This document shows positions 1 to 64,000 of a stretch of 64,000 nucleotides of DNA, in pieces. Location of the stretch: positions 832,001-896,000 of the forward strand of contig OY769902.1 in NCBI GenBank assembly GCA_963669175.1, in the 5' to 3' direction. The notes under the pieces were generated by a model that saw only the letters and a program-made list of their open reading frames with translations, had not been told where the DNA came from and made no database searches. The DNA comes from a bacterium (GTDB lineage: Bacteria > Electryoneota > Electryoneia > Electryoneales > Electryoneaceae). The position numbers and the translations under genes were made by a program. Each line of letters begins with the position of its first letter. Position 1 is the first letter of the stretch.

Positions 1-114
1 ATGCTCCGCGATGTTGAAAGTCTTTTTCAAACAGCTCCGTCAGCGTCAGAAAGAACAAGCCTCTTCGCGGGATCAGGAGCCTGGGCAAAACCTACAAGGT
101 TTCGGGCAGCATTC

Positions 115-150
115 ACAGGATAAACAGGATGATTAGGATGGCAAGGATAA
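115..150. repeat. 9-bp-period AGGAT/ATCCT short repeat cluster (4 units)
   Basis: AGGAT at 117, 126, 135, 144. Reverse-orientation relatives at 8409-8431, 8467-8496, 30747-30778 and 62795-62826. Confidence 0.8.
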
Positions 151-276
151 ACACGCTTATTTAATTGATTTTACAAAGATTAAAAAACAGAATTAGTTCT
201 TTGCTTTGCGCCTTTGTTGCCTGCCCCCGAATGCTTCTGTCGGGGGCTTTGCGTGAAACAATCAGTATTTTGCTAG

Positions 277-745
277 ACCGGATATTTCACCAATGCAATT
301 TCAAGTATGGTATTTGATGGAATAGCCAGTACAAGAACCACGGCAGTGGTTACCTGAATTAGCCCACCGTCCAGCGCCGTCTGTTTGGCGCTCACGGTGG
401 GAATAGGATGTACGCTACTTGCCAACCCCGGCAGCGGGTTGCCTAAACATTACCACTGTATGCTTATGATAATTATTAGGTTACTCCTTCCGGAGTAAAT
501 ATGTGTGCGCATTATCTCCCCGGGTAGCCGCCAAACTGACGGCGGCTGCCCGGGGCTAATACAGGTTGCCCCTGCCGGGGCTGTTGCCGATTCTCAGCCT
601 CATTTTGCCCACGAAACAGGGAATAGGCACGCAAAGGGATGCCGAGCAAACTGTACCCTGAAAAATGCTGTATGAATCAGTTGTATTGTGCTGATATGAA
701 CTGTGTTAAGATGCTTATCCATTCTTCGTTCGTGAAATATCCGGG
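277..745. mobile_element. MITE family A (~470 bp) with REP-like internal palindromes
   Basis: TIR (A/C)CCGGATATTTCAC at both ends, flanked by CTAG direct repeats (273-276, 746-749). Near-identical inverted copy at 15912-16381. Confidence 0.85.
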
Positions 746-798
746 CTAGACCCTGTACTCCAATCGGTTCTCCATCAACACTCCACCACACCAGTACC

Positions 799-861
799 GT
801 GCAAACCTGCACCATGTTTAGTATTTGCCGTGCGAATCCGCACGTTGGTGCGAAATCGCAC
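799..861. promoter_or_regulatory. Three GTGC-N6-GCAC palindromes, putative enhancer-binding-protein upstream activating sites
   Basis: gtgcaaacctgcac 799-812, gtgcgaatccgcac 830-843, gtgcgaaatcgcac 848-861. They lie 80-140 bp upstream of a sigma54-like promoter. Confidence 0.65.
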
Positions 862-940
862 GGTTATTCCTTGTCTGAGATACACATTTATCTTCAAGAA
901 AATCAATTGGTAAAAATCATCTTCCCCCGGAGAACCCATT

Positions 941-955
941 TGGCACAAAGCTTGT
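941..955 (+). promoter_or_regulatory. Putative sigma54 -24/-12 promoter
   Basis: TGGCAC-aaagc-TTGT, against consensus TGGCAC-N5-TTGC. Confidence 0.65.
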
Positions 956-968
956 TTTAGGGGAAGTC

Positions 969-1120
969 GAATTCGGTTCCGCACAACATGCGTTCCTCCC
1001 TTGAACCGGATTCCAGCCGGGTAACTGACTTCCTCTGGCAGTTTCCTGGTTGTCATTCACATAAAACCCACCTGAAGCCGACCCCCGGTCCGACGTTGCC
1101 GCCGTCGGGCCGGGTGGGTT
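969..1120 (+). ncRNA. Candidate structured 5' leader or sRNA (three hairpins, TTCCTC motifs)
   Basis: Hand-folded stems 969-1013, 1014-1052 and 1080-1120, directly after the predicted sigma54 start site. Confidence 0.35.
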
Positions 1121-1146
1121 AGGAAATTCCGTATCCGCAGGAGGAT

Positions 1147-1761
1147 GTGATGGACGCAGTAACCATAAGTAACGAGAATGGTGTGAAAGAAATTGTCACC
1201 CGTGACGGGATGAAGCTTACGGTCCGCCCCATAGAGGAAAAGGATCTCACGATCCTGAGGCGTTTTTACGAGAATACGACCGAACGTGGTTTGGCCATGA
1301 TGCGCGCCAACCTGCTGGATGATTTTTTCGAAAACCGTTACCGCAGGCTGATTGAGCAGCAGGATATCACCTTATTGTCGGCATGGTTCGGACGTTCGCT
1401 GGCGGGGGTGGTTCTGCTTGACCGTGGACGCTACACCTGGACTCGTCACGTCGCCAATATTCGTTGTTACACTCATCCTGATTTTCAACATCACGGCATC
1501 GCTACTATCCTGCTGCGTGAAGCGTTTGAAAACGCAGACCTCCATGGGTACGAAAAGCTGTATTGCTATCTCGTGAGCGAACAGAAAAATGCTATCCGCA
1601 TCACCGAAAAGTTCGGATTTACCCTGGAAGCGGTGCTCCACAACCACGCCAAGGACCGGTATGGTCGCTACCACGAAATGCTGATGTATTCCGTTGACCT
1701 GGGAGAAGCACATCGCAGGATGGATCAGATGCTGGAAAGCTATATCCCATACGGGGGATAA
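1147..1761 (+). CDS. GNAT family N-acetyltransferase
   Basis: THPDFQHHGIAT acetyl-CoA-binding motif A, KFGFTLEA motif B. RBS AGGAGG upstream. Confidence 0.85.
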   Translation: MMDAVTISNENGVKEIVTRDGMKLTVRPIEEKDLTILRRFYENTTERGLAMMRANLLDDFFENRYRRLIEQQDITLLSAWFGRSLAGVVLLDRGRYTWTRHVANIRCYTHPDFQHHGIATILLREAFENADLHGYEKLYCYLVSEQKNAIRITEKFGFTLEAVLHNHAKDRYGRYHEMLMYSVDLGEAHRRMDQMLESYIPYGG

Positions 1762-1826
1762 AGGAAAGATACGTCACAGAGCCACAGCAGGCTTTCGTAA
1801 AAGCACATACACGTTTTGGGGGAGTT

Positions 1827-2465
1827 ATGGTACAGCAGAAAGCAACCAACATTACCTGGCATGAAGGACATGTCGATCGTGCCGCTCGCGGTGAATTGCT
1901 TGGACAGAAAGGGTGTACGATCTGGTTGACTGGGTTGCCGTCATCAGGAAAAAGCACGACCGCGTTTACGCTGGAACATGAACTGGTCAAACAAGGCAGG
2001 CTGGCCTATGTTCTGGATGGCGACAATATTCGCTTTGGTTTGAATCGCAATCTCGGTTTCTCTCCTGAAGATCGTGCAGAAAACATACGCCGTATCGGTG
2101 AAGTTGCCCGTCTCTTTGCTGACACGGGTGTTGTTGCCATTACAAGTTTCATCTCGCCATACGTGGAAGATCGTGAGCTGGTAAAGCTTCGTCACGCCGA
2201 AGCGGACCTGCCTTTTATTGAAATCTTCATTGACGCGCCTTTGGAAGTATGCGAAGAGCGTGATCCCAAGGGATTGTTTAAGAAAGCGCGTGCGGGCCAA
2301 CTAAAGGGATTTACCGGTATTGATGCACCTTATGAAGCGCCACCCGAACCCGACCTTGTACTGAACACAGCCGATCTGACTCCGGGTCAGACAGCAGAAC
2401 TGATCATTGACTACCTGCGGTCACGCGCGTTGCTGCCGTTAGTCCCAGATCCCTCGTTTGCCTGA
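1827..2465 (+). CDS. cysC: Adenylyl-sulfate (APS) kinase
   Basis: WLTGLPSSGKST P-loop, LDGDNIR, RDPKGL, FTGIDAPYEAP. Confidence 0.95.
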   Translation: MVQQKATNITWHEGHVDRAARGELLGQKGCTIWLTGLPSSGKSTTAFTLEHELVKQGRLAYVLDGDNIRFGLNRNLGFSPEDRAENIRRIGEVARLFADTGVVAITSFISPYVEDRELVKLRHAEADLPFIEIFIDAPLEVCEERDPKGLFKKARAGQLKGFTGIDAPYEAPPEPDLVLNTADLTPGQTAELIIDYLRSRALLPLVPDPSFA

Positions 2466-4164
2466 AACGGGACCGCAGGTGAAAACAGTCACACTCCGAA
2501 CAGGACACATCATGCGCTGGCAAATTGTCAGTGTGCTGCTAGCGGTATCTCTGCTTCCGGTGGTCATCATGGGCGCCGGATCATGGATCGTCTTTGGCGG
2601 TTTGCTGGAATCGAAAGCGTTGCAGCTTCAGCATTCCGTAGTACAGGCGCACGCCCAGGCGGTGGACGGTTTCCTGCGCGAACAGGTTGACCTGTTGCGT
2701 CTGATGGCCCAGACTCACCCCCGCGATGAGCTGGTCCGTCATGCGTTGCTGCAGGATCTGTTCATTGCCCTGGACCAGGTTTCCAGCGGATCGTTTGTTG
2801 ACCTGGGGGTGATTGACCACAATGGAAACCACCTGGCCTATACCGGCCCCTATGACTTGCTGAACGCCAATTACCGGGACCAGGAATGGTTTCGTGAGGT
2901 AATGGAACAGGGTGAATATGTCAGCGATGTTTTCCCCGGTTTCCGTAATGTGCCGCACTGCATCATCGCGGTAAAGGTGACTAACGGTGGTCAGCCCTGG
3001 ATTTTGCGGTCCACGATCAACAGCGACAAGTTCGACGCATTGGTCCGTACCGTGGCGCTGGGTGAATCCGGTGAGGTCTGGCTGGTGGATCGTGAAGGGC
3101 ATTTCCAGAGCGAAACCCCCAGCGGAAATGTGCTGGATGTGGCCCCGTTGCCCGACCTTACGCCTCACCCGGGTGTAGCGGACAGCAGGTTGAAGATAGA
3201 TGAGCGCGAGATGGCGCTGGTGACCACATGGATAAATGATGGTCGCTGGATGCTGGCAGCGTTGCAGGATGCCGCGGAAGTGCGCGAGCCTTTGCGCAAA
3301 GCGTTGTGGAATGGCGCGCTGGTCGTTTCGGTATGTGTGCTGCTGATAATCGTGACCACCATTTTTGCCACATGGCGTCTGACCAATCGCATTGACCGCG
3401 CCAACAGCGAACGTGAAGACATGCAGCGCGCGTTTATCCGTTCCGCAAAATTGGCCTCTGTCGGGGAGTTGGCAACCGGGTTGGCGCATGAAATCAACAA
3501 TCCGCTTGCTATCATCAGCGCTGAACAGACCAACATTGCTGACCTGATTGACCTGAATTGCAAAGCGGATCCCTGGTGCGAAGAGATTATCCAATCAGTA
3601 CAACGGATAAAGAAGCAGGTCAAACGGTGTGCCGGGATCACCAGCCGTATGCTTCAATTCGGACGCAACACCATATCAACACCTCAACCGTCAAATCTCC
3701 ATGCGAAGCTCACCGAAATCCAGGATATGATGCAACGTCAGGCAGATGTCCGCAACATTGCGCTGGACCTGGATATTAGGGGCTCGCTTCCTGAAGTGAT
3801 GATTGATCCTCTTGAGCTTGAGCAGGTGATGTTGAACCTGCTGACCAACGCTTTTCATGCCATGCCGGATGGCGGCAAGATCACGCTTTCCGCTGAAATT
3901 CAGGATCGCTTTGTCTGTTTGGATGTGGCTGATACCGGACGTGGCATGCCGCCGGAAGTCGCTGAACGCATTTTTGAGCCGTTTTTCACGACAAAACCTG
4001 TAGGTGAAGGGACCGGACTGGGTTTATCGGTTTGTTACGGTATTGTCCAGAGCTGGGGGGGTACGATTCGCGTGGACTCCCAGGAAGGGCAAGGAACTAC
4101 CATGAAACTCTTCCTGCCGGTTGTGCAGGAACAACCCGCGACGATCGCAGGAGGTGTCCAATGA
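2458..4164 (+). CDS. Cache-domain sensor histidine kinase
   Basis: Two TM segments around a periplasmic domain. H-box LAHEINNPL plus N, G1, F and G2 boxes. Start may be ATG 2512. Confidence 0.9.
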   Translation: MPETGPQVKTVTLRTGHIMRWQIVSVLLAVSLLPVVIMGAGSWIVFGGLLESKALQLQHSVVQAHAQAVDGFLREQVDLLRLMAQTHPRDELVRHALLQDLFIALDQVSSGSFVDLGVIDHNGNHLAYTGPYDLLNANYRDQEWFREVMEQGEYVSDVFPGFRNVPHCIIAVKVTNGGQPWILRSTINSDKFDALVRTVALGESGEVWLVDREGHFQSETPSGNVLDVAPLPDLTPHPGVADSRLKIDEREMALVTTWINDGRWMLAALQDAAEVREPLRKALWNGALVVSVCVLLIIVTTIFATWRLTNRIDRANSEREDMQRAFIRSAKLASVGELATGLAHEINNPLAIISAEQTNIADLIDLNCKADPWCEEIIQSVQRIKKQVKRCAGITSRMLQFGRNTISTPQPSNLHAKLTEIQDMMQRQADVRNIALDLDIRGSLPEVMIDPLELEQVMLNLLTNAFHAMPDGGKITLSAEIQDRFVCLDVADTGRGMPPEVAERIFEPFFTTKPVGEGTGLGLSVCYGIVQSWGGTIRVDSQEGQGTTMKLFLPVVQEQPATIAGGVQ

Positions 4165-5018
4165 CCGAACATACACACTCCATTCATGTCCTTATGGTAG
4201 ACGATGAGGTTGAATTCACGGTTGCCACCTCACGTCTGCTCGAACGCCGGGGCTTCAGTGTCACTGTAGTCCATTCCGGTGAAGAAGCCTTGGCTATTCT
4301 GCCGGAAATCCAACCGGAGGTTGTCCTGTTGGACATCCGTATGCCCGGAATGGATGGCGAAGAGGCGTTTGATCAAATTCAGCAGCAACGTCCCAACCTG
4401 CCCATTATCGTGCTTACCGGACATGGCGCTATCCCGCAGGCGTTTCGCATGTCAAAGGGCGGCGTGTTTGACTACCTGGGCAAACCCTGTGAAATCGAAG
4501 AGTTAATGGAAAAACTAACGGCAGCGGTAAATCGAGATGTGAACGCTACCGCTGAACCACGCCCCGAACCGCCCGAGTTTGCCGGGGAAGCGCCAAGTGT
4601 GCTGCTGGTGGATGATGAAGAGGAACTGCTTGATTCGCTGAAAACTGTGCTTCAACGCCGCAGGATGGAAGTGTATGTGGCGCGCCATGGCAGCGAAGCG
4701 CTGGACATGCTGAATGACACTTGGATCGATGTCGTGGTGCTTGATATCAAAATGCCGGGCATCAGCGGCCTGGAAGTATTAAAGCGCATCAAAGCCATCC
4801 GTCCGGATGTGGAAATCCTCCTCTTAACCGGACATCCCAACATCGGCAACGCCATGGAAGGCATCAAGTTTGGCGCATTGGAATACCTGGTCAAACCGCC
4901 GGATATGGATGCGCTGATCCGTGCCATAAATCGTGCCTTCAAACAACGCAAGGAGACGTTCGAAAAACGTCAACAGGAAACCATTCGTGACGTCCTGGAT
5001 CGTGGACCGGTAGACTGA
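4161..5018 (+). CDS. Tandem double-receiver response regulator without output domain
   Basis: Two REC domains (VDDE...LLDIRMP...KP and VDDE...VLDIKMP...KP). Start reassigned to ATG 4161 (GGAGG RBS, ATGA overlap). Confidence 0.88.
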   Translation: MTEHTHSIHVLMVDDEVEFTVATSRLLERRGFSVTVVHSGEEALAILPEIQPEVVLLDIRMPGMDGEEAFDQIQQQRPNLPIIVLTGHGAIPQAFRMSKGGVFDYLGKPCEIEELMEKLTAAVNRDVNATAEPRPEPPEFAGEAPSVLLVDDEEELLDSLKTVLQRRRMEVYVARHGSEALDMLNDTWIDVVVLDIKMPGISGLEVLKRIKAIRPDVEILLLTGHPNIGNAMEGIKFGALEYLVKPPDMDALIRAINRAFKQRKETFEKRQQETIRDVLDRGPVD

Positions 5019-5054
5019 ATTCACACCATTTCCTGCACAGAAAGGAATACGCAG

Positions 5055-6902
5055 ATGGCGCCACCGAAGAAGGCCAAAGCTTCCGCGTATGACAAGTACA
5101 TCAACTACAAGAGGTTTGCCATTGCGCTTGGCGCTTTTATCCTCATGTTGTTGATCCCGATTCCCGCCAGTATGCGGGATGTGGCAGTCGAGTATACCAT
5201 GGGCAAACCCTATGTGCTCGAATATTACAGCCAGGAAGTGTTCGGGATTGGATTCGATGATGCCGAACAGTGGCAGGCTCTTTCCGCACGTGCGCTGGAA
5301 GCCTGTATGCGGCAGGGAGCGTTGAGTAAAAAGCAGGTGCTGAAGCGAAATCAGAAAACGCTTGGCAAGCTCGGTGTTGAGATGGGAGATAACCATTTCA
5401 AACTGTACACGGCCTTCATTGAGAACTATGATGAACAAGCGTTGCTTGCGTTGAATCGCGGAGCCATGTCACTACGTCACGACAAGCTTACCTACGAATC
5501 ACTGCCGGAGAAACAGCGCGCCAAGGTGGACAAAGCGGCGGTGCATATTCGTGTCTGCCTGGCCATGGTCGCGTTTGTAGTAATCTGTTTCGTTACGGAA
5601 GCGATGCCATTGCCGGGGGTGGCTTTCTGTATCGGATTGATCCTTGTGTTCAGTGGGATAGTGGGACGTGAAGAGGTGGCCGCGTTATTCTGGTCCGATG
5701 CCTGCTGGTTCATCATGGGTTCGCTCATGTTCGCCGCAGCGTTTGTGAAAACCGGGGTGGATAAACGTATCTGCCTGATAGTGTTCCGGGTGTTGGCCAA
5801 ACCCAGTGTAAAATGGGTCACGGCGATGATGATCCTGGTGATCAGCCCGGCGGCGGCTTTTATCAGCGATCATGCCCTCGCTGCGATTTTCCTGCCGATT
5901 GCGCTCATCCTGTATCACAACAGCCTTTCTTCGGAAAATCCCGAGGACAGTGAACTGGCTAAAATGTTGATGATCACCATCGCCATGGCCTGCAATATCG
6001 GTGGATTCGGATCACCGTCCGGTGGCGCGCGTAACGTGATCATGATGACTTACATGGAAGACATGTTCGGTTACTCCATGGGCTACGGACAATGGATTGT
6101 GTATGGCTTCCCCTTTGTCATCATCATGATGCCAATTCTCTGGATGGCGGTGAACCTTCGTTTCAAGCCGAAAATCAAAAACCTCGCTCCGGCCATGACT
6201 GCTTTAAAAGCAGATATCGGTCGCATGGGCGGTTGGAAACGCAACCAGATTATCGCAGTAGTTATTTTCCTGATCATGCTTCTCGGCTGGATCACGGAAA
6301 AGAATATCCTGAAAGATATGATCGGCGTGCGGCTGGGGATCGGAGTTATCGCCGTTGCCGGCGCCATTGCCTATTTGCTTACAGGAGTTGTCAACTGGCG
6401 CGACTACCAGGAAAAAGTGGATTGGGGTGTGGTCTGGCTGTATGCCGGTGCGATCATATTCGGACGAGTGCTGGATGAAACCGGGACAGCCTACTGGATG
6501 GCGCGTTCCATTGTGGATGGTCTTGCTACTATCGGCCTGAAGTCCGGATTGGCGTTACTGGGGGCTGGAAGCGCAGTTACCGCAGGTATGACCAACTTGA
6601 TGGCGGATGGTCCGGCTGCAGCGGCTGTTGGGCCGATTACGCTGAATATGGCGGCCGTTTCCAACCCGGGGACAACGCTGGTGCCGTTTATGGGATTGGC
6701 AACAGCAGCGGCCTCGTCATTCGCTTATCTGCTGGTTATCGGTACGCCGCCCAACGCGATTGTGTATGCCAGCGGGTATCTTGAAGCGAAGGATTTCCTG
6801 CGTGTCGGGATTATTTGCCTGGTTTGCGCCTTTGTCGTGCTTCTCCTGTTGAGTATGTTATACTGGCCATTGGTAGGATTTGGCGGGTTGCCTGCGGTTT
6901 GA
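5055..6902 (+). CDS. SLC13/DASS family anion permease with large N-terminal soluble insert
   Basis: Many TM helices; motifs FISDHA, GSPSGGARN, VDWGVVWLYAG, IGTPPNAIVY. Confidence 0.9.
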   Translation: MAPPKKAKASAYDKYINYKRFAIALGAFILMLLIPIPASMRDVAVEYTMGKPYVLEYYSQEVFGIGFDDAEQWQALSARALEACMRQGALSKKQVLKRNQKTLGKLGVEMGDNHFKLYTAFIENYDEQALLALNRGAMSLRHDKLTYESLPEKQRAKVDKAAVHIRVCLAMVAFVVICFVTEAMPLPGVAFCIGLILVFSGIVGREEVAALFWSDACWFIMGSLMFAAAFVKTGVDKRICLIVFRVLAKPSVKWVTAMMILVISPAAAFISDHALAAIFLPIALILYHNSLSSENPEDSELAKMLMITIAMACNIGGFGSPSGGARNVIMMTYMEDMFGYSMGYGQWIVYGFPFVIIMMPILWMAVNLRFKPKIKNLAPAMTALKADIGRMGGWKRNQIIAVVIFLIMLLGWITEKNILKDMIGVRLGIGVIAVAGAIAYLLTGVVNWRDYQEKVDWGVVWLYAGAIIFGRVLDETGTAYWMARSIVDGLATIGLKSGLALLGAGSAVTAGMTNLMADGPAAAAVGPITLNMAAVSNPGTTLVPFMGLATAAASSFAYLLVIGTPPNAIVYASGYLEAKDFLRVGIICLVCAFVVLLLLSMLYWPLVGFGGLPAV

Positions 6903-6920
6903 CCGGAAAGGAGATCATCC

Positions 6921-7811
6921 ATGCAGAACGATGAAAGCAAAAAGAACTACACCATTCTCCTGGTGGACGACGAGGATGACTTCCGGCAATCGGCAGCCCA
7001 GGCTCTGCAACGGCGAGGGTTTACGGTTCAGGAAGCTCCGGATGGTATAAAGGGGTTGGAAGAGATAGAGCGCCGGGCGCCGGATATTGTCGTGCTGGAC
7101 CTGAAAATGCCTGGCCCCGGCGGCATCGAAACATTGCAGAAAATTCGCAAAATTGCGCCGCGCTTGCCGGTAATCATCCTGACCGGACACGGCAGTTTCA
7201 GCGACGCCGTAGCCGGAATCGAACTGGAGATCACCGAATTCCTACAGAAGCCGGTGGATGTAGGCAAGCTGGGCGAGCATATACGGGATATCCTGAGGCA
7301 GCCGTTCCAACAGCGTGTTATCCAGGAAAAGACCATACAGGAATTGATGGTTGAGCCATCCCTGTATCCCAGCGTCAAGGAAGATAATTCCGTGGTTGAA
7401 GCGTTTCATGCCTTCAACAGCCTGTTTTCGAATCATGATGATGAAACATCACCACGTTTGCGGTCCGCACTGGTGACCGACGAGGCAGGCCGTTTTAAGG
7501 GTATGCTCCGGTTCCATGACCTGCTGCAGGTGATTCTGCCGCCATTCCTGGAAGATTCGCCCTGGACCAGCTATTTCACCGGAATGTTTCTGGCCCAGTG
7601 TAAGTTGATCGGCAACCGTAAAGTGAGAGACCTGCTGGACGATACGGTGAGTGTGTCGGTGGATGCGCCGTTGATGGAAGCGGTTCACCTGATGGCTGCG
7701 AACCATGTTGTCAATCTGCCGGTGATGAAAGGCGATGAGCTGGTCGGTATCCTGCGGGAACGTAGTGTGATACAGGAAATTCTGGCCTGCTTGCCAAAAC
7801 ATATGGGGTAA
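6921..7811 (+). CDS. Receiver + CBS-pair domain protein
   Basis: N-terminal REC (LVDDE, VLDLKMP, QKP) and C-terminal CBS pair (LPVMKGDELVGIL). Confidence 0.85.
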   Translation: MQNDESKKNYTILLVDDEDDFRQSAAQALQRRGFTVQEAPDGIKGLEEIERRAPDIVVLDLKMPGPGGIETLQKIRKIAPRLPVIILTGHGSFSDAVAGIELEITEFLQKPVDVGKLGEHIRDILRQPFQQRVIQEKTIQELMVEPSLYPSVKEDNSVVEAFHAFNSLFSNHDDETSPRLRSALVTDEAGRFKGMLRFHDLLQVILPPFLEDSPWTSYFTGMFLAQCKLIGNRKVRDLLDDTVSVSVDAPLMEAVHLMAANHVVNLPVMKGDELVGILRERSVIQEILACLPKHMG

Positions 7812-7843
7812 CCTTCTTGCTTCCCCCAGTAGTACGACCCGGC

Positions 7844-7890
7844 CCCCGGGATGTGGATTCCCCCAGAGATCCGCACCCGGGGACTTTTTT
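7844..7890 (+). terminator. Putative intrinsic terminator
   Basis: GC stem ccccggg-tgtggat/atccgca-cccgggg followed by a T run. Confidence 0.6.
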
Positions 7891-7899
7891 GTTTCACGC

Positions 7900-7954
7900 A
7901 AAGACCTGACGAAACGTGCTCGTCGATAATATGCACAAATTCTTGTGAGCAGCC
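7900..7954 (-). repeat. End fragment of MITE family D
   Basis: Near-identical reverse complement of 30119-30172. Confidence 0.7.
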
Positions 7955-8027
7955 CCCATTATTAATCCGCCATATGGTCTTGTTCCATATCAGTGAAAGA
8001 TCAACGATATAGTTGTAACAAAGGAGA

Positions 8028-8156
8028 TGGAAAAAGGGGACAGTTTCCTTTTCCATGAATACTTCAGGAATATTCTGCATAAGCGCGAGGAAAAGGATCC
8101 CGTCCCCTTTTCCCGGCAATCTCCATTATGACGGAATAAAATCGAGAACAGCTATA
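8028..8156 (+). repeat. MITE family C right part; EMPTY IS110 target site (AG at 8145-8146)
   Basis: ggaaaaaggggacagtttccttttcc...gacggaataaaatcgAGaacagctata, the same sequence that flanks both IS110 copies. Confidence 0.85.
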
Positions 8157-8526
8157 CAAGTAAAAAGGTACAGCTTCGAAATTATTTGCAAAAAAATTGG
8201 GGATGGTGACAAGGTTTACGATAAACCCTGGCTTCTAACACAAAACTTTTACGCAATCCCGACTTGCTCACTGTCAGTGTCACAGGGCGACGATTGACCA
8301 GCGTTGTCAGTATTTCGAGAGTGTTTACTGAACACCCGGCAAATCGGGCCATACACTCCCAAAAAACTGCAGGAATCGTACAGGGTTACCCAAGCTATTA
8401 GCCTCAATATCCTTAGTATCCTTCCCATCCTGTAAATTCAACAACAATTAGCATATAAATAAAATCATCCTTGATATCCTTTTATCCTATCATCCTGTGA
8501 GACATGTTTTCAGCAAGAGCATCCTG

Positions 8527-9939
<1,413 letters not shown>

Positions 9940-9940
9940 C

Positions 9941-12289
9941 TTACACCTCGTGGTCCGTTAGCAGGGGAAACAGAAGGCGGAACGCTGCGCCGCCACGTTC
10001 CAGGTTGCGTGGGGTTATCCTCCCCTGGTACTGCTTGACAAACATGTGTACGATTGCCAACCCCAACCCCATACCCTTGCCCGGTTGACGTGTCGAATAG
10101 AAAGGATCGAACAGGTCATCCATGATCGTGGTCGGCAGTCCCGGGCCATTGTCAGCGATTTCGATCACCGCCTGTTTTCCTTCGATACCGGTAAACAGAC
10201 GGATGCGTTTGACCGGACGCTCCACTTCGTCCAGCGCGTGGATAGCATTGACTACGAGATTATTGATGATCTGTTCCATCTGCACCGGGTTGCCCTGTAC
10301 CAGGATGGGGGTGCCGGCGAGGTTCAGGTCGATACGGATGGCGTGGTTCTGGACCTGACGTGTTACCAGTGCGAGGGCGTTTTTCACGGCCAGGTTCAGA
10401 TCAACCGTGTCCAGTTGCCCCGGTTGTGGCGCTTGCCAGTAGGAGCGCATATGATCTATGATGGATGCGATCCGCTCTGAGCCGCCGGACACTTCCCGCA
10501 ACATCTCAGACACAAAGTCTGGAATTTCGCCGGGATGTTGATCACGCCAGAGGTCAATCCCTTCACTGCTTAGGCGAATAGCGTTCAGCGGCTGGTTGAT
10601 TTCGTGGGTAATGCCTGCGGCCAGTACACCGATTGAGGCTAGGCGGGAGGTTTCCTCCGCAAGCTGAATCGCTTGCCTGCGTTTTCGTTCCACATCATGC
10701 GCGGCGGTGACATCCCACAAGATACCCAGCGCAGCGGGTTGGCCTTCCCATTCCACATTGGAAATACCCAGCTCAAGCTCAAGGCGTTTACCTGCTTTCG
10801 AGCGCGCCAGGAAAGCAAGCGGCTGATCCAGGAGAGGGGATGAATCCTTCGCATGCAAGCGTGATTCCACAAGACCCTGGTCCGCATCATCCACAAAATC
10901 GGTAAGGTGGTAACTGTCAGAGCCCAGGTTCACATCATCCAGTCCGAATAGTTTTCGGAAGCCTGGATTGGCCAGCATGATCCGGCCCTGTTTCAGGACA
11001 CAGATCCCTTCCTGGGCATGTTCGAATATCCTGCGGAAACGAGACTCGCTGGTCCGTAACGCCTCCTGCGCCTGTTCACGTTCGATGATTTCATGTTCCA
11101 GCCCGGTGACAGCCTTCTTCAGTTTCACATTCAGACGGTGGATATAAACAGCCGTTGCCAATGTTGCCAGCAAAGCCAGCACAACAGCGAGGAAAACCGG
11201 CCAGTAATGACGCCACAACTCACGAGCCGACACCTCCCCGTAATGCTCGTACGGCGGGGCTTTCAGGGCCATCAGGATCTCATGCACACTCTGGTAATTC
11301 TGTGGAATCGTCCAACCGGCGCTATGGGACGCCAGCGCTGCAGGATTGCGGGGGTTCATTTGCAGCAGCCGTGAACTGACCTCTTCAGCCAGCAGGGGGT
11401 CAGTGCTCCTGAGTACCGCCATGGGCCATTCGGGGTATAACGCTGTAGAATAGATGTAGGGATAGTCGGGGTACTCCTGGTCGGTAAGGGGAATCACACG
11501 ATACCCATCGAGATGGATCTTGCCTTCCTGTACCATTCGTTCCAGGGTACCGGTTCGTATCGCCCCGATTTCGACACGGCCATCGCGCACAGCGTACACC
11601 ACCTCATCGTTGCTGTCCAGCCATTCAATGGAGCTGAAGAGTTTTTCCGGGGTATATCCAAGGCGCATCAGTTCATACTTGACATCATACCAGGCGCCAA
11701 AGGCTTCCGGGTGAACCCCGGCAAAAGAAGCGTTTTTCAGGTTTACCGTTGCTTCGCCGTTTTGACGATCAGCGCGTGCGATCAGCACACCACCGAACCC
11801 GGTAACCACTTTCCCCTCTTCCGCGTTTTTCAGCGTGGCAATACGTGTCAAACCGTATCGTTGCTCGAGCAGCACATAAAACGCCGGATTGGCCAACAGA
11901 AAATCAACGGAATCCCTGGCGACAGCAGATTCGATATCATCATACCCAAGCGGAACGATGGTGAAATAGTATCCGGGCATGGTATAGGAAAGGTAATTCG
12001 CTGTCGGGGACCATTTTTCCAGGCAGCGTTCTTTAGAGCGTTTAATCAGAACACCGATGCGCACCTTGTGCAGCGCGTCCAGCTTTGAACTGTCCGATAC
12101 CATCGGACCCTGGGTGATGGAGAAGAAAACATCCGGGGGGTAATGTGATGTTTCGGGGGGGCCGGAACTCGGGTCAGTAAAATAAGTCTGGGGATAGGGT
12201 TGCTGACCGGGCGGCTCTGCCAGACATGCACCGAAAACCAACAGTACTCCCAGCAATACTATCAGCCAAACAGCCTTGTTTCGGTACAT
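9941..12289 (-). CDS. Sensor histidine kinase with PhnD/TtrS-like periplasmic binding domain and PAS
   Basis: IGVLIKR...WSPTANYL...ANPAFYV...LYPEWP resembles the TtrS-type sensor domain. Also TM, PAS, H-box THEINQPL and HATPase. Confidence 0.88.
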   Translation of the reverse strand: MYRNKAVWLIVLLGVLLVFGACLAEPPGQQPYPQTYFTDPSSGPPETSHYPPDVFFSITQGPMVSDSSKLDALHKVRIGVLIKRSKERCLEKWSPTANYLSYTMPGYYFTIVPLGYDDIESAVARDSVDFLLANPAFYVLLEQRYGLTRIATLKNAEEGKVVTGFGGVLIARADRQNGEATVNLKNASFAGVHPEAFGAWYDVKYELMRLGYTPEKLFSSIEWLDSNDEVVYAVRDGRVEIGAIRTGTLERMVQEGKIHLDGYRVIPLTDQEYPDYPYIYSTALYPEWPMAVLRSTDPLLAEEVSSRLLQMNPRNPAALASHSAGWTIPQNYQSVHEILMALKAPPYEHYGEVSARELWRHYWPVFLAVVLALLATLATAVYIHRLNVKLKKAVTGLEHEIIEREQAQEALRTSESRFRRIFEHAQEGICVLKQGRIMLANPGFRKLFGLDDVNLGSDSYHLTDFVDDADQGLVESRLHAKDSSPLLDQPLAFLARSKAGKRLELELGISNVEWEGQPAALGILWDVTAAHDVERKRRQAIQLAEETSRLASIGVLAAGITHEINQPLNAIRLSSEGIDLWRDQHPGEIPDFVSEMLREVSGGSERIASIIDHMRSYWQAPQPGQLDTVDLNLAVKNALALVTRQVQNHAIRIDLNLAGTPILVQGNPVQMEQIINNLVVNAIHALDEVERPVKRIRLFTGIEGKQAVIEIADNGPGLPTTIMDDLFDPFYSTRQPGKGMGLGLAIVHMFVKQYQGRITPRNLERGGAAFRLLFPLLTDHEV

Positions 12290-12383
12290 GTTTCCCCCAT
12301 TTCGAATGCCCTAATATACGGTTCTGAAATGGGACGGGAAACCGGAATCAGGAGGGGGTAGTTGACCATTTGAAGGTGAACAA

Positions 12384-12574
12384 TAACTACTCTTGAAAAT
12401 AAACCGTCATGATAGTATCCGACGAACGATTCATAGGTGACTAGGAATAAGCCTATGGAAAAAGGGGACAGTTTCCTTTTCCAGAAATACTTCAGAACTA
12501 TTCTGTATAAGCGCGAGGAAAAGGATCCCGTCCCCTTTTCCCGGCAATCTCTATTATGACGGAATAAAATCGAG
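12384..12574 (+). repeat. MITE family C, interrupted by IS110 in its right TIR (remaining tip 13945-13956)
   Basis: Left end matches 54354-54412. Right part matches the empty sites at 8028-8156 and 47490-47615. Confidence 0.8.
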
Positions 12575-12661
12575 TTCCTATGTTAAACGACAGGCGCATC
12601 AAGTCGTGTTGGAACTGCTATCTTAGCAGTATTCCATTTTTCCAACACAAGGAGAAGCGCC

Positions 12662-13723
12662 ATGTCGAAGAACCAAGTTATTGCAGCGGACCGTTCATTG
12701 TCTATAGGTCTGGATGTTGATTCGCAGACTTCTTTCGCCGTTGTGCTCGACACCCAGACTGGTGAAGTGCTCTTTGAGAATCGGATCAAGCATGACTCAG
12801 CCGCTTGGGAACGCTTCTTTGCCCGTTTTCCCAACTGCCGCATGTGGGCGTGTTATGAAGCGGGCCTCACCGGCTTTGGCCTCTGTCGTTACCTGATCGG
12901 CCAAGGTGTTGACTGCCAGATCGCGCCGCCCAGCCAAGTTCCCAAAGGGGCGCAAGCGAAGCAGCAGAAGACCGATCATCTGGATGCCCTTACCTTGGCC
13001 CACATGTTCTGGACACCACCTCGTACCTGGGTACATGTCCCCACAGAACAGGAAGAGGCGGATCGTCAGTTGTCTCGCACCCGTGACCAGGTGATGAATG
13101 ATCGCGTTCGGGTCAAAAACCGAATCAAGAGTCTGCTATTGTTTCACGGTTTACAGTCACCGTTTCCGCCGCAACGCTATTGGACAAAGGAATACCGGCG
13201 CTGGTTGCGAACGTGTGATTGTCTGGCTGCGACACGGATAGCCATTGATGTTGCTCTCGATGAGCTGGAGGCCATTGAACAGCAACTCAAGGTGATCACC
13301 AAAGCGATCAAGGCGATGAATGCGTCCGCAACGTATCGGGACCGTACCCAGCGCCTGTGCCAGGTGAAAGGCGTGGGCGAGCTGACCGTGAACGCCTTCG
13401 TGACCGAGATGTATCGTCCCGAACGCTTCGCATCCGGTAAGCAAGTCGGCGCACATCTTGGCTTGACGCCGTGTGAATGGTCAAGCGCCAACACACGCCA
13501 TATGGGACACATTACCCACTGGGGACCGTCCCATCTACGAAAACTATTGGTCGAAGCTGCGTGGCGTTGGGTGCAAAAAGATCCGTATGCAAAGAAGAAA
13601 TACGATGCGATCCATGCCGGGAAAACACGGAAAGTGGCGATCGTCGCCATGGCACGAAAACTAGCCGTGATACTGTGGGCCATGCTGGTCAAAGAACAAG
13701 ACTACAATCCTGCCTGCGTATAA
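12662..13723 (+). CDS. IS110-family DEDD recombinase/transposase
   Basis: IGLDVD, CYEAG and KTDHLDA (DEDD); GVGEL; GLTPCEWSS (Tnp serine); AIVAMARKL. Confidence 0.95.
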   Translation: MSKNQVIAADRSLSIGLDVDSQTSFAVVLDTQTGEVLFENRIKHDSAAWERFFARFPNCRMWACYEAGLTGFGLCRYLIGQGVDCQIAPPSQVPKGAQAKQQKTDHLDALTLAHMFWTPPRTWVHVPTEQEEADRQLSRTRDQVMNDRVRVKNRIKSLLLFHGLQSPFPPQRYWTKEYRRWLRTCDCLAATRIAIDVALDELEAIEQQLKVITKAIKAMNASATYRDRTQRLCQVKGVGELTVNAFVTEMYRPERFASGKQVGAHLGLTPCEWSSANTRHMGHITHWGPSHLRKLLVEAAWRWVQKDPYAKKKYDAIHAGKTRKVAIVAMARKLAVILWAMLVKEQDYNPACV

Positions 13724-13927
13724 CCCCAGCACTGCTGGCAGGTAGGTAAAGCATAGATTGTGATTGAATCGTCCGATGCCATTGGGAACACGCGACCCTG
13801 GTAGTTATTCTGTTGCTTGACAACGATTCGAGTTTAGGGCGCCGCTGTTCCGTGCGAACAAAAAACTTGTGCCACGAGCACGAATAGCAGAACGGCACAT
13901 GGGACGATACAAAGGCTCTTTACACCC
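13724..13927 (+). ncRNA. Candidate bridge/seek RNA of IS110 copy 1
   Basis: Closing stem 13768-13778/13898-13908. Loops carry matches to target (TAGTTATTCT, TCGAG, GCTGTTC) and donor (TGGGAAC, ATAGCAG). Confidence 0.7.
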
Positions 13928-13956
13928 TTGACTGTTTACATAGCAGAACAGCTATA

Positions 13957-14170
13957 TTTCGCATGATAGATCGTCATCAGGCATCACATTGCGACCTGAC
14001 GACAGCGAGAGTGCTGATACCGGTGGCAGGTCACAACGCGACAATAACAGGACGAGAGGTGGTTTCAGTATCATGTGCATTCAGAAATACATTGCGAAAG
14101 CCGAAAACGGAATGTCGCGTCAAGACCTGCCACAACTTTGCCCGGATGTACAAATTCTTGTGAGGAATCC
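13957..14170 (+). repeat. MITE family D, right two-thirds
   Basis: Aligns by eye with 30237-30450 and ends in the TIR atgtacaaattcttgtgaggaa. Confidence 0.8.
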
Positions 14171-14187
14171 ATTTTAAGCGGCTGATT

Positions 14188-15051
14188 TTACCCTGCAGGT
14201 TTATCTTTCAAAAATGTCCCGTCATGGTATTCCGCAAACGCCTGCTTGAGTTCTTCCTGTGTATTCATGACAATCGGTCCACCCCAGGCGACCGGTTCAC
14301 CGTGCGGTTTTCCGGAGACAAACAGCAGGCGCATACACTGTTGGTTTGTTTTCAACGGCGCCGTTGTACACGGTCCAAGCTTATACACAAATCCCGCTTC
14401 GATCCTGCGAGCGTCCTCATGTCCCAGCGTACCCTCTCCCTCAAAGACAAACAGGAATGAACGATACCCCTTTTTCTCGGGAATCTCACAACTTGCCCCC
14501 GGTTCAAGGAAGATATCGAAATAGTCCACATCCACCAGCAAATCCCGAAGGGGACCATTTGAACCATTCAATGAACCGGACACCAGCTTGACCGTAACAC
14601 CTTCGGCAAAATCGATCGTAGTGACGTCGCTGGCTTTCACTTCACGATAAGCCGGGGCGGTCATTTTAAGTGAGGCGGGCAGCTTGACCCAGAGCTGAAA
14701 TCCACGCAAGCGTCCGTCCGTAAGCTGAGGCATCTCCTGATGAACAATCCCGCTGCCCGCAGTCATCCACTGTATGTCACCGTCACGGATTGTCCCCTCG
14801 TTACCCAGGCTGTCGCCATGTGTCACTTCGCCGTGCAGCATGTAAGTGACCGTCTCAATCCCACGGTGCGGATGCCAGGGAAACCCCTTCAAATAGTCTT
14901 CCGGCCTGTCCGAGCCGAAATCATCCAGGAGGAGAAACGGATCAAACATGGGGACTTCACGATTCCCGAACATGCGGTTCAATCGTACGCCAGCGCCTTC
15001 CAGGGTTGGTGTTCCGGCAATGGCGGTCTCAATGACACAAGGGATGGACAT
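14188..15051 (-). CDS. Pirin family protein
   Basis: DPFLLLDDF, GFPWHPHRGIETVTY, QWMTAGSGIVHQE, GPIVMNT. Start reassigned to ATG 15051. Confidence 0.93.
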   Translation of the reverse strand: MSIPCVIETAIAGTPTLEGAGVRLNRMFGNREVPMFDPFLLLDDFGSDRPEDYLKGFPWHPHRGIETVTYMLHGEVTHGDSLGNEGTIRDGDIQWMTAGSGIVHQEMPQLTDGRLRGFQLWVKLPASLKMTAPAYREVKASDVTTIDFAEGVTVKLVSGSLNGSNGPLRDLLVDVDYFDIFLEPGASCEIPEKKGYRSFLFVFEGEGTLGHEDARRIEAGFVYKLGPCTTAPLKTNQQCMRLLFVSGKPHGEPVAWGGPIVMNTQEELKQAFAEYHDGTFLKDKPAG

Positions 15052-15594
15052 GGTGACCTCGCTGGTGGTGGTTTCAACGTGTTCACAGGGAACCGTATTT
15101 TTCTGTGGCAATATATTAGCTGAGCTGTTCAGGTTGTAGTAAGGAAGGGATAGAAATAAACGTAACAGAGGTTTGTCCTGTTATAGTGTTGCTCAAACAA
15201 TATATCCCATCATGTCATTCCCGGCCTTATGCGCCGAGGCGTATTGAACGGGGATCTCGTTGTTTTTCTATTTCATGGGATAATGTTTATACAACCATAG
15301 TCGTTCCCGAAAGTCTTTTCCGTTTCAGGGTAACGGTAGTTACTTTCAGGCACAAAACATTTGTTCTGTATAGAGTTTGACTCTCTCTTATTGCTCTCTT
15401 TCGAAAACATATTTTGTTGTTTTAGCAGGCTTTAGCCTGCTCTTCTTAGCACCCGGCTTCAGCCGGGGTGAGAAGATGCAAACAACATTCTGAGCACGCT
15501 TTAGCATGCTTGCCTGGTATAAATCCTGATTCCGGAAAGCACCCTGAAGGGCGCTCACCACTTCTTTAGCACAACGAACACCCCGGCTGAAGCC

Positions 15595-16464
15595 CTGTCT
15601 CATACCCACATCTTCTGAAAGCTGTATCAGTAAAAGAGTTGTGGACATAGCATTTTTAGAATCCCGGCGGGATTCCCTATTTTAGCATAGTGTACAGGCC
15701 GTCTGTTTGGCCTGTACACTATGTCAGGTATTCTAACGAATAATCAACCCTGGAAGGGTTGCATAATACGCGATTCATATTAGTACGTTCAATAAATACA
15801 GGAAATAACGCATTTTATATTCTATACAAACCAATTGGGTGTAAATTATACGTTATGCAACCCTTCCAGGGTTGAGATAAGGTTTGATCTTTTTCGTAGG
15901 GTAGACGCTAACCCGAATATTTCATGAACGGAACATGGATATTCATCTTAACACAGTTCATATCAACACAATACAACTGATTCATACAGCATTTTTCAGG
16001 GGACAGTTTGCTCCGGTATCCCTTTGCGTGTCTATTCCCTGTTTCGCTGGCAAAATAGGCTGAGAATCGGCAACCGCCCCGGCAGGGGCAACCTGTATTA
16101 GCCCCGGGCAGCCGCCGTCAGTTTGGCGGCTACCCGGGGAGATAATGCGCATCATATATTTACTCCGGAAGGAGTAACCTGATAATTATCAAAAGTATAC
16201 AGTGGAAATATTCAGGCAACCCGCTGCCGGGGTTGGCAAGTAGCGTACATCCTATTCCCACCGTGAGCGCCAAACAGACGGCGCTGGACGGTGGGCTAAT
16301 ACAGAGAACCACTGCCGTGGTTCTTGTACTGGCCATTCCATCAAATACCAAATTTGAAATTGCATTGGTGAAATATTCGGGCTAAACAGACAGCGTCAAC
16401 CCTACGCTAAAATATACCACCCCCTCTGGGGTGGCAGAAACACGAAGATGTGAGCAAGAGACAG
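15595..16464. mobile_element. Non-autonomous element with IS50/Tn5-like 19-bp ends
   Basis: Ends CTGTCTCATACCCACATCT and (reverse complement) CTGTCTCTTGCTCACATCT. 10-bp direct repeat GGCTGAAGCC at 15585-15594 and 16465-16474. Confidence 0.82.
15912..16381. mobile_element. MITE family A, second copy (inverted relative to 277-745)
   Basis: TIR CCCGAATATTTCA and CTAA direct repeats (15908-15911, 16382-16385). Confidence 0.88.
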
Positions 16465-16571
16465 GGCTGAAGCCGGGTGCTAAAAAGAGCCTGCTAAAGC
16501 AGGCTGATAACTATTCGAATCAGCAAAAACTTTCGGGAACGACTATACAATAGTGCAATACGGAAACGGGG

Positions 16572-16865
16572 TTATTCATTGTTGTTGACCAGTCTCTGTA
16601 TTTTTACAAAGCCGTACAGTTGTTCCAGGAGTTGATTTGTGGCGCCCTCGCTGAGGGATCCGTCAGCGGCAGGTTCACTATCCCTTAATAATTCTTCCAT
16701 CCAGATCACATAGCGCAGAAACATGACCTCCACTTGTTCGCGCTGCTCTTCAGAAAGATTGTTGAACAGGTCAGCTTGATCAAGGAAAGCTCGTTCCAGG
16801 CGGCTGGTGTGGATAGAAGGTTCAAATCGGTTCAGGATCAGCGCCGCTTCTCTGTACTTGTCCAC
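16572..16865 (-). CDS. Hypothetical helical protein directly following hsdS
   Basis: 97-aa ORF whose GTG start abuts the hsdS stop. No motif recognised. Confidence 0.5.
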   Translation of the reverse strand: MDKYREAALILNRFEPSIHTSRLERAFLDQADLFNNLSEEQREQVEVMFLRYVIWMEELLRDSEPAADGSLSEGATNQLLEQLYGFVKIQRLVNNNE

Positions 16866-18644
16866 CTATACCCCCAGGGTCATCTGTTCGTTTGCCGCTG
16901 TTTTATTCGGCGCTTCGGTTTGGGATGGCAATGAATGGCCGTTGACCAGGTTGTGGACGATGGCATCCATCAATTTTTCGCTGTGGGATCGGGACTGGGT
17001 TAGCTTGGCTTCCAGATCGTCACATAACGCCATCAGTTGGTCGACTTTTTCAACGATGCGTTTTTGTTCTTCAAGTGGTGGAATTGGCACGGGACAAGCC
17101 CGAAGCTGTGTCTTATTTATAGATGCAAGATTGGTTGTTTGTTTGGATGATCCTGCGAAATAGTCCCTGGCGGGGACAGAATTCAGGTATAATTCAAGCC
17201 ACTTTTCGTTTTGTTCGTCAAGCAGTTTTCTTGCCTTGAAGACATGGTTTTGATGGATACATAGCGGAATTTCCAGATTCCAAATACAGGTTCGTCCGAC
17301 TTTATCCCAATCACCACCTTCAGTTATCAGCAGGTCTTTGCTTTGCAAGCTGAATTTTTCTATTTCATCTTCAGCAATTTCAATTTCTTTGATCATTGAC
17401 AAATCCAGATGACCGCGTTGTACATTCGCAACGCGAAGGTATGGCAACGATACAAGCTTTCGACCTTCCAGTTTACGACCCTTTGTGACACCGCTGCTGA
17501 TAATGGTCAAATCTTCAAAACGTACCCACTCCCAGTTACTTGGTAGCAGGAAGGGATTTAACGCCAATTTCGATTTTGGGATCGGCGGAAGCCTCTTTAA
17601 TTCCCCAGTAGACAGTAGCTGTTCTTTCTTGTTATGGACTGCATTTACCAAAGCTTCTGCGCTATCGTCGCTAGGGGCTTGTGGAACAAGTTTGCCCTGA
17701 ACAGCAAGCTGAAGGATGGCTTGGCGAAGTTCCTGGATGGTTGCGGGGGTGTCGTACAGGATATCGAAATGATCGGCGATCCGATGCCAGGCGTGTTGGA
17801 AGGTCGACGGGTCGCTGGCGGTCGTCAGGGAATGTAGGGACGCTTTATTCAGGTTAATCCGTACCGATACCATTTTCTGCTGCTGCTGTTCCAATTCATC
17901 ACACAACGCCATTAGTTGATCGACTTTTGCAACGATGCGTTTTTGTTCCGGTAATGGCGCTACGGGGATCAGTGTCATCCTTGCGTCTGTTGTATTCAGT
18001 CTTGGCAAATTAATTCCGTAAGTTTTGTTATTTACATAGGTTATAAAATATGGGCTTTTCAAAATCCATCGAAGATAATATGGATCCATTCCTTCTAACA
18101 CTACAATGGGTACAATTTCAGTTGTTGAGTATCCTGCTTCATCCGCAACTATTACTTTATCCAAATATGGACGAAGTTTACCATACAATACGTCATTCCT
18201 TCGAAAGGATGTTTTGGTGCTTTTGGGCCTTCGTTGTTCAACGGTTATTCTTTGTAATAACCTTGAACTAGATTTTTCTATATCTTCTAATTCAAGCATC
18301 CAGCGGTCAGATACTAACTGATTTGGTTCATGATTTTGACGACCTTTATATATTGTCGTTTCACCTAAACGATTCCATTTCCAGCTCAATGGAATATCAA
18401 ATGGAATTTCATTACTTTTTATCTTCGGTAATGTCTTTTCGGTTCTAATACCTTCAACCTTATAGTGCTTTTGTTTCAATTCATTCATCTTATCAAACCA
18501 GACAACAACCGATTCATCATCAGGATCTTGTGAGACAAGTTTACCTTGAACCGCAAGCTGAAGGATCAATTCACGTAGCATTTGAATCCCGTTCGGGCCT
18601 TCAGCAAGGTGTCCGAAATTATCCATGAACGTCTGCGGGGTCAT
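16866..18644 (-). CDS. hsdS: Type I restriction-modification specificity subunit
   Basis: Two TRDs. Duplicated conserved blocks ILQLAVQGKLV and EQKRIV.KVDQLMALCD.LE (EcoAI/type IB-like layout). Confidence 0.92.
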   Translation of the reverse strand: MTPQTFMDNFGHLAEGPNGIQMLRELILQLAVQGKLVSQDPDDESVVVWFDKMNELKQKHYKVEGIRTEKTLPKIKSNEIPFDIPLSWKWNRLGETTIYKGRQNHEPNQLVSDRWMLELEDIEKSSSRLLQRITVEQRRPKSTKTSFRRNDVLYGKLRPYLDKVIVADEAGYSTTEIVPIVVLEGMDPYYLRWILKSPYFITYVNNKTYGINLPRLNTTDARMTLIPVAPLPEQKRIVAKVDQLMALCDELEQQQQKMVSVRINLNKASLHSLTTASDPSTFQHAWHRIADHFDILYDTPATIQELRQAILQLAVQGKLVPQAPSDDSAEALVNAVHNKKEQLLSTGELKRLPPIPKSKLALNPFLLPSNWEWVRFEDLTIISSGVTKGRKLEGRKLVSLPYLRVANVQRGHLDLSMIKEIEIAEDEIEKFSLQSKDLLITEGGDWDKVGRTCIWNLEIPLCIHQNHVFKARKLLDEQNEKWLELYLNSVPARDYFAGSSKQTTNLASINKTQLRACPVPIPPLEEQKRIVEKVDQLMALCDDLEAKLTQSRSHSEKLMDAIVHNLVNGHSLPSQTEAPNKTAANEQMTLGV

Positions 18645-20089
18645 GCGCCGTGTCCCCCAAGGGCGTCCATCAGTTCCTTTTTCAAGGCTTCGCGAACATT
18701 ATCCAGATCAGACTGTACTTGGTGGTATTGCTTCAACAGTTTGTCGGGATCACCGGGGCCGTCGTCAATCGTGTTCGGGTTCTTGATGTCCAGGTTGTAC
18801 CCGTTGGCCATGATATCTTTGACGGGGACACGCCAGGCCAATTCACTTTCTTCACGGTTGTCCCACCAGTCCTGTTCCGGTTGGAATTCTTCGAACCGAA
18901 TGGGCTTTGTTTTGGAATACGACTTGTATCCGGGTGGGTATGGATGTTCGTAGTACCAGACTTCGGTTGTCGGTTCGCCCTTTGTGAAGAACAGCAGGTT
19001 CGTTTTGATACTGGTGTATGGATTAAAAACGCCGTTCGGCAAACGGACAATCGTATGCAGGTTGCATTCTTTCAGCAGTTTTTCCTTGATCCGTGTCTTG
19101 ATCCCTTCGCCGAACAGGCTGCCATCGGGAAGGACCAGGGCTGCACGTCCGCCCGGTTTCAGCAGGTGCATGATCAAGACAAGAAACAGGTCTGCGGTTT
19201 CCCGTGTCCGGAACGCTGTCGGGAAGTTCGATTCGATGCCGTCTTCTTCCATCCCGCCAAATGGGGGATTGGTCACGATCACATCCACACGGTCTTTCGG
19301 GCCGTAGTCACGCAAGGGACGCGCCAGGGTATTATCCCGTCGGATCTGGTGGGGAACATCTATCTGATGTAGCATCATGTTCGTGATACATAACAGGTGG
19401 GGAAGGGGTTTCTTTTCGACCCCCTGTATCGATGTTTGCAGGATTTCTTCTTCCATCGTTGTATTGACATATCTTGCCCGTTTATGATCTATGACATTGG
19501 CCAAAAAACCGCCTGTGCCACATGCCGGGTCAAGCACTTTTTCAGTCAGTTTTGGATCGACCCGGTCAACGATAAACTTCGTAATTGCACGGGGGGTGTA
19601 GTATTCGCCGGCGTTACCCGCGTTTTGCAAATCCTTCAGGATCTTTTCATAGATTTCATTAAACTGGTGACGATCATCAGATTTATTCAGGTTTATATCT
19701 TCGTTGATCTTGTTGATCACCTGCCGGATCAGCGTACCGTTCTTCATGTAGTTGAACGAATCCTGGAACAGGCTGCGAATCACAACCTTGCGCTTTGAAC
19801 CGTTGAGTTCGATAGTTTTCAGTTTCGGGAACAGGATATTGTTGACGAAGTCGAGCAGTTCATCGCCTGTCCTCCCTTCCGGATTATCCGCCCAGTTGCG
19901 CCAGCGTAGATGATCCGGAAGAGGGGATGTGTACCCGTTTTCCAGCAATTCCCATTCCGATTCTCGCTGGTCAAAAATCTTCAGGAACAGCATCCAGGCA
20001 AGCTGGCTGATCCGTTGTGCGTCCCCATCCACCCCGACATCCTTGCGCATGATGTCCTGGATGGATTTTATGGTTGATCCTATGGCCAT
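18641..20089 (-). CDS. hsdM: Type I RM N6-adenine methyltransferase
   Basis: GEYYTPR, DPACGTGGFL, TNPPFGG. Confidence 0.95.
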   Translation of the reverse strand: MAIGSTIKSIQDIMRKDVGVDGDAQRISQLAWMLFLKIFDQRESEWELLENGYTSPLPDHLRWRNWADNPEGRTGDELLDFVNNILFPKLKTIELNGSKRKVVIRSLFQDSFNYMKNGTLIRQVINKINEDINLNKSDDRHQFNEIYEKILKDLQNAGNAGEYYTPRAITKFIVDRVDPKLTEKVLDPACGTGGFLANVIDHKRARYVNTTMEEEILQTSIQGVEKKPLPHLLCITNMMLHQIDVPHQIRRDNTLARPLRDYGPKDRVDVIVTNPPFGGMEEDGIESNFPTAFRTRETADLFLVLIMHLLKPGGRAALVLPDGSLFGEGIKTRIKEKLLKECNLHTIVRLPNGVFNPYTSIKTNLLFFTKGEPTTEVWYYEHPYPPGYKSYSKTKPIRFEEFQPEQDWWDNREESELAWRVPVKDIMANGYNLDIKNPNTIDDGPGDPDKLLKQYHQVQSDLDNVREALKKELMDALGGHGA

Positions 20090-20113
20090 GTATCGTTCGT
20101 TCCTTGCCGGTTT

Positions 20114-22516
20114 TTATGAAACAGCGGAATATAAAACAGTCTCCAGTTCTTTGATAGCCTCCAGGTATTTTTCCTTTGTCCCGAATGCTTCGATCAATTC
20201 TGTGAGCGTTCCAAGCTTCGATATTGGTTGAACCTGAAGGACTCTTATTTCTTCAATGTTTTCAATCCCTTCATCAGCGTATTTATCAAGCAGGGCTTCC
20301 ATCACAGCCCGTGCTTTTTCGCTGTACTTTCCGAAATAATTCCTCTTTTTGACATTATTCGCCCGTTCCTTACGAGTCAGTGGTGGTTGCCCGAACGCGA
20401 CATGGCAGATCAGGTCGAAAGGTCCATAATCCCGCCCGACTTCATCCGCTAAAGCTTCGAACAGAACCCCCTGTTCTTCCAGTTCCTGGATAATCGCCTG
20501 TTTCTGATCAGCCTGGGACCATTTCTGCAAGAAGTCATCCAGGGAATCGTATTCAGATTCAACTCGCTTACGGGTATAGTCTTTCAGGGATTCGGTTATC
20601 AGTTTGCCGTCGTTGCCGTAATACTGGACACGTTCACCAATGATTTCTACGTCAACATCATCAACGTAGTATTTGACTCTCTTGCCACCAGGTTTTTCAT
20701 CAACCGGATACAATTCTTCCGGTGGAACAGGTTCAACCAGGATTTCTTCAATTTCATCTTCCGGAATGTCAGTGCCATCATCCGATTCATCAATTTCTTC
20801 CGGTTCCGGAGGAACGACAGGTTCATCCTCTTTGGGTTCATAGATCTGGATCGGTGGGCCATCGAATGCGGGATCAGCGAACAGTTCGGTGGCCTTCTTG
20901 AAGTCCATGATGGTGAAGAAGTATTTACCGTAGTCTTCGTTGATCCGTGTCCCACGTCCGATGATCTGTTTGAATTCGGTCATGGAATTGATGGTCTGGT
21001 CAAGGACAATCAGCTTGCAGGTCTGGGCATCCACACCAGTGGACATCAGCTTGGACGTTGTGGTGACAACAGGGTAACGCTGTTCCGGATCGATGAAATT
21101 ATCCAGTTCCAGTTTGCCTTCCGGACTGTCCCCGGTTATGCGCATGACGTATTTGCTGTTCTTCTTCACTTCCGCCTTGTTCAGGTTCACGATTGTGCTT
21201 CGCATCCGTTCTGCATGGTCGATATCTTCACAGAAAATGATGGTTTTGCTGTACGGGTCGGTGTTTTGAAGGAATTCCGTAACTTTGGACGCCACAAGTT
21301 CAGTACGTTTTTCCAGCACCAGCTTCCGGTCAAAGTCTTTCTGGTTGTAGATCCGGTCTTCGATTTCGTGGCCGTGTTTATCCCGTTTGCCAGCTTCTGG
21401 TCGCCAGCCTTCGATATCCTTATCGATATCTATCCTGACAACCTTGTACGGTGCCAGGAAGCCGTCTTCGATGCCTTCTTTCAGCGAATAGGTATAAATG
21501 GGGTCACCGAAATAATGGATGTTGGATACGTGTTTCGTTTCTTTCGGTGTGGCGGTCAATCCCAGGTGTGTCGCGGATTTGAAGTATTCCAGGATCTGAC
21601 GCCAGCTTGATTCCGCATCTGCACTGCCACGGTGGCATTCATCGATCACGATTAAGTCGAAGAAGTCGGGGGAAAACTGCCGGTACACATTCATCACATC
21701 TTCATGGCCTGTAATTGCCTGGTACAGCGATAGATAGATTTCATAGGATTTATCCACCTTGCGATTCTTGATCCGTGTCATCGCCGAACCGAAGGGCTTG
21801 AAATCATTGACTCGGGTTTGCTTGATCAGCACATCACGATCCGCCAGAAACAGGATACGTTTCTTCATACCGGCTTTCCACAAACGCCATATAATCTGGA
21901 AGGCGGTGAAGGTTTTCCCTGTACCTGTTGCCATTACCATCAGAACACGGTCCTGCCCCTTGGCGATAGCTTCGACGGTTCGATTGATGGCGTTAATCTG
22001 GTAATACCTGGGTGTTTTTCCGCTGTCATCAGCGTAATAGGGTTGAGTGACGATGGGCTCCGACTTGGAATCAAGTTCCTTATCTGCACGGTATTTCTGC
22101 CATAACGCTTCCGGGGAGGGGAACTGGTCAAGCGCAAGTTCCTGTTCGACAGGCCCCGAAGAAGCGGTCTTATCGTGGGATTGAAAACCGTCACCATTGG
22201 AACTGAATACGAATGGCACATCCAGCGATTCCGAATAGTCCAAGGCTTGCTGCATTCCAGCGCTAATGCTGTGGTTGTTGTCCTTTGCTTCAATGACGGC
22301 AATCGGGATGTTGGGCTTGTAGAACAGGATGTAGTCAGCGCGTTTCTTTTTGCTGCGGGCAACCAGTTCACCACGAACGATGATTCGTCCAGCGGTAAAG
22401 GTCACTTCCTCACGGACTTGTGACTGGATATCCCATCCCGCATCCTTGATGGCCGGGGTGATGAATTTCGTGCAGATATCACGTTCACTAAGTGACTTCT
22501 TATTAATAACCTCCAA
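20114..22516 (-). CDS. hsdR: Type I RM restriction subunit (EcoAI-like)
   Basis: ADYIL...IEAK nuclease motif, [23 protein letters not shown]. Start reassigned to TTG 22516 behind AGGAGG. Confidence 0.93.
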
Positions 22517-22691
22517 TAGAATCCTCCTATTGTAGAAGCTTTGCAGCAGAATTTTATACTGAATCCTCTGTGTTACACAGAGATTGATATAATAAGAAAT
22601 AGATTCTGCGTGGTCAAACAAAGCGAAATCATATTGACGAAAAAAGCTTCCAACAACAATGCTGGAAGCCTTAACACACTTGAATCCCAAA

Positions 22692-22739
22692 TGGTAGCGC
22701 GTACGGGAATCGAACCCGTGTTTCCGGCGTGAGAGGCCA
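22692..22739 (-). repeat. att site: 48-bp duplicate of the tRNA-Glu 3' portion
   Basis: Identical to 29933-29980. Confidence 0.95.
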
Positions 22740-22868
22740 CAAACTACCCTTTTCACTGAACTTACTTCGCTGTTTTGGGCGGTCCCTTAACACTAGTGAT
22801 AGAAAGCTGTTCAACGGGTTGAACCACTCCTTGACTTCCCTTCGCTTACCTAGTTATATAGTCTGACA

Positions 22869-22891
22869 GGTGGGGACAATGGTGGGGAAGC
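22869..22891 (+). promoter_or_regulatory. Putative integrase arm-type binding repeats
   Basis: GGTGGGGAcaatGGTGGGGAAGC, with a matching pair GGTGGGGAatatGGTGGGGAAGC at 29851-29873. Confidence 0.65.
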
Positions 22892-22926
22892 TGTTCTATC
22901 ACCCCGATACGAAACAGGAGGTTGTC

Positions 22927-24090
22927 ATGGCGGCCAAGTACAAACGGCAAAAGACACAATATCCCGGCGTGTTCTATCACGTCATGCCCAGGACCGGGCA
23001 CAAAGAGGACGAGAAGGTTTACTACATTCGATTTAAGCGTGACGGAAAGCAATATGAGGAACGTGTTGGCGGTCAACATAGCAACGATATGACACCACAA
23101 CGCGCAAACAATATTCGCGCCGAACGAATTGAGGGAAAACGTGAATCCAGGTTAGAGCGGCAAAAACGTGAAACTGAAGCGCGTGAAGCTGAACATAACG
23201 CCTGGACAGTGGCGAAGATTTGGGAATACTACAAGGAGATTCGGGGCGAGTGGAACAAATCACTTGCTACAGATGGCTACCGGTATGAATCCTATATCGC
23301 TTCAAGCTTTGGCAAGGAACAACCCAAGGCGATCAAGCCAGTTGACGTTGACCGGTGGCGTATGGATCTAGAAAAGCGCAATCTGTCGCCTCAGACGGTT
23401 CGCCATATCATGGCACTATTGAAACGAATCCTGAACTTCGCGAAGAACCGTGTTCTGTGCGAAACCCCAGACTTCGCCTTCGATATGCCTCAGGTTGATA
23501 ACATCAAAGACGATGCGCTCGATGCCGAACAGATTGATACGCTTGCAAAGGTACTGGATGAGGAAGAAAAACGTGGAGGCCCGTATAAACGTTTTGCTGG
23601 TATGATGCGGCTGGCACTGTTTACGGGAATGCGGCGAGGCGAGATAACAAACTTGAAATGGGAAGATATTGACTGGCGGAACAACCTAATCGCAATTCGG
23701 AACCCCAAGGGTGGGAAAGATCAATTCATTCCATTGACCAATCTCTCGATCCCCGTACTCAAGGCACAGAAGCTCACCAAGAGTTCATACGTGTTCCCCG
23801 GTAAAGATGGACAGCGCCTGAAAAATACCTCAAAGCTATCCCGCGCAATATTTGATAAAGCCAAGTTACCGAAAGACTATCGACCCTTTCACAGTCTTCG
23901 CCACACTTTCGCAACCGTGCTCGCCAGTTCTGGCAAGGTCGATATGTACTCTCTCCAGCGTTTGCTAACGCATAAATCACCTATCATGACTCAACGATAT
24001 GCAAAGCTACACGATGAAGCTCTCAGGCGAAGTGCAGACGTGGCAACCAGTATCTTTGGTGGACATATCACCGGCGAAAAAGAAATTTGA
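22927..24090 (+). CDS. Tyrosine recombinase (phage-type integrase)
   Basis: TGMRRGE, K in NPKGG, FHSLRH, LTHKS, TQRYA. Start at ATG 22927 after CAGGAGG. Confidence 0.95.
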   Translation: MAAKYKRQKTQYPGVFYHVMPRTGHKEDEKVYYIRFKRDGKQYEERVGGQHSNDMTPQRANNIRAERIEGKRESRLERQKRETEAREAEHNAWTVAKIWEYYKEIRGEWNKSLATDGYRYESYIASSFGKEQPKAIKPVDVDRWRMDLEKRNLSPQTVRHIMALLKRILNFAKNRVLCETPDFAFDMPQVDNIKDDALDAEQIDTLAKVLDEEEKRGGPYKRFAGMMRLALFTGMRRGEITNLKWEDIDWRNNLIAIRNPKGGKDQFIPLTNLSIPVLKAQKLTKSSYVFPGKDGQRLKNTSKLSRAIFDKAKLPKDYRPFHSLRHTFATVLASSGKVDMYSLQRLLTHKSPIMTQRYAKLHDEALRRSADVATSIFGGHITGEKEI

Positions 24091-24367
24091 CTCTCCAAAT
24101 ATTAGGATACTCTGAAGTTTCTTCGTGTTGTTAAGTTATTACTATCATGCCTTTTACAACCAATTCCTACCTGGTTTATTATCTTTTTTTCCTCCCAAGG
24201 TTTGTAAAGAAAGAAATTGTAGTATTTCTTTGGAAGCACATCAAGGAGCAGGTACAAGTCAGAGCCTCTCGGTTTACCAATCAATTGCCGGGAGCATCAC
24301 CTACATAAGGAGAGGAAAGATGCTTAGTTCAGAGTCAACGACAACCCAACCGAAAGGGACCAAACCG

Positions 24368-24562
24368 ATGTACCTCACTGAGCACCAAGTAGCTGAAATG
24401 ACGGGGTTTGCCCTCCAGACGCTACGCAACTGGCGATTCCGGGGCGAAGGGCCGCGATACCTCAAGGTCGCAAAGCGGTCAATTCGATACCTGGAATCAG
24501 ATGTGAACGAGTTTATGCAACGCAACCTGATTGAAACCGAGGAGGTCGCGAATGCTGCGTAA
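24368..24562 (+). CDS. AlpA/excisionase-like HTH protein
   Basis: YLTEHQVAEMTG...TLRNWR..GEGPRYLK...IRY (HTH_17/AlpA pattern). Confidence 0.85.
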   Translation: MYLTEHQVAEMTGFALQTLRNWRFRGEGPRYLKVAKRSIRYLESDVNEFMQRNLIETEEVANAA

Positions 24563-24720
24563 GGAAGAAAACAAAGAAGCCCCCCGTGGAACCGAGGGGC
24601 CAACACTTGTAAATGAACCGGGCTGCAACCCGGTTATACTCCAAACTCAAAGGAAACATAAGATCATGAAAACCAGAAATCAAGAGCGAATGAGTCAACT
24701 GTTCGCCAAGGAGGCGCTCA

Positions 24721-27060
24721 ATGTCTGATACGCCTCTTAACATCGTTCTTCAAACACTCCACCAACACGGCTCACCCGCACAGCAGAAAACCGGATACTG
24801 GCTGGCTCGGTGTCCAGCCCATGACGACAGCAACCCCTCGCTATCTATTAGCGAAGGGGACCAGGGCCAAGTCCTGCTCAAGTGTCATGCGGGATGCGGT
24901 ACGGAAGACATTGTATCGGCCCTTGGGCTTTCCATGGGGGATCTCTTCCCCAAGGACACCCCACCACCTGCGCGGAAGAAGCAACAGAATCCCAAACAAC
25001 AGCCCAAGATCGTTAAAGAGTACAACTACCAAGACGAGAATGGTGAGCTGCTGTACCAGGTGGTGCGATACAAACCGAAGGGTTTCAAGCAGCGTAGACC
25101 AAACCCAGAGCGGCACGGGAAATGGATATGGAGTTTAGACGATGTTGTTCGTGTTCCCTATCGTCTACCTGAGCTTTTGGCTTCGGATTTGGCGATTATT
25201 GTCGAGGGCGAAAAAGACGCAGACCGGCTCGCCCATGCCGGTTTCACCGGAGCAACCACCTTCCCAATGGGAGCGGGTAATTGGCGGCCCGAATACACGC
25301 AGCACTTCACGGGTAAAGACGTTGTGATATTACCCGATGCAGACACATCGGGCAAAGAACACGGCTCGAAGGTCGCCGGGAATCTGCACGGTGTTGCGAA
25401 GCGTGTTCGCTTGCTGGAGCCTTTCTCCAACGCAAAGGACGTAAGCGACTGGTTAGACTCAGGCGGAACGGTGGAGCAGCTACGGAAGCTAATGGACATT
25501 TGTCCAACATACTCTCCCGAGAACCCACCAGAATGGGCCGTAGGGACGAAAAAGGAGCCCTCTTCCACACCTACTTTCAACATACCAAAACTCGAAGAGG
25601 CGCTCAAAACCAATGAAGTTGGTAACGCCGAACTATTAGTGAAGCGTCACAAGCACGAGCTGCGATTCGAACCCAACCTGAACAGGTGGTACAGGTGGAC
25701 AGGACGGCAGTGGAAGCAAACTCCTAAGATTGCTATAAAGGGATTAGCCCGTGAAGTAATCATGCAGGAGTTGCCAACAGAAGTAAAACAGGCTGGCAAC
25801 GATTTAGATCGGTTTCAGACCTGTTTGAGACACTTCCAAGTCTCAGCACGTGATAAGCAATTCGATGCTATGGTTCGGATTGCAGAATCGTACTCAGAAT
25901 TGTGGGTTGACGCTAGCGACTTCGATGCGGAGCCTTGGTTGTTCAACGTACAAAATGGAGTCCTTGATCTTCGCACCGGCGAACTACTTCCGCACTCGTC
26001 GGACAGACTGATCATGAAGATTGCTCCTGTCACCTGGCAAGGGCTGGAGGTCACGTCTGCTCTCTGGGAGAGTTTCCTCGAGCGGTTGTGCGGGAGTGAA
26101 AACGGCTCAAGTGAGGATAGCGTGGAGCGTCTAAAAGACTATCTACAGAGCGTTGCCGGTTATCTGTTGTTTGGAGGCAACCCGGCGGAGAAGTTCTTTC
26201 TTATACACGGCCCCAAGCGGTCCGGCAAGTCTACGTTTCTGGCCGCTCTATTCAGCGCAATGGGCGATGCTAAGCTAGACGGGTACGCCAACGCCTCGAA
26301 TGCGGAGACTTTCCTGCAATCGGGAGACCGAGGCGACGGTAGCAAACCCAGGTCCGATCTCATGGCTTTCATGGGAGCAAGGTTTGTCTTTGCCAGCGAG
26401 TTTCCAGAATACCGGCGATTCGATTCGGCTAAGATGAAAATGTGGAGCGGCGGTGATCCAATCACAGCAAGGGCTCCATACAACAAGTGCGAGACCACAT
26501 TCAAACCGATGTTCACGATTGCGATTGCTACGAACGATCTACCGACACTTGAACGGACAGACGCGGCGCTATGGGATAGGGCGATACCTCTACCTTTCCC
26601 ATATTCCATACCAGAGGGGCAGCGAGACCCCAACGTGAAGGAGGCGCTCTCAGACCCTGAACAGCACGGCGCGGCTATCCTGGCTTGGGCTGTTAGAGGG
26701 TTACTGGTATATCGTGACAACGGAAACCAGCTTCCATCTTTGCCGCCCGAAGTATTGCGAAGCAAAGAAGACTTGTTCGCCGAGCAAGACCCGCTCCGTG
26801 AATTCATTGAGGAGTGTTGTGAGCTTCAGCACGATGCTTGGGTAAGCCGTACCCTGTTGCGGAGAGCTTACGTGGACTATGCTTCTGAGGTTGGTGATCA
26901 CCCTATTGGCAATCGAAAGTTTTCTGACCTGATCCTTGCACGTGATGACATCACGCGCACTCAGAAACGTGACGGTGATAAACGTGTTTGGGGGTATGAG
27001 GGGATTCGACTTGCTCGAGACGTGACACAAAACATTGTTAAACTGAAAGAGGTTGCCTAA
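24721..27060 (+). CDS. P4-alpha-like primase-helicase (Zn finger, TOPRIM, D5_N, SF3 helicase)
   Basis: CPAHDD...CHAGC, VEGEKD, LPDAD, NVQNGVLDL, GPKRSGKST, IATNDLP. Confidence 0.92.
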   Translation: MSDTPLNIVLQTLHQHGSPAQQKTGYWLARCPAHDDSNPSLSISEGDQGQVLLKCHAGCGTEDIVSALGLSMGDLFPKDTPPPARKKQQNPKQQPKIVKEYNYQDENGELLYQVVRYKPKGFKQRRPNPERHGKWIWSLDDVVRVPYRLPELLASDLAIIVEGEKDADRLAHAGFTGATTFPMGAGNWRPEYTQHFTGKDVVILPDADTSGKEHGSKVAGNLHGVAKRVRLLEPFSNAKDVSDWLDSGGTVEQLRKLMDICPTYSPENPPEWAVGTKKEPSSTPTFNIPKLEEALKTNEVGNAELLVKRHKHELRFEPNLNRWYRWTGRQWKQTPKIAIKGLAREVIMQELPTEVKQAGNDLDRFQTCLRHFQVSARDKQFDAMVRIAESYSELWVDASDFDAEPWLFNVQNGVLDLRTGELLPHSSDRLIMKIAPVTWQGLEVTSALWESFLERLCGSENGSSEDSVERLKDYLQSVAGYLLFGGNPAEKFFLIHGPKRSGKSTFLAALFSAMGDAKLDGYANASNAETFLQSGDRGDGSKPRSDLMAFMGARFVFASEFPEYRRFDSAKMKMWSGGDPITARAPYNKCETTFKPMFTIAIATNDLPTLERTDAALWDRAIPLPFPYSIPEGQRDPNVKEALSDPEQHGAAILAWAVRGLLVYRDNGNQLPSLPPEVLRSKEDLFAEQDPLREFIEECCELQHDAWVSRTLLRRAYVDYASEVGDHPIGNRKFSDLILARDDITRTQKRDGDKRVWGYEGIRLARDVTQNIVKLKEVA

Positions 27061-27067
27061 GAGATTT

Positions 27068-27174
27068 TGTCACCGTTGTCACCACAATATAGCCCAAATT
27101 GTAACAACCTCTCACGAATACGGATATGAAAAGAGTTTTGAAAAAACACGGTTATTACGGTGACAGCGGTGACA
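27068..27174. promoter_or_regulatory. Putative replication-origin iterons
   Basis: TGTCACC at 27068 and 27077, and inverted GGTGACA at 27159 and 27168, around an AT-rich spacer just after the primase gene. Confidence 0.55.
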
Positions 27175-27392
27175 CTTCACGTAAACACTCACGTACAGTA
27201 TTTGAGCGGCGAGCCAGAGATGAAGCCTCTAAGGTATTTTTTCACATTCACGTAAATCGCTGCATTGCGCCGTCAAACCTACGATTGAGCGATGCGAGCC
27301 ATGTGATTCTAATGTGTCACATTTAGGTGCTCATCTCTATACTACCGGGTTCGGCGGAAAAAACAGGATTGATTGCGTAGAAAGGAAACGAA

Positions 27393-27731
27393 ATGCTCGA
27401 TAAGGAAAACCTCGTGATAGCGAAGTTCGAAGAGTTATACGAGTTGGTATATGGTACTGCGGTCGATTGGCTCGACCGTACCGAGGATGAGAAGCTCGGA
27501 CACATTATGAAAATTATGACGGTCAACAAAGTGTGTCCAAAGTGTGGAGGCGAGCTTCGAAAAGTAAGCGGACAGTACGGTCTATTCTACGGGTGCTCGT
27601 GTTATCCAGATTGCGACTATCGGGAGTCCATTAAGGCAGCAGGCGACAAAGAGGCAAAGCGCCAAGTCCAGTTGGCCGTAGCAGAAACGTTTGACAGGAT
27701 GGCCCACTATGCGAGATCGGGTTTATCCTAG
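27393..27731 (+). CDS. Small protein with topoisomerase-type C4 zinc ribbon
   Basis: CPKCGG...GQYGLFYGCSCYPDC. Confidence 0.75.
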   Translation: MLDKENLVIAKFEELYELVYGTAVDWLDRTEDEKLGHIMKIMTVNKVCPKCGGELRKVSGQYGLFYGCSCYPDCDYRESIKAAGDKEAKRQVQLAVAETFDRMAHYARSGLS

Positions 27732-27800
27732 CGATATTTGAGGTACATCGTCAGGTTCGCCCGGAACTTTCCGAAGGTCTGGAAAATTCAACCTCAACAT

Positions 27801-27847
27801 TCCCCGCTCGTTACCATAGCATTAGTAAACGAGTGGGGATTTCTTTT
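27801..27847 (+). terminator. Putative intrinsic terminator
   Basis: tccccgctcgtt/aacgagtgggga stem followed by a T-rich tail. Confidence 0.55.
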
Positions 27848-27915
27848 GACTTCTGGTGTGATAGCACATATCTTGCATATTAGCCTATGAACACCGATTA
27901 GCCTTGGGGGACACG

Positions 27916-28584
27916 ATGAACAAGACCTTCCTTGCTTTTCCTCTATTCCTGATCCTTGCTCTGTCTTTCGGTTGTGACAGTGATGATGATAACGGGGTTG
28001 GTAACGATGGCGGTAATGATGAGCCAGAAGCTCCAGTTGCCGAAGAGGTGGCGGACCTGTTTCCGCTTGGGGACGGGTTGTCTTGGGTCTACTTGTATCC
28101 TGGTGATAATGACACCACTATCGAGGTAAGAAGCTACGATACAGGTGAGCGGTACGACGGTGAGATACTGTATCGAATGGGTTCGTTTCATGAGAGTTCT
28201 GGGATGTGGGGCGGTAATACCTACTCTGTGACGAACGATAGTGTGCGTATGTATGTTTGGGACGAACAGCGTGGCGACTATATAACGATGCCTGACTTCT
28301 ATAGCTTCCCCTGGGCACAACAAGGTGCTGTTATAGACAACGATGGAAGCAACTTCTGTTGGCGTGTATGGGCCTCTGACAGTACGATGACCGTACCCGC
28401 CGGTACGTTTGAGCATTGCTACGTTGTACGCTATGGAAGATATGACAACACTGATCCTCGGGGGCGTTACTACAAGGCATACGCGCCGGAGATTGGGTTG
28501 ATTAAATGGTGGTTTGACGATGCGACACGGTACAATCGAGAATTGATTTCGTTTGGTGAAGTTTCCGAGGGGTTGGAAAATTGA
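27916..28584 (+). CDS. Hypothetical lipoprotein
   Basis: Signal peptide ending in lipobox SFGC. TVPAGTF..C and YAPEIGLIK motifs seen in beta-rich secreted proteins. Confidence 0.75.
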   Translation: MNKTFLAFPLFLILALSFGCDSDDDNGVGNDGGNDEPEAPVAEEVADLFPLGDGLSWVYLYPGDNDTTIEVRSYDTGERYDGEILYRMGSFHESSGMWGGNTYSVTNDSVRMYVWDEQRGDYITMPDFYSFPWAQQGAVIDNDGSNFCWRVWASDSTMTVPAGTFEHCYVVRYGRYDNTDPRGRYYKAYAPEIGLIKWWFDDATRYNRELISFGEVSEGLEN

Positions 28585-28693
28585 TACGGACATTCAGCTA
28601 CAGATGTACACTATGTGGGCGACAGAGGATTTGGTGCTTCATAAATTTATACTACAATTGCAGTGGGACGTGAGATTTTAAAGGAGTCTGACG

Positions 28694-29599
28694 ATGAGGA
28701 AAATGCTGTTTTTTGTTTTAATGACAATAGCAAGTGTGGTGAATATTGTACATTCACAAGAAATTGATGAATTGGATAAAGGAATCCTTTATTACAACAT
28801 GGGACTAGATACTTTGGCTTACAAAAAACTATTGCCACTTGCAGAAGATGGTAATGCTGTTGCACAATACTATGTTGCGACTATCTACCTTCATGACACT
28901 TTAGATATTAGTGATGAACAGAAGGCAATTTATTGGTATCATCAAGCAGCGGGAAATAACCATACTACTGCACAATATAATCTCGCTATCTTTTATACGC
29001 AAGGCAAACACGTTAATCAAGACTTTACTAAAGCACTTTATTGGGCAATAAAAGCGTCTGATAATGGTGATTCTGATGCACAATACCTGGTAGGGTTGTT
29101 GTATGGTATGAAAACCGACAGTTCAAAGTCTTATGAATATTTTAAGCTTTCCGCTGAAGGAGGCCATGCTGATGCGCAGTATCGTTTAGGTTCATATTAT
29201 GAGTCAGGTATAGGAGTTGAAGCTGACAATATTAAAGCATTAGAATGGTATCAAAAATCTGCTGACCAAGGAAACGTGGAAGCAAGCTATTGTTTAGGTC
29301 GATTTTACTTTACAGGTATTGGGGTTCCTCAAGATTTCATGCAAGCAGTAAAATGGTTTGAAATAGCTGCCGAACGCGGAGATAAAGATGCACAATTTGC
29401 ATTAGGAGGTATCTATAAATATGGCTTTGGAGTTGAACAAGATAGAACAATAGCATATATGTGGTTGAATTTAGCAGCCGCGCAAGGACATGGAGAGGCT
29501 ATTGAGGAGCGTCAGGAACTATTATTAAGGATGACAAACGAGGAAATCATTGAGGCTCAGCGTCTCTCCCGTGAATGGAAAGTGGAAACGGAAGACTGA
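28694..29599 (+). CDS. Secreted Sel1-repeat protein
   Basis: Repeated AQYxLGxxY...A..WY..SA.QG units. Signal peptide. Low GC. Confidence 0.9.
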   Translation: MRKMLFFVLMTIASVVNIVHSQEIDELDKGILYYNMGLDTLAYKKLLPLAEDGNAVAQYYVATIYLHDTLDISDEQKAIYWYHQAAGNNHTTAQYNLAIFYTQGKHVNQDFTKALYWAIKASDNGDSDAQYLVGLLYGMKTDSSKSYEYFKLSAEGGHADAQYRLGSYYESGIGVEADNIKALEWYQKSADQGNVEASYCLGRFYFTGIGVPQDFMQAVKWFEIAAERGDKDAQFALGGIYKYGFGVEQDRTIAYMWLNLAAAQGHGEAIEERQELLLRMTNEEIIEAQRLSREWKVETED

Positions 29600-29932
29600 T
29601 ATTGCATATCGCGGGCACCGAATCATAATACCCAAGCACAGCCAATGCCCCCCCCACTTGCCTTGCACCCCCGTCACCCTGTCATTCGAGGGTGAAGTTC
29701 GCACCAATCTACAGCCTTAGCTACATAGTTGCGGCATGGCTCCCGCTATCGCACCTCATAGAATCCATCCTGAGGCGCGTAGACCGCCTGTGGCGCGGTT
29801 TTCTCCACCTTGGCAAGGGTCAAGGCCATTGAGAAAGAAAACGCCTTTCTGGTGGGGAATATGGTGGGGAAGCAAAAAAGCGGCTCCAGGAGAACCGCTT
29901 TCAAGAAAGATGTAAACAGCTATTTTACAACT

Positions 29933-30007
29933 TGGTAGCGCGTACGGGAATCGAACCCGTGTTTCCGGCGTGAGAGGCCAGCGTCCTGACCGCTGAACGA
30001 ACGCGCC
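29933..30007 (-). tRNA. tRNA-Glu (anticodon CTC)
   Basis: GGCGCGT acceptor stem, anticodon arm CTGGC-CT-CTC-AC-GCCGG, GGTTCGATTCC T-loop, encoded CCA. Confidence 0.95.
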
Positions 30008-30118
30008 ATAGTGGAGTCAAAAATACATGCTTGATGACAGTAAATCAACCGCTTCGCTCTGGCGAGAGACTCTCTCTCCTGAGTTTGAAAGTTGGCAAGT
30101 TTGAAAGTTGAAAAGTTA

Positions 30119-30450
30119 GGCTGCTCACAAGAATTTGTACATACAATCGACGAGCACGTTTCGTCAGGTCTTGACACGATACCTTTTTCTTGTTTTTTAC
30201 CGCAATTGCAGACACCTGTCCGACTTTACGCCTGCAATTTTACATGATAGTTCGTCGTCAGGCATCGTGTTATAACCTGACGACTGCGAGAATGCTGATA
30301 TCGGTGGCAGGTCACAACGCGACAAAAACAGGGCGAGAGGCGGTTTCTGTATCATCGTTATTCAGGAAAACATTGCTAAAGCCGAAGACAGAATGTCGCG
30401 TCAAGACCTGCCACAACATTGCCCGGATGCACAAATTCTTGTGAGGAACC
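30119..30450. mobile_element. MITE family D, complete copy (332 bp)
   Basis: TIR GGYTSCTCACAAGAATTTGTRCAT and 8-bp direct repeat AAAAGTTA (30111-30118, 30451-30458). Confidence 0.85.
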
Positions 30451-30827
30451 AAAAGTTAGAAAGTTCAAAAGTTACCTATCCTTATCGTCCTACTACCTGA
30501 AAAATTGTTACCTTCCCGACTTGCTGCCAGATATTGTTATTCTGCGAAACTTCTCTTCCATAACATTCCCCTGTTTTGGAATCAGAGAACATCACAGGCA
30601 AATCGGGCCATGCCTCACTGGAGTTGGAAAGTTACAAAGCTTGAAAGTTCTAAAGTTATTTGAATGATTGCATAGAATACGGTCATAAATCAGGTTTCAG
30701 ACATGGCATAATGTCAGTAACCATTCACTCTTTTCATCATTCTTTCATCCTTGACATCCTTACTATCCTGTTCATCCTGTAAATTCTTGTGCAACGTCCG
30801 GAATTACTAATTCCTCATTTCTAATTC

Positions 30828-31595
30828 CTAATTGTTTTTCGCCGGTGGATTCGCCCAGTTTTCCGGTGGTTCGGTGGCGAATTTCGGGGTCCAGTGCGGC
30901 GCTTTGTTCAGCCATTTGCAGACAATGATATACACGGTCTGGAAGATCAGCGTCCAGTCGTAGATAAAGCTCATGTTCCGGACATAGTGCATATCGGCCA
31001 GCAGTTTGGGACGCAACAGGTAACGCACGTAATACTCTTCCGGGTTCATATCGTCGGGCGGTTCGAGATGCTCATGGAACACGTAATACAGCAGGTTCCC
31101 GGTGCAGGTCAGGCCGGGACGCGCATCGAACAGTTCACGATATTCATCGGTGTAGTGATCTTCCACGATATTCACCGATTCTGGACGCGGACCAACGACT
31201 GACATATCGCCACGGATAATGTTCCACAGTTGTGGGAGTTCATCAATCTTGGTAGCGCGAAGCAGTTTGCCGATGGGAGTGATGCGTGAATCATGCCCTG
31301 CGGTAATGGTGGCGTGTTTATCGGCATCGACCACCATGGTGCGGAATTTTAAAGTATCGAATATTTCACCGTGTGTGCCGATACGTGGGGCGTGATACAA
31401 TACCGGCCCTTTCGAGGTTAGTTTGATTGCGATAACAGCCACTCCCATAACCGGGCTCAGCACGACCAACGCCAGACCGGCGAGACATGTGTCCATGACA
31501 CGCTTGACCGGTGCGTAATAACGTCCGCGCAAAAGCAACAGGGCGCCTACCAGACCCCCAGCGCCAGCCCACCACCCCCAAGAACTTCTTTTCAT
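30828..31595 (-). CDS. Bacterial sugar transferase (priming phosphoglycosyl transferase family)
   Basis: KRVMD, KFRTM, RITPIGKLLR, IDELPQLWN, SVVGPRP, RPGLT. Confidence 0.9.
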   Translation of the reverse strand: MKRSSWGWWAGAGGLVGALLLLRGRYYAPVKRVMDTCLAGLALVVLSPVMGVAVIAIKLTSKGPVLYHAPRIGTHGEIFDTLKFRTMVVDADKHATITAGHDSRITPIGKLLRATKIDELPQLWNIIRGDMSVVGPRPESVNIVEDHYTDEYRELFDARPGLTCTGNLLYYVFHEHLEPPDDMNPEEYYVRYLLRPKLLADMHYVRNMSFIYDWTLIFQTVYIIVCKWLNKAPHWTPKFATEPPENWANPPAKNN

Positions 31596-32503
31596 GGTTT
31601 TGCCTTCTGCTTTCGTGCCTCTTTAACCTTATCCGCCAGGTTCAATACCGCGCTGACGTAATCTTCGCTGTGATTGTAATGCCACACCGCCTTGCGACGC
31701 TTCTTCTCGTTGTCTACACGGTAGCCATGCAGACTCAGGTAATTTGCAATCGAGGCAATAGCATCTTCAAGATGGTAAAGATTGGTTGTGGCATCAGCAT
31801 TTCCGTCACGAGCATAGGTCTGAAATGAAGATGGCAGGAACTGCGCCAGGCCAAACGCGCCCGCCCAGCTCCCGCGTACTTCCAACGGGTCCATCTTTCC
31901 CTGTGATGACATTTCGATCAGGATTTTCAATTCCTTGTACGCCCAATCAGCCTTGCGTTTTTTACGACGGTTTACCTTACGAACAGTCTCGACTTTTTCC
32001 GCCGGATCGACCTCTTCCAGCACATGGCTCCAGAACTGGGGCGCAAGGGTTTCAAGCTGATCAGAATCCAGCAGGGTGAGAGTAGCAAAGACATTCATCA
32101 GGGGAAAACGTCCCGGGTATTCCCCGAAATTACTTTCGATACGCAATACCGCGGCAACCACTTCCGGTTCGACACGGCTGTCGCCCAGGACAGTGATGAA
32201 TACGTCTTCGTGTTCTTCAAGGAAAATGCGGGTCCGTTCAACAGACGCCGGTTCAGTGAATTTCAAGTAAACATTGGTTACATCCGGTTGACGGATATTC
32301 ATTTTCAACAGTTCGGGGATCAGCTCGAACCGTTCATCTTCGAAAAGCCGGTTAACTGTTGCCGGTGGCAGGCCGTCAGCGATCAGGCGCTTACGTAACG
32401 GGGAAAAATCCGCTTCCGGGGTTGCTGCAATGGAGGGTAATGCCATTGCAAGGAAGACCGTGCAGGCGAAAAACAGCTTCAGGAAACATCTGGGGGCAGA
32501 CAT
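31592..32503 (-). CDS. Lytic murein transglycosylase, MltB/SLT_2 family
   Basis: IESNFG, GSWAGAFGLAQFLPSS, DAIASIANYL, YNHSEDY. Start approximate. Confidence 0.9.
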   Translation of the reverse strand: MSAPRCFLKLFFACTVFLAMALPSIAATPEADFSPLRKRLIADGLPPATVNRLFEDERFELIPELLKMNIRQPDVTNVYLKFTEPASVERTRIFLEEHEDVFITVLGDSRVEPEVVAAVLRIESNFGEYPGRFPLMNVFATLTLLDSDQLETLAPQFWSHVLEEVDPAEKVETVRKVNRRKKRKADWAYKELKILIEMSSQGKMDPLEVRGSWAGAFGLAQFLPSSFQTYARDGNADATTNLYHLEDAIASIANYLSLHGYRVDNEKKRRKAVWHYNHSEDYVSAVLNLADKVKEARKQKAKP

Positions 32504-32570
32504 GACAACAACTCCTGGTACGATTATAAACGCTTCATAGTATACTGGCAAATCCTTGACCTCAGTTCCA

Positions 32571-33569
32571 CTAGTCCACGATTAATTCCTTTGGCCCCTG
32601 AGCCAGCCAACGATTGTATTTCTCCAGCAGAATCATCACTGCACGCATGACAATCTGGAAACCACGGCGCGCTGTGACTTTTGGCGCTTCGGGACGCTTG
32701 ACCACGCCATGCACAATGCGGTTACGGAAGTCGGTCAGGTCTTTCAGGTGATCGCCGAATTCGACCGGCCAGTCGCCCAGGTTGGCGCTGAGGAGCTTCA
32801 GTTTGGCGCGTTTTTCATTCATGCCCGGACGACGTCCCACCCGGCGAATAATCGGGTAATCAATTCCCAGCCGGTCCAGGATATGATCATAGAAGAAATC
32901 CAGCGCGATCAGCAGCATCACAACTGCCGCCAGCTCTTCCTCCTTACGAACCAGGTCTGCCGCGTTCTGCAGGTAACTCAACCAAAGCGGCTTTTCATAA
33001 TCACCGGTTTCTCCGATAGCCATCCACATCAGCTTGAGGGGGTGGGCATCCTGTTCCGGGGCGAGGGTTCGAGTGAAAAATACAACACTGGTTTTACTGG
33101 TTGACAGGGGAAACGCAATCTGGTTGTTCAGGATAAGCTCAGGCAGGGTTTTTCCGCCCGGCATCAGGAAAAAGACATCCGGTTCCTTGTTGTAACGGAT
33201 ACCAAAGTCCACACTGACCAACTCGTTTGGAGGCAGGGTAACCTCACCGCCTACGGAATATCCTGGTACCAACGGGATCGGGTGAACATCATCAACAAAA
33301 ATTTCGATGTGCGCCTTGTAATTGTTCAGGTAACCGTCCACATAGAGAAACGTGTGACCGCAACTGGTGCAGGTTACCTGCATATCCAGGCTTTCGCAGT
33401 TATGTTCCCACTGATATTCGCAATTCGGGCAGCGAACAAGCTGAATTGCCAGCGCAACAGGCCCTGCAGGCCGGACCGGTTCGGCAGCGTTCTGAACCTG
33501 TTCTGCTACCTGTTCACGGTTTGAAGGTGTTGACGAACCGTTGGATTCAACAGGATGTTCCTGCAACAT
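32571..33569 (-). CDS. Hypothetical protein: Zn-ribbon + beta domain + HEPN-like C-terminus
   Basis: CPNC...CTSC and a helical C-terminal domain with RNRIVH (RxxxxH). Confidence 0.65.
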   Translation of the reverse strand: MLQEHPVESNGSSTPSNREQVAEQVQNAAEPVRPAGPVALAIQLVRCPNCEYQWEHNCESLDMQVTCTSCGHTFLYVDGYLNNYKAHIEIFVDDVHPIPLVPGYSVGGEVTLPPNELVSVDFGIRYNKEPDVFFLMPGGKTLPELILNNQIAFPLSTSKTSVVFFTRTLAPEQDAHPLKLMWMAIGETGDYEKPLWLSYLQNAADLVRKEEELAAVVMLLIALDFFYDHILDRLGIDYPIIRRVGRRPGMNEKRAKLKLLSANLGDWPVEFGDHLKDLTDFRNRIVHGVVKRPEAPKVTARRGFQIVMRAVMILLEKYNRWLAQGPKELIVD

Positions 33570-33573
33570 AACC

Positions 33574-35310
33574 TTAGTTCCTCTCCCGTTTGCCGACCGA
33601 ATTGAAGCGTATTTGAATCCCCAGGCTGCCATTCCGGGTGGTTTCAGAGGGCGTTTCCAAAGTACGTGCGAATTGGGCTCGGGTCCAGCCCTCTACCGTA
33701 CGGAACACACGGAAAGTAATTGTTGCACTGCCATACAGTCCTTCCGTTCCTACCTGCCGGAACGGGAACAAGCCGGGAATAAACGGTTCAATCAGGGTTA
33801 CAGTAGCGCCGTTGTCAAACTGACGAACCCAGCCTATTTGCACTGCGCCGTGAACAGCCGGGTTAATATCGGTCTGGAAATAGCCCGCCAATAGTTCCCC
33901 GTCCCCGTTATCTTCCCAGGTATGTTCATAGCGTAGTCCTTTACGAATGGCATCCATCTCATGATAGGTATGCGCCCGAAAACTTCGGCGACGGTCAGAT
34001 GTATCCTGCTCATACACATTTCCCAACGAACCACGCACATCGAGATGCCATCGTTCGTTTATTGGGCCAGAAGCATACAGACGTATCCCGTTGCGGTGTT
34101 GACTGTCATTGCCCCCGATCGGCTCACGATGCTCGCCTGCCCACCAGCCGCCGACAAGCCAGCGATGGAAAGAGGTTTCCAACCCGGTATAAAGACCGCT
34201 ACGTCCTGCGGGGTCATCGCCGAAAGGCAGAAACGGCCGTGCATGCAGAGGTTGAAAGGTGATTGTAGCACGGTAGACCATTGCAATCAGGGACAGGTTT
34301 AGAAAAGAGCGTTGCAGGATACCAGCTCCACCCCAGGCATCGTTATCCAGGTGAGTGATTTCTCCTGAAAAAGCCCAGATTTTGTTTTGCCACAAGCGTC
34401 CATCCACTCCGAAGCTGCGTATTGTCCGGCGTGAATCACCATAACGAAAACGAGATGCCAGCCCGTCGGATGCCAGCGGAGTATCCCATCGCGATATCCA
34501 CCCGGTAGCGCCAAGTTGGAATAATGTGCCTGTGTTGTTGTTATCGGCAAGCGTTTCCCAGGCTATATGAGCCCCAGTATGGGACTCGCCCAGGTTAAGA
34601 CTGTTATCGGTGCGTGAACCGGTGTGATCACCCTGGGTACTATAGGGCAGCGGACCATCCGAACCCTCACGCGCGTCATAGAAAGATCTTCCGGCCCAAA
34701 AAGATGTGTTAAGGGAACGATAATGATAGTCAAATCCGCCACCCTGCCAGCCTCGCCCCTCTTCACCGGAACGGTTGGCAGAAATTCCAGCAGTCCGGTT
34801 TTGTGAAGGACTCAGGGAAGCGTAGCTGGCAGGCAAAGAAGGCGAGCTGCGTATGGTCCAACCTAATCCCTGGTTTGCCTGGAAGCTGCCGAGCACGAGG
34901 GTTTGGTTGTCGGTAGCATGCTCCAGGTAAATGCGATACAGGTCTGTGAAGCTTCTTTCGTTGGCATCCCGTGCAGTCAATCCTCCAATACCCCACTCTT
35001 CTGAACGAACATCCAGGCGATTCCACAATGAAGGAGTATTGCCGGTTTCGATGTTTCGGTATCGTCCCTGGAGCTGGATGAAGAATGGGCGGCCGGTTGT
35101 GAGGGATGTGGTTGGGGTGTTTGGTGAAAAAGTTGATCCATCACCCGACAATGACAATTGGTCCAACCAGGATTGACCGGATACCAGGGAAGCGTTTTCC
35201 AGCAGACGTACCAAGCTGTCCGGATAAACCTCCGCACTTGGGCTGGGAATTGGGCAAGCTGCTGTCAGTATGCCTGTGACAAGGATATGTATCAGTCTAT
35301 TCCCTTGCAT
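33574..35310 (-). CDS. Putative outer-membrane beta-barrel protein
   Basis: Signal peptide and alternating aromatic/Gly beta strands. LGSFQANQGLG motif; adjacent to a PorV-like gene. Confidence 0.65.
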   Translation of the reverse strand: MQGNRLIHILVTGILTAACPIPSPSAEVYPDSLVRLLENASLVSGQSWLDQLSLSGDGSTFSPNTPTTSLTTGRPFFIQLQGRYRNIETGNTPSLWNRLDVRSEEWGIGGLTARDANERSFTDLYRIYLEHATDNQTLVLGSFQANQGLGWTIRSSPSLPASYASLSPSQNRTAGISANRSGEEGRGWQGGGFDYHYRSLNTSFWAGRSFYDAREGSDGPLPYSTQGDHTGSRTDNSLNLGESHTGAHIAWETLADNNNTGTLFQLGATGWISRWDTPLASDGLASRFRYGDSRRTIRSFGVDGRLWQNKIWAFSGEITHLDNDAWGGAGILQRSFLNLSLIAMVYRATITFQPLHARPFLPFGDDPAGRSGLYTGLETSFHRWLVGGWWAGEHREPIGGNDSQHRNGIRLYASGPINERWHLDVRGSLGNVYEQDTSDRRRSFRAHTYHEMDAIRKGLRYEHTWEDNGDGELLAGYFQTDINPAVHGAVQIGWVRQFDNGATVTLIEPFIPGLFPFRQVGTEGLYGSATITFRVFRTVEGWTRAQFARTLETPSETTRNGSLGIQIRFNSVGKRERN

Positions 35311-36115
35311 GGCGCGGTTCCCAGTTAAGTTGATAGGATTGGGACCAGCCCAGGCAAGGGTGGTGATCGTAGCCTGTGTTTGCGGAGAAAGTAGCCCAGG
35401 CCAGGTTACATCCGATCAGGATACGTCTGGCGCCAGTATCATAGCCGGTGAAAAGCCTGATAGACTCCCAAACCGGAATGGATATAGCGGTAAACCATGC
35501 TGGTGGGAAGCTCTCTTCAAATACAACATTGCCCGTAAGCGAAAATGATTTCGAGACTTGCCAGTTTGCATGCAGCAACAGTGTTTTTTCAGGAGTTCCG
35601 TCGAAGCGATCCATTTTACTCGAAAAAAGGTTTTTGCCGGATAATCCTGCTGAAACGGGAAAGCAATGATAGATTACACCGGCGTGGACACGCCAAACAT
35701 GGTCGCTCCCGTAATTTTTTATCTGCACCTGGCCCCAGTCAACAGCTATTCCGGAAGCGACATTTGAAGTGATCAAGCCGCCAGCATGAATCCCGCATTC
35801 TCGTTCTGTGTATAGAGTACGACCAAAACCTGAAATGTGTATTCCAATCCCATAATTGCCAACAGGAACACAGCCGGACATGACGAAATGATCCAGTTCC
35901 TGCAAACCGAATTTACGGGCATATCCGGCCCCTATTGAAGGGTGCTTTTGGAATGGAAGAAAGGCAGGATTTGCAAGGAAAGAAGAACCAGAGAGTGCAA
36001 TTGAACCCGAATATTTTAACCAGGTTACTTGATGGTTAAAGGCTGCATGAGTTATTCCTGATCCCCAGAAAAGGATCAGAATAGCCAGACAATAGGGTAG
36101 TGTGGTACGTTTCAT
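35297..36115 (-). CDS. PorV/PorQ-like small outer-membrane barrel
   Basis: Signal peptide, NPA motif, FGLQEL, YTE, C-terminal HPxLG.SQ. Confidence 0.6.
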   Translation of the reverse strand: MKRTTLPYCLAILILFWGSGITHAAFNHQVTWLKYSGSIALSGSSFLANPAFLPFQKHPSIGAGYARKFGLQELDHFVMSGCVPVGNYGIGIHISGFGRTLYTERECGIHAGGLITSNVASGIAVDWGQVQIKNYGSDHVWRVHAGVIYHCFPVSAGLSGKNLFSSKMDRFDGTPEKTLLLHANWQVSKSFSLTGNVVFEESFPPAWFTAISIPVWESIRLFTGYDTGARRILIGCNLAWATFSANTGYDHHPCLGWSQSYQLNWEPRHARE

Positions 36116-36153
36116 GAGCCCAAGCGCTGAATGAAAGTGCTAATAATCTATAA

Positions 36154-39100
36154 TCAGGTCGTGTCCGTATGCTGGTTAAAGGTTTGTTCTGTTTGTGCTG
36201 AAACGGGATTTCCGGCAGAATCCAGGAATACATTCAAGTCCAGGATCCGGATGCCTTCAACATAATTGATTTCTTTGATTTCTCTAAGCTTTAAGAGAGT
36301 ATTTACCAAGTTTTTCATTCTTTCAACTTGTGCGGGAATTCGTTGGATCATACGTTCACGCACATCTTCAGACGCTTGTGGCATATTATAAAGATCGGAA
36401 GCGCCCTTGATAATTGCCAGTGGATTGTTGAATTCGTGTGCAATTGTTGCGGCAAGTTGGTGTGCTGTTTTCAATCTTGCCATTTCTATTTCAAGTTCAC
36501 GTTGCTGTTTCTTTCTTGCCTGGGTGATTCGCCAGCGGATAAACAACAGCACAAAAAATACGACAACGATCCCTACGAAGATGAAAAAGGCTGAAGTTTC
36601 ATAAAAGTAGGCCGGAACGACCAGTATTATTGGTGTAAGCATGACTCGTTTCTGCCCCAACCCATTCCAGGCGTTTACCTGAAACTCGTGTTTTCCCGGT
36701 GTGAGGTTGGTATAAAACACATGGTTGCGGTGGGTTGGTATTCTGAAATGGTCATCGAGTCCGGACAGGCGCCAGGAATACCTGTTTCTGCCCGGGTTCA
36801 GAAAATCAGGGAATCCAAGATTGATTTCGATTCTCCGTTTCCCCAAGGGCAGTGACACAAATTCGCTGACCGGGATACGTGTTGAATCCGAATAGATTGA
36901 GGCAACAAACGGCATATCGCCAGGTAGAAGCGAAGAAATCAGCTTGTTGGTGTTGAAGATAAAAAAGCCGTTAGGTTGCACCACCGCAAGTCTTTCATCT
37001 TGCATGACAACCATTTCATTGATCCTGGTTTCCGGCAAACCAAAGTATCGATTTAACAAGATTTGCAAGGAATCGCAGGTAATAAAAAGCCCATGCGAAG
37101 TTGCGTAAAAACTGTTGCCTGTTTCATCCTGGTATAATTGAAAGGTAGTGGCGTCTTCAGGTGTCGGATCACGTAAAACTTCAAGTGAATCCTTCGTTAT
37201 TTTAACAATTCCCGTATCAAAAATAAAATACAGATCACCATTCGGGTGACGGAATGCAGATTGAACATTATCATCGGGCAACCCATCACGGTGATCAAAA
37301 ACCTGCACTGAATCACCGTTGGCAATTTCAGACGAATCTGTAGCAATGCGCATCAAACCTGCCGCGAAGGTGCCGAACCAGTATGCGCCGTCCGGTCCGA
37401 TTTCACTACACACGGCAGCGGGTTCGCGCAAGTGCATATCGTAGGGAAGCCATGTGGCCGCGAGGTAGTCTTCTCTAAGGGTATGGCGACTGAATTTGTC
37501 CATGGTACCGAATCGCCGTTCAGCATCCCCATATACCCAGAAATGGCCATCTTTTATTCTAACGGTATATACCCAGCCACTTATAAAAACACTGTTGTCC
37601 TCGGTGGCAAGTATGGTTAATGGATAGGAGAACCACACCGATTCTTCCGCAAGAACACGAAGTATTTTCCCATCCCAGCGATAGAGTTTTCCGGATAATG
37701 CCGTAACCAGGCTTCCATCGGGTGCGGTAGAAATGTAAAAACGTCCTGGATGTGGTGGAAGGACCGGGGTTAGCGGGCGCATCTTCCCGTCAGCAATAGT
37801 AAGAAGGTATAACCGGTTAATTGTGGATATCAGCACATTGTTGTTTCTATCCAGGGCAAAAGCCCGGACAAGTTGTTCATTGGACAGGGCCTCTGAAATA
37901 ACGCGCAACTTGCCGTCTTGAAACAGGGTTATTCCCAGTTCGCCAGAGAATATCAACCCTCCATCCGGAAGAGCAATACTGTTGCTGATATTATGTAAAG
38001 CCGGAAAATCATTTTCTGAATACACATCCAAGAGGGTGGTTGTAAGACGTGATATCAAACCATTTCCATCCACCAACCACAGTGTTCCGGAATGATCAAT
38101 CATACCAGTCAGTATTACATTAGAGGGTAAACCTCTCGAATGGTCCAGCAGATTCCATTCTTCATCCTGTTGCTGAAACACACCAGATTCTGTCAACAGA
38201 AAAAGCTTATTGCCAGGTAAAAGAATAATCTGGTTTAAAACAGTGGTCCCAAGTCTTTTTGCCATTGGTGATATTTTCATGTTGCCATCTACCAATTGGT
38301 AGATAACGTGGTGATTCCAGGCATAGATAGTTCCGTTTTCAGAAATGGCCAAGTCTCGGAATTCTTTCAAACCGGTTGCCATGAATTCGGTGGGAATATT
38401 CTTGACAGCGCTGTTCCAGAGCTCAAGCCTTCGTTCCGATTCCGAGATTCTATATGCAGATAGCGCGATGGGCCTGCAATCATCCGGGTGGGGAAAATGG
38501 TATGGTTTAAAGACCAGCGAGTCATAATGGGGACACAACTCATGTTTTTCAACGCTCTCGTTGATATCAAGCAAGCACTTCAGCGAATCAACATCAATCC
38601 GAAACAATCCATGTCGTTCAGTTGCAGCCCAGACGACATTTTCCGATGGATTTCTTGCGAGGGCATGCGCCATTGTTTCCATGTGTTCCTGACGCGTACT
38701 GTCATAGAAGGCTATATAATGAGTGTGTTCTTTATAAGAAGCTAAAACGCCAGCATTGGTTGCCAGCAAAGTAACATCATCAACACGAATAATATCTCGA
38801 ATGGTTCTGTCTTGAAGGGGAATAGGTTCTGAAAGGTTTCCCGTTGTAAAATCATAAAGCCTTAGCCCGCGAAACGTACAGAAATACATTTTTGTTGGGG
38901 AATACTCAACTACTTTGTAGACATAATTATCAGGTAATCCATCCCTTACAGTCAGTTTTTCAAATTGAATTCCATCATAGAAAGAAACGCCCTCATTTCC
39001 CCAGAACCATATGATACCGCGACTGTCCTGCATCATGCCCAGAACATCACCAATGTTGGGGGTCTCGTCTTCACTGAAAGAAAAAATCGGGTAACTGTAG

Positions 39101-39186
39101 GAAGCTGACGGAGATGAGGCTGATGCCATACCTGGAAGTATTGCAACTAACAGGAAAAACCATATTCTATGCAAGAATGTAGCCAT
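36154..39186 (-). CDS. Beta-propeller (Reg_prop)/Y_Y_Y membrane sensor with HisKA but no HATPase domain
   Basis: DGLPDN repeats, YTNLTPGKHEFQV, a TM helix, AHEFNNPL, then a stop ~85 aa later. Confidence 0.85.
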   Translation of the reverse strand: MATFLHRIWFFLLVAILPGMASASSPSASYSYPIFSFSEDETPNIGDVLGMMQDSRGIIWFWGNEGVSFYDGIQFEKLTVRDGLPDNYVYKVVEYSPTKMYFCTFRGLRLYDFTTGNLSEPIPLQDRTIRDIIRVDDVTLLATNAGVLASYKEHTHYIAFYDSTRQEHMETMAHALARNPSENVVWAATERHGLFRIDVDSLKCLLDINESVEKHELCPHYDSLVFKPYHFPHPDDCRPIALSAYRISESERRLELWNSAVKNIPTEFMATGLKEFRDLAISENGTIYAWNHHVIYQLVDGNMKISPMAKRLGTTVLNQIILLPGNKLFLLTESGVFQQQDEEWNLLDHSRGLPSNVILTGMIDHSGTLWLVDGNGLISRLTTTLLDVYSENDFPALHNISNSIALPDGGLIFSGELGITLFQDGKLRVISEALSNEQLVRAFALDRNNNVLISTINRLYLLTIADGKMRPLTPVLPPHPGRFYISTAPDGSLVTALSGKLYRWDGKILRVLAEESVWFSYPLTILATEDNSVFISGWVYTVRIKDGHFWVYGDAERRFGTMDKFSRHTLREDYLAATWLPYDMHLREPAAVCSEIGPDGAYWFGTFAAGLMRIATDSSEIANGDSVQVFDHRDGLPDDNVQSAFRHPNGDLYFIFDTGIVKITKDSLEVLRDPTPEDATTFQLYQDETGNSFYATSHGLFITCDSLQILLNRYFGLPETRINEMVVMQDERLAVVQPNGFFIFNTNKLISSLLPGDMPFVASIYSDSTRIPVSEFVSLPLGKRRIEINLGFPDFLNPGRNRYSWRLSGLDDHFRIPTHRNHVFYTNLTPGKHEFQVNAWNGLGQKRVMLTPIILVVPAYFYETSAFFIFVGIVVVFFVLLFIRWRITQARKKQQRELEIEMARLKTAHQLAATIAHEFNNPLAIIKGASDLYNMPQASEDVRERMIQRIPAQVERMKNLVNTLLKLREIKEINYVEGIRILDLNVFLDSAGNPVSAQTEQTFNQHTDTT

Positions 39187-39222
39187 CCAATCAACCTGTC
39201 AAAGCAATATGGTAAACTTCTT

Positions 39223-40575
39223 CTAGCGAAGGCCTGGTTTTATTTGCTGCCTGGCACGCGGACTGGAAATACGATAAGGGGCAACTTTGTTTTTGTCCAG
39301 TTCTATAACTGCCAGGATAAAACCGATAACAATGGTAACATCCTTTGAAGCATACCCACTGGTAGCCAGCAAATACGTGCCATATTGCAGCAGTAACAGT
39401 TTTGCAGCCAAGTTGAAGATTTTATAGTTGCTCGTTCGTAACAGTTGCAGCCCCAACGCTATCCAACTTCCGCCATACAACAAAAACGCCAATAGCCCCC
39501 AGTTAATCCAGACTTGAATAAAGCTGTTATGGGCAACAGACCCCTTTTCACCCTTACCCGTTTTATCATACTTGGTGCCAACAAACCATGCAGCGTGAAA
39601 ATTCCCTTCACCAACCCCCAGGAGTGCGTACTCAGAAAATTGTTCTAAAGCAGCCGCATAGACACGTTCACGTGAATCCTGTTCCAATTCCTTATCAATA
39701 ATACTGAATGTCCACCGAGACGTTACAATATCAGCAGCGTAATAACTGATGCCAATAATGGCAATAGAAGCATAGACAAAAATCTTAAAACTACTCCCAA
39801 AACCAAATTTAAAACTGAAGTAAATTATCAAGCTACCGCCAAGAAGCATGATAATATATGCTGTACGCGATACGGTCAGAATCAATGAGATACTCGATAT
39901 AAAAAGAGCTACGTATAGAAACCATTTGGGATAATATTTTTTTCCAAAAATAAGCATGATCAATATCATAGACACAGACAATGCATGAAGTACGCCATTA
40001 TAGTTCCAGTTTAATCTAACAAACATCAAAGAATCAACACTTGTTCTTACATAATCAACATTACTCTTGCCAAACAAACCGATAGATGTGAAAGAATAGT
40101 TAGAACCATAGATAATGGAACGTATTATAAAAAAGAACATGAAGTATTTCAAAGCCCTGTAACTGTGTGCCACGGAAGCAATCGAAGCAGCCCCAAACAC
40201 CGTAAAGAAAAGATTGAATACACGTAAATAATAGGAATATGGATGATAAAACTCATTAGCCATAGAATAAACAAACAACAACAACATCAAAACCAAAGAA
40301 GTGTTTGTAATATATCGCATAAATATATGATATTTAAAAGATATGGCATAAACACCAAGAATTACAAATAAATAAAACAATATAGTTCTTCCAAACAGCA
40401 TATATTGATTGAGCGTGTCTGAAGCTGGCGAGAAAATAACAATTAACCCTAACAGAACCATATCAAACGTGAAATTGCTCGAAACATTCTTTGATGAAGC
40501 ATCAAGAAGCCGATAATCAGAAAAGAAAACGGTTTGGTGTTTACTTAAAAGCATATTTTTAGGCGAAACGCGCAT
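39223..40575 (-). CDS. O-antigen ligase/Wzy-like membrane protein
   Basis: Many TMs, SRTA, LLGVGEGNF, AHNSFIQ. Very AT-rich. Confidence 0.8.
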   Translation of the reverse strand: MRVSPKNMLLSKHQTVFFSDYRLLDASSKNVSSNFTFDMVLLGLIVIFSPASDTLNQYMLFGRTILFYLFVILGVYAISFKYHIFMRYITNTSLVLMLLLFVYSMANEFYHPYSYYLRVFNLFFTVFGAASIASVAHSYRALKYFMFFFIIRSIIYGSNYSFTSIGLFGKSNVDYVRTSVDSLMFVRLNWNYNGVLHALSVSMILIMLIFGKKYYPKWFLYVALFISSISLILTVSRTAYIIMLLGGSLIIYFSFKFGFGSSFKIFVYASIAIIGISYYAADIVTSRWTFSIIDKELEQDSRERVYAAALEQFSEYALLGVGEGNFHAAWFVGTKYDKTGKGEKGSVAHNSFIQVWINWGLLAFLLYGGSWIALGLQLLRTSNYKIFNLAAKLLLLQYGTYLLATSGYASKDVTIVIGFILAVIELDKNKVAPYRISSPRARQQIKPGLR

Positions 40576-40745
40576 CTAAAACACCTGTATAGTACAAAAA
40601 ATCTTGAAAAGAATACACCGACGCACACTCCTCGAAAACCCATATCTGTTATACAGGTTGTCTTTCCGAGCAGCGCAAAGTACTCAAAATAGAAAAGATA
40701 AATCAATGCCGCAAAAAGGCAAGATAGTCCTCTTCTGGAGGGGTA

Positions 40746-41999
40746 TTATTGATCCCAGCCACATCGCTGAACAATGAGCTCTGCCGGATGGAGCACTTTG
40801 ATGTGATCGTAACCCCTGTTATGAAAACCTTCCTGAAGTTGCTGGCCACACCCGGGACTGGCTGCAATAACAATACTAACACCCACCTCGATGAAGTGTT
40901 TCACTTTGCGTTGTGTCCATTGCTGGGCTTCTTCCGGGTAGAGGGCAGAAAAGGATCCCCCAAAACCACAACACAATTGGGATTCCTGTGATTCAACGAT
41001 TCTGACACCTGGGAGACGTCCAATCAATTCACGCAGCTTTCCGTGCGCTTTTTGAGTGTGTGTCAAATGGCAGGCATCGTGAATCGTTACATCCAGCGGC
41101 AACTGTTTCGTTTCAGGAAAATGCGGGTCGAGGCGATCGACCAGCAAGCTGGGAAAATCCATTGTTTTCTGTGCAATTTCACGCGCTATGAACGCATAAT
41201 CCTCATCCTCTTCGAGCAACGCGGGGATCTCATGCCGAAACGCTCCGCCGCAGGTTGCGTCTTCAGAGAGAATAAATGTCGGGTTCGCTTCCTGCAAAGC
41301 ATCCAGGTTTCTTTTCGCCAATCGTCTCGCGGTTTCCCAGTCGCCGTTGTTGAAAGCGGGGGCGCCACAACAAACCTGTTCCCGGGGGATAACAACTTCC
41401 GCGCCCAATTGCTGCAAGACTTTCAAGGTAGCCAGCGCCGGTCCGGGAAGGACATAATTGGACATGCAGCCGAGGAAATACGCTACACGCATCCGTCGAC
41501 GCCCCTCCGGCTCAACTGTTTCAGGCAAGCGTTTCAGCAGAGGGGTAGCCTGTAATTTCGGTACAGCCATTCCTCCTGCAACCATTTCGATGATTTTATT
41601 GCCACCGACCTTTTGTGTCATCGAACCCAGTTTCAGGGCTGTTTCAATTTTCCCCGGGTTTTCAAGGGCGTTGAAGACACGCTGTTTTGTCTTTTCGATC
41701 CCAACAGAATCAGCAACAATCTTTCTTGCGGTAATGAACAACAGGTCGGTTTTCACGCCTGCGGGGCATGCTGTTTGACAAGCGTAACAGAGAGTACAGA
41801 AATCGAATGTATCCGGTCCGATGTCTTGAGGGGTGAGATCACCCGCCAGCAAACGTCGCAGCAGGATAATCCTGCCACGAGGGGAAAGCAGTTCACGTTC
41901 TGACAACTGGTATGTTGGACACACCGTGTGGCAGATGCCGCAAGTTACGCAGCGATCAAGTTCTGCGTGCAGTTTGTACAAGTCCGGATAGTTTATCAT
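40746..41999 (-). CDS. GlcF/HdrD-like Fe-S oxidoreductase subunit
   Basis: Two CxxCxxCxxxCP motifs and two CCG domains. Confidence 0.9.
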   Translation of the reverse strand: MINYPDLYKLHAELDRCVTCGICHTVCPTYQLSERELLSPRGRIILLRRLLAGDLTPQDIGPDTFDFCTLCYACQTACPAGVKTDLLFITARKIVADSVGIEKTKQRVFNALENPGKIETALKLGSMTQKVGGNKIIEMVAGGMAVPKLQATPLLKRLPETVEPEGRRRMRVAYFLGCMSNYVLPGPALATLKVLQQLGAEVVIPREQVCCGAPAFNNGDWETARRLAKRNLDALQEANPTFILSEDATCGGAFRHEIPALLEEDEDYAFIAREIAQKTMDFPSLLVDRLDPHFPETKQLPLDVTIHDACHLTHTQKAHGKLRELIGRLPGVRIVESQESQLCCGFGGSFSALYPEEAQQWTQRKVKHFIEVGVSIVIAASPGCGQQLQEGFHNRGYDHIKVLHPAELIVQRCGWDQ

Positions 42000-42112
42000 G
42001 GCGACACTAATATACAACTACAAAGTACCGGCATGAAGAGTGAAAGGCAGGGAATTCAGAAAGAGGATCACTTCACGGATCCAGTATAATCAGGCAATAA
42101 AATCGACAAAAT

Positions 42113-43075
42113 TCATTGTTGCTGTACTGGCACATAAATCAGTTTTTCGAGCAGGCGACCGATAGCGTGAAGCGTTTCGCTGTTACATTGTTCTGCAGTG
42201 TCTGAATGTGAGTGCCTGTAGGGATAATCCTGATCCACAATTGCACATGTTGGAATTCCACCTTTTACCAGGAAAGTGTGGGCTCCCAGTATCCGTTTCC
42301 CCATAGCAACCTGAAACCAGTCCGGTTCTGCGGCATGTGCAGCGACAAATACATTCGTTGTCCATTCCGGGTATTCGGTCAGGCACTGTTCTTCTTCCAT
42401 GAACAGTGGAGATGCAGCGCCAACAGTATTCAGGGTGATTGTTCCAGAAGGGGCGCGTCCGGCGAAATGCGCCGCAAAGAATTCACTTCCTTTACACCAG
42501 CCTTCATAAGAACTGTCAACACCGGATTCTTCCAGGTCAAAAACAACCAGGTCAACTCGAATTGGTGGTGGCTCGATTGCGAAAACACGGGCCAGTTCAA
42601 GCAGAATTGCCACGCCGGAAGTATTGCCGTTGGCGCCGGGGCATGGCTGATCCGAATAGTTGATATCAATTCCACTGCACCAGGAGCGCGTGTCGTAATT
42701 GGCGCAAAGCATCAGTTCGGCTTTGGCTCGTCTGGGACCAAACTGGGCAATAAGATTGATGCCTTTCTGCTTCCGGGTTTTTCCTTTTCCAAGAGGATCT
42801 GTGGGCAGTTTGGCATGGAAAACCTGCTGACGAACCTCAGCGCCACACTGCCTGAACCAGCCTTCGATATTTTCTCTGGCTTTTTCGTGTGCCTCGCTGC
42901 CGGGGTAACGTGGACCAAGCTCCACCAGCTTGTAGAGGAAATAAAACGCCTGTGCGCCATCAAATATTGGTTCGCGTGGCTGAAGGTTCTTCTCTGGTTG
43001 GGCGCACACGATGGAATTTGCAGCGGCAAGAACAATTACAACTGCGCTTGAAGTGTAGATGTACCGTCGAAACAT
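42113..43075 (-). CDS. M28 peptidase/glutaminyl-cyclase-like protein with degenerate metal site
   Basis: ANYDTR, GANGNTSGVAILLELAR, FDLEE, YRHSHSDT. Confidence 0.8.
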   Translation of the reverse strand: MFRRYIYTSSAVVIVLAAANSIVCAQPEKNLQPREPIFDGAQAFYFLYKLVELGPRYPGSEAHEKARENIEGWFRQCGAEVRQQVFHAKLPTDPLGKGKTRKQKGINLIAQFGPRRAKAELMLCANYDTRSWCSGIDINYSDQPCPGANGNTSGVAILLELARVFAIEPPPIRVDLVVFDLEESGVDSSYEGWCKGSEFFAAHFAGRAPSGTITLNTVGAASPLFMEEEQCLTEYPEWTTNVFVAAHAAEPDWFQVAMGKRILGAHTFLVKGGIPTCAIVDQDYPYRHSHSDTAEQCNSETLHAIGRLLEKLIYVPVQQQ

Positions 43076-43076
43076 G

Positions 43077-43289
43077 TCACTCTTTATTGTGCTTCTTCAT
43101 GATTGCCTGCCAGGCAGACTCGTCAAGTTGCTCGGATTCATCGATCAACATTACAGGAATGCCGTCTTCTATGCGGTACATGCGACGGGAATGCGGATCT
43201 GTAGAAACCAGTGTATCACCGTCCAGCACCAGGGACGCTTTTGTCTCCGGGCAGACAAGTATATTCAGCAATTCTTTGTTGAAAGGCAT
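43077..43289 (-). CDS. Trm112/YcaR family protein
   Basis: LLNILVCPETK...YRIEDGIPVMLIDE. Confidence 0.88.
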   Translation of the reverse strand: MPFNKELLNILVCPETKASLVLDGDTLVSTDPHSRRMYRIEDGIPVMLIDESEQLDESAWQAIMKKHNKE

Positions 43290-43487
43290 TTTTCTCTCCA
43301 TGATCGTGGTTGCACAGAGGAGTGTAGGTAGGAAATCGAAATTTCGCAAGCGGAAACAGGGGCAATGCTGATTCGACTCATGAATCGATCCACAAGAATG
43401 ACAAAAAACGGTTTACATCGTTATCAATGCCACTTAGCTTATGTTACGGAGCCGAAGACCGGAAGGCGTATTCGCTGGGAGGATAAG

Positions 43488-44903
43488 ATGAATTCCATGG
43501 ACAGATTTTTCGTTATAACGGGGCTACTCCTCATGGGAGCCTGTTCGGCGTTCGGGCAACTTTCCTATCCGGAAAGCGCGGTTTATGATGGGCTTTACAA
43601 TCGATACCTGGTGTCCAATGTGGGCAACAATACCATTTACCAGATTCAACCGCAGGGTGAAGACAGTGTCTGGGTGAGTGAAGGATTAACCCAGCCAAAA
43701 GGAATGGTTATTGAAAACGGGATTGTTTATGTCACCAATGTGACCGTAGTAAAAGGCTTTAACCTGAATACCGGCGAAGAGGTTTTCTCGCTGACAATCG
43801 AAGACGCAGAAGCGCTCAACGATATCGAAAGTGATGGCGGCTATTTATACGTATCCGATTTCACTGCGAACGTAATATTTCGGATCGACATCGAAGAAGA
43901 AACCGTAGAGACATGGGCTGCGAACGATCTGGATACCCCAAATGGCCTCCTGATTGACCCTGTATACGGAAGGCTTCTGATTGTGTCATTCCGCGATGAT
44001 TCGCCAATTCAAGCTGCCGACCTGGAGACAGGAGTTGTGTCGGATGTTTTACCAACGACCGGGTTCGACAATTTTGATGGGATGGCGCGTGATGGCGAGT
44101 ACAATGTGTACATCTCCTGTTGGGGTACAGGATCTGTTTACCGGTATGACGACGAATTCACCATGGACCCGGTAACCATCTCGGAAGGTCACGATGGCCC
44201 TGCCGATATCTGTTTCAATATTCCGGACAATTACCTTGTCATTCCAAACTTGAACGAAAATACTGTTTCCTTTGTCTATATGGGCCCTCCCGGTGTGATT
44301 TCCATTCCAGAAAACGGGTATGATTTCGGCCAGGTTGAACTGGGTGATTCTGCTTCGTGGATGATGGAAATCGAGAACCATGGTGAAGGTGTACTGGTGG
44401 TACGTGAAGTTGAAAGCTCGATCCCCGAAGTATTTTATACAGTTCCCTTTGATTCGTTTGTGATTGCTGCGGGCGGCAACGAGTATCTCGAGATTCGTTT
44501 TCGACCGCAGGTTACCGAGGGAAGACTGGCTGTTCTGGATATCTCTTCCAGCGATCCGGAAACACCTGTCGTGAACGTCATGGTACAGGGAAGCGGTATC
44601 GATACTGACGTTCCTGATACCCGAAAAGGAATACCGGACTCATACCGGGTCAGCAGTTTATATCCGAACCCTTTCAACCCCGAAACAACATTGGAAATAA
44701 GTTTGCCTGGCAAAACCCGGGTTCACGTGGAGCTGTTTGATGTACTTGGGCGACGAATAAAAACACTCGCTGCGGCACAGATGGAGGCAGGATATCACCA
44801 GGTTCACTTTGATGGATCGAACCTGGCAACAGGGATATACCTAATTCGTGTTTCTGCCCTAGGTTATGGCACGATTACTCGTAAGGCTACACTTGTTAAA
44901 TAG
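43488..44903 (+). CDS. Secreted SMP-30/NHL-like beta-propeller + Ig-like domain + T9SS-type C-terminal sorting domain
   Basis: YPES, PNGL, DGM, ISSSDPETP, YPNPFNPET...FDVLGR...LATGIY. Confidence 0.85.
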   Translation: MNSMDRFFVITGLLLMGACSAFGQLSYPESAVYDGLYNRYLVSNVGNNTIYQIQPQGEDSVWVSEGLTQPKGMVIENGIVYVTNVTVVKGFNLNTGEEVFSLTIEDAEALNDIESDGGYLYVSDFTANVIFRIDIEEETVETWAANDLDTPNGLLIDPVYGRLLIVSFRDDSPIQAADLETGVVSDVLPTTGFDNFDGMARDGEYNVYISCWGTGSVYRYDDEFTMDPVTISEGHDGPADICFNIPDNYLVIPNLNENTVSFVYMGPPGVISIPENGYDFGQVELGDSASWMMEIENHGEGVLVVREVESSIPEVFYTVPFDSFVIAAGGNEYLEIRFRPQVTEGRLAVLDISSSDPETPVVNVMVQGSGIDTDVPDTRKGIPDSYRVSSLYPNPFNPETTLEISLPGKTRVHVELFDVLGRRIKTLAAAQMEAGYHQVHFDGSNLATGIYLIRVSALGYGTITRKATLVK

Positions 44904-45107
44904 GGTATAATGATTTGCTGTTCAGGTTAAACAACTTTGTTCTGTGAAAAGAAGATGGCTGATTGGCAATACAGCAAAACAGAGGTGCAAAGCCTCTGTT
45001 TTTTTATTTGTATTCGTTTTGACCGTTTGAAAGCAAAACTTCATGGGACACATTCTCTGTACTTGCGATATTCTGGTCGGGAATGTGCAACATGAGGAGA
45101 ACGTGTG

Positions 45108-47195
45108 ATGGGACAACTTTACAATGACGGCGGCAAATTCAGTTGGTGGGCCAGCCTGAGCGTCCGGTTTAAATTACTGGGATTTGCGGCGCTGGTTGTT
45201 TCTTTATTGATCATTATCAACACGGTCATGTTCGTAAATATCTTCAGAAGCAACTCTATTACGACTCTGGTGCAAAAAGCTTCTGCCTTTACCGCATCCA
45301 GTGTTTCAACCATGAACCACGTGTCCACACTTCAGAAAACAGCCTCGTTTGACGAAGCATCCCTGGTTCAGGAAGCCGGCGAGATCCTCGCAGAGGGTGG
45401 CGACTATACCACAGCCCGTTTTTTCAAAACCATCCCGGTTGTCGCAGCCTGGCTTTCTACAGAAGCAGCGGCCAACATGGAAGGTATCGAATTCCAGGTG
45501 GCCTCTTTTAATGCACGAAATCCAGCCAACGACCCCAGAAACGATCCTGATACTAAAACAGGGGAATTTCGTGCTGCCCGGCTTACCGAAATGGAATCAG
45601 CAAATGGCGAGTCTGTCTGGGGTATAAACAAGAACAACAACTCCATCCATTTCTTTCGTCCGATTCACTTGAACGAAACCTGCATGATGTGCCATGGCGA
45701 TCCCGGAACCAGCCCCAACGGCGATGGCACAGATCTCCTTGGCTTCAAGATGGAAAACTGGCGACCAGGTCAGCTTCACGGCGCGTTTGAAGTTGTCATG
45801 CCCCTGGATGAGACTGATGCTGCTGTGGCGGGATTCACGATCAAAAATATTGCCTTGAATCTTCTTATCGGCGTAATCATGTTTGCTATTCTCGGGCTGA
45901 TGATCAAACGGTCCGTTCTCGTACCATTACAGAGACTGGGGGCCGATGCCGATGCAATTGCTGCGGGAAAACTGAACCACGAAGTAGTTGTTACCAGCTC
46001 AGATGAAATCGGCAAACTGGGATTTACATTTAAACAGATGGCCGGTGATTTGCGTGTCATGATAGGCGAAATCCTGAATGTCAGCGGCCGTATCGGGAAC
46101 ACGTCCAATACACTGTCCGGCATCTCTGCTACCACAGCATCCAGCGCAGAAGAGATGAATTCACAGGCACAAACAGTCGCTTCTGCCGCAGAACAGATTT
46201 CAACAAATGTCACCACAATCGCAGCGTCAGCAGAAGAAAGCAGCTCACTGGCCGAAAACATCACCCGGATGACACAATCCATGTCATCTTCCATGTATAC
46301 CATTGCCGGCAATGTCGGCGAAACTTCGGCTGGATTAACAAATGTTGCTAATTCTATTGATGAGGTAACCAGTGGTGTCCAGAGCATTGCTACTTCGATA
46401 GAAGAGTTAAGTGCATCAACACGTGAAGTCGAGAGTAACACCTCGAAAGCAAATATCATAGCAACTGATGCCAACCAGCGTAGTCATTATGCTGCGGATA
46501 CCCTTGGCAAGTTTGATACGGTTGTCAAAGAAGTCGCAAAAATTGTTGACACCATCAAGCATATCGCGGACCAGACCAATATGCTGGCGCTCAATGCCAC
46601 TATCGAAGCCGCCGGCGCCGGTGAGGCCGGGAAAGGATTTGCTGTGGTGGCCGCAGAGGTGAAGGAACTGGCACACCAGAGTGCGGAAGCGGCGGACATG
46701 ATCAATGATAAAATTACCGCTATGCTCAGTACAAAAGATGATGTTGATGCTTCGATAGACCAGGTGGCTGAAATTATTCGGAACCTGGCAGAAATCAACC
46801 AGTTTATCGCCGGGGCGACCACTGAACAGTACAGGACGGTTCAGGAAACCGCGGAAATCGTGAGCCGAGTATCACATAATGCCGGGACGGTTACAAACCT
46901 CTCGCAGAACATGTCCGAAAAGGTAGCTTCTATTGCGAAATCCTCGAATGAAACATCAGCGACAGTCGAGGAAGTAGCCAGCAACATCAATGAAGCCCTG
47001 GTTGCCATGAAAGACATTGCCCATATGATTAATGAAGCGGCTTCGGGGGTTGGCGACGTTACCCAGAATGTTCAGGGCATGAGCATGGCAACAGGAGAAA
47101 TTGCCGAGGGTGCAAGCAGAACCAAAGCCTCGGTTGATGAACTGAATACACTTGCTGCCAACCTTCAAAAACAGGTCAGCTCATTCCAGTTGTAA
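45108..47195 (+). CDS. Methyl-accepting chemotaxis protein with heme-c (DUF3365-like) sensor and HAMP
   Basis: CMMCHG motif, [41 protein letters not shown]. Confidence 0.93.
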
Positions 47196-47223
47196 TTGTG
47201 AAAGCACAAAGGATTTCTACACG

Positions 47224-47247
47224 CGGCCCTGTTTCGGGCCGTTTTTT
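47224..47247 (+). terminator. Intrinsic terminator
   Basis: cggccc/gggccg stem followed by a T run. Confidence 0.7.
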
Positions 47248-47489
47248 AGCGCTTCTGTATTCAAAGTAACAAATTGATAACCATAGCTTCGGAAGGCGAA
47301 AATAGGGACGGAATCGCAAAAGTCAGCCCATATTTCTTCTTTCGTGAAATCCCACGTTACTGTTAAAACATCTTTTGTCAAGCAGAAGTAGAACTTCTGA
47401 ATACTTTCACTGTTTCAACTCCGCCGGCAAGCATGCGCGAGAGCCAAAAACCAATGTGTCAGAGATCAACTATATAGTTGGAAAAAGAG

Positions 47490-47615
47490 ATGGCAAAAAG
47501 GGACAGTTTCCTTTTCTATGAATACTTCGGGAATATTCTACATAAGCGCGAGGAAAAGGATCCCGTCCCCTTTTCCCGGCAATCTCTATTATGTCGTAAT
47601 AAAATCGAGAACAGC
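47490..47615 (+). repeat. MITE family C right part; EMPTY IS110 target site (AG at 47608-47609)
   Basis: ...aaaatcgAGaacagc, homologous to 8028-8156. Confidence 0.85.
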
Positions 47616-47775
47616 CTTACAAGAACTGTTTTCATCAATACTCATTTTGTCCCTGGTGAATCGTGTTTGTTGGAAAGTTGACTTGGCATAAGACGTCAAG
47701 TTCAATAAAATGAGATATGTCCTGCTTGATAGTACTCGACAAGTGGAACCATTCACTTCATGAGGGAGGGGTGAT

Positions 47776-49014
47776 ATGCACATTCGAAAGCTGTGTTTGG
47801 TAACGGTAGTATTGTTTTTGGTCAGGGTGTATCCGTTGTTCGGTATCGAGTTAATCGGTTATATCGACACTCCGGGTGAAGCCAGGGATGTGGCATGTAC
47901 GGGTGACTACGCTTATGTCGCCTCAGCATACAGCCACCTTGTGATTTTATCCATTTCCGATCCGGCCAACCCCACAGAAATTGGTTCAATTAACCCCGGG
48001 GCATCGACAAAGGGTGTTACTGTTTTGGGAGACTATCTTTACACTTCAAATTGGATCGGTGGCTTATCTGTAATGTCGATTTCCGATCCGGCTAACCCAC
48101 AATTCATGGGAACCTATGATACAGGGGATGATGCTCAGTCCGCTGTCATCAGGGGTAATTACGCCTATGTCGCAGATGGATCAGATGGGATGGTAGTTGT
48201 TTCCATAGAAGATCCCGCCAATCCATCACTGGTGTCGAATTATGCGTATGATGGTGACACACGTGAGGTTGCCCTGTCTGGAGAATATGCGTATTTGGCG
48301 CAGGGGTCATATGGGTTGCGTGTTGTGTCCATTGCTGATCCGGCCGATTTGACAGAAGTGGGTTCATTTGAAACATCGCGTGGCGAAGCTATCGCTGTAT
48401 CTGGGGATTACGCCCTGATGCCGAGCCGAGAAAACGGGTTTTATATACTATCCCTGGCAGACCCGACTACCCCGGAAGAGCTGGGACATGTCATGCTGTC
48501 GAACAATGCTGTTGATGTTGCTGTTTCGGGAACCAATGCTTTTGTAGCGGCACGTGAAAACGGCCTGTATATCATTTCATTCGCCGACCCAACCAACCCG
48601 GTTGTCGTGGATTCATTTAATACCGATGGTACGACAATAGGCGTATATCTCTATAACGACATGGTGTTCCTGTCTGATTATACCAATGGTGTTGTTATCC
48701 TGGATGCTTCAGACTACACCAACACACCTGAGCAGGAACCTCCTGTGCTTACCGGTTGGGAGTTATCTCCTGCCTATCCAAATCCATTCAACGCAACCAC
48801 TCGTTTATCCTATACCATTCCAACTGCGACAGAAATCATGTTTGATGTGTACAACACAAATGGCCGCTTGATTTCCAGAAACGTGCAAGGAGTCCAAACT
48901 GCAGGAAGACATGAATTGGTGTGGCACGCAACTGGTCTTGCAAGCGGCACATATCTGTTACGTGTCAACGCTGGTGGATTTACTCAAACAAGAAGAGTTG
49001 TCCTGATGAAATAA
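47776..49014 (+). CDS. LVIVD-repeat secreted protein with T9SS-type C-terminal domain
   Basis: Repeats of YAYVA...L.VVSI.DPANP and a YPNPFNATT...LASGTY tail. Confidence 0.9.
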   Translation: MHIRKLCLVTVVLFLVRVYPLFGIELIGYIDTPGEARDVACTGDYAYVASAYSHLVILSISDPANPTEIGSINPGASTKGVTVLGDYLYTSNWIGGLSVMSISDPANPQFMGTYDTGDDAQSAVIRGNYAYVADGSDGMVVVSIEDPANPSLVSNYAYDGDTREVALSGEYAYLAQGSYGLRVVSIADPADLTEVGSFETSRGEAIAVSGDYALMPSRENGFYILSLADPTTPEELGHVMLSNNAVDVAVSGTNAFVAARENGLYIISFADPTNPVVVDSFNTDGTTIGVYLYNDMVFLSDYTNGVVILDASDYTNTPEQEPPVLTGWELSPAYPNPFNATTRLSYTIPTATEIMFDVYNTNGRLISRNVQGVQTAGRHELVWHATGLASGTYLLRVNAGGFTQTRRVVLMK

Positions 49015-49033
49015 GCGGTGTTGATGGAGATAT

Positions 49034-49087
49034 CGGGACGGGCAGAAATTCCTAACCTTGAAACATCTGTCTGTCCCGTTTTTTTTT
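49034..49087 (+). terminator. Intrinsic terminator
   Basis: cgggacgggcaga/tctgtctgtcccg stem followed by a T run. Confidence 0.7.
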
Positions 49088-49107
49088 GTATGTATTATGC
49101 TCACCAA

Positions 49108-50001
49108 TCAGGCTTCCAATGTCCTGGGACGTTGAAAGGGTGAAGCAAACAAAGGTGTAGCAGAACGCACAAAGAAAGCGTCTTCGTCGGGTGTTATCGG
49201 CTGTTGTTCCAGATCCGGATGGTCCATCAGGCCCAGCTTATCGGGGGTGAAATGGAAAATGATGTCACTGGTTGGTGGGACCGGAATCGCATGTTGAATA
49301 GCAGCAAAGGAAACAGGTTTGTGGCTGATGATATCATACAGGTGGAGTGTTGTCCCCTGCCACTGCATGAACAACAGGCATTCCGGATCTGACAGCTTGA
49401 AAAGCGAATCCGGCACCAGGTACATGGCATGGAAAAGGAAGATATCTTCGCCTTCCAGAACGCCAAATCTGTTGGATACAGGGACGCGTTGTTTTACAAA
49501 ACGCCTCACCGTTGCACGTATTTCCTCATCATTCAGATCAAGTTGTTCAAGGTCAGTAAAGTCCGCAGTATCTGATTGTAATGCCAGGCTGAAATGGGTT
49601 TCGGTTACCTGTTGAAAATCGAATCGTGGATAGAAGTCAAAGGTGCTGTTGTTGGCAAAGAGGAAGAACAGGTCTGTATCGGCCTTGTACGTCTCTATCA
49701 CCTGTTTCATGAGCGTAGCGGCATGTCCACGGCCACGATATTCCGGGTGAGTCATGACGGTGCCGATCTGGACGGCGCGACGTGGTTTTCCATCCAGCAT
49801 CAGGGTGAACCGGCTGGCAGACACATTGGCGATGGCGGTATCGTTCAGGAAAAGTGAAAAGGGGACATACCAGCTATCCAGGTATCCCAACTGGTAGAAC
49901 TCCTCGAGAGAAAAGCCGAAAACATTGTCCAGCAACCGGTTAAATGCCGTACGATGCTGGTCATTTGCCAGGTAATCGTGTGCCAACCTGATTTCCGCCA
50001 T
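49108..50001 (-). CDS. GNAT family acetyltransferase
   Basis: QIGTVMTHPEYRGRGHA, FLFAN, FYPRFDF. Confidence 0.88.
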   Translation of the reverse strand: MAEIRLAHDYLANDQHRTAFNRLLDNVFGFSLEEFYQLGYLDSWYVPFSLFLNDTAIANVSASRFTLMLDGKPRRAVQIGTVMTHPEYRGRGHAATLMKQVIETYKADTDLFFLFANNSTFDFYPRFDFQQVTETHFSLALQSDTADFTDLEQLDLNDEEIRATVRRFVKQRVPVSNRFGVLEGEDIFLFHAMYLVPDSLFKLSDPECLLFMQWQGTTLHLYDIISHKPVSFAAIQHAIPVPPTSDIIFHFTPDKLGLMDHPDLEQQPITPDEDAFFVRSATPLFASPFQRPRTLEA

Positions 50002-50092
50002 ATTATCTCTCCCTGGGATCCACTTCTGTTTACGAGATAGAAGCAAGATGGGAATAACGAGGATCAGATTTCAACACGACAGAGAAACGTCA

Positions 50093-50347
50093 TCAGGAGT
50101 GAATATTGGAAGAGGCGCCACGTCTAGCCTGCATTCTGTTTCTTATGGATTGATAACCCGTCTGCACACGTGTTTTCATCCCATGCAGCAGCGATCTGGC
50201 CCAAGTAAATTCTGTAGCCAGAATCGCCAGCCCGAGAGCGATAAACAGCAACCCCGGTCCCGGCAATACCAGTAACACGACACCGAAAAGTATCGTGGAT
50301 GTTCCGGAAATAAGCGCTATGGTTTTCTTTAGAGCTGTCGTTGCCAT
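50093..50347 (-). CDS. PGPGW-family small membrane protein
   Basis: LVLPGPGLLFIALGLAILATEFTWA. Confidence 0.85.
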   Translation of the reverse strand: MATTALKKTIALISGTSTILFGVVLLVLPGPGLLFIALGLAILATEFTWARSLLHGMKTRVQTGYQSIRNRMQARRGASSNIHS

Positions 50348-50725
50348 GTGTATCCATGTTGTTTCTTACAAGATGCTACCAATTACACCTTGCATGGCAA
50401 TAGCAGGTTTCGCAAAATTCGCCTGTTCTGAGGTTGGATAGAGCCGGTTGTTTGTCTACAAGGAATTCGCGTTCAACAATGTATCGTGGACGATCATGTG
50501 CCATTGGCAAACCAGAAGCACAACAATCCATTATATTTCATTTTACTTCAGCAATTAAACAGAAGCAGTCATTCTCATGTATTTGTTTGATTACACAATC
50601 CATAATAGTCACATAAGTAGCAAATTTTTCCATAGTTAGCCCCTCTGGAACCGCTACAATGCTATTGTGTTGGTCAGGATAAGGCTGTATACTTTACTCT
50701 GGTTCCTGGAACAACCGGAGACAAT

Positions 50726-53700
50726 ATGCCACGTTCCGATTCGCCACAACATTCGAACCCACCCAACGATATTCAATCAGATCAGCCTTCAGCGCTATCC
50801 GACGATCTTTACGCCCGCATGCTGGATATTTCGCCATCCAGCACAGTTATTCTTGACCAATCGGGGAAGATTCTGGTTGCCAATAAGGCATTTCATGGCT
50901 TGTGGAGATATAAGGACAGCTCGCAGACAGTTGGACAGGATTGTCAAACACTTCTCCATCTTGAGCCTGACCTTGAAAGACTGTTGGAAGGTGTCCTGAA
51001 GTCAAAGACCTGGCAGGGCGAATTTACCGGACGGAAGAAAAACAAAACCCTCTTGATGGTGGAAGCAACCGCGCACCTGGTATCCAACGGGCAGAACAAG
51101 GCAGATTTGATAGCGATCAACTTTGTTGAAGCCGGGCGAGAACAACTGCTTCGTCGTGCGTTGAAAAGCAGCGAAAAACGGTTCCTGGATCTGATTGAAA
51201 ATCTTCCGGAAGAAGTTCTTGCTCATGATATGAATGGAAATATAGTTCTTGCCAACGAACTGGCTCGCAAGAGTGCTGGCTATAGCAAAGAAGAAATCCT
51301 GAAATTGAATGTAGCCGATCTCGATGTCGGGGGACTGGACCTTGCAGAACGAGAGGCCTTCTGGCAAGGCATGGAGCCGGGGGTTCCGGTTCATGTCTTC
51401 AGCCAGATCAAACGGAAAAACGGGTTGATCATCGATGTCGAGCTTCATCTGAATAAAATTGAACTTGATGGACAACAGGTGGTTCTGATTATTGCGCGCG
51501 ATATCACAAGCAAGGATCGCGACAAGGCATTTATCCGTGAGAGTGAAGCACGTTACGCGGATATTTTTGAAGGTGTTGATTCTGGAATTATTTATGTGAA
51601 CAAGCTTGGCACGGTGTTGGATGTCAATGAACGCTTCACCGAAATCACCGGTATCCTGCCAGAACGTGTGTTAGGCAAATCCTCGTTTACTCTGGCAAAA
51701 ATGTTCTTGTCCATTCGCCAGATACCCTGGATTTTCAAAATCATCAAGACAGGTTTGACCGGGGAACAGATCGGTCGTTTTGAACTCGAATTCAATGGGA
51801 AAATGCTGGAAATCAGCACACGATCAGACCCGCAACGTGCCGGCGTGACAGGTGTTATAACAGATATCACTGATAGAAAGCAGGCTGAAAATGCAGTGCG
51901 TGAAAGTGAACGGAAATACCGTCGCCTGATCGAGATGTCCCCCTTTATCACTCACCTTCTTTCCTTACAGAAAGGAGTTGTGTTCTGTTCATCGGGCATG
52001 GAAAAAACTCTTGGCTATACCGAGGCAATGATTTCCGAAGATCCGTTTATCTTCTTTAAAAACATTCACTCGGAAGATCGGCCCCAATTTGACAAAGCGC
52101 TGCATAAGGCCATGCAAGGACACAAGGAGATAGTCCGTTACCGGGCAAGAAACCTGAATGGGGAATGGCGCTGGCTTGAGACGCGATTGTTTGATGCCCA
52201 CAGGCATGAAAACGATATCGTTATCGAATCAATATCGATAGATATTTCCGACCGGAAAAAGACAGAAGACGAACTGGAACGTCAACGCTGGATGCTGGCG
52301 GAAGCCGGGAGAATGGCACGTATTGGCGCATGGGAATACGAGGCTTATTCAGAGATATTCAGTGTTTCCAGGGAATGGCAGCAGATCGTGGGTGTTGACA
52401 AAGCCAACCTGACCCTCGAGGAAGTACTACAGATATCCCATCCCGACGATGCCACAGCCATGCATGATGAGTTTCAGCGTGCCATAAATGATAAAGATGA
52501 ATACCATCTGACCCAGCGCATTATTCGACCGGATACCGGTGAAACTCGCTGGATATTATGTCATGCTGAAGTCCAGATGAATGATCGTGGCGATTTCTCC
52601 GGCATGGTTGGCGCTATTCAGGATATTACCGATCAACGCCAGACCGAAGATGCCTTGCGACATGCTCAGAAAATGGACGCTGTAGGCCAGTTGGCTGGAG
52701 GAGTTGCTCACGACTTCAACAACTTGCTGACAGCGATCATCGGATCTGCGGAACTGGCGCTGGGGCAAATCGAAGCGAACCACCCCCTGGTTGAGGATTT
52801 GCGTGAAATCAGCTTCACTGCAGACCGTGCCGCACAATTGACGAAAAAACTGCTTACCCTGAGTAGAAAACAACTTCCGCAGGTCACTCCTGTTAAAATG
52901 AACCATATCCTGCAGGATATGGAGAGGTTGTTGAAGCGCACCCTGGGAGAGCAGATTCTGTTTGAGTCCAGCTACGCGGACGACCTGTGGGCGATCTTGG
53001 GCGATTCCGGGCAAATGGAACAGATCATGCTCAATTTGGCGGTGAATGCGGTTGATGCCATGCCGGCAGGCGGAACACTGAAGGTTACTACCGAAAACGT
53101 CACCCTGGATCAAATGCAGTGCATGTTGTGTTCGGAATTCGTGTCGGGTGACTATGTCCAGCTAAGCGTGAAGGATTCCGGAACAGGAATGACGCAGGAG
53201 GTTCTGGAACGCATTTTTGAACCGTTCTTTACCACCAAGGAACAGGGAAAAGGAACCGGGCTGGGATTGGCCATGGTGTATGGTATTATGGTGCAGCACA
53301 GTGGTCATTTACGCCTTATCAGCCAATCTGGATCAGGTACGGAGTTTCAATTGTATTTTCCAAAAACAGCAGAGAAAATTGTTGATAAATCTGCCCAGGA
53401 AATAGATCCGCAAACCCTGTACGGCGAAGAGACGATCCTGGTTGTTGAAGATGATCCTATTGTTCGAAAAAGCGCCGTGCGTTCCCTGGCCCGCTTCAAT
53501 TACAAGGTCTTTTCCGCTGATTCTGCGTTAGACGCTCTTGCCAAAATAAGCGGTGAGGAACTGAAACCACATCTTATCGTTACTGATGTCGCCATGCCGA
53601 AAATGAATGGGCGAGAATTTGCCGACGAGCTGAAAGAACGCGGGATTTATACTCCGGTGTTGTTCATGTCCGGGTACGCGCGTGACCATATACAGGTGTC

Positions 53701-53794
53701 CGATATCCTGGATCATGGTATTCCGTTCATAGCCAAACCATTCAAACTACTGGATCTTATTAAGAAAGTTCGGGAAATCCTGGATTCCCTGTAA
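50726..53794 (+). CDS. Cytoplasmic multi-PAS hybrid histidine kinase
   Basis: About five PAS domains, AHDFNNLL H-box, HATPase and C-terminal REC. Confidence 0.93.
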
Positions 53795-53906
53795 GCATCA
53801 CCTCCATTCTCGGTTTCGTAAATCAAAGGTTGCGATTCTCCGCGTTAATTGCTAAATCCATGTATGAATCGGGAAGTGGTTTTGATCAACACAACGGGCG
53901 ATACCC

Positions 53907-54161
53907 ATGAAGGAACACAAACAACAACACGATACCCAATCGCAACAGGGCAGGAATTCCGGCATGATTGTCTTCGCCGGTATTCTGATGGTTGCGGGCC
54001 TGATTATAAGCGTGATCAGTACCGTGGTTGTGTTGAAACTGTATTTCAGCAAAAAAGATGAAGCAGACCCGGTGATAGAGGAATCGTATATCGAACAGGT
54101 TGAGGCGTTACCCCTGGCGGAACTGCAAGCGCCTGACGGCTTGCTGGTGGAAATGGATTAG
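53907..54161 (+). CDS. Small single-TM hypothetical protein
   Basis: 84-aa ORF with one hydrophobic helix. Confidence 0.55.
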   Translation: MKEHKQQHDTQSQQGRNSGMIVFAGILMVAGLIISVISTVVVLKLYFSKKDEADPVIEESYIEQVEALPLAELQAPDGLLVEMD

Positions 54162-54353
54162 TTCACGAAAGAAATGTTTCATGTTTGTGAAATCAGATTG
54201 AGATATTCCACGGTTTGATCTCAAACTCACACATTCTGATGCGACATTGTTTTCAAGATAGATTACATCCTCAAGACTGACTATACCTTCAAGACGGAGG
54301 TTATTTTAAAGACTGATTATACATTTTTTGGGAGTGACTCAAGGTTTTTCTTA

Positions 54354-54652
54354 TATAGCTACTCTTGAAAATAAAGCGTCATGATAGTATCCGACGAACG
54401 ATTCATAGGTGATAGGAAAGAAGCATATGGAAAAAGGGGACAGTTTCCTTTCCCTGAAGCAAAGCCTTCCCGCTGTGAGCATGGACCGGGAAAGGTGGCT
54501 GTACCCTTTTTCTTGAGAGCAGGCAGGAATTACACGGAAAAGGGGACAGTTTCCTTTTCCATGAATGTCTCAAGCGTATTCTGTATGAGCGCGAGGAAAA
54601 GGATCCCGTCCCCTTTTCCCGGCAATCTCTATTATGACGGAATAAAACCGAG
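54354..54652 (+). repeat. MITE family C, interrupted by IS110 in its right TIR (remaining tip 56023-56034)
   Basis: Left end TATAGCTACTCTTGAAAATAAAGCGTCATGATAG is an imperfect inverted repeat of CTATTATGACGGAATAAAATCGAGAACAGCTATA. Confidence 0.8.
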
Positions 54653-54739
54653 TTCCTATGTTAAACGACAGGCGCATCAAGTCGTGTTGGAACTGCTATC
54701 TTAGCAGTATTCCATTTTTCCAACACAAGGAGAAGCGCC

Positions 54740-55801
54740 ATGTCGAAGAACCAAGTTATTGCAGCGGACCGTTCATTGTCTATAGGTCTGGATGTTGATT
54801 CGCAGACTTCTTTCGCCGTTGTGCTCGACACCCAGACTGGTGAAGTGCTCTTTGAGAATCGGATCAAGCATGACTCAGCCGCTTGGGAACGCTTCTTTGC
54901 CCGTTTTCCCAACTGCCGCATGTGGGCGTGTTATGAAGCGGGCCTCACCGGCTTTGGCCTCTGTCGTTACCTGATCGGCCAAGGTGTTGACTGCCAGATC
55001 GCGCCGCCCAGCCAAGTTCCCAAAGGGGCGCAAGCGAAGCAGCAGAAGACCGATCATCTGGATGCCCTTACCTTGGCCCACATGTTCTGGACACCACCTC
55101 GTACCTGGGTACATGTCCCCACAGAACAGGAAGAGGCGGATCGTCAGTTGTCTCGCACCCGTGACCAGGTGATGAATGATCGCGTTCGGGTCAAAAACCG
55201 AATCAAGAGTCTGCTATTGTTTCACGGTTTACAGTCACCGTTTCCGCCGCAACGCTATTGGACAAAGGAATACCGGCGCTGGTTGCGAACGTGTGATTGT
55301 CTGGCTGCGACACGGATAGCCATTGATGTTGCTCTCGATGAGCTGGAGGCCATTGAACAGCAACTCAAGGTGATCACCAAAGCGATCAAGGCGATGAATG
55401 CGTCCGCAACGTATCGGGACCGTACCCAGCGCCTGTGCCAGGTGAAAGGCGTGGGCGAGCTGACCGTGAACGCCTTCGTGACCGAGATGTATCGTCCCGA
55501 ACGCTTCGCATCCGGTAAGCAAGTCGGCGCACATCTTGGCTTGACGCCGTGTGAATGGTCAAGCGCCAACACACGCCATATGGGACACATTACCCACTGG
55601 GGACCGTCCCATCTACGAAAACTATTGGTCGAAGCTGCGTGGCGTTGGGTGCAAAAAGATCCGTATGCAAAGAAGAAATACGATGCGATCCATGCCGGGA
55701 AAACACGGAAAGTGGCGATCGTCGCCATGGCACGAAAACTAGCCGTGATACTGTGGGCCATGCTGGTCAAAGAACAAGACTACAATCCTGCCTGCGTATA
55801 A
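54740..55801 (+). CDS. IS110-family DEDD recombinase/transposase
   Basis: Translation identical to 12662-13723. Confidence 0.95.
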   Translation: MSKNQVIAADRSLSIGLDVDSQTSFAVVLDTQTGEVLFENRIKHDSAAWERFFARFPNCRMWACYEAGLTGFGLCRYLIGQGVDCQIAPPSQVPKGAQAKQQKTDHLDALTLAHMFWTPPRTWVHVPTEQEEADRQLSRTRDQVMNDRVRVKNRIKSLLLFHGLQSPFPPQRYWTKEYRRWLRTCDCLAATRIAIDVALDELEAIEQQLKVITKAIKAMNASATYRDRTQRLCQVKGVGELTVNAFVTEMYRPERFASGKQVGAHLGLTPCEWSSANTRHMGHITHWGPSHLRKLLVEAAWRWVQKDPYAKKKYDAIHAGKTRKVAIVAMARKLAVILWAMLVKEQDYNPACV

Positions 55802-56005
55802 CCCCAGCACTGCTGGCAGGTAGGTAAAGCATAGATTGTGATTGAATCGTCCGATGCCATTGGGAACACGCGACCCTGGTAGTTATTCTGTTGCTTGACA
55901 ACGATTCGAGTTTAGGGCGCCGCTGTTCCGTGCGAACAAAAAACTTGTGCCACGAGCACGAATAGCAGAACGGCACATGGGACGATACAAAGGCTCTTTA
56001 CACCC
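55802..56005 (+). ncRNA. Candidate bridge/seek RNA of IS110 copy 2
   Basis: Same sequence as 13724-13927. Confidence 0.7.
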
Positions 56006-56084
56006 TTGACTGTTTACATAGCAGAACAGCTATACCAGATATGGTTAAGTTTTTGTACTCCGCAGGAGTACGATAAGTGAGCCC

Positions 56085-56236
56085 AGGGTTGGCAAGTAGC
56101 GTACATCCTATTCCCACCGTGAGCGCCAAACAGACGGCGCTGGACGGTGGGCTAATTCAGGGAACCACTGCCGTGGTTCTTGCACTGGCCGTTCCATCAA
56201 GTATCACATTGAAATTCCAATGGTGAAATATCCGGG
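56085..56236. repeat. MITE family A, partial copy (one end)
   Basis: Matches 16230-16381 and ends GTGAAATATCCGGG followed by CTAA. Confidence 0.85.
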
Positions 56237-56252
56237 CTAATGGCAGATTAAA

Positions 56253-56292
56253 CAAAAAAACGGGACCGACCCTGATGAGTCAGTCCCGATTT
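56253..56292 (-). terminator. Intrinsic terminator for the minus-strand DASS cluster
   Basis: A run followed by a cgggac-gac/gtc-gtcccg stem. Confidence 0.65.
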
Positions 56293-56361
56293 CAAAACAT
56301 CATGCTATCCGGACATCAGAATCGATGATATCCTTCAATCCTTGTTTTCTGTGAAGAGCTT

Positions 56362-56841
56362 CTAGTCATCGAGTTCACGCAACCGGCGCAGAATACCCAA
56401 TGCGCTATCACCCTGTGCGATCTGGCCGATTTTCTCCATTCGTGTCACATCCGCCTGGAATTTCTTCTTCATACGAGCTTCGTACGCGTCCTTCAGGGTT
56501 TCGATCAACTTATCCAGTTCGTACGGTTTTGGCAGATAGCCGAACGCGCCCAGGCGAGTGCATTCCACCGCGCTGTCAATAGAACCATGCCCGGTCAGAA
56601 TAATCGCTTCGAGGAAAGAGTTCTCTCCTTTCAGGATTTCCATGACCTCTCGTCCGTTAAGGCCGGGCATTTTCAGGTCCAGAAGAGCGATATCGAACGG
56701 CTGTTGACGCGCCAGTTCAATCGCTTTTTCACCATTTTCCGCCTTGGTGACATCGAAGCCACGCATTTCCAGCCGTTTGGCGATGGCGTCGAGAAACTTG
56801 ACTTCGTCGTCAACGATCAGGAGCTTGATGGGAGTGTCCAT
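56362..56841 (-). CDS. Stand-alone response regulator (REC + short helical tail)
   Basis: IVDDE, LLDLKMP, LTGHG, PKP. Confidence 0.9.
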   Translation of the reverse strand: MDTPIKLLIVDDEVKFLDAIAKRLEMRGFDVTKAENGEKAIELARQQPFDIALLDLKMPGLNGREVMEILKGENSFLEAIILTGHGSIDSAVECTRLGAFGYLPKPYELDKLIETLKDAYEARMKKKFQADVTRMEKIGQIAQGDSALGILRRLRELDD

Positions 56842-56875
56842 GTTGTACCTCACTATTTCTGACTATCGTTGTTTT

Positions 56876-58915
56876 CTATGACGGGAACCCGATCCACTGC
56901 CAGTACCCCAGGATTACCCATACCCACAGCACCACAAAGCTGATCAGCAGAACAAAAAATCCGTGCTTGAAGAAATCAGCCAGTGTAACAAGCTGTTCGC
57001 CTGTCACCGGATCTTTCGCCATGGCATACGCCAAAGCGTTGGAGGGTGTGCCGATGATCAGCATGTGAGCGAAACTTGACGCGAATGCGGTTGCAAAGCC
57101 GACCATCCAGGGATGGGTACCGGCGATCTGGGCCATGGGTACTGTAATCGGCCCGATGGCGGCGACTGTTGCGCCATCACTCATGAAGTTGGTTGCCAGA
57201 CCGGTGAAAATGCTGGCCGCAATGGCAAGGCCGCTGCCTTCCTGCATAATGGGCGGCAGGATGTTGACAAAGGTGTCCGCCATAACCAGTGCAGCGCCGG
57301 TGGTCGCCAGTCCTTTCCCGATAGCGCTGGCCCCGGCATACAGGAAAACCACTTCCCAGTGAATTTTCGCCATTTCACGCCAGGGCAGAACACGGAAAAT
57401 ATTCATCAATACCAGCCCCAGGATAACCGGGCCACCCATGCCCAGGGAATCGCTGGCGAAAATCCACAAGAAAATCACAATCAGCAATATGGCTGCGGTG
57501 ACATATTCATCACGGTTCATCTTGCCGATTTTTTCCGCCGACTGCTTTACCATTTTCGAAGCGTTCAACTGCTTGACCTGAACCTTCGGACGGACAGCAA
57601 CCAGCAGGTATATTGCGATGGACAGGCTCATCACCGGGACCATCGGGAAACCGTACTTGACCCATTCTCCAAACGACGGAGCCAGGTTGTAATCGGCCAG
57701 GATGCCGATCATGATGGCGTTTCGTCCTCCCGCTGCCGGTGATCCCGGACCGCCGGTATTGGCCGCGTAACAAACCGCCAACGCAAACAACACCATCAGC
57801 GCCTTGTCTTTCTTGATGCCTGCCGCACGACATGAGCTGGCGTACACCATTACAAAAATCGGCATGATAAACGCCACCAGCGCATGTTCGCTAATGAAAG
57901 AACAAGTCATGGAAAGCGTAGGCATGAATACCAGCAGCAACAGCGTAAGGTTCTTCGCCGGAGAAAGCAGCAGCAATCCGATACGACGATCCAGCCCGGT
58001 ACGACTGATCGCTTTTGACATGGCCAGCACGCCAAAGATGAACACCACAGCATCCTTGGCGTACGCCTGGGCGACTTTATCAGGATCAAGCACATTGAAG
58101 CAGATCATGATCACACCCACGATCAGTGCAGTCACACCTACCGGGACTGCGCCCGTTGCCCAGAACAAGGCTGCAATCACAATTACACCAAGCATCACTT
58201 TGGCGCGTGTGAAAACCTGCTCCGGATTCAACAGGTCTTTCTTGCCGTCTTTCTCCGTGTACAGGCTGTTCTTCTTTGCGTAATAGTGGACAATATTCTC
58301 GCCATCGGACATTTTCCGGTATTCCGAATACCCCATGTTCATATCGACTGCGGCGTTTTCTATTCGTGGTGTTTTCGGAACAGTCAACAGCTCTTTCATC
58401 CGTTGCGGTGTGGGCATGAAAACGACTGCCGCAAATGCCAGGATACCGACCAGGATAAACAACGGGCGGGAATTATGCTGTCCCATCAGCCATTTCCACA
58501 GCGATGAACGCTCGGTTTTTACGACTTCCAACCGTTCCATGGCGTAGCCATGCTCTTCACGCGCCGCCTCGATCCGGCCTATCAGGAAGTCCAGATCCTC
58601 TACCGGTTTTTCCATATAATCGAAGGCGTCCAGCTTTCCCGCTTCCTTAGCGCTTGCCAGGCTGCCATGAGCGGTCAGCATGATGATCTGCATGGCGGGA
58701 CGGAAATTCTTCAGTTCCTTCAGGGTTTGCTCGCCACTCATGCCCGGCATTTTCCGGTCGAGCAGGGCGACATCAATCGAAGCATCCTGGCGAATCAGCT
58801 TGATCGCATCATCGCCACAGGTGGCTTGTACGACTTCCAGGCCACGCATTTCCAACCGTTTGGCCAAGGATTGACGAAACTTTTCCTCGTCGTCAATTAA
58901 CAACACTTTTGGCAT
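56876..58915 (-). CDS. Receiver domain-SLC13/DASS permease fusion
   Basis: N-terminal REC (LIDDE, LLDRKMP, LTAHG, EKP) in frame with the permease (FISEHA, GSPAAGGRN, IGTPSNA). Confidence 0.9.
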   Translation of the reverse strand: MPKVLLIDDEEKFRQSLAKRLEMRGLEVVQATCGDDAIKLIRQDASIDVALLDRKMPGMSGEQTLKELKNFRPAMQIIMLTAHGSLASAKEAGKLDAFDYMEKPVEDLDFLIGRIEAAREEHGYAMERLEVVKTERSSLWKWLMGQHNSRPLFILVGILAFAAVVFMPTPQRMKELLTVPKTPRIENAAVDMNMGYSEYRKMSDGENIVHYYAKKNSLYTEKDGKKDLLNPEQVFTRAKVMLGVIVIAALFWATGAVPVGVTALIVGVIMICFNVLDPDKVAQAYAKDAVVFIFGVLAMSKAISRTGLDRRIGLLLLSPAKNLTLLLLVFMPTLSMTCSFISEHALVAFIMPIFVMVYASSCRAAGIKKDKALMVLFALAVCYAANTGGPGSPAAGGRNAIMIGILADYNLAPSFGEWVKYGFPMVPVMSLSIAIYLLVAVRPKVQVKQLNASKMVKQSAEKIGKMNRDEYVTAAILLIVIFLWIFASDSLGMGGPVILGLVLMNIFRVLPWREMAKIHWEVVFLYAGASAIGKGLATTGAALVMADTFVNILPPIMQEGSGLAIAASIFTGLATNFMSDGATVAAIGPITVPMAQIAGTHPWMVGFATAFASSFAHMLIIGTPSNALAYAMAKDPVTGEQLVTLADFFKHGFFVLLISFVVLWVWVILGYWQWIGFPS

Positions 58916-58930
58916 GTTCACATCTCCCGA

Positions 58931-59518
58931 TCACGATTCGTGGTGGTTGTTCCGTTCACATTCGCGAAGATTTTCGCAGACAGTATCGAAAACGTCCGAA
59001 AGACGTAAAATCCCGGTGACATTGCCCTGCCGCGTAACCAGCAGGGACAGGGTGTTGTGCTTGTTCATCAGGCGGAGGGCTTCCATCAGGCTGGCGTCTT
59101 CCGCAATGTTGATGGTTCCCGGAACGCAGACATCACGAACTTTGATGTGCGCGGCCAGCTCGCACAGGTCCATGGTCTCGCTTTCCAGCATCTCCATGGC
59201 GTCCATGGCGCGAGACACCAGCTCTTCATCAATGTTGGCTCGTTGAACCACACTCTGTTCAAAGGCGGCACGGTGATGTGGCAGCAGCGCTTGCAGGAAA
59301 GCGTGATAACCCAGCTTTCCGACAAATTCGCCCTTCCTGTTCCGTACCAGCACAGCACGGTGTTTCTGCATGCCTTCCTGCAGCTTGGCCTGGGCGGCGT
59401 CCAATGCGTGTAACGCATCCAGCAGGGTCGCGTCGTCGTTTACCACGGCATACAACGACAATGGCAGCATGATCTCTTGTACCTGAATTCGAAACGGCAT
59501 CGTGTTCTCCTCGCACAT
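58931..59518 (-). CDS. CBS domain protein
   Basis: HRAVLVRN...VGKL and LLVTRQGNVTGILRLSDVF. Confidence 0.85.
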   Translation of the reverse strand: MCEENTMPFRIQVQEIMLPLSLYAVVNDDATLLDALHALDAAQAKLQEGMQKHRAVLVRNRKGEFVGKLGYHAFLQALLPHHRAAFEQSVVQRANIDEELVSRAMDAMEMLESETMDLCELAAHIKVRDVCVPGTINIAEDASLMEALRLMNKHNTLSLLVTRQGNVTGILRLSDVFDTVCENLRECERNNHHES

Positions 59519-59601
59519 GACGTGCGTTCGGTGTCGAATCTTCTCTTCGCTTGTTCGTATGCTTTTTGCTTACTCGTAAAACTCAAACTCATTATTTCCC
59601 T

Positions 59602-59630
59602 CGAGATCCCCGTTCAAGCCGGGGATGACA
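59602..59630. repeat. Short REP-like palindrome
   Basis: cgagatccccgttcaagccggggatgaca, with an inverted relative at 15213-15259. Confidence 0.55.
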
Positions 59631-59775
59631 TCTGAGAACAATACCTTTATTCCAGACAGACGGGTCTTTTATTAGAAATTTTATCTCCCACATCCCTGAT
59701 CATGTGCAAGTTTGGCCCGACTGCTTGCTGTCGGGATGCTCTTCGCGCAGAACCTGAACACGAGTAATGCGCGAC

Positions 59776-61467
59776 CTAATCCATCATCCTATAGGGCAGC
59801 TCCACGATAAAGGTGCTTCCCGCACCGGGTGCGCTTTCCACATATATCTCGCCGTGCATGTTCTTGACAATGCTGTGACTTACCGACAATCCCAGCCCGG
59901 TTCCCTTGCCCGGCGCTTTGGTCGTATGGAATGGCATGAAAATCTTTTCCATCTGCTCGGAAGTCATGCCGCAACCGGTATCCTTCACAGCTATCAGGAC
60001 CAACTTGTTGTAACAGGTTGTGGTGACGGTCAGGGCGCCACGACCGTCCATGGCGTCGACCGCGTTTTTCATCAGGTTCAGCAACACCTGTTCAAGCTGG
60101 TTTTTATCGGTATACAAGGGTTTCGGGTTGTCGCAGTACTCACGCACGATTTCCACATTGGACCCGTTCAGCTCGGAACTCAGCAGGTTATTGATCACCT
60201 CTTCGATAATTTCATGTACATCATATTCATCCACTCGAACTTCCTGTTTACGTACGAAACCGAGCAGCTTGCGTGTGATGTCACGTGCGCGGAAGGTGGC
60301 GTCATGGATATTGTTCAGGTGCGGCGCCAGTTCTTCCAGGGTGATGCCCTCGTTCCACTGCGGGTCCATCAGGTCTTTCATAAGGCCGGATTCTTCCGCG
60401 ATGATAGCCAGTGGATTGTTGATCTCATGGGCGATCCCGGCAGCCAGTTCACCCACCGAAGCCAGTTTGGACGCCTGCACCAGTTGCACCGACAGCTCTT
60501 TCTCGGTCTTTTCAACCTGGAGTTGACGTCGCACGAGAGAACGCGCACGAATCCAGATCACGATCAGCCCCATACCGAAAAAGAAGACAAACATCGCTGT
60601 CATCCCGCCATGCAAGCCCATGAAGACGTTATGGGACAAACGCTTGTCGGTGGCCTGAACAATCAGCGCCCAGTCCGTGCTGGTCATCCAGGCGTAGGCA
60701 TACCATTTTTTCTTGCCATCACGGGTTTTCGCGATGCCATGGCCGGGATCGGACGGTGGCTGGAAAGGGGATGCCTGCAACGGTTGCCCCAGGCTGGGTG
60801 ACGTCAACTGAAAAACCCCCTGCGGGTTGATCAGGGCTGTACGGACCTCCTCGGAACCTTCCTGGCGGGTGACGTAATCATAGATCTCGCCCGGGGTCAG
60901 CGCCGCACGCAACACTCGAAGGGAATCACCAATCTCACGCTTGACTGCGATAGTGAAATGGGGACGGTCGCGGAACCCCAGGTAAACATCGGTGATGACA
61001 CAAGGGTTATCTTCCACTAACAACCGTTTGAACCACTCTTCCTGCCCGTAATTACGGTTCTGCAGGAACATGTAAGGCCCATCATACGCGATAGATTGCC
61101 CGGACCCATCCAAAATGCTGACATCGGAAAAGGCGTTTGAGGTCTGGCGCAGGCCTGAAAGGATGCTTTCGACATACCCGGCGCTGGGGTTCGGCTGAAA
61201 GGAAGGATCGTCAATCTTGTTGGAAAGGTTGACCACACGCTCCATCATGAACAGGTCAAGTGTGTTGGCCTGATGCTCGGCAATGGCGGACATATGCAGC
61301 CGTTCACTCTCCAGCAGCATACGGCTGTACTGGAGTAGCGAAAACAGGGCAAGTAACACCAGCGGCACGAAATACATGACAATCAACTTGACGATGGTCT
61401 GCTGAAAGACCTCGCGGTAATGCTTCAGATCGTCACGATCCTCGTGAGATTGAGGGGTATCGGCCAT
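59776..61467 (-). CDS. Cache-domain sensor histidine kinase (paralog of 2458-4164)
   Basis: YDGPY...WF...[20 protein letters not shown] and HATPase boxes. Confidence 0.92.
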
Positions 61468-62067
61468 GTCCTGCCATCCTTTCGTCGACCCTCTCGCACG
61501 AAATCAAGATTTCGTGAAACGATTCACAAACTTTCCAAAAAAAAATCAAACACCTTTTCTCGCGTTTTCACACGAAAAGAAGACAAAAAGGCAGACGAAG
61601 GCCCGAGATTGACCGCCGCAGTCAACCCCCTGTTTCGCAACCATTTTATCCCCTTAAAAAGTTAGGAGTAATCAAAATTCCTGATCAAGGGGCTGAGAGT
61701 AGGAATATGTTAGGTTTATATAACAACAACACTACACCAACACTTCAAAAGATTTTGTTATTTACTGTTTATCAAAAGTTTGAATTTTTCTGGGTGATTT
61801 GGGAATAGGGGATTATTGTACCAAAACAGGCTAATTGTTAGGGGGTTCTAATTCTCAATAATTACGTCTGGATTTTTTTTGCCGGTTTTGGTGGGGGAAT
61901 AACGTGAGAAAATGTTGGGGGCCTCTTACTTTTGGTTGTGGTTTTCGAATTCTTGATTCTGAGGCTGTGGAAAATAGAGCCTTCGAAAACCAGTGGAAAC
62001 AAGCATCTGCCTCTTGTAGCGAGCCTGCAACTGGCTCTCGGCAATCGTGAGCCGTATATTAGCCGAA

Positions 62068-62248
62068 GTCTTCGGGGCCTGGTGCAATTCCAGACCGGCG
62101 GTGAGAGTCCGCGACTCCCGGGATAGCCTGTGAAAGAACAGCGGGTTAGAGGTCAGACAACATGAGCCTGCTACCCAGTTCTGAGGCGTTTCGGGACTGA
62201 ACCGGTGAGATTCCGGTACCGACGGTGAAAGTCCGGATGGGAGAAGGC
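62068..62248 (+). ncRNA. FMN riboswitch (RFN element)
   Basis: TCTTCGGGGC..GGTGCAATTCC..ACCGGCGGT...AGTCCGCGA...CCGGTGAGATTCCGG.ACCGACGGT..AAGTCCGGATGGGAGAAG, upstream of ribD. Confidence 0.95.
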
Positions 62249-62371
62249 GGACCGGCGAAAGCCGGATACAAGCATGAGCGGGGGCGGCTGTATGCCGATC
62301 TCCCGAAACCACGTCCGCGTACGGATTAACGTCTGTATGGCCGGGTGTGCATGCGTTGCCATGACCCCTAC

Positions 62372-62410
62372 GCCCCGACGGTTGTAAAACCGCAGGGGCT
62401 TTCTGTTTTT
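62372..62410 (+). terminator. Riboswitch-associated terminator
   Basis: gcccc-cggtt/aaccg-ggggc stem followed by a T-rich tail. Confidence 0.7.
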
Positions 62411-62461
62411 AGCCCTTTAAGTTGGAAAGTTATAGATTAGAAAATTATCAAGTTAATGCGT

Positions 62462-62771
62462 TATTGTGGTTCCGGAAAGTTTTACTGATTAGAAGGCAAT
62501 TAGCCTGCTTCAGCAGGCTCCTCTTAGCACCCGGCTTTAGCCGGGTGGCTGGGGATAACAGAAGCTATGAGCGCGCTTTAGCGTGCTTCAGTGTCATAGA
62601 ATCTATACAAATCCAGAAAGCACCCTGAAGGGCGCTCGAGTCCTTGTTGTCCTTGTTCCCCCGGCTAAAGCCGGGGGCTAAGAGGAGCAGGCTAAAGCCT
62701 GCTAACAAAAATGAATATAAATTTTCGAAAGAGTGCAATCCGGGAAAATCAGACGCTATACAAGACAATGT
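62462..62771. repeat. Degenerate MITE family B copy (no nested insertion)
   Basis: Same CTRAAG-loop palindromes and flanks as 15297-16546. Confidence 0.75.
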
Positions 62772-62895
62772 AAGTTCTTCATCAGAATGTTTTTATCCTT
62801 GACATCCTGATCATCCTTTACATCCTGTAAATGGAACAGATACAGGCAGTAAATGCAACAGATACAGGCAACGACAGCAAACAACATACAGGCTT

Positions 62896-64000
62896 ATGTC
62901 TACATTCAGCGAACAAGATCACAGCATGATGCGTCGGGCGTTACGGTTGGCCAGGCGTGGACGTAGCTGGGTTGCGCCGAACCCGATGGTCGGAGCGGTG
63001 GTGGTGCGTGATGGTGAAATTGTGGGCGAGGGGTATCACCAGCGGTTCGGCGGTCCTCACGCCGAAGTGCATGCCTTGGAAAATGCCGGGGAGCGGGCGA
63101 AAGGCGCTGACTTGTATGTCACCCTGGAGCCTTGCTGCCATTTCGGGAAGACGCCACCATGCTCCAACCTGGTGATTGAAAAAGGGATCAAACGTGTTTT
63201 CGCGGCCATTGTGGACCCGAATCCATTGGTCAACGGTCGCGGATTGGAGCAGCTACGTAGCGCCGGGCTGGAGGTTCATGTCGGTCTGGAAACGGAGCAG
63301 GCGCGTGCCCTGAACGAATTTTACCTGAAGAAAGCCGCCACCGGGAAGCCGTGGGTCACTCTGAAGCTGGCCCAGACATTGGATGGCCGCATCGCCACAC
63401 GTACCGGGCACAGTCAGTGGATCACCGGTCCGAAAGCGCGTCAGATGGGCCATGCGCTGCGTGCCATGCACGACGCTATCCTGGTCGGCGCCGGGACAGT
63501 GCATGCGGACGATCCCACGCTCAATGTTCGTCACGTTCGCGGACGTAATCCCATCCGTATCGTCCTGGACACCAAGTGCGGCTTGCAGGAAAACTGCACC
63601 CTGTTGAACTCACCGGACATCGCCCCTACCTGGATTATCGCGTCAGACAGATGCAAGAATCTTCCCGACTGGGACACTCGTGATCACGTCAGCATCCTGC
63701 GTGTGCCGGAAGATGACGAGGGCACGATTGACCTGCATGAGCTGATGAGTATCCTGGGGCGGCGTGGGGTGAGTTCCATCCTGGTCGAAGGGGGACGTCA
63801 CATCTGGACACGATTCCTCGAAGAAGGCCTGGTAGACAAAATCGAAGCCTTTATTGCGCCGATGATCATGGGCGAAGGACTGGAAGCGATTGGCGATCTG
63901 GGCGTATTGAAGATTCCGGATGCTGTGAAACTGGATGATTTCCGCTGGCGCAGGGTTGGAACGGATTTACATGTGGTGGCCAAGGTTCACCCGCATTGGA
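62896..64000 (+). CDS. ribD: Riboflavin biosynthesis deaminase/reductase (runs off the window end)
   Basis: Manual translation gives PNPMVGAV, PHAEVHAL, TLEPCCHFGKTPPC, TLDGRIAT, LVEGG. Confidence 0.95.
   Translation, partial: MSTFSEQDHSMMRRALRLARRGRSWVAPNPMVGAVVVRDGEIVGEGYHQRFGGPHAEVHALENAGERAKGADLYVTLEPCCHFGKTPPCSNLVIEKGIKRVFAAIVDPNPLVNGRGLEQLRSAGLEVHVGLETEQARALNEFYLKKAATGKPWVTLKLAQTLDGRIATRTGHSQWITGPKARQMGHALRAMHDAILVGAGTVHADDPTLNVRHVRGRNPIRIVLDTKCGLQENCTLLNSPDIAPTWIIASDRCKNLPDWDTRDHVSILRVPEDDEGTIDLHELMSILGRRGVSSILVEGGRHIWTRFLEEGLVDKIEAFIAPMIMGEGLEAIGDLGVLKIPDAVKLDDFRWRRVGTDLHVVAKVHPHW

Follow-up and report, generated by a model that had tools for sequence, protein, structure and literature searches.

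The IS that occurred twice in the window, the whole stretch of 64,000 nucleotides analysed here, was very probably an IS1111-type RNA-guided element of the IS110 family, in which a 3' guide loop matched the repeat tips of MITEs and led to insertion at these tips. The specificity of the IS tracked complementarity to a guide pair of roughly 15-17 nt, not the identity of the MITE. Since two guide-matching MITE families and also unique sites were used, the MITE was the main supplier of matching sites and not an obligate target. The element boundaries, the copy census, the complementarity between guide and target, the occupancy gradient and the covariation of guides in relatives formed the direct basis of this reading.

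Element boundaries, copy census and transposase

Two identical copies of the IS were located in the window in one orientation, copy 1 at 12573-13944 and copy 2 at 54651-56022 (both + strand), each of 1372 bp from AGTTCC to CATAGC and without target duplication. The left flank of both was ...AATAAAA(T/C)CGAG and the right flank AGAACAGCTATA; at the third base before the core, copy 2 had C in place of T. The first-pass annotation had placed the copies at 12575-13944 and 54653-56022; the site and the orientation were retained, and the start was moved 2 bp upstream. In 4 of the 12 genomic copies the left junction was AG and the right junction was GG, and the empty ends of that repeat family were GG, which assigned the AG to the left end of the IS and left no target duplication. 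In all four of these insertions, in which donor and target cores differed, the donor core was found on the left and the target core on the right. The junctions of two relatives were also AG-left and GG-right, and the GG there would presumably be the target core. The pattern may reflect a fixed polarity with which strands are exchanged or resolved in this IS1111-type lineage.

Genome-wide, 12 copies were detected, each exactly 1372 bp long and 99.3-100% identical. They varied at 14 positions, the guide loop and the ends carried no differences, and the transposase frame was open in every copy. All 12 were inserted at the same motif in the same orientation, which is far beyond chance. Seven occupied the right inverted-repeat tip of the family-A MITE and three the tip of family B, while the DNA around the remaining two (C1:4337647 and C1:5243412) contained no repeat according to BLAST; the earlier proposal of one MITE as the specific target was only partly supported.

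The transposase (353 aa, 12662-13723, + strand) contained DEDD_Tnp_IS110 and Transposase_20 domains (PF01548, 5e-18; PF02371, 1.4e-19) and scored 246 bits against NF033542 ('IS110 family RNA-guided transposase', cut-off 140). An N-terminal DEDD/RuvC-like domain, a C-terminal Transposase_20 domain, and site- and orientation-specific insertion without target duplication are the marks of the IS110 family, and all were found. Identity was 25-34% to the best matches among plasmid IS110-family proteins and 25-26% to the IS5075/IS4321 transposase over residues 100-349.

For the IS1111 type, comparisons refer to the available part of PMC11187229. The 3' non-coding region (221 nt) was longer than the 5' one (89 nt), as in IS1111, in which the longer region lies downstream of tnp. 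The subterminal inverted repeats of that type are 11-13 bp long and perfect or near perfect; here the left repeat CTATGTTAAAC (12578-12588, +) was paired by eye with the right repeat GTTTACATAG (13934-13943, +), matching CTATGT-AAAC at 10 positions with one 1-nt indel. The terminal extensions, AGTTC (5) on the left and C (1) on the right, departed from the canonical 7 bp left and 3 bp right (occasionally 6 and 3; PMC11187229), and counting the core with the right end would make both of them 3. In the C-terminal motif GLTPCEWSSA, compared with GL-P----S(T)G of IS1111, the S was kept and A stood instead of G; an occasional TA is noted in the same source. The length of 353 aa compares with about 330-350 aa for IS1111 transposases.

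By analogy with the family, the IS would be excised as a circle joining CATAGC to AGTTCC, which would create a TTGACT-17-TATGTT promoter (9/12). The predicted -35 hexamer TTGACT (13928-13933, +) and -10 hexamer TATGTT (12579-12584, +) come to lie 17 nt apart only on the RE-LE circle junction, and no promoter-like site was found in the integrated copy. The segment GGAACTGCTAT (12611-12621, +) was the exact reverse complement of the predicted junction ATAGC|AGTTCC. Of 5 relatives, 4 had a match of 6-11 nt at the corresponding position, and 11 nt was reached by 1 of 2000 shuffles. Neither an RE-LE joint nor a locus-specific excision joint was listed in four public runs, all of them assembled contigs in which the IS formed its own contig; the 'goes back' and 'skips' joints in these contigs were MITE-to-MITE adjacencies.

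MITE families A and B

Family-A elements were about 194-333 bp in size with a largest ORF of 40 aa. In the genome 88 right ends were counted, and both ends were present in 53 elements. Uninterrupted, the 24-mer end occurred 59 times, against 0 for the reversed control. Small size, lack of coding capacity and many dispersed copies were in keeping with MITEs. In the window, copy 1 of the IS split a family-A MITE into a left part (12384-12572, +), with TAACTACTCTTG... as its left end, two hairpin modules of the GGAAAAGG type and the terminus ...GGAATAAAATCG, and a severed 12-bp tip AGAACAGCTATA of the right inverted repeat (13945-13956, +). Copy 2 was located likewise between a left part with three hairpin modules (54354-54650, +; left end TATAGCTACTCTTG, terminus ...AATAAAACCG) and the tip at 56023-56034 (+). 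The insertion near the right end of the MITE thus agreed with the earlier description, and the cut was 12 bp from the tip instead of "10 bp inside" it.

The two filled and two empty sites that had been reported for the window were confirmed, with the empty ones at 8145 and 47608. The former was an uninterrupted ...AATCG-AG-AACAGCTATA (8140-8156), of which the 15-mer AATCG-AG-AACAGCTA (8140-8154, +) matched the guide-defined ideal at 12/15 positions. The latter, ...AATCG-AG-AACAGCCTTA (47603-47619), contained the poorer target AATCG-AG-AACAGCCT (47603-47617, +) in a left-truncated family-A copy. The imperfect 34-bp inverted repeat proposed for the MITE ends was also recovered: the right end matched the left end of type 2 (54354) at 23/34 positions and that of type 1 at 24/34. 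A repeat search also found four copies of a 141-nt repeat (D1).

Family B was represented in the window by an element with nested repeats (15297-16547, +), which had no ORF of at least 100 aa, ended in ATAGTCGTTCCCGAAAG... and ...CTTTCGGGAACGACTATA, and carried an unoccupied GG-core target at 16531-16545. Its terminal inverted repeat was 30 nt long (87%), and the repeat tip gave 12/15 matches by eye. Most MITE copies read TA-TAGC...GCWA-TA, which fits either a TA duplication or repeats that include TA; exceptions occurred.

The transposase genes examined (IS630-like, IS4/IS5-like and Y1) included no autonomous partner with TATAGC ends. The ends of the IS630-like and four IS4/IS5-like elements were unlike those of the MITEs, DDE_Tnp_4 gave no match, and a scan for long elements with MITE-type ends returned none that was convincing. 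A REP/REPIN origin with a RAYT found no support: none of 10 Y1_Tnp genes had the hairpin motif or the type-1 left end within 1.5 kb. One of them lay 519 bp from a repeat-tip 15-mer with 3 mismatches, and the other family-A motifs were absent nearby.

Predicted guide loop, occupancy and alternative explanations

Folding of the 3' region predicted a seekRNA/bridge-RNA target-binding stem-loop (13786-13850, +) with an outer stem, a 7x7 internal loop and a central hairpin GUUGCUUGACAAC, and the two sides of this internal loop were the predicted guides. The top-strand guide UAGUUAUUCU (13802-13811, +) was the complement of AGAATAACTA, that is, the core and 8 nt right of the cut, and the bottom-strand guide AUUCGAG (13826-13832, +) had the sense of the 5 nt on the left side of the cut followed by the core. 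Right of the cut the former pairs with the top strand, left of it the latter pairs with the bottom strand, and the two overlap at the AG/GG core; in bridge RNAs, too, each guide includes the core (PMC11208160, available part). The top-strand guide lay 5' of the bottom-strand guide, which is the IS1111 order (PMC11187229). The 3' loop of the IS thus has the seekRNA/bridge-RNA layout of IS1111-type elements.

Counting both Watson-Crick and wobble pairs, each of the 12 pre-insertion sites paired with 8-10 of the 10 positions of the top-strand guide and with 5-6 of the 7 of the bottom-strand guide, a match that is partly by construction because the loop was located via complementarity to the flanks. 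The earlier suggestion that the T-to-C change in the target of copy 2 could be tolerated by wobble was borne out by an exact U·G wobble against the U of AUUCGAG. The folding energies of the loop were no better than those of shuffles (z -0.3 to -1.1), and an Rfam scan of 12000-14400 with E up to 1 gave no matching family; a miRNA-family match on the MITE hairpin (E 0.55) was discarded as spurious. On the donor side, GAATAGCAG (13882-13890, +), which agrees in sense with the right end of the IS followed by the core (CATAGC+AG), was a candidate guide by eye; every relative that was read had it in the 3' NCR. The 3' region contained no convincing complement of AGTTCCTATG as a donor-side top-strand guide, and no clear donor-binding loop could be delimited there. 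An A-rich ...CUUG stretch before GAAUAGCAG was rejected as a donor guide, as it did not track the left end among relatives.

Occupancy was scored by strict match counts to the guide-defined 15-mer in the IS-less genome, a wobble-lenient scan being too noisy. The single site with 14/15 matches was filled, followed by 4 of 13 sites with 13 matches, 5 of 132 with 12, 2 of 1099 with 11 and 0 of 7291 with 10. The genomic variants of the 15-mer were AATAACTA, AACAACTA, AACAGCTA, AACAGCAA and AACAGTTA, with the cores GG and AG. Collecting all copies of the IS and of the MITE end, as the first-pass annotation had suggested, gave 81 empty and 7 filled right ends among the 88 of family A, next to the 12 IS copies in a single orientation. 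Within this family occupancy decreased with the number of mismatches, from 1/1 (one mismatch), 2/4 (two) and 3/15 (three) to 1/42 (four) and 0/26 (five or more), so that 6/20 ends with at most three mismatches were filled versus 1/68 with at least four (Fisher p=4e-4). Neither of the common variants, AGAACAGCAA (0/16) and AGAACAGTTA (0/9), was filled. Among family-B-type ends, the 3 with at most one mismatch in the right 8 nt were the 3 filled ones, and the others were filled in 0/12 cases.

The same guide segments were compared in metagenomic relatives. Alignment of the guide region of six relatives by MAFFT put the stems out of register, and single-sequence folds with an anchored guide-by-flank matrix were used. 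The relatives L016/L001, L017, L018 and L019 (48-53% protein identity) had the same architecture (...CU, hairpin, ...AG-U), in which the same two loop segments were altered to match their own flanks. Own flanks scored 10.5-11 in the matrix and unrelated flanks at most 8. L018 and L019 had one target type in common, and the L019 guides scored slightly higher on the L018 flanks than on their own. In a further relative, L005, the guides were out of the shared register. Structure-filtered regex searches for the loop recovered only L019, the filters being too strict.

At equal 15-mer match (12-13/15), repeat sites were filled in 8/36 cases versus 1/109 for unique sites, which indicated that a factor beyond the simple match count matters. 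Candidates for it are position weighting, DNA context or the T nine positions to the right of the core, which was invariant in the 12 filled sites. This preference, the 10 of 12 copies in MITE tips and the richness of the MITEs in hairpins would also suit direct reading of the MITE repeat or hairpin by the transposase or by a host or MITE-bound protein, with the 3' complementarity being incidental. Such recognition is improbable, given that two copies lie in DNA without a repeat by BLAST, that occupancy within one MITE family follows single-base changes at guide-paired positions, that the loop segments covary with the flanks in relatives, and that the family has been found to be RNA-guided by experiment (PMC11187229 and PMC11208160, in their available parts). 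Spread of the IS among MITEs by homologous recombination or gene conversion instead of targeted transposition is still less credible. On the left, the similarity between MITE copies, about 80-100% over 140-300 bp, could support conversion, but the right side keeps only 12 bp of MITE, which is too short for conversion to work there. Moreover, the filled sites span two MITE families and unique DNA, the filled MITEs have two or three modules, and the flanks are variable as far as the junction (on the left, the third base is T or C; AACAGC, AACAAC or AATAAC on the right). That the flanking repeat and the IS move together as one larger composite element, as the 300 nt common to both window copies across the left flank and the IS start (D2) could suggest, can practically be dismissed, because 81 family-A right ends are uninterrupted, 5 of 12 copies have no family-A flanks, and all 12 have sharp borders at exactly 1372 bp, which places the repeat outside the IS.

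Under guided insertion, then, a DEDD/serine recombinase would act with a guide RNA encoded in the 221-nt region downstream of its gene, transcribed and processed as in the family, with two guides on one internal loop of the predicted RNA, and strands would be exchanged at the core. The best-matching DNA in the genome is the terminal inverted-repeat tip ...TCG|RGAAYARCTATA, common to at least two MITE families. Because the tip is the best genomic match, the IS lands in it in one orientation, 12 bp from the end and without duplication. Tolerance of mismatches and of G·U wobbles lets a single unchanging guide be used for several variants of the target and, now and then, for a unique site.

Relation to known systems and significance

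The closest parallel in behaviour is IS1111 of Coxiella burnetii, with 20 of 21 copies inside QMITE2 (Wachter et al. 2018, PMC5896051). As far as the available parts of the cited papers describe these systems, most copies lie in MITEs in both cases (here 10/12) and empty and filled MITEs coexist. However, the target in QMITE2 is a GTAG REP palindrome inside the MITE, whereas here it is the terminal inverted-repeat tip, also in a second MITE family, and the two transposases are distant. IS4321/IS5075, likewise IS1111-type elements, insert into the terminal inverted repeat of a different transposon (Tn21), where their position and orientation are fixed, but their host is a large autonomous Tn3-family transposon and not a MITE. 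A long non-coding region downstream of tnp and natural reprogramming among relatives are features in common with ISEc11, ISKpn4, ISPst6, ISPa11 and their seekRNAs (Siddiquee et al. 2024, PMC11187229). Unlike there, the RNA here is predicted from sequence, the extensions are 5 and 1 instead of 7 and 3, and the repeat has a 1-nt indel. As in IS621 (Durrant et al. 2024, PMC11208160), both strands would be read by two internal-loop guides that include the core dinucleotide. A circle-junction promoter (predicted here) and genomic repeats as preferred targets are common to IS621 and the REP-targeting ISPpu9/ISPpu10 (PMC12288879). In IS621, by contrast, the guide RNA is upstream in the left end with its guides in the opposite order, whereas here it would be downstream of tnp (PMC11208160).

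The insertion of this IS into MITE tips clearly represents a new case of a behaviour that was already known, and the working model of the family is unchanged. It provides a natural data set, in which a single unchanging guide is set against 88 + 15 near-cognate sites with single-base differences, and which of them were used can be read from the genome. The result is an in-genome profile of mismatch tolerance for an IS1111-type guide: wobbles and one C·A mismatch were tolerated, and on the right of the core the bases at positions six and seven appear intolerant of mismatch. The family was already known to target REPs, attC sites, Tn21 repeats and the REP inside QMITE2; an inverted-repeat tip common to several MITE families is now added, in a phylum from which such elements are not known to have been described. 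It is conceivable, if rather unlikely, that the guide was selected for a stretch of the MITE tip that could not change without losing the mobilising transposase, which would make the IS a hyperparasite of the MITE superfamily. In that case the IS would gain a renewable, harmless and evolutionarily constrained landing pad, and each insertion, by splitting the repeat 12 bp from its tip, would retire a MITE copy.

Insertion sites of the IS1111-type element

Two copies of one element, identical in sequence and alike in orientation, were each found between ...GGAATAAAA(T/C)CGAG and AGAACAGCTATA (window 12200-14200 and 54250-56250), and insert-free forms of this target were present at 8140-8156 and, more diverged, at 47603-47619. 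The repeat search of the window placed the four flanks of the filled and empty sites in one 141-nt repeat family with 79-100% identity. Based on the identical copies, their common orientation and flanks, and the insert-free sites, the first-pass annotation had correctly described two insertions at one MITE-end site beside two uninterrupted ones. The IS encoded a single 353-aa protein (12662-13723) with DEDD_Tnp_IS110 and Transposase_20 domains, which scored above the threshold of the NCBIfam "IS110 family RNA-guided transposase" model, and non-coding stretches of 89 nt and 221 nt lay upstream and downstream of this frame.

The search of the genome, one 5.45-Mb contig (C1), revealed 12 copies with 99.3-100% identity, each exactly 1372 bp and with an open transposase frame; the 14 variable positions among them were all outside the ends and the guide loop. 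MITE family A hosted seven copies in its right end, and three others were located in the end ...GAATCAGCAAT(A)ACTTTCG|GGAAYAACTATA of a second family, B, while the 150-nt flanks of the remaining two (C1:4337647 and C1:5243412) had no other BLAST match in the genome. The motif CG|RGAAYWWCTAT and a single orientation were common to all 12. Insertion into unrelated sequence was found for the surrounding DNA of two copies but not for the site of about 15 nt itself. The earlier interpretation was therefore supported in part: the fixed MITE-tip site and the wobble pairing held, but 2/12 copies were in unrepeated DNA and 3/12 in a second MITE family. Its further proposals were that the MITE may offer a safe landing pad and that insertion may disable the MITE end.

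AG was found at both junctions in 8/12 copies, and AG at the left with GG at the right in the other four. In the family hosting three of these four, empty ends read ...TTTCG-GG-AAC; among 12 empty family B ends, 10 carried GG and none AG (window example 16531-16545). These junctions and empty ends indicated that the inserted segment was AGTTCC...CATAGC (12573-13944 and 54651-56022). Read in this way, the sequences place the cut between CG and RG, 12 bp from the repeat tip, and no part of the target is duplicated. Where the IS core AG met a target core GG, AG was at the left and GG at the right in all four insertions (G000:C1 1687173, 3525644, 4232930 and 5243412). The junctions of the metagenomic relatives L018 and L019, whose target cores are putative, were likewise AG left and GG right. 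The reverse outcome was never seen among these four insertions and two relatives' junctions, cases too few to establish that strand exchange has a fixed polarity.

Predicted guide RNA and occupancy of matching sites

In the predicted fold of the 3' region, the hairpin GUUGCUUGACAAC was surrounded by a 7x7 internal loop that CCCUGG/UUAGGG closed. The 5' side of the loop, UAGUUAUUCU (13802-13811), was the reverse complement of AGAATAACTA, which comprises the core and right flank, and the 3' side, AUUCGAG (13826-13832), had the same sense as the left flank and core. Both predicted guides contained the core, a feature shared with bridge RNAs (PMC11208160). The top-strand match came first, the order described for IS1111-type seekRNAs and opposite to that of the IS110 type (PMC11187229).

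The 12 pre-insertion targets were reconstructed by deleting the IS copies, and 8-10 of 10 positions of the top-strand guide (Watson-Crick or wobble) and 5-6 of 7 positions of the bottom-strand guide were paired. In the common family A target, the right side contained a single C·A mismatch and a single G·U wobble, and the left side a single mismatch. In the target of copy 2, the change from T to C replaced a U-A pair with a U·G wobble, in agreement with the tolerance suggested in the first-pass annotation. A GG core formed a U·G wobble opposite the top-strand guide and was mismatched (A·C) opposite the bottom-strand guide.

Every 15-mer of the IS-less genome was scored by how many positions agreed with the ideal target defined by the guide. 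Occupied sites amounted to 1/1 at 14 matches, 4/13 at 13, 5/132 at 12, 2/1099 at 11 and 0/7291 at 10. The genome showed no general enrichment in guide-matching sites (146 with at least 12 matches, compared with 48-175 for 20 shuffled 15-mers). When context was held constant by restricting the count to the 88 family A right ends, 1/1, 2/4, 3/15 and 1/42 ends with one, two, three and four mismatches were occupied, and 0/26 with five or more; 6/20 ends were thus filled at ≤3 mismatches versus 1/68 at ≥4 (p=4e-4). Rare family A variants that matched the guide better than the MITE consensus does (AATAACTA and AACAACTA) were all filled; the abundant variants AACAGCAA and AACAGTTA were filled in 0/16 and 0/9 cases. 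In family B, the filled ends were exactly the three with ≤1 right-side mismatch, and 0/12 other ends were filled. At 12-13 matches, repeat-embedded sites were filled far more often than unique sites (8/36 versus 1/109, p=6e-5), which indicated more than simple match counting at equal match number. The ninth base to the right of the core was T in 12/12 targets, and position weighting, this invariant T or DNA context may contribute to site choice.

MITE families and neighbouring repeats

Family A occurred in a form of about 310-317 bp with the left end TATAGCGATTCCCATTATTAWTCCGTCAT and one of about 300 bp with the left end TATAGCTACTCTTGAAAATAAAGCGTCAT; shorter two-module versions were also present, and hairpin modules of the GGAAAAGG type numbered two or three. 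The two left ends matched the right end as imperfect inverted repeats at 24/34 and 23/34 positions. Most copies read TA-TAGC...GCWA-TA, which is compatible with a TA duplication without proving one. The tip of family B (element at window 15297-16547) resembled that of family A at 12/15 positions by eye (TATAGTCGTTCCCGA against TATAGCTGTTCTCGA), and the MITE label is reasonable for both families.

The autonomous transposase with MITE-type ends that had been envisaged was found among none of the IS630-like, IS4/IS5-like or Y1 elements examined in the genome. The ends of the IS630-like and IS4/IS5-like elements were unlike those of the MITEs, and DDE_Tnp_4 had zero matches in the genome. Ten different single-copy Y1_Tnp genes (IS200/IS605 TnpA or RAYT-like) were observed in G000:C1. 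None was flanked by family A motifs or adjoined family A or B; nine lacked any match up to 1.5 kb away, and for the tenth the only match was one to the tip 15-mer, with 3 mismatches and at a distance of 519 bp.

A 1461-bp IS outside the window had inverted repeats of the sequence CTCGGTTTTG, AT-rich target duplications of 7-8 bp and a 465-aa frame that matched DDE_Tnp_1 weakly; it was present in seven copies (G000:C1 1786708, 2779152, 2961119, 3458866, 3605826, 3890891 and 4287147). In 4/7 copies the duplication involved the TATA that forms the extreme end of a MITE; this second IS thus favours MITE ends too, in its case through a preference for AT-rich targets. The region around the MITE tips was a nest of small repeats: dispersed repeats adjoined the tips (13957-14167 and 30237-30448; 7901-7954 and 30119-30172), and a repeat family ending ...ATGCACAAATTCTTGTGAGCAGCC was fused to a family A left end at about 7950-7955. 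A repeat of about 480 nt (91-97%) at the window start (274-749) was inverted relative to its copy inside the family B element (15908-16384), and a 128-nt piece of it lay just right of IS copy 2 (56083-56210). Two identical 48-nt stretches (22692-22739 and 29933-29980) resembled a minus-strand tRNA gene in its 3' half.

Subgroup, relatives and known targets

The subterminal repeats CTATGT(T)AAAC were present in the IS with a 1-nt indel, and its terminal extensions were 5 and 1 nt, compared with 7 and 3 nt in canonical IS1111; the transposase shared 25-26% identity with those of IS5075/IS4321. Given the indel and the extensions, the element was filed as IS1111-type by its organisation and predicted guide order, not as a canonical IS1111 member. 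Joining its right end to its left end generated TTGACT-17-TATGTT (9/12 to consensus) at the predicted circle junction, while in the integrated IS the MITE supplied only ATGACG 17 nt upstream of TATGTT (8/12; window 12549-12584), a weak candidate for a promoter that would read into the transposase gene; a promoter scan of an integrated copy found none. In the left non-coding end, GGAACTGCTAT (12611-12621 and 54689-54699) matched the predicted circle junction ATAGC|AGTTCC without mismatch in reverse complement, an 11-nt match reached in 1/2000 shuffles. Matches of 6-11 nt were observed at the same offset in 4/5 relatives, and GGAACTGCTAT could in addition pair with the AUAGCAG box conserved in the 3' region. 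Its role may be that of a guide for the donor or the junction, or it may take part in regulatory pairing.

The searches revealed no close relative. Relatives with 51-53% identity were detected on metagenome contigs (L016-L019), and a MAG contig of the same phylum is recorded as Calditrichaeota. The metagenomic relatives shared with the IS the ends AGTT(C/T)CTATG...ACATAGC, the GAATAGCAG box in the 3' region and the loop plan N8-CU, hairpin, N6-AG-U; the guide region of L005, another relative, was out of register with this plan. Their flanks differed from those of the IS and carried REP-like hairpins. With the core excluded, guides scored 10.5-11 of 14 against their own flanks and ≤8 against unrelated flanks, and L018 and L019, which had a common target type, cross-matched each other's flanks. 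This predicted change of guides together with flanks amounts to natural reprogramming, as has been shown for ISEc11 and ISXne4 (PMC11187229). In 15 further genomes from this bacterial family, one of them congeneric, neither the MITE end nor an IS at >48% identity was found; these assemblies were fragmented, with 80-96% completeness, and may lack some repeats.

Repeats are the usual landing sites of the IS110/IS1111 family: ISPa11, ISPpu9 and IS621 are located in REPs, and IS4321/IS5075 reportedly in Tn21 inverted repeats. For IS1111, 20/21 copies are placed in a REP within QMITE2 (PMC5896051). A full-text search of open-access papers and preprints for IS110 or IS1111 with MITE returned no report of a family member aimed at a MITE inverted-repeat tip. 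Judged from sequence, the element described here is a new IS1111-type element whose predicted guide matches the inverted-repeat tip common to co-resident MITEs, and the value of this IS/MITE system is chiefly as a natural record of mismatch tolerance.

Follow-up and report, generated by a model that had tools for sequence, protein, structure and literature searches.

An IS1111-type insertion sequence with a predicted bridge RNA, bearing target and donor guides, in its 3′ non-coding end

Results

The element and its insertion sites

The window (the whole 64,000-nt stretch of DNA that was analysed) contains two identical copies of an insertion sequence of the IS110 family (Table 1). DNA searches and blastn recovered 12 copies of this element in the genome to which the window belongs (5.45 Mb, one contig), 1370–1372 bp in length and with 99.27–100% identity. 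Similarity between the flanks of different copies stops exactly at ...TCG-AG followed by TTCCTATG on the left, and at ...CATAGC-(A/G)G followed by AAYNNCTA on the right. In the copy under study, the left junction aaaatcg-AG-ttcctat occupies 12566–12581 and the right junction catagc-AG-aacagcta occupies 13939–13954; as AG is common to both ends, the element can be given either of the two extents listed in Table 1.

All 12 copies are inserted in a single orientation in TCG/CAG-(A/G)G-AAYNNCTA, a target that can also be summarized as TCG-(A/G)G-AAYARCTA. The uninterrupted target, ...ggaataaaaTCGAG joined to AACAGCTATA, is the terminus of a genomic repeat, and many such empty sites exist; the genome has numerous occurrences of the form aaaaTCGAG followed by AACAGCTATA. 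When the joined flanks were used in a fuzzy search, 280 places were found at ≤3 mismatches, many of them uninterrupted, and the repeat motif GTCCCCTTTTCCCGGCAAT occurs 91 times at ≤2 mismatches. Assembly of a DNA run that contains the element gave a unitig covering 12572–13944 and 19–20 contigs that pass from 12574 directly into AACAGCTATA. Site- and orientation-specific insertion is a criterion of the IS1111 group, and it is what we observed here, with no target duplication beyond the shared core. A first-pass annotation had proposed these boundaries, together with the empty target aaaatcg-AG-aacagcta and the circular donor junction catagc-AG-ttcctat. The flanks of the 12 copies, the empty sites and the unitig bear this proposal out, and every sequence that the annotation reported is present at its coordinates.

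The recombinase and the element ends

The transposase (recombinase) combines a DEDD (RuvC-like) N-terminal domain (PF01548) with a C-terminal Transposase_20 domain (PF02371), as expected of the IS110 family, and its frame is open in all 12 copies. Residues D18/D20, E66, D105, D108 and S274/S275 are invariant across 33 homologues, and their spacing suggests that D18/D20, E66, D105 and D108 correspond to D11/E60/D102/D105 of IS621. The C-terminal motif reads GLTPCEWSSA, ending in SA, and the consensus of the 33 homologues is GLTPCExSSG. A C-terminal GL-P----S(T)G motif is a criterion of the IS1111 group in the published description, which also mentions an occasional TA (PMC11187229).

The non-coding ends are of very unequal length, 87–89 nt on the left (12573–12661) and 221–223 nt on the right (13724–13946). 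A further criterion of the IS1111 group is the possession of subterminal inverted repeats of 7–17 bp that are inset from the ends. Here, CTATGTTAAAC and the reverse complement of GTTTACATAG share 10 matches with one 1-nt gap, a pair that is absent from the gapless repeat listing; the repeats are inset by 5 + 1 nt, or by 3 + 3 nt, depending on which end takes the core. Joining the ends in silico creates the predicted promoter TTGACT-17 nt-TATGTT. A search of the integrated element for a sigma-70-like site found none.

A long 3′ non-coding region, a short left end, subterminal repeats and a junction promoter are all given as IS1111-group features in the published accounts (PMC11187229, PMC11208160), and on these sequence characters the element is assigned to the IS1111 type of the IS110 family. 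Even the closest named relatives found among plasmids are distant: ISEc45 (30.8% protein identity), IS5708 (28.6%), IS4321 (26.0%) and IS5075 (25.1%).

Table 1. Coordinates of the element, its gene and the predicted RNA features (window positions unless stated otherwise)
Feature	Position	Strand	Remarks
IS110-family (IS1111-type) insertion sequence	12573–13946	+	1372 bp; with the shared AG core, 12573–13944 or 12575–13946
Second, identical element copy	54653–56024	+	Genome positions 886653–888024; RNA region 55838–55993
Left subterminal inverted repeat CTATGTTAAAC	12578–12588		Read from the sequence
TATGTT, −10 half of predicted junction promoter	12579–12584	+	Part of CTATGTTAAAC; left-end (LE) motif conserved in homologues
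Transposase/recombinase gene, 353 aa	12662–13723	+	PF01548 (E 5e-18), PF02371 (E 1.4e-19)
P1 5′ strand, predicted outer stem	13768–13780	+	Pairs with 13894–13908; helices 1–3, 11/11 pairs changed on both sides, 85–92% of cells paired
P2 5′ strand, GGAACA	13785–13790	+	Pairs with TGTTCC, 13846–13851, in the centroid fold; helices 4–5, 6/6 pairs changed on both sides
P3 5′ strand, GCG-A-CCCTGG (conserved GACC[CA]CG motif)	13792–13801	+	Pairs with 13834–13842; helices 6–7
Predicted right target guide (RTG), TAGTTATTCT	13802–13811	+	Complementary to the top strand of core and right target
P4 hairpin, GTTG-CTTGA-CAAC	13812–13824 (13812–15/13821–24)	+	Caps the predicted target-binding loop; helix 8, 92.5% of cells paired, 4/4 both-side changes
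Predicted left target guide (LTG), TTCG + core AG (13831–32) + T13833	13827–13833	+	TTCG-AG identical to left target and core
3′ strands of P3 (13834–42) and P2 (13846–51)	13834–13851	+	Helices 4–7, centroid
Multi-loop strand GTGCGAACAAAAAACT	13852–13867	+	Conserved CGAAC, 13855–59; right donor guide placed by homology at ~13862–67, C13866 opposite core G
P5 hairpin, TGTGC-CACGA-GCACG	13868–13882 (13868–72/13878–82)	+	Helix 9, 92.2% of cells paired, 3/5 both-side changes
Predicted left donor guide (LDG), ATAGC + core AG (13889–90) + candidate handshake base A13891	13884–13891	+	Equals the element right end followed by the first target base
P1 3′ strand	13894–13908	+	Helices 1–3
TTGACT, −35 half of predicted junction promoter	13928–13933	+	TTGAC before the right end conserved in homologues
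Right subterminal repeat GTTTACATAG	13934–13943		Followed by the end, ...CATAGC-AG
Target sequence of the element			TCGAGAACAGCTATA

Homologous loci and the covariance model

A protein search returned 803 proteins at E ≤ 1e-30 amongst 5113 candidates. An alignment of 33 of these was used to scan genome and metagenome contigs, which yielded 160 loci; a search at the level of the order found a relative in only one of 15 other genomes, at 48% identity, and this was added as one further locus. When the 260 nt after the stop codon were aligned for 21 loci (43–56% protein identity), a shared layout was already visible. From 5′ to 3′, a variable outer stem is followed by GACC[CA]CG and then by two variable stretches, of which the second ends in AG-T; between the two stands a small hairpin that ends with ACG. 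Next come the return strand, CGAAyA..AAACyTG and a hairpin, and the layout closes with the nearly invariant CGAATAGCAG, TTGAC and the end CATAGCAG. The left ends of the homologues start with AG followed by TTCCTATG.

With RNAalifold, only four pairs were predicted from 18 homologues aligned plainly with MAFFT; this alignment was not structure-aware, which accounts for the low number, and the approach was replaced by iterated covariance models. The first model was seeded with the window sequence and its centroid structure and gave 15 matches in 100 sources, from which it was rebuilt as model R2 and searched again. R2 matched 72 loci, 62 of them distinct, in the same number of sources (100), with E values from 6e-41 to 0.01. 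Every match is found downstream of a homologous transposase gene and on the same strand as that gene, and in the element's own genome R2 finds exactly the 12 copies. No match was obtained in ISEc45, IS5708 or IS5075 (best score 12.1 bits, E 0.085), or in the two other IS110 paralogues of the same genome. A search of Rfam placed no family on the region; six sub-threshold hits to microRNA models (E 0.21–7.8) all fell outside 13760–13915.

A conserved, predicted three-way junction

The RNA predicted from these alignments is a three-way junction, in which a multi-loop closed by P1 gives rise to a target arm (P2-P3-loop-P4) and to the hairpin P5. Over all helices, 86.7% of 1920 alignment cells can pair, compared with 60.9 ± 0.7% after shuffling, and none of 500 shuffles reached the observed value; it should be noted that the alignment (A5) was fitted to the model structure and that the homologues are related, so these shuffle figures overstate significance, even if the margin is still large. 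When the partner strand was slid by 1–3 columns, 33–45% of cells could pair. Changes on both sides were found in 33 of the 35 pairs, and every helix from P1 to P5 is supported. The outer stem, which the first-pass annotation had folded by hand at 13768–78/13898–908, also appears as inverted repeat I7 (15 nt, 87%), and its helix 1 shows both-side changes in 7/7 pairs with 91.6% of cells paired. The inner arm and its GTTG/CAAC cap, likewise read from the single sequence, coincide with helices 6–8, all of which covary. G-U pairs are frequent on the + strand (UG in 42 of 62 sequences at columns 291/368, GU in 31 at columns 54/232), as fits an RNA that is read from this strand. A terminator-like site was called over P5, on the minus strand.

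The energy of the single-sequence fold is not remarkable. Its minimum free energy (MFE) of −47.7 kcal/mol corresponds to z = −1.63, and 10 of 200 shuffled sequences fold equally well. The MFE and centroid structures differ on P2, where the MFE structure pairs GCUGUUC with GAACGGC. The fold energy and the matches of 5–7 nt described below are by themselves not beyond chance; it is the comparative tests that lift the structure and its guides above chance.

Predicted guides that follow the target

The internal loop of the target arm (arm 1, P2-P3-P4) is predicted to carry the target guides. As the first-pass annotation had counted, TAGTTATTCT forms eight Watson–Crick pairs, one wobble pair and one mismatch with AGAACAGCTA. 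The same guide pairs at 10/10 positions with the target variant AGAATAACTA, which is in use at two of the 12 copies, and forms nine Watson–Crick pairs and one wobble pair with the target of a third copy, GGAATAACTA; across all 12 insertion sites, it pairs at 8–10 of 10 positions.

We examined whether the guide and the flanking target change together in the homologues. The right end was located with the motif TTGA[CT]...ATAG in 49 of the 72 R2 matches, and after flanks of <10 nt and guide windows of <7 nt had been dropped and duplicates collapsed, 38 distinct pairs with 34 distinct guides remained. The longest complementary run between an RTG and its own flank had a mean length of 6.7, compared with 4.03 ± 0.21 when the flanks were permuted, and none of 5000 permutations reached the observed value; with Watson–Crick pairs only, the means were 6.09 and 3.13. 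Examples of such guide and flank pairs are ATAACGCCC/GGGCGTTAT, ATAGCGCCC/GGGCGCTAT and CCTGCGACC/GGTCGCAGG.

The other strand of the loop contains TCGAG (13828–32), which had been recognized as the left side of the target plus the core, and this LTG also tracks the flanks. In a test anchored on the core, 3.76 of the five core-adjacent bases matched, compared with 1.97 ± 0.23 in permutations (0/5000; 21 distinct guides), and in 22 of 24 loci, including those with a TG core, the LTG contains the same core as the left end. This test and that of the right donor guide were limited to 18–25 loci, as left ends were found by motif search; a GC-rich distant clade (L159, L167 and others), whose left ends were not located by the CTAT[AG] search, was left out of both. 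The order of the two guides agrees with published IS1111 seekRNAs, in which the top-strand match is described as lying 5′ of the bottom-strand match (PMC11187229).

Predicted guides to the donor

The strands of the junction on either side of P5 are the predicted site of the donor guides, an arrangement in keeping with the published statement that donor-binding bases in a multi-loop are common among IS1111 orthologues (PMC11208160). Downstream of P5, ATAGCAG (13884–90) had been annotated as the left side of the donor plus the core. It does equal the right end of the element, and would thereby match the joined ends of a circular form: across the homologues, 47 of 48 loci have an LDG identical to the 5-mer of their right end, and in 42 of 48 the cores are equal. 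Donor ends are nearly invariant, and the covariation of the LDG rests on about four loci, namely L133, L137 and L139 with a TG core and L136 with ATAGT in both the LDG and the right end.

Upstream of P5, the bases directly adjacent to the hairpin track the donor variants (GTATC with G-ATAC, GAATC with G-ATTC, GGAC with G-TCC, GCAACT with AG-TTGC, GAAACT with AG-TTTC). In a fixed-register test of 4 nt, 3.06 of 4 positions paired, compared with 2.16–2.34 in permutations (0/10000; 18 distinct guide and donor pairs). In the element under study, this predicted right donor guide is weak: the homology-placed guide pairs at 2/4 positions, and within AAAAACT (13861–67) only AACT pairs, with AGTT. Position 13867 is T in nine copies and C in three; just one other position of the RNA and right end varies amongst the 12 copies.

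In IS621, bases 3′ of the top-strand guides are described as pairing with the partner DNA after strand exchange (PMC11208158), a handshake that the first-pass annotation had also read here, in ATAGCAG-AAC and TCGAG-TT. Of 27 distinct cases, 26 have the same base after the LDG core (A13891 in this element) as at the start of the right target, compared with 7.7 ± 2.3 in permutations (0/10000), and the matching bases include all four nucleotides (A 8, C 7, G 9, T 2). At the second and third positions, the agreement is at chance level (5/27 and 9/26); thus only the first base of the AAC handshake stands. The base after the LTG core (T13833) equals the first donor base (RD1) in 21 of 24 loci, in line with the first base of the second proposed handshake, in a set of low diversity (T/T 17, A/A 4) that follows phylogeny.

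It could be argued that the RNA seeks the target only, that the protein recognizes the donor ends through the subterminal repeats, and that ATAGCAG is conserved for some other reason, such as protein binding. The short 82-nt seekRNA of ISEc11 is the target arm alone and, as published, nevertheless supported transposition (PMC11187229); the near-invariance of the donor ends and the 2/4 pairing of the right donor guide in this element also suit such an RNA. However, where the core or end differs (L133, L137, L139 and L136), the internal copy differs too, and the bases 5′ of P5 follow the donor variants, contrary to what a target-only RNA would predict. The agreement between the base after the LDG and the first target base is, moreover, hard to explain unless this strand lies against the recombination joint. 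We therefore consider a target-only RNA unlikely, and prefer an RNA with both target and donor guides.

A second alternative concerns the identity of the right donor guide. The first-pass annotation assigned this role to TGGGAAC (13783–89), by its complementarity to GTTCCTA of the donor right side, and listed GCTGTTC (13844–50) as a second perfect match. On this reading, TGGGAAC would open from P2 to pair with the donor top strand, and GCTGTTC would be a spare target guide. In the element itself, TGGGAAC can indeed form seven pairs with G+TTCCTA, compared with four for the homology-placed guide, and in several close relatives G-rich bases at this position can wobble with TTCC or TTTC (L126 scores 7; L127, L134, L137 and L142 score 5). 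Against this, TGGGAAC and GCTGTTC belong to opposite strands of P2, and the helix is kept with unrelated sequences in the homologues. The segment equivalent to TGGGAAC has no complementarity to the donors ATAC, ATTC, TCCC and TTGC, to which the bases 5′ of P5 are complementary. Over 25 loci, the mean best run was 4.16 for this segment and 4.32 for the other site, and hence no better. TGGGAAC was accordingly rejected as the right donor guide in favour of the candidate bases at ~13862–67, and GCTGTTC, although present as annotated, is read as the other strand of P2; we judge the opposite assignment to be improbable, a little more so than a target-only RNA. In this particular element, the P2 strand may still help in donor recognition.

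That the region is merely a structured 3′ UTR, a terminator or a DNA-level site whose matches arose by chance is scarcely credible, for although neither the short matches nor the fold energy of the single sequence reach significance alone and the terminator-like call overlaps P5 (on the minus strand, however), the guides change with the flanks in 34 (RTG) and 21 (LTG) distinct homologues, no permutation reaches the observed values, and one of the target variants in use is complementary to all 10 nt of the RTG.

Core polarity at the junctions

In four of the 12 copies, the right junction carries GG and the left junction AG. The repeat family flanking three of these four has empty sites that read cttTCG-GG-AAC..., which implies that the core of the donor is retained at the left junction and that of the target at the right one (4/4). 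Amongst the homologues, the core of the right junction differs from that of the guide in five of 48 loci (AA twice, GG twice, and one AG with a TG guide). This asymmetry between the junctions may reflect cleavage positions, the order of strand exchange or repair.

These observations lead us to suggest, tentatively, that the handshake in this clade extends the bottom-strand guides LTG and LDG, as a mirror image of IS621, and that the polarity is recorded in the junction cores. A handshake on the bottom-strand guides would mean that the bottom strand is exchanged first. We regard this as a real possibility, if one that we would not yet favour over its contrary. If true, the junction cores would serve as a natural indicator of where cleavage occurs and in which order the strands are exchanged, in a clade without structure or biochemistry.

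Discussion

The 3′ non-coding end of this IS1111-type element very probably encodes a bridge RNA, or long seekRNA, of ~141 nt (13768–13908) that carries both target and donor guides. The comparative data support a predicted bispecific guide with an AG core, in which the target-binding internal loop is nested within an outer stem, together with the donor guides, because the helices covary and the guides covary with the flanks across homologues. This nested, natural bispecific guide was the central proposal of the first-pass annotation, which had suggested a covariance model of homologous 3′ ends and a test of guide and target covariation as the means of checking it; both covariation tests proved positive.

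By analogy with ISEc11 and IS621, the element would excise as a circle, and the joined ends would create the promoter TTGACT-17-TATGTT, from which both the recombinase gene and the RNA could be driven. A complex of recombinase and RNA would then match ATAGC-AG-TTCC of the circle junction to repeat-terminal TCG-RG-AAYARCTA sites, through the target guides of arm 1 and the donor guides on either side of P5, and strands would be exchanged at the core. Positions 13833 and 13891, one base past each bottom-strand guide, would be the handshake bases that match the partner DNA. In the only RNA run (9% of sampled words), two 151-nt contigs fall within the transposase gene and none on 13724–13946, and no circle junction was seen in the sequencing runs, those of unknown type being contigs.

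The proposed RNA shares much with the seekRNAs of ISEc11, ISPa11 and ISKpn4 as described by Siddiquee et al. 2024 (PMC11187229), to which an element known from its sequence is here likened by published description. In both, the RNA is located in a long non-coding region downstream of the transposase, and in the target arm the match to the top strand precedes that to the bottom strand, the two overlapping at the insertion point. The short form of those seekRNAs is contained in a long form of ~150 nt, just as the target arm P2-P2′ (67 nt) lies within 141 nt here. A target in a repeat, a promoter formed from joined ends and subterminal inverted repeats are further points of likeness. The element is set apart from its plasmid-borne named relatives by its protein (25–31% identity) and by the failure of R2 to match any of the three searched.

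In the published descriptions of the IS621 bridge RNA (Durrant et al. 2024, PMC11208160; Hiraizumi et al. 2024, PMC11208158), two pairs of guides to opposite strands overlap a 2-nt core, each loop combines a long 5′ guide with a short 3′ one, and the handshake base 3′ of the short guide matches the partner DNA, all as predicted here; the DEDD and Ser arrangement of the protein is also similar. Unlike IS621, the present RNA appears as a mirror image, in which the order of the guides is reversed and the handshake extends the bottom-strand guides. Its donor guides would lie in the multi-loop that also bears the target arm, rather than in a second internal loop, a feature that PMC11208160 notes for many IS1111 orthologues, and its core is AG, as opposed to CT in IS621. 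From the text of Durrant et al. (PMC11208160), the predicted IS1111 bridge RNAs of ISCARN28, ISAzs32 and ISPa11 share the right-end location and the multi-loop donor site. Compared by description only, the CGAATAGCAG clade may already fall within the 93% of predicted IS1111 RNAs to which that paper refers.

Right-end bridge RNAs of IS1111 elements with donor bases in a multi-loop are already in print (PMC11208160, PMC11187229, as described there), and the finding is not new in kind; the known working of IS1111-type elements is unchanged by it. The element is instead a well-delimited natural example: it has 12 copies, its target repeat is defined and empty sites are many, and it comes with 62 distinct structure-aligned relatives, mostly metagenomic, in which the predicted guides to the target, one of those to the donor and a handshake of a single base are readable straight from the sequence. 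This set could help in the choice of recombinases with different cores, and in deriving the guide rules of the multi-loop IS1111 architecture, which is less studied than that of IS621.

Genomic context of the insertion sites

The element is flanked on its left by a multi-copy repeat, the final bases of which form the insertion target. This repeat contains a long inverted repeat, ggaaaaaggggac...gtccccttttcc, corresponding to a long hairpin, for which an Rfam search returned only sub-threshold microRNA-like matches. The GTCCCCTTTTCCCGGCAAT motif of the left-flank repeat was found 91 times when up to two mismatches were allowed. On the right, the window copy is bordered by a different repeat of ~150 bp, which begins (A)ACAGCTATA and is present in more than 30 further genome copies (92–99% identity) that lack the insertion sequence.

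We observed that the right junction reads GG instead of AG in four of the 12 element copies, a change confined to that junction. Three of these four copies lie inside a second repeat family, in which the empty sites read cttTCG-GG-AACGACTATA.

Related loci

Another IS110-family transposase, only distantly related at 26% identity, is encoded in the genome of the window as two copies with open frames of 355 aa, and neither copy was matched in a search with R2, the covariance model seeded from the 3′ non-coding end of the element.

The metagenome locus L134 carries a TG core in both the left target guide and the left donor guide (LDG), yet has AG at both element junctions. At L198, a second, weaker RNA-model match (26.2 bits) was located on the same metagenome contig, ~1.3 kb downstream of the first, with the LDG-like sequence AATAGATG; this match may represent another element or a remnant.

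The left end of the element

Coordinates of features in and around the element, its other copies and related loci
Feature	Location	Description
Left-flank repeat	window 12400-12574
Left-flank hairpin	window 12456-12543
Inverted repeat I2	window 12593-12614 / 12640-12661	22 nt, 77%; element left end
CTGCTAT (I5)	window 12615-12621	left end; reverse complement of ATAGCAG (right end and LDG)
Variant right-junction position	window 13945
Right-flank repeat	window 13948-14100
GG-junction copies	genome 4232930, 1687173, 5243412, 3525644
Distant transposase copies	G000:C1:1259236-1260210 and 344372-345346
L134 RNA	1486-1644
Second L198 match	L198:2603-2750

A CTGCTAT sequence similar to that of the element also occurs in some close homologs. 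Pairing of the I2 inverted repeat would take in the Shine–Dalgarno region (AAGGAG) of the transposase gene. I2 may thereby exert translational control.
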